In this document: in pieces, positions 1-34,288 of the stretch | Position numbering within the stretch: the first letter of the stretch is position 1 | Layout of the letters: every line of letters starts with the position of its first letter | Source: Deltaproteobacteria bacterium | GTDB taxonomy: Bacteria > Myxococcota > JACRCW01 | Assembly: GCA_016218805.1 (NCBI GenBank) | Contig: JACRCW010000116.1 | Location: 1-34,288, forward strand | Reading direction: 5' to 3' | DNA length: 34,288 nucleotides | The notes under the pieces: generated by a model | Seen by the model: the letters and a program-made list of their open reading frames with translations, nothing else | Database searches by the model: none | Told to the model about the DNA's origin: nothing | Position numbers and translations under genes: made by a program

Positions 1-1568
1 GCGCGTTCGTTGATGTGCTCAGTGAGGGCGGGCAGCTGCTGTGCCAATGGGCTGAAATCACGTTGCCCGCGCAGGTACGCTTTCACCGTCCGGTGCACCA
101 CCAGGTCCGCATACCGCCGCAGCGGCGAGGTGAAGTGCAGGTACAACGGCGCCGCCAGACCAAAGTGCCCAACCGGCCGCGCGTCATACCGCGCGGGTCC
201 CAGCGTGCGCAGCATGACGGAGCGCACCGCCGGCTCACACGGGGCCCCGTGCACCTGCGCGTAGATGCCGGCCAATGCGCCGGGCGTCAGCCGCCCGCCC
301 AAACCCGCGCCAAATCCAAAGTGGTCCATGAACGCTTCCAGGTCCACCACCGCGTCGCTCTCCGGCGGGTCGTGCACGCGCCACGGGGCCGGCACACCGC
401 GGTCATTCAGCCAGCGGCCCACCGCCTCATTGGCCGCCACCATGAAGCGCTCAATCATCCCGTGCGCGCTGTGCGCGCGGTCGTCTCCCAGGATCACCAC
501 TTCCTGCGTCTGCGGGTTCACGCTCAGGCGCGCCTCGTCCCGCGCAAACACCGCGCCACCCCGCCGTCCCCGCGCCACGCCCAGCCGCGCGTCCGCGGCG
601 CGGAACCAGCGCAGGTGATCGCGGATGGGCGCCATCGCCTCGGACACCTCACCGTGGTCCAGAAACGCGGCCACCTCCTCGTAGTTCAGGCGCGCGTGGC
701 TGCGGATGAGGCTCTCAAACACGTCCACCGACGTCACATTCCCGTCCGGGTCCACGCGCAGCTCCGCGGTGAGCGCCAGGCGGTCCATGCCGGGGTGCAG
801 GCTGGCGTGGTCCTCGGACAACGCGGGCGGCAGCATGGGAAGCACGCGCCCCGCCAGGTACACGCTGGTGGCGCGCGCACGCGCTTCCTCGTCCAGCGCG
901 GTGCCCTCCCGCACCCACTCGGAGGCGTCCGCAATGGACACCAGCAGGCGCAGGCCGCCGGTGGGATCCGCGGGCAGCACGCTCACCGCGTCGTCAATGT
1001 CGCGCGTGGTGGGCGCATCCACCGTCACGGTGGGCACCGCGCGCAGGTCGCGGCGCGCGCGCAGCTCGTGCCCCGCGCGCAGCAGCGTGTCCGTCTCCCG
1101 CTGAGCAGAATCCGGAAACCGTGACCGGATTCCGTGCCGCACGATCACGCGCTCCAGCGGCACGTCCGCATCCGCGGGCAGCACGCGCGCCAGGCGCAGT
1201 CCCGTGGGCAGCACGTCCGCCACCACCACGTCACTGGGCCGCACGGCGGTCCCCGCGGTGTCCAGCGGCAGGTCCGTGTTGGCCACGTCCGCTTCCGGGT
1301 GCAGGAAGCTCTTGCCGCCGCGCATGACCACGCTTCCGGTCACCTGCGCGCGCCCGCGCTGCACCAGCGCCAGGTTGGCGGCGGAACGGCGCCCGTCCGC
1401 CGCGGTGGTGACGTCCGCCTCCACCACGTCATCCGCCAGGAACCGGTTGAGGTCCGGCGGCGTGATGAACGCGGCCACTGCGTCCGCGGACGGGGTGAGC
1501 GGGTTGAGGAAGCCGAAACCGCGGCCGTGGACCGTGATCCTGCCGCGCATGCGCGTGGAAGCTGCCAT
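1..1568 (-). CDS. rnr: RNase R / RNase II (RNB-domain) exoribonuclease, 3' end runs off the window
   Basis: Not in the ORF track because it has no stop in the window. Minus-strand translation from ATG 1568 gives MAASTRMRGRITVHGRGFGFL (cold-shock-like), the catalytic VTVDAPTTRDIDDAVS, and the signature LYLHFTSPLRRYADLVVHR at ~90-146 in the same frame as the start. Confidence 0.9.
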   Translation of the reverse strand, partial: MAASTRMRGRITVHGRGFGFLNPLTPSADAVAAFITPPDLNRFLADDVVEADVTTAADGRRSAANLALVQRGRAQVTGSVVMRGGKSFLHPEADVANTDLPLDTAGTAVRPSDVVVADVLPTGLRLARVLPADADVPLERVIVRHGIRSRFPDSAQRETDTLLRAGHELRARRDLRAVPTVTVDAPTTRDIDDAVSVLPADPTGGLRLLVSIADASEWVREGTALDEEARARATSVYLAGRVLPMLPPALSEDHASLHPGMDRLALTAELRVDPDGNVTSVDVFESLIRSHARLNYEEVAAFLDHGEVSEAMAPIRDHLRWFRAADARLGVARGRRGGAVFARDEARLSVNPQTQEVVILGDDRAHSAHGMIERFMVAANEAVGRWLNDRGVPAPWRVHDPPESDAVVDLEAFMDHFGFGAGLGGRLTPGALAGIYAQVHGAPCEPAVRSVMLRTLGPARYDARPVGHFGLAAPLYLHFTSPLRRYADLVVHRTVKAYLRGQRDFSPLAQQLPALTEHINER

Positions 1569-1683
1569 GGCGCCCCCATACCGGTGCGCCGGGGTCGACG
1601 GAAGGCCGCTCCTGCCGGGGGGGCCGGGGTTTGTTAGGTTGGTCCGCGCGGCCGGGGCCGCGAATTCCACACGAGGAAACGCG

Positions 1684-3951
1684 ATGCGCTTTGGTCTGCG
1701 CCGGGCGGCGGTGGTCGCCGGCATGTGCCTGGGACTGGTGGCGGCGAATTGCCGGCGGGGTGGAGACCCGGGTCCGGCGCTGGTGAAGACGGAGGGCTGC
1801 GGGCCGGTGACGTCGGGTGGCGGCCAGAAGCAATACGCCGTGGTGCCGGAAAGCACGGAGCTGTTGCTGCTGGTGCGCGTGCTCAACCGCACCGGGTGCG
1901 GCTTCTTCCACCCGCACGCCGTGAAATCACTGGCCACGCGGTACGACTACGCGCTGGACCGGGACAACCCGGCCACCTCCACGTTGACCGCCACGGTGTT
2001 TGCCGCCGGGCTGGACCCCGACCGCGACGCGTACCGCGCGCAGTTCCCGGAGACCGCATCACGCTCCATGACGGACAGCGAGCGCGGCCAGATCCGCGGC
2101 AGCGTGGCCTCCGAGGTGGACGCGGAGCATTTCCCGCAGATGACCTTCACCGTCACCGGCCTGCCCACGCTGGCGGGCACGGGCACCGTCCCCGTCACCG
2201 TCAACCTCAAGGGCGCGGTGAGCACCGTGACGCTGCAGGGCAACGCGGTGGTGGACGGCAGCCGCCTGGTGTTCACCGGTGATGCCGAACTGGACGGCCG
2301 GCCCCATTCCATCCCCGACCCTTCCGGTGCGTTCAGTGACTGCGTGGACGCGCGCATGCAGCTCAAGATGCGCATCACGCTGGGGGAAGTGGCCGCCTGC
2401 ACCACCGACGTCACCTCCCCGGATGCCGGCACGCCCTTCACGCCCACCACCTTCCCGGAGGACCCGCAGTGCGCCACCGCCACCACGCTGTTTGAGACGC
2501 CGGACCCGGTGCTGGCCGCCAGCGCCCGTGACGTGCTGCTGCTGCGCTGCGGCGGCTGTCACGACGTCACGCCGCGCTTTGGGGCCACCGCGCCGCTGAC
2601 GCGCTGGGGTGACCTGCACGTGGACACGCTGCGCAATCCCGGCCGCCCACTGCATGCGGAGGCGCTGGAGCGCATGGCTGCGCTTCCCGGCAGCCGGCTG
2701 CGCATGCCCCCGGAGCTGGAATGGGACGCGGTCCCGGAGGACGAGGTCACCGTGTTCCGCACCTGGGTGGAGGCCGGTGCGTGCGGCCAGGCGCAGCAGG
2801 ACCTCCCACCGCGCGCGCGCGAACCGCTGGTGCGCCCCCGCACCCAACCGGGAGCCACCGGGTTTGAGGGGCGCATCCTCCCGCTGCTTGCCGAGCTGGG
2901 TGAGCCGCCCGGCGCCGGGCAGGACGGGGGCGCCAGCCTGGAGACGGGCTGCCTGAAGTGCCACAACGGGTCCAACCCGCTGGTGCCGGACTTCCGTTTC
3001 CATTCGGACGACGGGGGCGTGGTCCCCCGCGTGCGGCATCCCGCATACGTGGGCAGCCTGGCGGACGGAGGCACCGAACCCATGCACCTGTGGCAGGCCG
3101 CGCTGGCGCGCATCCGCGACCACACCATGCCGCCGCAATCCCGGGAATTCCCGGACACGCAGCCCTCCGCGGAGCAGGTGCAGGTCTTGTCCGCCTGGGT
3201 CGCCGAGGGATTCCCGCAGTACAGCCGCCTGGCCGTGCGCAGCCTGGAGGTGCGCCGCGTCGGCGTGGATGGGGGCCTCGCCGAGGTGACCGGGCCCGTC
3301 GGCGGGACGCTCGCCGTGCTGTATGACGTCGTCACGGATCTCCCGCAGGAGGTGGTGGCTTCCGTGCAGCTGGTCTACGGCGGCGGACTGCGCGCGGTCA
3401 GCCCAGTGGACATGCCCGGCGTCGTCATCGGTGAGGGATGCAATGGCCTGCCGTGCAACCGGTTTGACCTGCGCACGGACACCGGGGAGCTGTGGGACGC
3501 GCCGGACTACCAGGTGCGCGTCTCCGTCCGGCAACGCAACGCCGCCGGCACCGGGTTCGGCTCACCGGCGGCCGCCATCGGCGCCGTGTTCGCCATTGCC
3601 AACCCGCGGGCTGACGGCGGGCCGCGCCTCGGCACGGACCTGCGCTATGAGTCCGCCGCGGATGCCCAGAAGAACGTCCGGCGCGTGTTCGACACGTATT
3701 GCATTCCGTGCCATTCGCCCACGCCCACGGTGACCATCCCCGGCGTGCCGGACACCTTCCTGCTGGACCATTGGGGCACCAATGACGCCGGCGTCCCCGG
3801 CGCCTTCAGCCGGCGGCTGCGCATTGACGCCGTCCTCCAGGACAGCCTCATGCCCGCGCGCTGGGAGGACGGCGGCTACGCCAGCCCGCCACCTCCCCCG
3901 GCGGACGTGGACCTGGTCCGCGCCTGGGCCTCCGGCGGCGCCCCGCGCTGA
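1684..3951 (+). CDS. Lipoprotein with N-terminal YceI-like domain and three c-type cytochrome (CxxCH) domains
   Basis: GAGGA RBS before ATG 1684; signal peptide ending LVAANC; YceI-like segment (HPHAV...STLTATV...DAEHFPQMTF...VNLKG); CGGCH, CLKCH and CIPCH each followed by MP(P) and a W-x-x-x-G helix. Confidence 0.8.
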   Translation: MRFGLRRAAVVAGMCLGLVAANCRRGGDPGPALVKTEGCGPVTSGGGQKQYAVVPESTELLLLVRVLNRTGCGFFHPHAVKSLATRYDYALDRDNPATSTLTATVFAAGLDPDRDAYRAQFPETASRSMTDSERGQIRGSVASEVDAEHFPQMTFTVTGLPTLAGTGTVPVTVNLKGAVSTVTLQGNAVVDGSRLVFTGDAELDGRPHSIPDPSGAFSDCVDARMQLKMRITLGEVAACTTDVTSPDAGTPFTPTTFPEDPQCATATTLFETPDPVLAASARDVLLLRCGGCHDVTPRFGATAPLTRWGDLHVDTLRNPGRPLHAEALERMAALPGSRLRMPPELEWDAVPEDEVTVFRTWVEAGACGQAQQDLPPRAREPLVRPRTQPGATGFEGRILPLLAELGEPPGAGQDGGASLETGCLKCHNGSNPLVPDFRFHSDDGGVVPRVRHPAYVGSLADGGTEPMHLWQAALARIRDHTMPPQSREFPDTQPSAEQVQVLSAWVAEGFPQYSRLAVRSLEVRRVGVDGGLAEVTGPVGGTLAVLYDVVTDLPQEVVASVQLVYGGGLRAVSPVDMPGVVIGEGCNGLPCNRFDLRTDTGELWDAPDYQVRVSVRQRNAAGTGFGSPAAAIGAVFAIANPRADGGPRLGTDLRYESAADAQKNVRRVFDTYCIPCHSPTPTVTIPGVPDTFLLDHWGTNDAGVPGAFSRRLRIDAVLQDSLMPARWEDGGYASPPPPPADVDLVRAWASGGAPR

Positions 3952-4021
3952 GGCGGCCCGGGGGCCACACCCCGCACGCGCCCCTTGGCGCGGCCCCTCG
4001 CGGCGCCGTAGCCTGTTGGCC

Positions 4022-5908
4022 ATGTCGGGCGGAACGGTGAAGGGTCGCCGGGCGGCAGATCGTCGCCGCGAACGCGAATCGGATGACGAAGGCGAGAGCC
4101 TGCTGGCCGAGAGCACCATGCCCGGCCGCCAGGTGCCCGGCCCGGACCCCAGCGGTTTTGACGACGGTGGCGGCACCGCCACGCGCGGCCCGGACGACCG
4201 CAAGTCCAAGACGTCCATGACCTCCCTCACCAACGTGGGGCAGGCAGCCAAGCAGGCCATGAAGCAGGACCCGCTGGAACAGACGGCGGTCCGGCCCATC
4301 CACGAGGGCCCCCTCCCGCTGTCCGGCCGGCTCATCTGCCTGGAGGGCAAGGACGTCGGCAAGACGTTTGACCTCACGCATGACGTCATGGTCATCGGCC
4401 GCGGCGCCGAGGCGCACCTCAAGCTGACCGACCCGGGCGTGAGCCGGGTGGCGTTTGAAATCCGGTTTGACGCCGGGGAACTGGCCTACCGCTACAAGCC
4501 CGTGACCGTGGAGCCGTGCCCGCACATCAACGGCGAGGAGGCCGCCGGGGAGCGCGTGCTGGATGACGGTGACGTGCTGGAGACGGGCGAGACCACGCTG
4601 CGCTTCATCCGCCAGGACGGCCCGGCCCCCATCCCGCGCGAGACACCCAAGCCGCGCGAGCCCAGCCTGGTGATGCAGCTGGACCAGGGGCCGGGCATCG
4701 TGGAGCGGACCCGCGCGGCGCTGGTGCGCGCGCGCGAGAACGCACGCGTGTTCAAGCGCCTGCTCGGCGTGCTGGTCGTCGTGGTGTTGGCGTTGCTCGT
4801 GGGCGGGGTGTTTGGCTTCCAGGCGTGGCAGCGCGCGCGCCGCGAGGCGTCCCTCAACGACCCCGCGGGCGCCTACCAGACGCTGCTCAAGCAGGCGCGG
4901 CAGTACCGTGAGAGCCGCCGGTGGCCTGACCTGGCCGACACCGCGCTGGCGGTGGACGCGCTGGCCGCGGACCGTGGGGACGGTGCGCGCCTGGCCGAGG
5001 AGGCACGCGCCGAGCAGCAGGCGGAGCGCAACCTGGCGCTGGGGCGGATGAACTATTCCAACGGGAACCAGGACGCGGCGCGCAGCGCGCTGCGGCTCAT
5101 CCCGGACGGCAGCGTGTACCGCGCGGACCGGGACCAGCTGCTGGAGCGCGTCAATGAAGTGGGCCGCACCGCGTCGGTGGCGGGCATCCGCAAGCTGTTG
5201 GAACTGGGCCGCTATGAAGAGGTGGCCGAACGCTGCGACCAGCACCTGCTCATCTACCCGGGTGACGCGGAGGTTGCCGCACTGCGGGCCCACGCTGTCC
5301 GCAGCCAGCTGGCGCGCGAGGCGCAGGGCAGCGGCGCCTGGCAGGCCACGCGGCACAAAGCGCTCCAATCGCTGGAGGTGTCGGATTTCTCGGGCGCCAT
5401 CCTCATTGTGGAGCGGGCGCTGGACACGCCGGACCGGGCGCTGGCCCAGTCCTTCCTGGGGCGGCTCAAGTCCCTGCAGGCGGAATGGAAGGCGGGGCGG
5501 GAGAAGCTGTCCCGCAAGGACGCGCGCGCGGTGGAGCCCTTGTCCCGGGCCAAGGCGCTGGAGGCAGAGCTGGGCGGCGGGAAGACGCCGCTGTCCCAGG
5601 ACATTGCCCGCGCGCTGGGTGACGCGCACTACCTGGCCGGCGTGGACCTGTTGCAGAAGAACCGGGACTGTGACGCGCGCGCCGCGTTTGACCGCGCGCT
5701 GTCTGAGCGCCCCGGTGACACCAAGGTGGTGGACAAGCTCAACCGCCTGGCCAACAAGGGGCGTGAGCTGCTGGGCAAGGCGGAGGCCGCGCGCGTGGCG
5801 GGCAGCAAGGGCGAGGCCGCGCGCCTGGGCCGCGAGGCGGCCTGCCGCCTGCCGCGCGGCGAAGAGGACCGCGCCCGTGCTGAGAAACTCGCCGGGGGGC
5901 GGGGGTGA
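4022..5908 (+). CDS. FHA-domain membrane protein with C-terminal TPR-like repeats
   Basis: FHA motifs VMVIGRG...DPGVSR...ING...LDDGDVLETG; one hydrophobic helix (LLGVLVVVVLALLVGGVFGF); helical TPR-like C-terminus; start uncertain. Confidence 0.8.
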   Translation: MSGGTVKGRRAADRRRERESDDEGESLLAESTMPGRQVPGPDPSGFDDGGGTATRGPDDRKSKTSMTSLTNVGQAAKQAMKQDPLEQTAVRPIHEGPLPLSGRLICLEGKDVGKTFDLTHDVMVIGRGAEAHLKLTDPGVSRVAFEIRFDAGELAYRYKPVTVEPCPHINGEEAAGERVLDDGDVLETGETTLRFIRQDGPAPIPRETPKPREPSLVMQLDQGPGIVERTRAALVRARENARVFKRLLGVLVVVVLALLVGGVFGFQAWQRARREASLNDPAGAYQTLLKQARQYRESRRWPDLADTALAVDALAADRGDGARLAEEARAEQQAERNLALGRMNYSNGNQDAARSALRLIPDGSVYRADRDQLLERVNEVGRTASVAGIRKLLELGRYEEVAERCDQHLLIYPGDAEVAALRAHAVRSQLAREAQGSGAWQATRHKALQSLEVSDFSGAILIVERALDTPDRALAQSFLGRLKSLQAEWKAGREKLSRKDARAVEPLSRAKALEAELGGGKTPLSQDIARALGDAHYLAGVDLLQKNRDCDARAAFDRALSERPGDTKVVDKLNRLANKGRELLGKAEAARVAGSKGEAARLGREAACRLPRGEEDRARAEKLAGGRG

Positions 5909-5909
5909 C

Positions 5910-6326
5910 ATGAACGACGTGCCGCGCCTGCAGGTGCTGGTGGCTGATGACGCCCGCGTCATGCGGATGCTGCTGCGCACCATGCTCAACCGCGTGGTGC
6001 ACGCGGACGTGGTGGAGGCCAACGACGGTCCCACGGCGCTCAAGTGCGCCACCGCCCAGGTGTTTGACCTGGTGTTCCTGGACATCAACATGCCCTATAT
6101 GAACGGGCTGACGGTGCTGGACTCGTTGCGGCACACGCCGGAATACCGGGACCGCCCCATTGTGATGCTGACGGCGCTGGGCCAGGAGCGGCACCGCGCC
6201 CGCGGCCTGGCGCTGGGCGCCAGCGCCTACATGCTCAAGCCGCTGCGTGAAATGGAACTGGTGCGCACGCTCATGAAGCTGGTCCCGGAAGCGCTGGCCA
6301 GGCGCGATGCCCGGACCGGCCGCTGA
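5910..6326 (+). CDS. Single-domain response regulator (CheY-like)
   Basis: VLVADD, FDLVFLDINMP (phospho-Asp), IVMLTA, YMLKP; starts 1 nt after the upstream stop. Confidence 0.93.
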   Translation: MNDVPRLQVLVADDARVMRMLLRTMLNRVVHADVVEANDGPTALKCATAQVFDLVFLDINMPYMNGLTVLDSLRHTPEYRDRPIVMLTALGQERHRARGLALGASAYMLKPLREMELVRTLMKLVPEALARRDARTGR

Positions 6327-6337
6327 CGGAGGAGACC

Positions 6338-6976
6338 ATGGCGGACCTGCGGTCCCTGCAGAATGACATCACCCGCGCGGCCGACAATCCGGCTGCCGCG
6401 GCAACCGCGCGGCGCCGGCTGGTGGACGCGCTGGACGCGGACCCCTCCCCGGAGGCCCATGCCGCCGTGGCGGAAGCGCTCTACCGCCTGGGCGTGACCA
6501 CGCTGCTGGCCGGCAAGGACCTGGACGGCGCCATGGAGCTGTTCAAACGCGCGGTGGAGAAGAAGCAGGCGGAGTGGAGCCCGCTGGCGCGCACGTCGTG
6601 GGCGCTCACCATGCACGCCAAGGGCAAGCACCAGCAGGCGGTGTTTGAGCTGCGCAAGGTGATCCCACCCGGCGCACCCACGCCCGCCGCCGCCACCGCG
6701 CTGGTGCTGCTGTGCCAGGTACTGCGGGACATGAAGGCCAAGCCCTCCGAGATTGAGAAGGCCGACAAGGAACGCATCACCGCGCTGGAGCAGCTGGTCG
6801 CCGGCGCACCTCCCGGTGCAGACCGCGCGCACTGGCAGTTCCTGCTGGCGGTGGCCCACCGGGAGGGCGGCAGCCGCGCCGAGTGCAAGAAACACCTGCA
6901 GGAGGTGGTGGCGCTGGGCAAGGCCGCCGGCGACCCGACGCTGGCCGCCGCCCGGGACCTCCTCAAGGGCATGTGA
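6338..6976 (+). CDS. Tetratricopeptide-repeat-like helical protein
   Basis: GGAGGAG RBS; AEALYRLG...AMELFKRAV TPR pattern. Confidence 0.75.
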   Translation: MADLRSLQNDITRAADNPAAAATARRRLVDALDADPSPEAHAAVAEALYRLGVTTLLAGKDLDGAMELFKRAVEKKQAEWSPLARTSWALTMHAKGKHQQAVFELRKVIPPGAPTPAAATALVLLCQVLRDMKAKPSEIEKADKERITALEQLVAGAPPGADRAHWQFLLAVAHREGGSRAECKKHLQEVVALGKAAGDPTLAAARDLLKGM

Positions 6977-6983
6977 GCGGGCC

Positions 6984-8051
6984 TCAAGCCGGGGGCTCGC
7001 CCTCCACCAGCCGGCGCATGAGTTCCCGCACCGGCAGCACCTCGCGCACGCGCCACGCATTGTCCCCGACGAAGTAGAACCCCTCCGGGCGACCCTCCGC
7101 CGCGTCCCGCAGGTGATCCGCCAGGCAGTAGTGGACTTGGTGCGCCACGCAGCTCTTCAGGCACTGGTACTGGCACTTGAAGCCCGGGAACTGCTGCTGC
7201 TCAAAGCGCTCAATGAGTTCGGTCCGCAGCACGCGCCCCAGCAGGCCCACGCTGGTCCGTACAACGGTGATGTCCCCGGCCGTGGACGCCACCACCAGGC
7301 GCTTGAAGTGTTCCGCGGCGTCGCACTCCTCCGTGGCCACAAAGCGCGTCCCCAGCTGCACCGCGCGCGCGCCCACGGCCAGCGCCGCGTCAATGTCCTC
7401 GCGCTGGTAGATGCCGCCCGCGGCAATCACCGGGATGTCACCGTACTCGCGCAGCACCTCGGCCACGGCGGGCACCAGCGCCTCCAGCTGGCATTCCGGC
7501 GCGGTGAGCTGCTCGCGCGTGAAGCCCAGGTGCCCGCCCGCGCGCGGTCCCTCCACCACCACCGCCTCCGGCACGCGCCCGTACTGGTCCGCCCAGTAGC
7601 GCGTGATGGTCCGCGCCGCCCGCGCGCTGGAGACAATGGGCACCAGCGCCACATCACCCCTCACCTTGTCGGGGAGGTCCATGGGCAGGCCCGCGCCCGT
7701 CACAATGGCGTCCACCCCCGCGTCCACCGCGGTCTCCACCAGAGGGTCGTAGTGGCTGATGGCCATCATGATGTTGACCGCCACAATCCCCTGGCCCGCC
7801 GCCAGTTCCCGCGCCGCCTTGATCTCCGCGCGCAGCGCCTCCAGGCCGTGCGGGTCGCTGCGCGGGTCGCTGCGGGGCACCAGGTCAGTCACCTGCCCCA
7901 GCCCCTGCGCGGCCAGGGTGCCCATGCCGCCTTCGCGCGCCACCGTCCCGGCCAGCCGCCAGCGCGAAATCCCCACCCCCATCCCACCCTGCACAATGGG
8001 CAACCGCGCCGTGCGGCGGCCCAGCTTCAGGGACGGCAGCGGCGTTCTCAT
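6984..8051 (-). CDS. Nitronate monooxygenase-family FMN enzyme, FabX/UfaA-like with C-terminal 4-Cys motif
   Basis: PIVQGGMGVGIS, VEGPRAGGHLG, IAAGGI, VQLGTRF, and CQYQCLKSC...YCLAD. Confidence 0.88.
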   Translation of the reverse strand: MRTPLPSLKLGRRTARLPIVQGGMGVGISRWRLAGTVAREGGMGTLAAQGLGQVTDLVPRSDPRSDPHGLEALRAEIKAARELAAGQGIVAVNIMMAISHYDPLVETAVDAGVDAIVTGAGLPMDLPDKVRGDVALVPIVSSARAARTITRYWADQYGRVPEAVVVEGPRAGGHLGFTREQLTAPECQLEALVPAVAEVLREYGDIPVIAAGGIYQREDIDAALAVGARAVQLGTRFVATEECDAAEHFKRLVVASTAGDITVVRTSVGLLGRVLRTELIERFEQQQFPGFKCQYQCLKSCVAHQVHYCLADHLRDAAEGRPEGFYFVGDNAWRVREVLPVRELMRRLVEGEPPA

Positions 8052-9136
8052 GCGGGACTCGTGCGCGGCGGGGCCAGGCCCAGCTCCTCACGCAGGTGCG
8101 GGTTGCTGCCAATCTTCCAGATGAAGCTGTCGTGGAAATAATGCAGCGCCACCACCAACGTGATGGGAAACGCGCCCCACGGGTCCGGCAGCACCACGCG
8201 GAACCCCAGGATGACCACGGCATACAGGGCAAGCCACCCGGCGTACGCTCGCCACCGCCCCTGCCCTGCCAGCTTCACCAGGTGCCGCCCGCCCTGCTGC
8301 CACGCCGCACGGTTGCGGCTCATGAACCACACCAGCCCCAGGTATTGCAGGTCGTGCCACGTGGTCATGATGGCCACGCTGACAATGAGGTCATCCACCA
8401 GGGCCATCGCCACCACAAAGTTCGCCACCGCGCACAACAACGTCGCCACCGCCAGCGGCGCCACCGCGTTGCCGCGCGCGCGCTGCTGGAGCTGGCGCAG
8501 CACGTACACGCCCACCAGCGTGCCGGCCACCACCCACGCCCCCGTCGCCACCCAGCTGGGCAGCTCCGGGTGCGCAATCTCCATGGGCCGGCCGCGCCCC
8601 GCGTCCAACATCACCGGGCCATGTGCAATACGGTGCACCAGCGGCGCCAGACCGCCGGCGTACAGCGCCGCGCGTGACAGCGCCTGGTCCACGCGGTCGC
8701 GGACACCGCGGCGCATCTCGTACATGCGCACAAACCCGAAGTGCTGCTTGATGAGGTGCCAATAGCCCCAATAGATGACGGCGCTGTTGAGCAGCGGCCA
8801 ACCGACGGCTGGACTGGCCGCCATGGTGCCGCCCAGCAGCACCAGCGTGACGACGAGACTGCCCAGGTAACGCGCGCGGTGCGCGGCAAGCTCGGCCGGC
8901 TCCAACACGGTCAGCGTCCAGGTCTGCGCATTGTGGGGCATGTTGAACAGCAGCTGGAACGCCAGGTACAGCCCCACCACAACGCTCTTCTGCGGTCCGG
9001 GGCCCGCCACCAGGTAGATGGCCATCATCCCGTAGGAGATGGCCATGGACGCAAAGAACCACGTGATGTCAAACCGCGCGCTGACCAGGAAGCCGGACCC
9101 GGACGGCGCGCGCGGGACCGCCGCGGCACTCACCAT
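8048..9136 (-). CDS. Polytopic membrane protein with several His-containing motifs
   Basis: Many hydrophobic helices; PHNAQT, WHLIKQHFG, WHDLQY, LHYFHDSFIWK; 4-bp overlap with the downstream gene. Confidence 0.75.
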   Translation of the reverse strand: MVSAAAVPRAPSGSGFLVSARFDITWFFASMAISYGMMAIYLVAGPGPQKSVVVGLYLAFQLLFNMPHNAQTWTLTVLEPAELAAHRARYLGSLVVTLVLLGGTMAASPAVGWPLLNSAVIYWGYWHLIKQHFGFVRMYEMRRGVRDRVDQALSRAALYAGGLAPLVHRIAHGPVMLDAGRGRPMEIAHPELPSWVATGAWVVAGTLVGVYVLRQLQQRARGNAVAPLAVATLLCAVANFVVAMALVDDLIVSVAIMTTWHDLQYLGLVWFMSRNRAAWQQGGRHLVKLAGQGRWRAYAGWLALYAVVILGFRVVLPDPWGAFPITLVVALHYFHDSFIWKIGSNPHLREELGLAPPRTSPA

Positions 9137-9145
9137 GCGGGCATC

Positions 9146-9445
9146 CTAATCGCCCGGACGCGCCGCGGTGCACCGCCCCGCCGTGCAGGACAGGCCGGGC
9201 TGTATCCCCTGGCAGGGGGCGTCGTTCTCGCAGGGCGGCGCGCAGGTGCCGCCCATGACGTCCACATGGCAGACCACGCCGTCACGCGCAGCGCAGTCCG
9301 AATCCGCGCGGCAGTCCAGCCAGACCACCGGGCCTCCAGCCGTCACGGGTGCTGTCCGGTCAGGCCTGGGCAGGCTCCCGCCGCCGGACCGCCGGGGGCA
9401 CGCCGCCAACGCCAGCAACGCAAGAACGGCCGCAAGCAGTCGCAT
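9146..9445 (-). CDS. Small Cys-rich lipoprotein
   Basis: MRLLAAVLALLALAAC lipobox; 8 further Cys in the CRADSDC...C...C..PC...C...C...C pattern. Confidence 0.7.
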   Translation of the reverse strand: MRLLAAVLALLALAACPRRSGGGSLPRPDRTAPVTAGGPVVWLDCRADSDCAARDGVVCHVDVMGGTCAPPCENDAPCQGIQPGLSCTAGRCTAARPGD

Positions 9446-9496
9446 GGACAGCCAACCTGCCACCGCTGCTCCAGCGCTGTCACCCGGCTTGTGAGG

Positions 9497-9631
9497 AAAA
9501 AAAACGGGAGCCGACTGTCCAGGTGGGGGGGTACCCGAAGCAGCCGGCTCCCGAAGGGAACCACGTTTAGTGCACGGCCGACTAGGCTAGAACCGGGGGG
9601 GGAAGTTCGTTGCCCTGCCGCTCCGTGCGAG
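9497..9631 (-). ncRNA. Candidate sRNA with two long hairpins bearing poly-C loops and an intrinsic terminator
   Basis: Hairpin 1 at 9572-9628 (loop UCCCCCCCC); hairpin 2 at 9505-9553 (loop ACCCCCCC) followed by U8 at 9497-9504; a sigma54-like promoter predicts +1 near 9630. Confidence 0.65.
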
Positions 9632-9640
9632 TCAATTGTG

Positions 9641-9657
9641 TACACGCACCATGCCAA
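9641..9657 (-). promoter_or_regulatory. Sigma54-like -24/-12 promoter of the candidate sRNA
   Basis: Minus strand TTGGCATGGTGCGTGTA: GG-N10-GT, one mismatch from the canonical GG-N10-GC; an AT-rich region lies upstream (9730-9860). Confidence 0.5.
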
Positions 9658-9810
9658 ATGCAAGCGGTTGTGCGGATCCCGCCGAGAACCCCGTTTTCTT
9701 TGAGGCAACTCCGCGACCGCCCCTGTGACGTGATCTCCGACATACAAGGGCATATGCACCCTATATTTGCGGATGATCGGAAAAGACTTCATATTTACAA
9801 TCAATTACGC

Positions 9811-9840
9811 AAAACATGGGCACTTGTGCCCGTGTTTTTT
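9811..9840. terminator. Inverted repeat, probable terminator of the minus-strand ferredoxin/hypothetical operon or a protein-binding site
   Basis: AAAACATGGGCAC-TT-GTGCCCGTGTTTT(TT), 13-bp arms with one mismatch and T-runs on both strands. Confidence 0.5.
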
Positions 9841-9855
9841 GAAACCCTGGTTATT

Positions 9856-10254
9856 TCACCCGTCTAGGAGCTGCACCACGGCCTCGCTTGTGGTTCTCAG
9901 TTCACACGCCACCCTCTCCACGGCCCACACCCGCAGTCCCGGCGCTGGTGTCTGCCCAAGAGACCTCTTGCCCAGGGCGACCTGCAGGAAGTGCTGGTAG
10001 AGGTGTACGGCGTTCGCCCACAGGGTGTAGCCCGCCAGGACGTGGGCTTCAGCGTTTCCGCTGACCAGGGCGTGGACGCGGGCCAGGCGCTCCGCCAGGC
10101 GGGTTGCGGAGGTGGATTGCAACTCGCGCAGCGCGCCTGGGCACCGGGTGCCCAGTTCCCGCATGCGCGCGCGGCGCGCCTTGGCCAACTCAGGAGGGAA
10201 CGCCTTCAGCCCTTGGGCCCTGGCGCGGTCGCGTTCGTCCGCCAGGGACACCAT
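9856..10254 (-). CDS. Hypothetical protein (true start may be further upstream)
   Basis: Plausible helical protein directly downstream of the ferredoxin; frame stays open upstream towards ~10335. Confidence 0.55.
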   Translation of the reverse strand: MVSLADERDRARAQGLKAFPPELAKARRARMRELGTRCPGALRELQSTSATRLAERLARVHALVSGNAEAHVLAGYTLWANAVHLYQHFLQVALGKRSLGQTPAPGLRVWAVERVACELRTTSEAVVQLLDG

Positions 10255-10334
10255 CTGGGCGTAGCGCCAGGCAAGGCCCCGCAGGTCAACGGGAGGGGGC
10301 GGCGGACCCGGCGCGGGCGCCAGAGGGAGGATGC

Positions 10335-10781
<447 letters not shown>

Positions 10782-10843
10782 CTAGCGGCCCGACCGACCG
10801 ATTCTCACCGTGGAAACAAGGGGAAACGCGTGGCCGGCACCGC

Positions 10844-10859
10844 TGGCATGCCGCGTGGA
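10844..10859 (+). promoter_or_regulatory. Sigma54-like motif upstream of the small-protein/comEA operon
   Basis: TGGCATGCCGCGTGGA, nearly identical in pattern to the motif in front of the candidate sRNA (TGGCATGGTGCGTGTA); the -12 element is non-canonical. Confidence 0.4.
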
Positions 10860-10986
10860 GAAGGGGCCGCCGTGCCGGCGAGTCACGCCCCGGGAGGGGC
10901 GGTCCGCGGCACGGGGGGGACTCCCGTGGTGGGCGTCCACCAAGACCACAAGGGTACGCGCGGGGGCTCCCGCGCCGGAATGGAAC

Positions 10987-11274
10987 ATGGCAATGACGAC
11001 GACAAACGCAATGAGCACGTTGAACAGCAACCATGGAATGACGCCGCTGGCGGCGCCGGGGACACCGGGACACCGCCGCGCGGTGTTTGTGATCACGGAG
11101 AAGACGACGGCGGATGGGCCGCGGTCGTTCTGGACGCGGGTGGGCGCCGCGTTCGACAACCGCGACGGGTCGGTGACCATCAAGCTGGACGCCCTGCCGC
11201 TGTCCGGCACGCTGCAGGTGCGCGAGGACGACCGCGAGCCGCGGCGGGACCGCTCCGCGGGCGCGCCGTTCTGA
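10987..11274 (+). CDS. Small conserved-looking hypothetical protein ([14 protein letters not shown] type)
   Basis: Compact beta-rich core AVFVITE...[33 protein letters not shown]; start could be 10987, 10993, 11011 or 11038. Confidence 0.75.
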
Positions 11275-11284
11275 GGGGGATGCG

Positions 11285-11683
11285 ATGAAACACACGTTTG
11301 CATCCGGGCTGCTGCGCTCTGCGGTGGCCAGCACCATGGCGGGTCTGCTGCTGTGCGGCAGCGTTCCCGCCCGCGCGGAGGAGGACGGCGCACCCGCGCC
11401 GGCCGCCGCCGCGCCGTCAGCCGGCAAGGCGGACCCCGCCGCGGCGGCCGGCGTGGTGAACCTCAACAGCGCCTCCGTGGAGGAACTGGCGCGGCTCCCC
11501 GGCGTGGGGCCGCGCAAGGCGGAGGCCATTGTCGCACGCCGGGAGAAGAAGCGGTTCGCACGGCCGGAGGAGCTCGTCGAGATCAAGGGAATTGGCCGTG
11601 GAATCTACAAGCGCTGCAAGCCGTACCTGCGTGTGCAGGGGCCAACCACGCTTGCCCAGAAGGTGGCAAGCCCGAGGAGGTGA
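11285..11683 (+). CDS. comEA: ComEA-family helix-hairpin-helix DNA-binding protein with signal peptide
   Basis: VNLNSASVEELARLPGVGPRKAEAIV...F...EELVEIKGIG; N-terminal signal peptide; GAGGGGG RBS. Confidence 0.9.
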   Translation: MKHTFASGLLRSAVASTMAGLLLCGSVPARAEEDGAPAPAAAAPSAGKADPAAAAGVVNLNSASVEELARLPGVGPRKAEAIVARREKKRFARPEELVEIKGIGRGIYKRCKPYLRVQGPTTLAQKVASPRR

Positions 11684-11697
11684 AACATGGGGGATGG

Positions 11698-11734
11698 GGC
11701 CCGCGGCGGGGTGCAGAACGGCCCGCCGCGGGCC
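11698..11734 (+). terminator. GC hairpin after comEA
   Basis: Perfect 13-bp stem GGCCCGCGGCGGG / CCCGCCGCGGGCC with an 11-nt loop; no clear U-tract. Confidence 0.4.
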
Positions 11735-11787
11735 ACCGGTTTCCCGACGTGACACTCCGGCCGGGCCCTCCTACGCTTACCCGGCCC

Positions 11788-13653
11788 ATGACTTCCCCGC
11801 TCCACGCCGCCGCCTCCACCGTGCTGCTGCTGGCAGCCGCCGGCGCGGCGGGCTGCACGCGCCCACCGGTGGCAGCGCTGACGGGACCCTTCTGCGCGGT
11901 GGCCGGGACCGGGGCACCGCTGGACGCCACCGCCAGCCGGCCCGGACGCCTCCCCATTGAGACCTACCGGTTTGACTTTGGTGACGGCACGCCCGCGCTC
12001 ATCAGCCGCGCTGACCGCGCGGTGCACATCTACCGCGAGCCGGGTGACTACGAGGCGGAACTCACCGTGGCGGACCGGGAAGGCGCCGCGTCCGTGGCGC
12101 GCGTCACGGTGAGCGTGAAGCCGGACTACCCGTCCTGCGGCGTGGTTCCAACGGGCGTACCCCGCGTGGAAGTGGGCGCGTGCGCCACCGACGGCCTGCT
12201 GGATTGCCTGCTGGACGTGGGCGTGGCGCCGGCGGAGGGGGAGACCTCGGCGGGCGTGGTGGTCACCAACACGGGTACGGTGGCGCTGGACGTCACGGCC
12301 TCCACCGTGCCCGGCACCAGCTTCCGCGTGGACCCGGAGGGGGAGGTGGCGCTGGCCCCATGGCAGGCGGCGCGCTTTGAGGTGACCTTCACGCCGCGCC
12401 CGGGCCAACCCGGTCGCGTCCAGGAGGAGCTGCGCCTGCGGGACAGCCGGCGGGCGCTTGGCCTGGACGGACTGGTGGTGGTGCTGGAAGGCACGGTGGA
12501 CGGCGAGGTGTTCCCCCGCCTGCGGGCTGAGCCGGTGCGCTGCCGCCTGGCTGCGGTACCCGTGGAGTCCACCGCCCCATGCCCGGTCACGCTGCGCAAC
12601 ACCGGCAACACCGGGCTCCAGGTTGACCGCCTGCAACTGGCCACCGGCTCCACGGCGGGCTGGACCCTGCCGGATGCCGTCCTCCCCCTGCAGCTGGCGC
12701 CGGGTGCCGCCGCCACCGTGACCATCTTGATGTCCGTGGACCACGCCGGCCCGCAGCGGGGAGCGCTGCAGGTCTTTTCCAATGACCCGTTGCGTCCCCA
12801 GCTGGACGTCGCGCTGGATGCGGATGTGGTGGACCTGCCGCCCGTGCCCCGCATCCGCGTGGTGGCGGTCAACGGCGCGCCATGGAGCCCCGGCCAGGCG
12901 CTGGCCCCGTTGGATGACGTGCTGCTGGACGCTGCGGACAGCACGGCGGGGCGCGCGGGGCGCACCGTCACCGCGTACGCCTGGGAGCTGGCTGCGCGGC
13001 CGGACGTGAGCGGCGCCACGCTGGCGTCCGCCACCGCCACGCGGACCTGGTTGCGGTTTGATTCGTCCTCCATGGAGCGGCCGGGCATGGACGTGGCGGG
13101 CCGCTACGTGGTCCGCCTGCAGGTGACCGACAGCGAAGGCCTCCCGGCCGCCGCACCCGCGGAGCTGGTGCTGGACGCGGTGCCGGCCGCGGCGCTGCAC
13201 ATCCAACTGACCTGGGAAGACCCGGACGTGGACCTGGACCTGCACCTGATCAAGGGCGGCTTTGACAACGCGTTCTCCTCAACGCTGGACTGCAACTTTG
13301 ACAACTGCGACACCGGTGGGGGCCTGCCCTGGACCGACCACCCCGCCGCCAACCCGCGCCTCAACCTGGACGACACGCGCGGCCTGGGCCCGGAGCACGT
13401 GTTCATCGCCGCTCCGGACGCCGGGCGCTACAGCGTGGCGGTCCATTTCTATGACGCGCACGGCCAACGGGACCCGCTGGTGCGCGCCCGGGTGCGGGTG
13501 TTTGTGCGCGGTGAGCTGGCGCTGGACGCCGTCCGGCAGCTGTCCCCGTGCAAAGTGCTGTGGGAGGCCGCCACGGTGGACTGGGCGGCCGCGCCGGTGG
13601 TGTCCGCCGTGTCCGCCGTGCGCCTCACCGGCCGCGGCGCCTGCCAGCCGTAG
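11788..13653 (+). CDS. Surface lipoprotein with PKD, Ig-like (choice-of-anchor-D type) and C-terminal DUF2135/YfaP-like domains
   Basis: Lipobox AAGC; YRFDFGDG...HIYREPGDY PKD motif; V.NTG...SNDP Ig repeats; LTWEDPDVDLDLHL...GLGPE. Confidence 0.8.
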   Translation: MTSPLHAAASTVLLLAAAGAAGCTRPPVAALTGPFCAVAGTGAPLDATASRPGRLPIETYRFDFGDGTPALISRADRAVHIYREPGDYEAELTVADREGAASVARVTVSVKPDYPSCGVVPTGVPRVEVGACATDGLLDCLLDVGVAPAEGETSAGVVVTNTGTVALDVTASTVPGTSFRVDPEGEVALAPWQAARFEVTFTPRPGQPGRVQEELRLRDSRRALGLDGLVVVLEGTVDGEVFPRLRAEPVRCRLAAVPVESTAPCPVTLRNTGNTGLQVDRLQLATGSTAGWTLPDAVLPLQLAPGAAATVTILMSVDHAGPQRGALQVFSNDPLRPQLDVALDADVVDLPPVPRIRVVAVNGAPWSPGQALAPLDDVLLDAADSTAGRAGRTVTAYAWELAARPDVSGATLASATATRTWLRFDSSSMERPGMDVAGRYVVRLQVTDSEGLPAAAPAELVLDAVPAAALHIQLTWEDPDVDLDLHLIKGGFDNAFSSTLDCNFDNCDTGGGLPWTDHPAANPRLNLDDTRGLGPEHVFIAAPDAGRYSVAVHFYDAHGQRDPLVRARVRVFVRGELALDAVRQLSPCKVLWEAATVDWAAAPVVSAVSAVRLTGRGACQP

Positions 13654-13662
13654 GCCCGCCCT

Positions 13663-14511
13663 TCAGGGATCCACCACGGCGCGCACCGCCACGCCGCCGG
13701 CGGCCATGGCCGCGCCACAAAGCGCCACCACCATGCCCACCAGCACCGCGGCCACCGCCACTCCGCCCAGTGTCAGAAAACCCAGCTCACCGCCCGCCGG
13801 GTCCAGCGGGTTGGGTGTGCGCCCCCCGCCCGGGGGAGGCTCGCGCCGCGTGTACAGCACCAGCCCGGCCGTGCCCGCCGCCGCGGACGCCGCCGCCCCC
13901 CCCAACCCAATGCCGGCCACCAGCGCGCCGGCGCCCAGCAGCGCCATGGACGCCACGGACGGGACGGAGACCGCCCGGGCCGGGCGCGTGCCCGCGTCGC
14001 GCGGCGCGGGCGCACGCGAGCGCAGCCGGGCGGGCGCATAGGTGCGCAGCAGGTGCGCCAGCATGCCGTCCGCCTGCCCGGTGATGAGCGGGATGACCAG
14101 GTCACGCCCGCCGCGCGCGGTGCCGGCAAACCGCTGCGTGACCTCTCCGGTGCGCACGTCCAGCAACACCAGGCTCGCCGTGGTGGTGCCCCCCACGTCC
14201 CCCAGTGTGCCGGCCACCAGCAGCTGCGCCTCCGCGGCCTCGCCCAGGCGGCGCAGTCCTTCCACGTCATCCTGCCCCAGCCCCTGCAGCATGGCCTGGT
14301 AGTTGCCCAACCGGTTGAGCTCATCCTGGCTGATGATGGACAGCGTCTTCACCTTGGTGAGCCGCGCGGTGAGGATGGCGTCCGCCGTGGCGGACTCCAC
14401 CGGGATGGCCGGGTCCACGCGGTAGGGCACCACCAGCACGCGCGGTGGCGCTCCTTCCGCGGCGGCCGCGGGCGCCGCCGCCAGCAGCAGCGCGGGAATC
14501 AAATGCCGCAA
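13663..14511 (-). CDS. Exported protein with TolB-N/CsgG-like alpha-beta domain and hydrophobic C-terminus
   Basis: Probable TTG start at 14511 (LRHLIPALLLAAAPAAAAEG signal peptide); RVLVVPY...LGEAAEAQLLVAGTLG...LVLLDVRTG; resembles the N-domain of 29238..30092. Confidence 0.65.
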   Translation of the reverse strand: MRHLIPALLLAAAPAAAAEGAPPRVLVVPYRVDPAIPVESATADAILTARLTKVKTLSIISQDELNRLGNYQAMLQGLGQDDVEGLRRLGEAAEAQLLVAGTLGDVGGTTTASLVLLDVRTGEVTQRFAGTARGGRDLVIPLITGQADGMLAHLLRTYAPARLRSRAPAPRDAGTRPARAVSVPSVASMALLGAGALVAGIGLGGAAASAAAGTAGLVLYTRREPPPGGGRTPNPLDPAGGELGFLTLGGVAVAAVLVGMVVALCGAAMAAGGVAVRAVVDP

Positions 14512-14777
14512 TTGGAAATCTCCGAACACGCGTTGCGGATGACGCACTGGTAGCTCTCCGTGGAGGCGCCGGCCTCGGTGACCGTCCGGCAGTCCTCCTC
14601 GCAGGTGGAGGTGGCGTTGACGCCGCACTCGCGCCGCTTGGCGCAGTACTTGTCGCACAGCTCCTTGCAGTCCGGCCCGGAGGACGTATCCACGCAGTCC
14701 ACCTCGTCGCTGCTGCTGCTGCATGACCCGAGCGCGGTCAGCACCAGCGCGGCAAGGGCCCTTCCAACGGCTCGCAT
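14499..14777 (-). CDS. Small Cys-rich lipoprotein
   Basis: GGGAGG RBS; MRAVGRALAALVLTALGSC lipobox; 10 further Cys. Confidence 0.75.
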   Translation of the reverse strand: MRAVGRALAALVLTALGSCSSSSDEVDCVDTSSGPDCKELCDKYCAKRRECGVNATSTCEEDCRTVTEAGASTESYQCVIRNACSEISNCGI

Positions 14778-14791
14778 GGCTTCCTCCCATC

Positions 14792-15811
14792 TCACCGCGT
14801 GCGGAAACGGAACTCCGCCGCCAGGTACTTGCTGGCAATCTTCCCGCGCCCCGCCAGCTCCTTGACCTGGTCCAGCACCACGTCCTGCGTGCGGTAGCTG
14901 CGGTCCTGCGTCAGCGAATCCCGCGATTCCTTGGCCTTGGTGATGTACTCCATCAACAGCTTGCCGTGCGCGCGCGGGAAGCGCTGGCACATCTGGCGCA
15001 CCAGCTCGGGGTCCTCGTAGGCCAGTGACTTGGCCAGCCGGTACAGGCCGGCTTTCTGGAACAGCTCCTCGGTGTGCGTGAACCCGTCCAGCACGCGGGA
15101 CAGGAACCGCTGCGCCACCTTGACCTCCTCCACGTCCTGGCTGGCCACCCGCCGCACCGCCGCAATGAGCTCCTCGGCGTTGCCCTTGGGCAGGCGCGCC
15201 AGCAGCTCCGCCAGCGCGCGCTTGCCCACCGCGGCAAACGCACACGCCAGCTCATCAATGCCCACCGCGCGGCACACGCTCACCAGCTCCTTGCCCTCCA
15301 GCAGCACCAGGTCACGGAACCCCAATGACTGGATGTCCGTGTCCACCACCGGCATGGAGGCAAACTTCTCGTCGTACCGGGCGCGCACCAGCTTCAGGAT
15401 GGCCAGCGGGACGTTCTGGAACTCGCTGCGGGGCGGCAGATCCCGCTTCAGCTCCGGCGGCAGGCGCTCCACAATCTGCCGCGCCAGGCTGGCGGGCATG
15501 TGCATCAGCGCGGCGGCCACCACGCGCGGGCGCTCGCCGCGGAAACCGGCCGCCAGCCAGGAGGGGTCCACGCCCTCAATGCCGCGCGTGTGCCGGTACT
15601 GCATGTACTGCTTGAGCTCCCGCAGCATCAGCGGGATGCGCTTCTCCTTGGGGATCTCCAGCAGCTTCTGGCTCTTGGCCTTCATGGGCGCGGAAATCTC
15701 GTCCGGCAGCAGGTCCAGCAGCGCCATGCCGTCCTTGCCGCCAAACGTGAGGGTGGCCAGCAGCAGCGCGCTCTGCTCGCGGTCCAGCGGGTGCAGCAGC
15801 GGGGCCAGCAT
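14792..15811 (-). CDS. FliG-like protein (FliG-M and FliG-C-like segments), likely SctK-position partner of SctJ
   Basis: GERPRVVAAALMHMPASLARQIVERLP resembles the FliG EHPQ region; FRDLVLLEGKELVSVCRAVGIDELACAF...EVKVAQ and QDVVLDQVKELAGRGKI resemble FliG-C; lies immediately after sctJ. Confidence 0.7.
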   Translation of the reverse strand: MLAPLLHPLDREQSALLLATLTFGGKDGMALLDLLPDEISAPMKAKSQKLLEIPKEKRIPLMLRELKQYMQYRHTRGIEGVDPSWLAAGFRGERPRVVAAALMHMPASLARQIVERLPPELKRDLPPRSEFQNVPLAILKLVRARYDEKFASMPVVDTDIQSLGFRDLVLLEGKELVSVCRAVGIDELACAFAAVGKRALAELLARLPKGNAEELIAAVRRVASQDVEEVKVAQRFLSRVLDGFTHTEELFQKAGLYRLAKSLAYEDPELVRQMCQRFPRAHGKLLMEYITKAKESRDSLTQDRSYRTQDVVLDQVKELAGRGKIASKYLAAEFRFRTR

Positions 15812-15817
15812 GGCCTA

Positions 15818-16714
15818 TCAGCCCGGCGGCGGCGGCGGAGCCGGTGCGTTGCGCTTGGCCAGCGCGGTGAGCTGCGTGTTGGCCTGCTTGAGCTTGCTGG
15901 AGGTGGTCACAAAGGACACCAGCAGCGCAATGAGCCCTATCAGCGCCACCCCCAGCGCCGCGCCACCGCCCATCAGGATGGTCTGCAGCTTCTTGCGTTC
16001 CTGTTCATTCACCACGGCAATGCCGCCGAACTTGGGCGCGCGCGCCAGGTCCTGCCCGCCCGCCTCATCCTCCGTGCCAAAGGTGCCCAGCATCTTCTCC
16101 GTGGCCGGCCGGTTCAGGTTGGCCATGACGGTGACGTACTGCGGGTCCAGCCCCTCCACGGAGGCGGCCACCAACCGCTGGATGTCCTCCACCTTGAACG
16201 GCGCTTTGCCGCCCACCTGGTTGAAGGTGATGGTGACGGCGGCGGTGGCGGGCGTGGGCTTTTCGTTGAGGTCCTTGAGCAGGTCCTTCTTGGGCTTGAC
16301 GATGGTGACGTGCGCCTCCACCACGCCGGGGATGGTCTTGATCTTCCGCGCAATCTCGCCCTGGATGGCCATGATGAAGCCGGCTTCCTCCTCCGTGGCG
16401 GTGGGGATGAGGCCCTTGTTGGCCGGGTCATACACGCGGTCCAGCGTCATCTCCCGGGGGCGCGGCAGCTGGTTGTCCACCAGCACCCGGCGCGCGTCCT
16501 GCGCATCCGCACCGCCCACGGTGACCTTGTACGTGATGGTGCGGCCGCCCTCTTCGCGTTCCTTGTGCGCCTTCACACCGCCGGCTTCCAGCACGTAGAC
16601 AATCTCGTTCGCCTCAAACTCGGTGAGCTGGTGCACCACCTCCTCCTTGGCACAACCCGCCGCGAGCAACGCGACCACCGGCAGCACACGGCCGATCCGA
16701 CCGCACATGGACAT
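15818..16714 (-). CDS. sctJ: Type III secretion inner-membrane ring lipoprotein (SctJ/YscJ/EscJ family)
   Basis: AGGAAGG RBS; lipobox LAAGC; LTEFEANEIVYVL, LIPTATEE, IKTIPGVVEAHVTIV, IQRLVAASVEGL; C-terminal TM helix. Confidence 0.9.
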   Translation of the reverse strand: MSMCGRIGRVLPVVALLAAGCAKEEVVHQLTEFEANEIVYVLEAGGVKAHKEREEGGRTITYKVTVGGADAQDARRVLVDNQLPRPREMTLDRVYDPANKGLIPTATEEEAGFIMAIQGEIARKIKTIPGVVEAHVTIVKPKKDLLKDLNEKPTPATAAVTITFNQVGGKAPFKVEDIQRLVAASVEGLDPQYVTVMANLNRPATEKMLGTFGTEDEAGGQDLARAPKFGGIAVVNEQERKKLQTILMGGGAALGVALIGLIALLVSFVTTSSKLKQANTQLTALAKRNAPAPPPPPG

Positions 16715-16841
16715 GGATGTCTTCCTTCCTTGGAACGGGGGCTCACCCAGCGCCGGCCACTCTAGTCCGAGGCCCGGGGGAAAAGGGAGCCCGTCACGCG
16801 GGGACTTGTCCGCGCCCGCAGGGTGGTGCTTGCGTGCAGCC

Positions 16842-18308
16842 ATGCCCTCCAACGCCACCTGGCTGTTCGGCTGCCGCAAAGCCACCTTCACCGTGGAACA
16901 ACCCCGGCCGTTCTCCCCCTGGGTGGGCCTGCTCTTGGACCCCTCCGGCCTGGTGGTGGGCCACTGGCTGAGCACGGGACCGGACCTGGATGACTCGGTG
17001 GCGGCGTGGCTGCGGGACACGCTGCGCCGGGTGGGCGCGCCCGCCGCCATCCGCACCGACGACGCCGCGCTGGCCGCGCGGCTGGGGAACGTGGGCGTGC
17101 CCGTCACCGCCGGGCCCTGCCCCGGGCTGGATGAACCGTTCAACGCCATGCTGCGCGCGCTGGGCGGCCCCACCCTCCAACCGGACTACCTGGGGGACCC
17201 CGCGGTCACCCCCGCCATGGTGAAGACCTTCTTCCAGGCCGCTGACCTGCTGTGGAAGGCCGCGCCCTGGCGGTACGTCCAGGGGGACATGCAGACCCTC
17301 GCACTGTCCATCCCCGCGCTGGGCATCCAGGACCACGTCGTGTCCGTGATGGGTGCCGCGGGCGAGCAGTTCGGCTGGGTGCTGTGGGAGACCCCCGGGG
17401 CGTTCCGCCAGTTCACCGCCGTGGGCGAGGAGGTGGCGGCCGCCGGTGAGGACATGCCGCCGGAAGCCATGTACTGGCTGTCCGTCACCTTTGAAGACAT
17501 GCGGGACCTTCCCAACCGCCTCCAGAAGCAGGCCAAGAAGCTGCGCGGGCATTCGCGGCAGGGGGTCCCGCTCATCATGGCGTTCCGGGACGGCCGCCCG
17601 GTCCATCCCAATCCCCGCGAATACCGCGTGGCCATCGCGTTGTCGGAAGCGGTGGCCGGGTTCATCCCGACGTTTGCCGCGGAGTTCCGCCATCCCACCG
17701 GCCGCACCACCTCCGCCACCATCACAATCCAATATGAGACCGGCCCCGAACCGCTGCAGGCGCGGCTGGTTGCCCCCCATCCCGCGCTGGAGTGGCCCCC
17801 GGAGGACGACGAACCGGACCAGGACCGCAACACGGAGGTGGCGGAGGAGATGCAGGAGGACTTCGCCGACTGGCAGGCGGAACGCCGGCCCGCGCGCAAG
17901 GGATCACCCGCCCACCTGGGCGCCTTCATGATCGGGGCGATGGTGGATCGGCGGGGCCACGGCGGGCACGCGTGGGACGCCGGGATGTTTGCCACCTTCC
18001 TGCGGGAGGTGGTCCCCGAGGAAGTTGCGCTGCAGGCGGAAAACCTGGGGGTCATGGAAGCGCAGCTGCAGGAGCTGGTGATGTGGCTGGAGGACGAGGA
18101 CCTGCTGACCGCCAGCGCGGCCGCGGCGGTGCGCGCGGCGCTGCCGGGGTGGTGCCGGGAGGCGGTGGCCCGGGCCAGCGACCCCGCCAACTGGGGCCCC
18201 GCCAAGCGCGTGCTCCAAATGATGCACCAAGCCGGCGTGGACCCCAATGACACCGCCGCCGTGAACGCGTTCCTGCAGAAGCTGAACGCGGGGCGCCCCA
18301 TCCGGTAG
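16842..18308 (+). CDS. Hypothetical protein
   Basis: Long ORF with protein-like composition (KAAPW...VSVMGAAGEQFG); divergent from sctJ. Confidence 0.75.
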   Translation: MPSNATWLFGCRKATFTVEQPRPFSPWVGLLLDPSGLVVGHWLSTGPDLDDSVAAWLRDTLRRVGAPAAIRTDDAALAARLGNVGVPVTAGPCPGLDEPFNAMLRALGGPTLQPDYLGDPAVTPAMVKTFFQAADLLWKAAPWRYVQGDMQTLALSIPALGIQDHVVSVMGAAGEQFGWVLWETPGAFRQFTAVGEEVAAAGEDMPPEAMYWLSVTFEDMRDLPNRLQKQAKKLRGHSRQGVPLIMAFRDGRPVHPNPREYRVAIALSEAVAGFIPTFAAEFRHPTGRTTSATITIQYETGPEPLQARLVAPHPALEWPPEDDEPDQDRNTEVAEEMQEDFADWQAERRPARKGSPAHLGAFMIGAMVDRRGHGGHAWDAGMFATFLREVVPEEVALQAENLGVMEAQLQELVMWLEDEDLLTASAAAAVRAALPGWCREAVARASDPANWGPAKRVLQMMHQAGVDPNDTAAVNAFLQKLNAGRPIR

Positions 18309-18325
18309 GGCCGGCGCCGCGGGAC

Positions 18326-18979
18326 TCACTCCTGCGTGGTCTTCTTGCGCTTGGGCGCCCGCGGCCAGGCCAACACGGCGCGGACCAGGTCCGCGCGGCC
18401 GGGGTGCTTGGTGAGGATGGCCACTTCGGCCACCGCAATGACCCGCTCCAGGGCGGCCACACGCTTGCGGCGCTCCACCTCATGGGGCAACTCCGCCAGG
18501 CTGGCCGCCGCGCGCGCGTCCCCGGCCGCCTTGAGCGCGTCATTGGCCGCCACCACGCCCGGCAGCAGCGGCACCACCGCGGCGTGGTTCTGCGCCCGCG
18601 CCCGCGTCAGCAGCGTGTCCCCAAATGCGTACGCCTTCTCCGGCCCCAACCCGGTGGCCTCATCCGCCTTCACCGTGCCAAACAGCAGCTGGTAGGGGTC
18701 CTGGTCCGGCTTCTTCCCCGCCGCCAGGAACGCCGCGCCGGACACGCCGGTCACCACGGCATCCCAATTGGTATCGCGCACGCGCACCACGGCGGAGGTC
18801 TCCAGGGTGTATTCGCGCGCCGCGTCCCGGGCGTCCCGGCTGGCCTTGAGCTCCGTGCGGAAGGTGCCCAGCGAAGCGGCCACCTCCGGCAGGTCCGCCG
18901 CCATGGCGGCCGCCCGCGCACCCGAACAGTAGTCAATCAGCAACTCCAGCGACGCATCCTCCGGCACTTGGTGGGACAC
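18326..18979 (-). CDS. Hypothetical all-helical protein
   Basis: AAGGAGG RBS before GTG 18979; Ala-rich helical sequence with a basic tail KRKK. Confidence 0.75.
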   Translation of the reverse strand: MSHQVPEDASLELLIDYCSGARAAAMAADLPEVAASLGTFRTELKASRDARDAAREYTLETSAVVRVRDTNWDAVVTGVSGAAFLAAGKKPDQDPYQLLFGTVKADEATGLGPEKAYAFGDTLLTRARAQNHAAVVPLLPGVVAANDALKAAGDARAAASLAELPHEVERRKRVAALERVIAVAEVAILTKHPGRADLVRAVLAWPRAPKRKKTTQE

Positions 18980-19073
18980 GCGGTCCTCCTTGGGATTGGG
19001 TTGTTTCGCCCTGTAGGACAGCCGCCGCGGCGTTGCCAAGCATTCGGCGCGTGCGGGAGGGGCACGCCGGGGG

Positions 19074-19297
19074 CCGGCGTGGGTATCCCGCGGGTGCGGG
19101 AGGGCTGCTGGGGCGGCCGGTGTGCGCGTCCGCGGCGCCGCGGGCGGCTGGCGGGGCTCCCCGGTGGGTCTCCGCGGCGCCCGCGGCGGTCACCGGGGTC
19201 TCCGGTGTGGGTCTCCGCGGCGCCGCGGCGGGGTACCCTTGCCTCCGGTGTGGGTCTCCGCGGCTGCTGTGGCGCAGGGGCCGGCGTGAGATCCGCG
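19074..19297. repeat. Degenerate direct-repeat array, ~42-43 bp period
   Basis: Core CCGGTGTGGGTCTCCGCGGC or variants starting at ~19074, 19117, 19159, 19202, 19245 and weakly 19281. Confidence 0.6.
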
Positions 19298-19397
19298 TTG
19301 CCTGCATGGTTGCCGACGCGTAAGAGCCATACGCACATACATTCCATTCGGGATTGGTGCGAATCCACTTCACTGCACGGGGGAGAACGGCAGGCGG

Positions 19398-20807
19398 ATG
19401 CTTTCCCTGGGACTTGCGCCTGGGTTGCTCCTGGCGGCGGATGGGGATGTCACCACACCCGCACCGGCACCCGCGCCGGTTGCCGAAGCGGCGCCGCTTC
19501 CCGCACCCGCCAACGTGACAGACGTCCCCGCACCCGCGGCCGACATTGGCGCGCTGGACCTGGGGCAGCTGCTGGGCACGGGGCTGCGCGCGGGGGACCT
19601 GGGTTCATTTGGCATGAGCCTGGGCGGGCAGAAGGCCACCGTGGAGTTCCACGGTTTTCTCACCCTGGACTTCAATGAACGCTGGGGTGACCTGGCCAAC
19701 CTGGCGCCGGACCGCGTGCGGCGGACACCTGCGCGCGACCTGGGGAACACGCTGGTTGGGGCCACGTACTTTGACCTGGGGCAGGCGGGGCTGGTGGCGC
19801 GTGGTGGGATTGCGGACCGCGTGTTTCCGGAGCTGGCGTTCAGCTTCAACCACACGGGCGACAATGACCTGGAGGAGCTGGAGGTCCCGTGGGCCTTTGT
19901 GGACTTCCGGGTGATGGACTGGCTGGTGCTGCGCGCCGGGTACATCCCCGTGCCGCTGGGCGCGGTGAATGAGTACCACTGGGCGGACTTCCTTCGGCCC
20001 ACGGCCAGCCTGCCGCTGACCAACATCCACCTCATCCCCGGCGAGCTGCAGCCCTGGAGCGAAGTGGGCGTGCAGGTGCGCGGCCGGGTGCCGCTGGGTG
20101 GGGAGCGGTCCTTCAGCTACGCGGCGTACGTGGTCAACGGCGGGCTGAGCCAGGTGTTGCCGGCCAACGCGGGGGAGGCCGCGGAGGGTGCGGAAGCGGG
20201 CGAAGGTGGCGAAGCCGTGGCGGGGTCCGGCCCGCTGGAGGGCGGTGACCCGGCGGATTTTGAGGGCGAGTACACATTCACCAAGGTGGCGGACAAGGCG
20301 TTTGGCGGGCGCGCCAGCCTGGTGGCAGCCCGGGGCGTGGAGCTGGGGCTGTCCGGGTACACGGGGCACTACACGGTGGATGGGCGGCGGCGCATCCTGG
20401 TGCTGGACGCGGACGTGGGGCTGGAGTTCAGCCAGGTGACGCTGCGGGGCGAAGCGGTGCTGGTGCAGCAGGAGATTTCCGGCGCGCTGGTGGACAAGGG
20501 GCCGCTGCTCAACTCGGTATTCCGGCCGGGCGCGTACGTGCTGTTTGCGTATGCCCTGACGCCGCGGCTGGAGCCGTATGCGCAATGGGACTTTGTGACG
20601 CGCGTGGACACCACCACGCAGGACGCGGGCGAGTGGTTCACCCAGGTGCTGGAGGGCGCGGTGGTGCGGTCCATCATTGGGGTGGCGGTGCGGCCGCTGC
20701 CCATCCAGGTGCCGCGGACGCTGGTGAAGGCGGAGGCGCTGGTGACCACACTGCACGGCGAGCGGACCGAGTTGGCCATCCGCGCGCAGGTAGCCACGGG
20801 GTTCTGA
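19398..20807 (+). CDS. Outer-membrane beta-barrel (porin-like) protein
   Basis: GGGGAG RBS; Pro/Ala linker; amphipathic strands (WLVLRAGYIPVPLG, WSEVGVQVRG, KAFGGRAS); C-terminal Phe (QVATGF). Confidence 0.8.
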   Translation: MLSLGLAPGLLLAADGDVTTPAPAPAPVAEAAPLPAPANVTDVPAPAADIGALDLGQLLGTGLRAGDLGSFGMSLGGQKATVEFHGFLTLDFNERWGDLANLAPDRVRRTPARDLGNTLVGATYFDLGQAGLVARGGIADRVFPELAFSFNHTGDNDLEELEVPWAFVDFRVMDWLVLRAGYIPVPLGAVNEYHWADFLRPTASLPLTNIHLIPGELQPWSEVGVQVRGRVPLGGERSFSYAAYVVNGGLSQVLPANAGEAAEGAEAGEGGEAVAGSGPLEGGDPADFEGEYTFTKVADKAFGGRASLVAARGVELGLSGYTGHYTVDGRRRILVLDADVGLEFSQVTLRGEAVLVQQEISGALVDKGPLLNSVFRPGAYVLFAYALTPRLEPYAQWDFVTRVDTTTQDAGEWFTQVLEGAVVRSIIGVAVRPLPIQVPRTLVKAEALVTTLHGERTELAIRAQVATGF

Positions 20808-20808
20808 G

Positions 20809-21381
20809 GTGCGTGCCGCTGCGTGGGTGTGCCTGATGGCCGGGCTGCTGAGCGCGCTGCCCGCCGGGGCCGGCGAGCTGAGCGCGGAGGTGCGCAGCGT
20901 CCTGCTGCTGCGGGTGCTGGCGTATGACCGGGGGCTGCCCGCCCGCGCCACCGGCCCGGGCATCCCCATCCTGCTGCTGGAGGCGGCGGGGGACAGCGCG
21001 TCCCGCGCGGAGTGCGCGCAGTTTGAGACGGCGCTGACGCAGTTGGGCGGGAAGGTCACCGTGGCGGGGCGCCCGGTCCACGTGGCGCGCGCGGTGTTCA
21101 CGGACGCCGCGGCGCTGGGCAAGGCGCTGGACACGCACAAGCCGGCGGTGCTGTACGTGTGCGTGGGGATGGGGCCGCACCTGGCGGACGTGGCGGGGGT
21201 GACGCGGCAGCGCCGGATCCCGTCCGCCACCGGCCAGCAGCCGTACGTGGCGGCGGGGCTGGGCTTTGGGCTGGTGGAGAAGGACAACCGGCCGCGCGTG
21301 GTGGTGAACCTGCCGGTCTGCCGGGCCGAAGGCGCGGACTTTGACGCGGCCCTGCTCACGCTGGCGGAGATCATCCGCTGA
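20809..21381 (+). CDS. YfiR/HmsC-like (DUF4154-type) periplasmic protein
   Basis: Signal peptide; LLLRVLAYDR...GLVEKDNRPRVVVNL...EGADFDAALLTLA; starts 1 nt after the porin stop. Confidence 0.75.
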   Translation: MRAAAWVCLMAGLLSALPAGAGELSAEVRSVLLLRVLAYDRGLPARATGPGIPILLLEAAGDSASRAECAQFETALTQLGGKVTVAGRPVHVARAVFTDAAALGKALDTHKPAVLYVCVGMGPHLADVAGVTRQRRIPSATGQQPYVAAGLGFGLVEKDNRPRVVVNLPVCRAEGADFDAALLTLAEIIR

Positions 21382-21604
21382 CGCAGGTCCCCACGTCGTA
21401 GGGCGGGGGCTTGTCCGGCTTGTCCCCCGCCCGGTTCCCAAGCGCGGGTTCCCGCTTCCCAGGGTGTTTGAACACCCCGCCCCGCCTGCGCATGGAGAGC
21501 AGAGTCCAGGAACGCGCGGGGAACCCGCTTGCGCCCGCCCCCCACGGGTGGGATGACCCCGCGTGGCGTCGGGCGTGGGACCCGGCCAACCAGGAGCTCG
21601 CGGC

Positions 21605-22144
21605 ATGTCCAACTTCACCGTTGAAACCCGGATCCCCTTCACGCTGGATGACGTGTTCCGCTGCTACCGCGACGAGCTGCCCATCATTGCCAAGTATATC
21701 CCCAACGTGAAGACCATTGAGGTCAGGGAGCGCAAGGAGGATGCCGGCGTGGTGAAGCTGGTCAACCACTGGCGCGCGTCGGCGGAGGTGCCTGGGCCGC
21801 TCAAGAGCATCATCACGGAAGAGAAGCTGGGCTGGATGGACCGCGCCGCCTGGAATGACGCCACCAAGGTGTGTGAGTGGGACCTGGAAATCACCGCATT
21901 CAAGGAGGCGGTGACCTGCCGCGGGCAGACGCGGTTCCACCCGGATGGGACCGGCACGCGCATGGTCATTGCCGGGGACCTGCAGGTGGACGCCACCAAG
22001 GTGGGGATACCGGTCCCCCGGCTGCTGGCGGGGTCCATTGGCAAGGCGGTGGAGGCGTTTGCCGTGGCGCTCATCAAGCCCAACCAGGAGGCGGTGGGCA
22101 AGGCGGTGGCGCGGTACCTGGAAGAGAAGAAGCAGAAGGGCTGA
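21605..22144 (+). CDS. START/SRPBCC-fold (DUF2505-like) protein
   Basis: CAGGAG RBS; VFRCYRDEL...IPNVKTIEV...W.DRAAWND helix-grip pattern with C-terminal helix. Confidence 0.75.
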   Translation: MSNFTVETRIPFTLDDVFRCYRDELPIIAKYIPNVKTIEVRERKEDAGVVKLVNHWRASAEVPGPLKSIITEEKLGWMDRAAWNDATKVCEWDLEITAFKEAVTCRGQTRFHPDGTGTRMVIAGDLQVDATKVGIPVPRLLAGSIGKAVEAFAVALIKPNQEAVGKAVARYLEEKKQKG

Positions 22145-22159
22145 CACCCGGCGGCGGGC

Positions 22160-23641
22160 ATGACCAGGCGGCTGAAGATCCTGATGACCGCCACGGAGGC
22201 GCACCCGTTCATCACGGCGGGCGGCCTGGGTGAAGCGGTGGGCGCGCTGGCGCGGGCGCTGACGGACCGCGGGCACCGGGTGGACCTGCTGCTGCCGTAC
22301 GCGCCGGCCGCATGGGCGCGGGGCGGGCCGGAGTTGGTGGAGGCGGCGGCGTTTGACATCCCGGTGGGGGCGCGGCTGGTGCCCGCGCGGCTGATGACGC
22401 CGCGTGCGGACGGGCCGCTGCGACCGGTGCTGCTGAACATCCCGCAGTACTTTGACCGTCCCGGGCTGTACGGCCCCTCCGCCAATGAGAGCTGGGCGGA
22501 CAACTGCAGCCGCTTCACCGCGCTGTCCCGCGCGGCGCTGCTGGCGGGACACGCGCTCAAGCAGAAGTATGACGTCATCCACGCGCATGACTGGCCGGTG
22601 GGACCGGTGCCCTACCTGGCGCGTGAAACGCGCGCGGCCGGCGGGCACGTGGCGCGCGCCACGGTGTTCACCGTGCACAACCTGGCCTACCAGGGGCGCT
22701 TCTGGGCGCTGGACCTGGCCATCCTGGGACTGGGCAGTGAGCACTTCACCGCGGAGCGGCTGGAGTTCTTTGGCTCGGTGTCCTTCCTCAAGGCGGGCCT
22801 GGTGGCGGCGGACCGGGTGACCACGGTGTCCGTCTCCTACGCCCGTGAAGTCCTCTCCCCTGAAGGCGGCATGGGCCTGGAGGGCATCCTGCGCGCGCGC
22901 GGCACGGCGTTCAGCGGGATCCTGGGCGGCATTGACCCCACCCGCTACGACCCGGCTTCCGACGCGGCGCTGACGCACCGGTACAGTTCGGCCGCGTCAC
23001 CGGAGCGGCGCATGGCTGCGCAGGCCTTCCGCGCGCTGGCGCAGCTGCCGGACAATGAGATGCCGCTGTTTGCGTTTGTGGGCGCGCTGTCCAATGACCG
23101 CGGCGGGGACACGCTGCTGATGGCCATTGATGAAATGGTGGCCGCCGGCGGGCTGGTGGCCATGCTGGTGCCGGACCACGACGCGCTGTACGGGCGCGCG
23201 CAGGCGCACGCGCTGCGCTACCCGGAGCGGGTGGCGCTGCTGGCGCAGGGCCCCGGGGACGCGCTGGTGCGGCAGCTGCTGTCCGGCAGTGACTTCCTCA
23301 TGGTGCCCTCACGCGTGGAGCCGTGCCACGTGGTGCAGGTGGCGGCGCTGCGTTACGGCGCGGTGCCGCTGGTGCGCCGGACCGGTGGGCTACGGGACAC
23401 CGTGCTGGACCTGGAGGCGGGCGGGCCGGCGGCCACGGGCATTGGCTGGGTGGGGGACGGCGTGGTGCCGCTGATGGGCGCGGTGCGCCGCGCGGTGGAG
23501 CTGTGGAAGGACCGCGCGCGCTACCAGACCGTCCAGCTGGCGGGGGCCGCCACGCCGTTCACCGCCGCGGAGGGCGCGGAACGCTATGAAGCGCTCTACC
23601 TGGACGCCGTGGGCCACGGCGCCGCCCCCACCACGCCGTGA
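22160..23641 (+). CDS. glgA: Glycogen synthase-like GT5 glycosyltransferase with degenerate motifs
   Basis: EAHPFITAGGLG, IHAHDW, TVHNLAYQG, LKAGL..ADRVTTVS, MVPSRVEPC, RRTGGLRDTV. Confidence 0.85.
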   Translation: MTRRLKILMTATEAHPFITAGGLGEAVGALARALTDRGHRVDLLLPYAPAAWARGGPELVEAAAFDIPVGARLVPARLMTPRADGPLRPVLLNIPQYFDRPGLYGPSANESWADNCSRFTALSRAALLAGHALKQKYDVIHAHDWPVGPVPYLARETRAAGGHVARATVFTVHNLAYQGRFWALDLAILGLGSEHFTAERLEFFGSVSFLKAGLVAADRVTTVSVSYAREVLSPEGGMGLEGILRARGTAFSGILGGIDPTRYDPASDAALTHRYSSAASPERRMAAQAFRALAQLPDNEMPLFAFVGALSNDRGGDTLLMAIDEMVAAGGLVAMLVPDHDALYGRAQAHALRYPERVALLAQGPGDALVRQLLSGSDFLMVPSRVEPCHVVQVAALRYGAVPLVRRTGGLRDTVLDLEAGGPAATGIGWVGDGVVPLMGAVRRAVELWKDRARYQTVQLAGAATPFTAAEGAERYEALYLDAVGHGAAPTTP

Positions 23642-24423
23642 CCCGCTCCAGCCTGCCGCCGGACACCACGCTGGACGCGCTGGCGGGTTGCTGGCGCATC
23701 CACCAGCGCGCCCGCGGCCACCGCTGGTCCGTGGATGACCTGCTCACGGCCCAATGGGCGTGCACCGCGGCGCCGTCGGCCCGCACGCACCTGGACCTGG
23801 GATGCGGCATTGGCAGCGTGCTGATGCTGGTGGCCTACCGCCTGCGGCAGGCGCGCCACGTGGGCGTGGAGGCCCAGGAGGAGAGCTGGCGGCTGTGTGG
23901 CGCGTCGCTCACGCACAATGGGCTGCTGGACCGGGTGGAGGTGCGCCACCGTGACTTCCGCGTCCCCGGGGCGCTGCGCCCGGATGAGGCATTTGATTTG
24001 GTGACGGGTACGCCGCCCTACCTGCCGGTGGGCACCGCCACCGCCCCGCGCGATCCCCAACGCGCAGCGGCGCGGCTGGAGCTGCGCGGCGGGGTGGAGG
24101 CGTACCTGGAGACGGGCGCCGCGCACCTGGCGGAGGGCGGCACCCTGGTGCTGTGCGGGGACGGCCGCCGCCCGGGGCGCACCTTGGACGCGGCGCGGCG
24201 CGTGGGGCTGCACGCGTGGGAACACGTGGAGCTGGTACCGCTCCCCGGCAAACCGCCGCTGCTGCATGTGATGGTGTTCCGTCAAACGTCACCACCGGAC
24301 CCGGTTGCGGTGCGGCCGCTGCTGGCGCGCACCGCGGACCACCGCCGCACCGCGGAGGTGCAGGCCATTCGCGCGGCGTTTGATATGCCGCCCATGCCCG
24401 GGGATGACCCCACGGCGCGCTGA
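23638..24423 (+). CDS. SAM-dependent methyltransferase, tRNA1(Val) A37 N6-methyltransferase-like
   Basis: QRARGHRWSVDDLL, LDLGCGIGSV, FDLVTGTPPY, ARLELRG; 4-bp overlap with glgA. Confidence 0.8.
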   Translation: MTRSSLPPDTTLDALAGCWRIHQRARGHRWSVDDLLTAQWACTAAPSARTHLDLGCGIGSVLMLVAYRLRQARHVGVEAQEESWRLCGASLTHNGLLDRVEVRHRDFRVPGALRPDEAFDLVTGTPPYLPVGTATAPRDPQRAAARLELRGGVEAYLETGAAHLAEGGTLVLCGDGRRPGRTLDAARRVGLHAWEHVELVPLPGKPPLLHVMVFRQTSPPDPVAVRPLLARTADHRRTAEVQAIRAAFDMPPMPGDDPTAR

Positions 24424-24495
24424 CAGCCGGGACGCGGAGATCCTGCGTGGAATGGCAGCGGAAAACGGCTGGACCTTTGTGGAGGGGGACCCCGC

Positions 24496-26079
24496 TCAGA
24501 ACGGGTTGTCGGGGTCGTCATCCACCAGGGAGGCGGCCAGCGCCTGGTAGCAGGCATCCAGCTTGTGGCGGATCTCCTCCATGCGGGCCTCCAGCACGGG
24601 GCGGCCGGGGCTGTCCGGGATGCGGCGCGGGTCCGCCTGCGCGGCCAGCGCGGCATAGGCGCGGTCAATGTCCGCGCGGTTGGCGTAGGGCGTCACGCCC
24701 AGCACCACACGGGGCACGGTGATGGGCTTGATGCGCGTGTACAGTGAAAAGATCTCCTTCTGCAGCGCGCGGAACTCGGGGGTCTCCTCATCCGCGGGGG
24801 CGTCCGCGTCCGGGACCTGCACCTGCGGCGGCGCGGGCTCCTCCGCGGAGCGGCGCACCTTGTCCCGCAGCACAATGGATGACGAATTCACCGCAAACGG
24901 CGCCTCCTGCAGCGTGGCCAGGCGCGCCTCCGTCAGCACCAGCGCCAGCACCGTCCCCATCAACTGCCCCAGGCCGGACTGCAGGCAGAACGCCTCCATG
25001 GTGGTGGTGCCGCGGACCACCTGCATGATGTCCGCGCCGCGCATGAAGGGCGTGAGGCGCTTGGCGGCGGCGGCCAGGCCCGGGCCGGGATGGAGGAAGA
25101 GCTTCTGCATTTCGTTGGAGCGCGCCAGCAGCGCGTCCGGGGTCATTTCACGGCGGCGTGTCTCCACCAGCAGGCCCAGCGGGTTGACCTTCATCAGCGG
25201 CACCACGTCCACAAACGCGTGATCCTCGCGGAACTGGTAGGCGCCCGCGCGCTGTCCCAGCAGCGCCAGCACGCGTTCGCGCACCAGCGCGCGCAGCGCC
25301 GCCTGCAGCTTCTCCGCGTCCGCCACCGCCGACAGCGCCGCCAGCAGCGTCCCTTCGGCCACCGCCGGCGCGGGGGTTCCCGGCGGCACCACCCCCAGCT
25401 CGCGCAGGCGGCGGAACAACCCCGCATCTCCGTCGGGCAGCGTGGCGTACACCGGCTCGCCGCGCAGCAGGTACAGCGTCCCGGCGGCCGGCCCTTCCGG
25501 CAGCGTCAGCCGCCCGGTGAGCTCCTGCGCAAACAGCCCCATCAGCAGCGCCGCCCCCGCGGCGTCCTCCAGCTGGCCTTCAATCTGGAGCGGCCCGGCG
25601 GGGAGGTCCACCGGTGCGGGCGCCGGGGCCGGCGGCTTGGGTGCGGCCACCCGCGCCGGCACCACCACCGGCAGGGGCGGGGCCGCCGTGACGTCGGGCG
25701 GTCGCGGCGAAACACGGGAGGGCGGCGCCGGCGCCGGGGCGGCCAGGCGCGCCCAGGTCACCTCCAGCGGTTCGCCTGCCGGCACCACCTCCAGCCCGCC
25801 GCCCAGCGCCGCGGCCAGCGCGCCGGCGTCCGTGCCCGGCGCCGCCAGCACCAGCACCCGGATCCCGGGATGCCGCTTGCCCGCCAGCTGGATGAGACCC
25901 CGCAGGGACAGCAGGCGCTTCTCTTCGGCCACCAGCAGCGTGTCAAAATCCGCGCGTCCCAGCGCGGCCAGCGCGTCCATGCTGTGGATGGCCTCAAAGT
26001 ACCGGACGTCCTGCCGGGCCAGCAGTCCCTGCCACAGCAGGCGGCGCGCGCGCTCATGGTCAACAAGGAGAACCTGCAT
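24496..26079 (-). CDS. Pseudo-receiver + DUF4388-like + degenerate J-like domain protein
   Basis: MQVLLVD...ALAAL...FDTLLVA receiver fold; LTGRLTL...GTLYLLRGEPVYA DUF4388 pattern; VLGV...DIDRAYAALAAQADP...CYQAL J-like end. Confidence 0.7.
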   Translation of the reverse strand: MQVLLVDHERARRLLWQGLLARQDVRYFEAIHSMDALAALGRADFDTLLVAEEKRLLSLRGLIQLAGKRHPGIRVLVLAAPGTDAGALAAALGGGLEVVPAGEPLEVTWARLAAPAPAPPSRVSPRPPDVTAAPPLPVVVPARVAAPKPPAPAPAPVDLPAGPLQIEGQLEDAAGAALLMGLFAQELTGRLTLPEGPAAGTLYLLRGEPVYATLPDGDAGLFRRLRELGVVPPGTPAPAVAEGTLLAALSAVADAEKLQAALRALVRERVLALLGQRAGAYQFREDHAFVDVVPLMKVNPLGLLVETRRREMTPDALLARSNEMQKLFLHPGPGLAAAAKRLTPFMRGADIMQVVRGTTTMEAFCLQSGLGQLMGTVLALVLTEARLATLQEAPFAVNSSSIVLRDKVRRSAEEPAPPQVQVPDADAPADEETPEFRALQKEIFSLYTRIKPITVPRVVLGVTPYANRADIDRAYAALAAQADPRRIPDSPGRPVLEARMEEIRHKLDACYQALAASLVDDDPDNPF

Positions 26080-26139
26080 TGCACCCTTGCTCCCCGGGTC
26101 CGCAGCGTCCCAGAGGTGGGTGGTGACGCGCAACCGCGT

Positions 26140-26811
26140 TTACCGGGCCGGGCCCCCCCGCAGCAGCTCCGCCGTCAGTTCCTCCAGCGAACCCAACACC
26201 CGGTCAGCCTCCGCCACCTCCCGCGGGAGGATTCCCTGGTCCGGCACGGCCAGGCAGCGCATGCCGGCGGCGCGGGCGCTGCGCACCCCGCTGGGCGAGT
26301 CCTCCAGCGCCACACACCCCGCCGGCTCCACGCCGAGCACGCGCGCAGCGTGCAGGTACACGGCGGGATGCGGCTTGCCCTGCGGCAGCCCGTCGGCCGA
26401 GACCAGCGCAGCAAACCGCGGCGCAATCCCCAGGCGTTCCACCACCGCGCGGATGATGGCGGGCGCGGATGACGACACCACGGCGGCCGGGACCCCGAGC
26501 GCGCCCACCACCGCCAGCGCGTGCGCTACGCCGCGCTTGGGCTCCGCCCGCGCGCGCACGCGCGCCACCACCGCCGCGCCGATGCGCTGGGCCACCTCCT
26601 GGTCGGACGGGCCCTCCCACGGGTGGCGGGCGCGCCAGTGGCGCACCACCGCGTCCACGCGCCAGCCCTGCGTGGCCGCGCAGTCCGCCGCGCGCAGCGG
26701 GACGCCCAGCGCGCGCAGGACCTCCAGTTCCGCTTCGCGCCACAGCGGCTCGCTGTCCACCAGCAGCCCGTCCATATCAAACAGCACGGCCGCCGGATCC
26801 CGCGCGCTCAC
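26140..26811 (-). CDS. HAD-superfamily phosphatase (HxpB/YniC-like)
   Basis: FDMDGLLVDSEPLW, VVSSS, GKPHPAVYL, LEDSPSGVRSA. Confidence 0.92.
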   Translation of the reverse strand: MSARDPAAVLFDMDGLLVDSEPLWREAELEVLRALGVPLRAADCAATQGWRVDAVVRHWRARHPWEGPSDQEVAQRIGAAVVARVRARAEPKRGVAHALAVVGALGVPAAVVSSSAPAIIRAVVERLGIAPRFAALVSADGLPQGKPHPAVYLHAARVLGVEPAGCVALEDSPSGVRSARAAGMRCLAVPDQGILPREVAEADRVLGSLEELTAELLRGGPAR

Positions 26812-27404
26812 CAGGCCAGCTCCAGTTCCGTCTCCGCGCGGGACACCACCCGCACGCCCAGCCGTGGGGTGACCTTGAAGTTGCGCAGCCCGCCCTCCAG
26901 CACGCCCACCTGGAAGCAGTCGGCAAACGAATAACAGTCCCGGTAGCGCAGCATGAGCCGGCGCGGTTCGTTGGCGAGCACCTCCACCTGCTCATGGCTG
27001 CTGGCGGCGCGGTACGCGCGCGGCAACAGCGCGGCGGCCGCCTGCACGCCCAGGCTCTGCCCCAGCCCGGCAAACATCACCCGCATCACCATGTTCTCCT
27101 GCAGCTTCTCCAGGTGCGCCTGACCCACGCGGCGCAGGGCTTCGCGCGGGGGCAGGTCCGGCAGGGCGCGCGCCGCCTGCACCAGCACCGCCACCATCTC
27201 CGCCTGCGGGTGGTCCTTGAACGCCACCCGGCGCGGCTGGTCCCGCAGCGGGCGGCCCATGGCGGCCATGGCGTCCAGCACCCCGTTGATGGACATCCCG
27301 CGCACCGTGTGACTCGGCGGCACCGCGGCCACCTGCGCGTCCAGGTCCAGCGGCGCCTGCCAGTCGGGCGATGGGAAGCGGAGTCCGCCGGTGGATGGGT
27401 CCAT
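26808..27404 (-). CDS. DUF2378-family myxobacterial protein
   Basis: APLDLDAQVAAVPPSHTVRGM, AFKDHP, ALRRVG, FQVGVLEG; overlaps the HAD start by 4 bp. Confidence 0.75.
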   Translation of the reverse strand: MDPSTGGLRFPSPDWQAPLDLDAQVAAVPPSHTVRGMSINGVLDAMAAMGRPLRDQPRRVAFKDHPQAEMVAVLVQAARALPDLPPREALRRVGQAHLEKLQENMVMRVMFAGLGQSLGVQAAAALLPRAYRAASSHEQVEVLANEPRRLMLRYRDCYSFADCFQVGVLEGGLRNFKVTPRLGVRVVSRAETELELAW

Positions 27405-27526
27405 GTGGGGTGCGCGTGTGTGGGTGGGGACACTGCCGCCGCCCGGGCCCCGCGTGCAAGACCCCAAAGAAAGGGGGCGGCCGCCAGACGGCAGGGTGGA
27501 GCCACGGGGTGCGGGGCGGGGGCCGG

Positions 27527-27686
27527 CCCCCGCGCGATTCTGGAGTTCCCCCGCGCGATTCTGGAGTTCCCCCGCGCGGTTCCGGAGCCCCCCGCGCTCT
27601 TCCGGAGTTCCCCCGCGCGATTCTGGAGTCCCCCGCGCTCTTCCGGAGTCCCCCCGCGCTCTTCCGGAGTTCCCCCGCGCCCTTCC
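27527..27686. repeat. Tandem 20-21 bp minisatellite, ~7.7 copies
   Basis: Unit CCCCCGCGC(GA/TC/GG)TTC(T/C)GGAGTT repeated head-to-tail with no spacers. Confidence 0.92.
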
Positions 27687-27714
27687 AACCGGTCTCTGAC
27701 CCCAAGCTGGGCGC

Positions 27715-28017
27715 TCACAGCCGGTAGAAGCGGCGGCGCCGGAACTGCGGGCCCGCCGTGTCCACGCGGTACTTGAAGTACTTCATGCGTTTGAGCAGTT
27801 CGTCAAAGCTGTGGCAGTCCGCCAGCCCCTTGCGCACATCCGGCTCCCACTCCGTGGACAGGCACTGGCCGGCGGCGTACGCGCAGGGAACGGCGTCGTC
27901 GGTGCCTTCAACCGTTGGGGTGACTTCGCCTGGTTCCGCGCGCAGGACGGCAACAAGGATCTGCCCCTTGTACAGCCAGGCGGTCCGGACGGTGGTGGGC
28001 GGAACGGGCGGGGCCAC
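27715..28017 (-). CDS. Hypothetical protein
   Basis: 100-aa ORF with globular composition (RTAWLYKGQILVAVL...CHSFDELLKRMKYFKY). Confidence 0.65.
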   Translation of the reverse strand: MAPPVPPTTVRTAWLYKGQILVAVLRAEPGEVTPTVEGTDDAVPCAYAAGQCLSTEWEPDVRKGLADCHSFDELLKRMKYFKYRVDTAGPQFRRRRFYRL

Positions 28018-28190
28018 GTCGTCACGCTAGCATGGTGGAGGGGCGGCGGCGGCTCAGGACAGGTTCCCGGGGGGGGCGGCGAGCTTGCGCGCTGTGACGC
28101 CGCCTCGCCTTGGGCGAGGACCAGGCTCCCAGGTGGCGTCCGCCAAAGGCGCCGCCCAAACGCGCGAAACCCAGCGGCGGGAACACGTAC

Positions 28191-28667
28191 TCAGGACGGC
28201 TGGCAGCGCGGGAAGGAGGTGTCATCACCCAGCGCCTGCCGGCAGGCGGACACGTCACCCACCTGCACCACGTCCTCCGCGGCGGCGCATGCCTCGCTGC
28301 CCGCGCACCAGCGGTTATCATCCGGTCCGCACACCTTCGCCCGCAGCGTGTCGCAGTCATCCGGCAGGTCCAGGGCCGCGTTCTGCGCGCCGCCCGAGCC
28401 CGGAGGCGCCGCACGCGCGGTGGCGCAGTCCTCGTAGCTGGCGTTGGCCAGGTGTTCCGGGCAGCGGGCGGGTTCGTACGTCGCCGTCAGGCGCGCGCTG
28501 TCGCACGCTGCCGTGCCCTCACAACTGGGCCCGGCGTCCGGAGCCCCGCACACGCGGGCAACCAGCGTGGCACACGGGTCCTGACCCCCGTCCGCACCGC
28601 CCAGGCCAGAGGCGCACCGCACCGCACCCAACAACACCCCCAGCAGCACCACCAGGCGGAGGACCAT
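28191..28667 (-). CDS. Exported Cys-rich repeat protein (paralog A)
   Basis: Signal/lipoprotein-like N-terminus MVLRLVVLLGVLLGAVRC; two CxxLxxxVCG repeats; ends CRQALGDDTSFPRCQPS. Confidence 0.75.
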   Translation of the reverse strand: MVLRLVVLLGVLLGAVRCASGLGGADGGQDPCATLVARVCGAPDAGPSCEGTAACDSARLTATYEPARCPEHLANASYEDCATARAAPPGSGGAQNAALDLPDDCDTLRAKVCGPDDNRWCAGSEACAAAEDVVQVGDVSACRQALGDDTSFPRCQPS

Positions 28668-28707
28668 GACGCGCCAAGCTAGCCCGGCCCCGACGGCTTG
28701 TCCCGGA

Positions 28708-29208
28708 TCAGGGGCAGCGCGGGAATGACGTGTCGTCATCCAGCGCCTGGCGGCACGACTCGGCCACGCGGGAATCGCGGATGTCCACCGCGTCCGCGCA
28801 CACGGGTGCTTCCGCGCAGCCGCCGTCCCCCGCGGTGCCGCACACCTTGCTGACCAGCGCCGTGCAGGACGGGGGAACCACGGACGGCGCGGCCACCCCG
28901 CCGTCCCCATCCATCTGCATGGGGTAGGCGGCACATGCCGGGTACTGGAGGTCGTCCGCGGCCAGTGCGGCGCAGCGCTCCCGGCGGTGGGCCGCGTTGA
29001 GGCGCGCGCTGTCGCACGCGGGGCCCGTACACGCGGTGGTCACGCCGTCACCGCAGGTCTTGGTCACCAGGGCCCGGCACGGGTCGGCTTCGCGGGCACC
29101 TCCCTGGTCACCCGTCCCCGCCGCCTCTCCGGCCGTACCGCAGCCGGACCCGTCACCGGCGGCTCCGGAGAGCAGCAGCACCAGCAGCGCGAAAGTGGGA
29201 GCCCGCAC
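28708..29208 (-). CDS. Exported Cys-rich repeat protein (paralog B)
   Basis: Signal peptide; two CxALVxKxCG repeats; shares ACDSARL with paralog A; ends CRQALDDDTSFPRCP. Confidence 0.75.
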   Translation of the reverse strand: MRAPTFALLVLLLSGAAGDGSGCGTAGEAAGTGDQGGAREADPCRALVTKTCGDGVTTACTGPACDSARLNAAHRRERCAALAADDLQYPACAAYPMQMDGDGGVAAPSVVPPSCTALVSKVCGTAGDGGCAEAPVCADAVDIRDSRVAESCRQALDDDTSFPRCP

Positions 29209-29237
29209 GGTGGAGGGACTATAACCCCGCCCAAGGC

Positions 29238-30092
29238 ATGCCGTCCGCCACGCTGCTCCTGCTCCTGAACGTCCTGGCCGCCGGGGAGACGGCGGGCACG
29301 GGCAAGGACATCACGGTGGCCATCTTTGAGCTGCGCGCGCGCGGCCTGAGTGACCGCGCGGCGGACGCGCTGCTGGACGTGGTCAGCGAAGAAGTGGCCA
29401 AGGTGCCCGGCCTCAAGGTGCTCAGCCGCAAGGACATCCAGGCCATCCTCACCGAGGAGTCCCGCAAGCAGCTTTCCGGGTGTGATTCGTCCAGCTGCCT
29501 GAGCGAGCTGGCCGGCGCGCTCAACGCGGAGTGGCTGGTCACCGGCGAGGCGGCCCGGCTGGGCGAGGGCACGCTGCTGACCCTGCAGCTCATCAACCAC
29601 CGCTACGCGAACGTGATGAACCGGGTGAGCGTGCTGTGGAAGGGGCCACAGGAGGACCTGCCGGACGTCACGCGCGCGGCCAGCCAGCTGCTGGCGCTGC
29701 CGGCGGAGCACCGCAGCCCCGGGAAGCTCAAGGTGGAGGGCGCCCCGGGCGGCGCCACGCTGTCCATTGATGAGAAACCCGTGCCGGGTCTGACCGTGGA
29801 CGCGCTGGAGGTGGGCGTGCACACCGCGCGCGTGGCGGCGGACGGGCACGAGGACCGCGAGATCCCATTTGTGGTCCTGAGCGGGAAGAAGGTGACGCTC
29901 AACGGGCGGCTGGCCAGCATCCCGGTGTTCCGGCGCCCGTGGTTCTGGGGGCTGTCCGCGGTGGGCGTGGGCGCGGTGGCCACGCTGGCCGCCGTGGTGG
30001 TGGGCGGGGTGCCGCTGGTGCTGGTGGTGTGGAACACGGGTGGAGCCAGCGTGCGGTCCCGCAGCGCGGCGCCGCCGGTGGGAGGGAGCTGA
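29238..30092 (+). CDS. PEGA-domain protein with TolB-N/CsgG-like N-terminal domain
   Basis: Signal peptide; QLSGCDSSSCLSELAGALNAEWLVTG; APGGATLSID...GVHTARVAADGHE PEGA; RRPWFWG + TM helix. Confidence 0.8.
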   Translation: MPSATLLLLLNVLAAGETAGTGKDITVAIFELRARGLSDRAADALLDVVSEEVAKVPGLKVLSRKDIQAILTEESRKQLSGCDSSSCLSELAGALNAEWLVTGEAARLGEGTLLTLQLINHRYANVMNRVSVLWKGPQEDLPDVTRAASQLLALPAEHRSPGKLKVEGAPGGATLSIDEKPVPGLTVDALEVGVHTARVAADGHEDREIPFVVLSGKKVTLNGRLASIPVFRRPWFWGLSAVGVGAVATLAAVVVGGVPLVLVVWNTGGASVRSRSAAPPVGGS

Positions 30093-30093
30093 G

Positions 30094-31560
30094 GTGCGGG
30101 CCACGGCGCTGGTGCGGTGGGTGTGCGGCGGTGCGCTGCTGGCGCTGGCGGCGTGTGCGCCCCGGGACAGCGGACCGCTGCAGCCGTGCGACGTCACGCC
30201 GCTGCCGGACGCGCTCAATGACGTCCTCCCCATTGACGCGCAGGTGCAGCTGCGCGCCACCTTCTATGTCTTCCGCGGGGGCTGCCCCGCGCCGGGGGCC
30301 GAGGACAGTGCGGACCCGGTGTCCACCGACGGCGTGGACGTGCAGGGCGGCGTGGTGGAGTTTTCTGTGGCCGTCCCGTTCAGGGAGGTCATGCGCCCGC
30401 CGCTGGGTCCGCGCGCCGAGTACTGCGCCCGCGTGGTCTACACCGCCGCCGGCCCCGAACAGGACACGGGGCATTGGTCCGCGTGGAAGCGCGCCGCGTT
30501 TGACGGGCTGCGCGTGGGCCACCAGGACAGCGTGCAGCCGTTCCGCCTGCGCCCCTACGGCTCAGACTGCGTGACGCTGGGCAGTCTGCAGGGCGGCGGC
30601 GCGGACGCGGACCCCGCGCTGTTTGATGCTGACCATGATGGCATTCCCAACCTGCGCGAACTGCAACTGGCCCTGCGCCCCACCCAGCCGGACTCGCTGC
30701 AACTGGTCAAGGGGGACCCGCCGGAACCCCGCGAGCGGCGCCTGGCCGCGGTGAATGCGCCCTTTGGCATGGACCCGGGTCCGGACGCGGGCGCCTTTGC
30801 CAGCGAAGGTCCGGCACGCACGCTGGCGGTGGGCGAGCTGGTGGTGGACGAGACCGAGGTCACCAACCGGCAGTACCGCGTGTGCATGGGCCTGCCCGGC
30901 CCCGCGGTGGACGGCGGCGTGGGCTGGGCGTGCGCCGCCCCCAAGCTGATGGTCTACGAGAACGCGGAGCCGCGGCTGGTGAGCCCGGCGTTCGCGCGGC
31001 ATCCGGTGGTGGGCGTCAGCCAGGAGCAGGCCGCGCGCTTCTGCGCCGCCCGCGGTGCGCGCCTGCCCACGGAGGTGGAATGGGAGCGCGCCGCGCGGGT
31101 GGACCTGGCCGGCGCACAGGGCCCGGACACGCCCTACCCGTGGGGCTTCTTCACCCCGGACCTGGTGGATGGGCACAACGACTGCGCGCTGGGCGTGTTC
31201 ACGCTGTATTCGGGGGACCTGCCCATCCCGTGTGATGGCAGCTCCCGGCAGGACGCGGCGGCCGTCATCACCCCGCAGGGCGACCTGGTGCGCGCCGCGC
31301 AGAACAATGGCCTGGTGGACCTGGCGGGCAACGTGGCGGAGTGGACCGCGGACCACTACACGCGGGACCTGCACGAATGGCTGCAGACCCAGGCGCCGCC
31401 CTACGTGAACCCGGATGGCGGGCACCTGTTCTCGGTGCGGGGGGGTTCGTTCCGTTCCGGCGTGCGGTTTGTGCGCACCTATGCCCGCGCCGGCGTGGAC
31501 GACGAGGCCTCCACGTACGAGGAGACGCTGCGCGCGGTGGGGTTCCGGTGCGTGCGGTGA
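30094..31560 (+). CDS. Lipoprotein with C-terminal formylglycine-generating-enzyme-family (SUMF1/EgtB/PvdO) domain
   Basis: Lipobox LAAC; DETEVTNRQY, HPVVGVS, RLPTEVEWERAAR, DLAGNVAEWTAD, RGGSF, GFRC; DADHDG Ca-binding-like motif. Confidence 0.88.
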   Translation: MRATALVRWVCGGALLALAACAPRDSGPLQPCDVTPLPDALNDVLPIDAQVQLRATFYVFRGGCPAPGAEDSADPVSTDGVDVQGGVVEFSVAVPFREVMRPPLGPRAEYCARVVYTAAGPEQDTGHWSAWKRAAFDGLRVGHQDSVQPFRLRPYGSDCVTLGSLQGGGADADPALFDADHDGIPNLRELQLALRPTQPDSLQLVKGDPPEPRERRLAAVNAPFGMDPGPDAGAFASEGPARTLAVGELVVDETEVTNRQYRVCMGLPGPAVDGGVGWACAAPKLMVYENAEPRLVSPAFARHPVVGVSQEQAARFCAARGARLPTEVEWERAARVDLAGAQGPDTPYPWGFFTPDLVDGHNDCALGVFTLYSGDLPIPCDGSSRQDAAAVITPQGDLVRAAQNNGLVDLAGNVAEWTADHYTRDLHEWLQTQAPPYVNPDGGHLFSVRGGSFRSGVRFVRTYARAGVDDEASTYEETLRAVGFRCVR

Positions 31561-31692
31561 AGCTGCGCTGACCCGTGGTGGCGCGCGGAGCGCCCGTCCC
31601 TCACCGCAGCCCGTCGGTGACCGCGCCTCACGCGGGCACGGTGGTGCCGTGGACGTGGAGCCGGACCCGCCCGGCTGGGGCGTTGATCGCTA

Positions 31693-32016
31693 TCAGGCTG
31701 CGGCCCTGGGATGCGTCGTCGCGCGAAGGTGCATGCCGAGCGCTTCGACCACGCGAAGAATCGTATCGAAGCGCGTCTTCGCCCCAGGGGTCAGCGCCTT
31801 GTAGAGGCTCTCGCGCCCGAGTCCAGAGCGCTTTGCAAGCTGGGCCATGCCGCGGGCACGAGCCACATGGTTCAAGGCAGCAATGAGAAGATCGGGATCA
31901 CCGTCTTCGAGTGCGGCGCTGATGTACTCCGCAATGGCAGTGTTGGACGTGAGGTATTTGGCCGGATCGAACGGGGCCAGCTTGGTCTTCTTCGGAGAGC
32001 GCTTGCGAGTGGTCAT
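31693..32016 (-). CDS. Addiction-module antidote protein (HI1420/HigA-like HTH)
   Basis: FDPAKYL...EYISAALEDGDP...VARARGMAQLAKRSGLGRESLYKAL...FDTILRVVEALG; GAGGAGG RBS. Confidence 0.92.
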   Translation of the reverse strand: MTTRKRSPKKTKLAPFDPAKYLTSNTAIAEYISAALEDGDPDLLIAALNHVARARGMAQLAKRSGLGRESLYKALTPGAKTRFDTILRVVEALGMHLRATTHPRAAA

Positions 32017-32216
32017 GGCTGGTCCTCCTCATTCAGGTTCTTCGCCAGGGTCTTTGCGCGCAGGATGTCCCGCGCTTGGGGTTGCTTGTCGCCGCCGGCA
32101 AGCAGGACGACGACGACCCGCTTTCGCATGGTGAAGTACAGGCGGTAGCCCGGACCGTAGGCACGTCGGAGTTCGGAACACGCGGTCACCGACGCTCTCG
32201 TGGTCACGTCGTACAC
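32013..32216 (-). pseudogene. Internally deleted RelE/HigB-type addiction-module killer gene (HI1419-like)
   Basis: C-terminal half is intact (SELR..YGPGYRLYF...LLAGGDK..Q.RDI..AK), but only ~13 residues precede it and the N-terminal helices are missing. Confidence 0.75.
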
Positions 32217-32224
32217 ACGGGGGA

Positions 32225-32251
32225 TGTATCCGATCAGATACAGACAGTCAA
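32225..32251 (-). promoter_or_regulatory. Sigma70-like promoter with palindromic operator of the TA operon
   Basis: Minus strand TTGACT (32246-32251), then the 18-bp near-perfect palindrome TGTATCTGATCGGATACA (32225-32242) overlapping the -10 position. Confidence 0.6.
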
Positions 32252-32523
32252 AGCGCTGCGTCTCGCGCGGATGGTTGCGAGGTGCAGGCCGGCAAGGGCA
32301 TCAAGCGGCTCATTCGCAGGTGCCGGTGCCGCCGTCCGGGTGGGGCATTCCGCGGCGTCCGGTTCATGCTGCTGCGGTACGGCCGCGTCCCCCTCCGGCC
32401 AGGTGAGCGGCAGGCTCCCGTCAAAGGGCAAACCCGTGGTGTAGCCGGCGTCCGTGCCCTGGCGCTGAAGGGGACCCAATCGCCGCGCTCATTGCGCGGG
32501 TGTGTCCCACACCGTCAACGGCG

Positions 32524-32671
32524 GCCCCCCCACCCCAGCCCTCCCCCCGCCCGCGCTGGTCGACGTCACCCAGGCGGGGGGAGGGAGCACGGCGGGACCC
32601 CCTCCCCCCGTCGTCGCAAGCGATGGATGGATGGCGTCAGTGGCGACGGGGGGAGGGATGGGGTGGGGGGC
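32524..32671. repeat. REP/MITE-like composite palindromic element
   Basis: Outer ~25-bp inverted repeats GCCCCCC(C)ACCCCA(G/T)CCCTCCCCCCG enclosing two inner CCCTCCCCCCG...CGGGGGGAGGG hairpins. Confidence 0.7.
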
Positions 32672-32821
32672 TCACGGAGTTGACCAAGCGGGACACACCC
32701 GCAGACGTGCGCGCCATTGCGGGTCCCCGCAAGCGCCGGGACACCTTGGGCGCGCGCCCCACCCTCCCCGCATGCTCTTGGGGTTGCTGGGCTTTCCCGT
32801 TGGGGCCGCACGGCTGCTAGG

Positions 32822-33772
32822 GTGGCCCGCGTGAAGCTGTTTGAGGCCGGCACACCCACCCTGCACCTGCGGGAACTCGCCGAAGCGGAAGCGCTGCGGG
32901 CGCGCCGCATTGAGAGCGTCTACCACGCGGGTCAGGCCAAGGCGTGGGACGGGCGGCAGGTGCTCCAGGACGCCTATGCGCTCTACCCGCGTGACGGGGC
33001 GCGCCTGGGTGACGCGGAAAAGCGCGCGCTGGCCGGCGTGTTCTCCGTGCTGATGTGGGGCGAACTGGCCGCGTGGCGCGTGAGTGCCCAGCTGGTGGAG
33101 CTGCTGGAGGATCCCGCCATGCGCCTGGCGGCGACGGGCCAGACACACGACGAGGCCCGCCACTACTACGTGCTGCATGACTACCTGCGCGACCTGGCCG
33201 TTGAGGTGCCGCCGCTGGACGCCTTCACGCGCACCTTCCTCAACGCGTGCCTGGCGGCGCCGCTGCCGTTGCAGAAAGTGGTGGGCATGCAGCTGCTGGT
33301 GGAGACCATTGCGCTCACCATCTTCAAGATGGTGCGCGAGGTGGACGTGGACCCCGCGCTCAGCCACCTGCTGACGTTCTATGAGCGTGACGAGGCGCGC
33401 CATGTCGGGTTCGGCGTGCAGGCGGCGCCGGTGCTGATGGCGCAGGCATCCGCGCTGGAACGGGCGCGCCTGCTGGCGTTTGAGGGCAAGGTGCTGTCCG
33501 CCATGCTGCTGTCCGTCAAGAACGTGGAAGAGGACCTGCGCCGCGTGGGGGCGGACCCCCGCGCGCTGCTGGAGGACGGGGCGCGGCGCTTTGCCCAGAT
33601 CCTGGCTGACTACCGCGCCCTGGCGGGCAACACCTCCCCCGAGGGGCGGGTGCTGGCGCGCCTGTTTGACGCCATGATGGACGGCGTCTTCCCGACGGAC
33701 CGTGCGCGCGGTGTGGGCGGGCGGGCCAAGGATGCGTGGGCGGCGTTGTGGCGCCCCTCCCGGCTGGGCTGA
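32822..33772 (+). CDS. Ferritin-like diiron protein (AurF-like / carboxylate-bridged diiron family)
   Basis: Ligand pattern E(WGE)...DEARH...E(VET)...DEARH; start GTG 32822 or 32831. Confidence 0.85.
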   Translation: MARVKLFEAGTPTLHLRELAEAEALRARRIESVYHAGQAKAWDGRQVLQDAYALYPRDGARLGDAEKRALAGVFSVLMWGELAAWRVSAQLVELLEDPAMRLAATGQTHDEARHYYVLHDYLRDLAVEVPPLDAFTRTFLNACLAAPLPLQKVVGMQLLVETIALTIFKMVREVDVDPALSHLLTFYERDEARHVGFGVQAAPVLMAQASALERARLLAFEGKVLSAMLLSVKNVEEDLRRVGADPRALLEDGARRFAQILADYRALAGNTSPEGRVLARLFDAMMDGVFPTDRARGVGGRAKDAWAALWRPSRLG

Positions 33773-33857
33773 CACTTGCCCCTGCGCCTTCGGCAACCCT
33801 AGAGTCAGCGCGGGTGGGACGCGTCGCCCGCGCAATTGGCTTGGAGCTTCTGACCAG

Positions 33858-34288
33858 ATGATCACGGGCTTCAACCACAACATCAAGTACAAGGACTGCA
33901 TCTACCACGTGCAGACCGAAGACAGCGGACTGCGCAATCCGCACGTCATCACGCACCTTTTTGTGGGCGGCAACATCATTGCCACCAAGAAGGCGGACTA
34001 CGCCCACCTGCTCAACGAGCCGCCGGACAAGCAGCCGGAGAAGATCCGCAAGCTGATGGAGGAGCAGCACAAGGCGATGCTGCGGTCCCTCATCAACGGG
34101 AAGTTTGACAACGCGCTGAACACCGAGGGCGCGCACCACCTGGAGGGCCCCGCGCCGCTCAACGTGTCCGCGGAAGTGCTGGCGCGGACCGGCGGCAGCG
34201 GCAACAAGGCGCGCGCCGAGGCCCCGCGGCCACCCGCGCCGGCCCCCACGCCAGCGCGCGCCGCGCCCCCGCCCCCGGCCGCGGCCGC
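33858..34288 (+). CDS. Conserved myxobacterial protein, probably RomY-like (MglB GAP cofactor); runs off the window
   Basis: Not in the ORF track because it has no stop. GGAG RBS; MITGFNHNIKYKDCIYHVQTEDSGLRNPHVITHLFVGGNIIATKK...LMEEQHKAMLRSLINGKFD followed by a Pro/Ala linker; the RomY assignment is from memory. Confidence 0.7.
   Translation, partial: MITGFNHNIKYKDCIYHVQTEDSGLRNPHVITHLFVGGNIIATKKADYAHLLNEPPDKQPEKIRKLMEEQHKAMLRSLINGKFDNALNTEGAHHLEGPAPLNVSAEVLARTGGSGNKARAEAPRPPAPAPTPARAAPPPPAAA

Follow-up and report, generated by a model that had tools for sequence, protein, structure and literature searches.

The question raised by this locus is whether the minus strand of a 34,288-nucleotide stretch of deltaproteobacterial DNA from the phylum Myxococcota (the whole stretch is called the window here) encodes a small regulatory RNA, to which known RNAs it would be related, and on what it would act. 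The host genome has 6.4 Mb and 70% GC, and is 92%-complete. A preliminary description had proposed twin hairpins with C-rich loops and a U8 tail on this strand, and all of these parts are present in the sequence. It had also put forward a conserved RNA gene of about 135 nt with a sigma54-type promoter, which is borne out by homologs, by covariation and by an independent model match. Positions 9497-9630 are very probably a real and uncatalogued small-RNA gene, with its expression standing as a prediction.

Structure and promoter of the predicted RNA

The predicted RNA is about 134 nt long (9497-9630, minus strand), its ends being placed by the promoter spacing and the U tract. Hairpin 1 (9572-9628, minus strand) has 19 pairs, supported by sequence, fold and covariation, and its loop is formed by U9603 and eight C residues at 9602-9595. 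A linker of 18 nt separates it on the minus strand from hairpin 2 (9505-9553, minus strand), which has 20 pairs, serves also as the terminator stem and closes on A9532 and seven C residues at 9531-9525; this second loop is shorter than that of the homologs. The U8 tail (9497-9504, minus strand) completes an intrinsic terminator and is matched by U7 in the three twin homologs described below. When 9632-9497 is folded, both long hairpins are recovered, their C8 and C7 loops open, at -62.1 kcal/mol (z -4.05; none of 200 shuffles equals it), and when promoter and tail are added the fold reaches z -2.70, with 3 of 200 shuffles as good. Both C-runs are unpaired in the predicted fold with a mean probability of 0.99-1.00, the value for the C8 loop of hairpin 1 being 0.99. 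The pairing given earlier for the hairpins holds, but the bulged bases had been left out of its strings. The G-U pairs and one-sided changes fit an RNA rather than a DNA palindrome, as had been argued, and the sole closing-stem change at this locus is a compensatory G-C to A-U exchange next to the loop.

The core pattern of hairpin 1 occurs once in the 6.4 Mb genome, and blastn, nhmmer and pattern searches find no paralog there, so the RNA is single-copy in this 92%-complete assembly. The Rfam search that had been proposed, Pxr included, gives no match at the locus, which is thus uncatalogued: the whole window has no match at gathering thresholds, and at E 10 the region 9200-9900 has chance-level matches, the best being Scr3202 with 17 bits against a cut-off of 52. 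A literature search, with subscription papers mostly outside its scope, returned no description of wider C-loop RNAs beyond Pxr; Chen et al. 2019 and Chen et al. 2014 may cover some of the wider homologs. A Bdellovibrio paper considered as a poly-C precedent (PMC3627812) was discarded, since the passage in question reads 'poly-cistronic'. A small-peptide reading was dropped because the short frames across the RNA vary among twin loci.

The sigma54-type -24/-12 promoter lies at 9641-9657 (minus strand). Its -24 GG is at 9655-9654 and puts the transcription start near 9630, while the -12 position (9643-9642) is GT and not the consensus GC; the promoter and start proposed earlier therefore stand in the -24 element and the spacing, and deviate in the -12 element. 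Taken by itself, the relaxed promoter pattern does not exceed chance in the window (one found, 0.59 expected), and the call at this locus is supported because TGC stands at the same spacing, as the -12 box, in all eight other aligned copies. The host genome has rpoN.

Two dyads further upstream are candidate sites for an enhancer-binding protein. The first is a perfect 14-bp dyad (9818-9831), 175 bp before the -24 box and with 10 perfect copies in the genome; it is also terminator-like and could instead end the upstream gene. The second is an imperfect box (9748-9761), 105 bp before the -24 box, and a match of at least 7 of 10 positions to it is found 99-104 bp upstream in 5/5 copies of the same-family genome, in 0/3 of the sister family and in 1/32 members outside the class. 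Boxes like both dyads stand at matching distances in all five same-family-genome copies, with single p values of 0.002-0.2 and with three of the copies being tandem duplicates; in the sister family the dyad boxes have no clear match. By a consensus derived from this locus itself, both boxes occur together at 1 of 66 sigma54-like sites in the genome, which is this locus. The upstream dyad of Pxr loci, a motif derived here from those loci and not from print, is present at 3/3 Pxr, 2/2 f15, 8/9 f30 and 7/12 Polyangia-class loci, and at 0/9 copies of this class, 0/5 f4 and 0/1 f6 loci. Because the upstream boxes differ from the Pxr-type dyad, the activator is likely to be other than PxrR. Another site of the genome (G000:C116:17821-17845) matches the promoter region of the RNA in 21 of 25 bases (E 4.1), either by chance or as a co-regulated promoter.

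Relatives within the class and across the phylum

Three other genomes of the class (G001-G003) form the comparison set. In them the pattern of promoter plus C7 gives 14 rows from 11 distinct places, eight of which fold as members, and homologs with canonical sigma54 promoters are present in all three genomes. Three of the homologs have twin hairpins and a length of 148-152 nt, and all three follow the same ferredoxin gene; one of them (L022) has a small extra hairpin in the middle. The remaining five have one hairpin, measure about 60-70 nt and end in a U tract. Three of these are tandem genes about 400 bp apart with their own promoters and dyad boxes (L015, L018 and L021; G001:C497:37763-38640), an arrangement like the pxr arrays of Cystobacter. 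All eight homologs have TGC at -12 and a common C-loop core.

The loop and closing stem are near-invariant, and the outer stems change in pairs; the homologs sought by the preliminary description are found, in twin and single form and with covarying stems. Across eight copies of hairpin 1, an alignment from which one of two near-identical tandem copies was excluded, 91.7% of cells are paired against 83.5% in shuffled alignments, and two-sided change is seen at 5 of 17 pairs; of the five measures, three beat all 500 shuffles and two are not above them. The hairpin-2 alignment of four homologs, in which one row is partly misregistered, has 86.4% of its cells paired and two-sided change at 5 of its 22 pairs. 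The controls for both hairpins ignore relatedness. Stronger and independent support than these counts comes from two other searches. When this genome is left out of a hairpin-2 model, the top match of that model in the genome is 9497-9553 (E 2.2e-5), and a metagenome search with a loop-only twin pattern returned one true homolog among 53 matches (L217), which has a canonical sigma54 promoter that was absent from the pattern. The other 52 matches are without the promoter, and those inspected are low-complexity C tracts. None of four pattern matches in viral contigs resembled the RNA. In one twin homolog (L010, from G003) and in L217, a tract of U6-7 follows hairpin 1 and could yield a short and a long RNA, which recalls the long and short forms of Pxr.

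The genes around the RNA are partly shared among twin loci. Upstream, a 4Fe-4S ferredoxin gene with a Fer4 match (10335-10628, minus strand) precedes the RNA also at 3/3 other twin loci, with 57-85% identity. Between this gene and the promoter is a gene of 132 aa (9856-10254, minus strand) that has no Pfam match and a counterpart in the same place at one of the three other twin loci (34% over 90 aa). Downstream, 51 nt past the U tail, a Cys-rich gene of 99 aa without a Pfam match (9146-9445, minus strand) is presumably lipoprotein-like, as we read its lipobox. A homolog of it lies directly downstream at two of the three other twin loci and at L217, and among 174 candidates its sole match is itself. 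Neighbours otherwise vary among copies, and the five single-hairpin paralogs and the wider relatives adjoin unrelated genes, often on the opposite strand.

A strict pattern with a canonical promoter and C7 within 20-50 nt is found in 203 of 401 genomes of the phylum, against about 46 in the reversed control; one of the 203 (G195) is unpublished, and the present genome is outside the 203 because of its GT at -12. Carriers are frequent in f11 (113/172, which is Pxr itself), f15 (41/67), f30 (12/17), f22 (6/7) and f4 (8/18), and the pattern is found in 0/21 genomes of f10. Of 27 new loci that were folded, 21 form a long hairpin with the C-run in the loop. A record labelled Polyangiaceae belongs to a class of which 32 among 251 genomes have the pattern (control about 9), and 12 of the 30 loci returned there are member-like. 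In the genome collection the pattern gives 43 stretches, of which eight fold as family members and the rest are treated as chance. Named records that share the core are labelled Myxococcota, Deltaproteobacteria, Pseudomonadota or Polyangiaceae.

Members carry one to three C-loop hairpins: one in the five paralogs of the class, two here and three in f4, where two RNAs of about 230-250 nt (L038:1306-1538, minus strand; L042:1527-1772, plus strand) have the last of three as terminator. At L038 an NtrC-like gene is transcribed divergently. In one f4 genome (G081) the hairpin-2 model matches C136:9633-9679 and C63:25019-25072 with E 0.003 and 0.03. In f11 genomes there are C-loop gene arrays of up to five. 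The hairpins thus look like modules, with one, two or three per RNA and with gene arrays in some genomes. Two f15 hairpins (L061:1474-1536, minus strand; L063:1530-1594, plus strand) have a single C8 loop, a sigma54 promoter and a U tail. They stand at the pxr position, with an NtrC-like gene (60% to PxrR) upstream, a gene for an NADH-dehydrogenase subunit downstream and Pxr-type upstream boxes. The Rfam Pxr model has no match over the cut-off in that f15 genome, and these hairpins are likely true Pxr orthologs that the model misses.

Resemblance to Pxr, 6C RNA and sX13

The RNA is built like Pxr (RF01812) and is not detectably of the same family. Both have a sigma54 promoter directly ahead of the first stem-loop and an intrinsic terminator, and the hosts of both are alike in that Hfq is not detected and in having tandem paralogs in some genomes (PMC5568312, in its accessible part). 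The Pxr hosts are of the same phylum as this genome, but of another class. In both, this first stem-loop is a long hairpin that exposes a C-run, which in Pxr is C7 closed by GG/CC pairs and here C8 on a different closing stem. The hairpin-2 loop region of the three twin homologs resembles stem-loop 1 of Pxr. In Pxr the one C-loop is followed by SL2 and by a conserved non-C SL3 with an 8-bp stem, whereas here there are two C-loops, the second in the terminator; some Cystobacter paralogs of Pxr have two stem-loops.

The Pxr model has no match at E 0.001 genome-wide and none at E 10 over 9200-9900 (gathering threshold 80 bits), and in the same search it gives 123-135 bits in 3/5 genomes of families f11 and f15. 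Neither a pxrR gene upstream nor an NADH-dehydrogenase gene downstream is present at the locus, where the neighbours are the ferredoxin, unknown and lipoprotein-like genes. In this genome the closest matches to PxrR reach 43-51% identity, the f15 ortholog having 60%, and a C7 run is absent downstream of all six best matches. A joint model of Pxr, f15 and f30 (R1; only three base pairs, a weak model) scores 11.8 bits for loop 2 and misses the class genome-wide; its best matches all have E 0.6 or worse, and those fetched are without the promoter-hairpin unit (G001:C471 is coding). Conversely, class models have no match to Pxr loop 1 at E 1, and a separate search gives 13.4 bits (E 0.41). Judged by the profile score, the arrangement of its stem-loops, the neighbouring genes and the upstream dyads, the RNA is not a Pxr member, and the two readings left side by side earlier, a new family or a distant Pxr analogue, agree with this Pxr-like design. 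Within a set of selected loci totalling 115 kb, the class model of hairpin 2 (R3) matches the f15 hairpins (E 1.5e-4 to 3.5e-4); it does not do so genome-wide and may score a shared design. Because they stand at the pxr position and are weakly matched by this model, the f15 hairpins are a possible bridge between Pxr and the class.

Pxr is a textbook sRNA whose direct targets were long unknown. In the accessible parts of the published work its origin is placed within one myxobacterial suborder and is considered recent, and it gates multicellular development (PMC5568312, PMC8538405). A single C-to-A change in loop 1 abolishes function and leaves accumulation intact, and target pairing and protein binding are both left possible by the authors in the text available (PMC5684412). 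In a proximity-ligation preprint, accessible in part, Pxr is found joined to several mRNAs close to their Shine-Dalgarno sites (10.1101/2025.09.11.675593), and its targets and processing are the subject of further papers, likewise accessible in part (PMC11928866, PMC10217877, 10.64898/2026.08.28.747804).

The distribution of the sigma54-plus-C-loop design suggests that it is much more widespread than the published work on Pxr implies. Its presence in a distant class with one to three loops, and at the pxr position in a family missed by Rfam, makes the origin of Pxr testable, and the same finds make it testable whether the C-run is the seed for G-rich ribosome-binding sites. Tentatively, Pxr may be no recent novelty of the fruiting myxobacteria but a derived branch within an ancient and modular family of sigma54-driven poly-C hairpins, with one to three hairpins, often duplicated and present in several classes. 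Its lineages would have been rewired to different enhancer proteins, it would form an Hfq-free layer over signalling genes with G-run ribosome-binding sites, and the present twin RNA would be deep-branching. The mechanism class of C-rich loops is already known, so that what is new is a family of a known kind and not a principle.

The RNA has a closer architectural likeness, absent from the preliminary description, to the actinobacterial 6C RNA (B11, RF01066, Actinomycetota); that account had likewise been without the upstream dyad boxes and the relatives with one or three hairpins. Both RNAs consist of a pair of stem-loops whose loops are C-rich, and both hosts are high in GC and without detected Hfq; 6C RNA takes at least six C in each of two loops, which compares with C8 and C7 here. 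According to the part of the source available, the C-rich loops of 6C RNA pair with G-rich ribosome-binding sites without chaperones (PMC6486639). The 6C model (cut-off 47 bits) has no match over the cut-off in four genomes and none at E 1 in this genome, the control genomes being also below the cut-off. The 6C model has 75 positions, whereas the present RNA has about 134 nt, stems of 19-20 pairs and sigma54 control; 6C RNA is confined to high-GC Gram-positive bacteria, whereas this host is in the phylum of the Pxr-bearing genomes. The likeness to 6C RNA is one of convergent design. The Xanthomonas RNA sX13 also presents C-rich apical loops on stable stems. It is Hfq-independent and represses mRNAs with G-rich motifs near their starts, including those of signalling and motility genes, and compensatory mutants failed, as given in the accessible text (PMC3771888). 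It has three stems with loops of 4-5 C, belongs to a gammaproteobacterium and has no sigma54 link in that text, whereas the RNA described here has two stems and a sigma54-type promoter. The Rfam search gives no sX13 match at this locus.

Predicted mode of action and competing explanations

The RNA is probably a trans-acting repressor that pairs by its C-loops with G-runs independently of Hfq. We infer transcription, the activator, base-pairing, repression and the targets alike. An enhancer-binding protein on both upstream dyads would activate the sigma54 RNA polymerase, which would start near 9630 and stop at U8 after hairpin 2. The long stems would hold the two pure C-runs open for Hfq-independent pairing with G-runs in or close to the ribosome-binding sites of several mRNAs, so that translation is lowered. 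Hfq is detected in 0/5 genomes, which are this one and four relatives, by a search whose control is positive in 5 of 14 genomes. The loci suit a loop that acts in trans, as an exposed pure C-run is repeated one to three times while the neighbours change. Because the loops are pure C, target choice would be loose.

Receiver-domain signalling genes would be the best-hinted target class. In a post hoc comparison with home-made gene calls, in which paralogs are counted as independent, a run of at least five G directly precedes the start in 16 of 121 receiver-domain genes and in 233 of 4884 other genes (OR 3.0, p 0.0003), at least six G in 8 of 121 against 55 of 4884, and, for paralog-anchored starts, at least five G in 6 of 53 against 12 of 544. 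Among the controls, C-run and GGAGG are not significant, and AGGA has a slight excess among the anchored starts (p 0.02). For all called genes, G6 or longer stands just before the start of 64 (against 35 of 2821 for C6 or longer), and G7 or longer is no commoner there than C7 or longer (13 against 12 of 611). A search for a conserved target took 60 of about 61 G7-ATG sites in three relatives; 34 have an open frame of at least 60 aa and nine of these have a homolog here, of which none has six G and one has five. Within the window, a six-G and a five-G run (5892-5909, plus strand) precede a response regulator of 138 aa that starts at 5910, 3.6 kb from the RNA; its leader has a predicted duplex of -25.8 kcal/mol with loop 1 and is among the best predicted partners.

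Protein-titrating sponge RNAs driven by sigma54, of the CrcZ and CsrB/RsmZ type, are known, and they have many more repeats than the RNA described here. That the repeated C-loops act as a decoy for a C-binding protein, with copy number setting the capacity, is unlikely. Identical loops, one to three per RNA, together with tandem gene copies would suit such a decoy, as would the negative search for a conserved mRNA target and the possibility of protein binding that the accessible text on Pxr leaves (PMC5684412). The C-loop RNAs studied so far nevertheless act, in the portions of the papers available, on G-rich mRNA sites (PMC6486639, PMC3771888), and Pxr contacts mRNAs near Shine-Dalgarno sites in the preprint, also available in part (10.1101/2025.09.11.675593).

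A leader or attenuator, in which read-through of hairpin 2 would control the downstream lipoprotein-like gene with or without a role in trans, is a distinctly improbable explanation. Such a gene follows the RNA at three of four twin loci and at L217, the gap here being 51 nt from U tail to ATG. In L087 (2626-2920) and L217 the lipoprotein-like frame has no ATG and opens at a GTG that is in frame within the stem of hairpin 2, so that the signal peptide or hydrophobic start spans the U tract of the RNA, and in L074 (2664-2981) the frame, also without ATG, extends back through the terminator. On the other hand, the gene at the present locus has its own ATG downstream of the U tail, one twin locus is without the gene, the reading phase relative to the C-run varies, the minimum-energy structure has no alternative antiterminator fold, and the single-hairpin paralogs and wider relatives have the unrelated neighbours noted above.

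It is highly unlikely that the family is real and the copy here weak or silent through loss of the consensus C at -12. The GT in place of the TGC of the eight other copies and the shorter loop 2 would agree with decay, but this is the sole copy found in the 92%-complete genome, the change in its closing stem is compensatory, and both upstream boxes are intact and paired at no other of the 66 sigma54-like sites. It is extremely improbable that the locus holds just terminators or repeated DNA palindromes beside a fortuitous promoter match. The chance level of the relaxed pattern and the terminator formed by hairpin 2 and U8 would agree with this, but promoter, spacing and loop are conserved jointly across four genomes, the sole true match of 53 in the metagenome had a promoter outside the search pattern, the G-U pairs and one-sided changes fit RNA, and the single copy is not a dispersed repeat.

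Elsewhere in the window, at 14792-17173 on the minus strand, FliG-like and FliF/YscJ-like genes belong to a flagellar or type III-like cluster.
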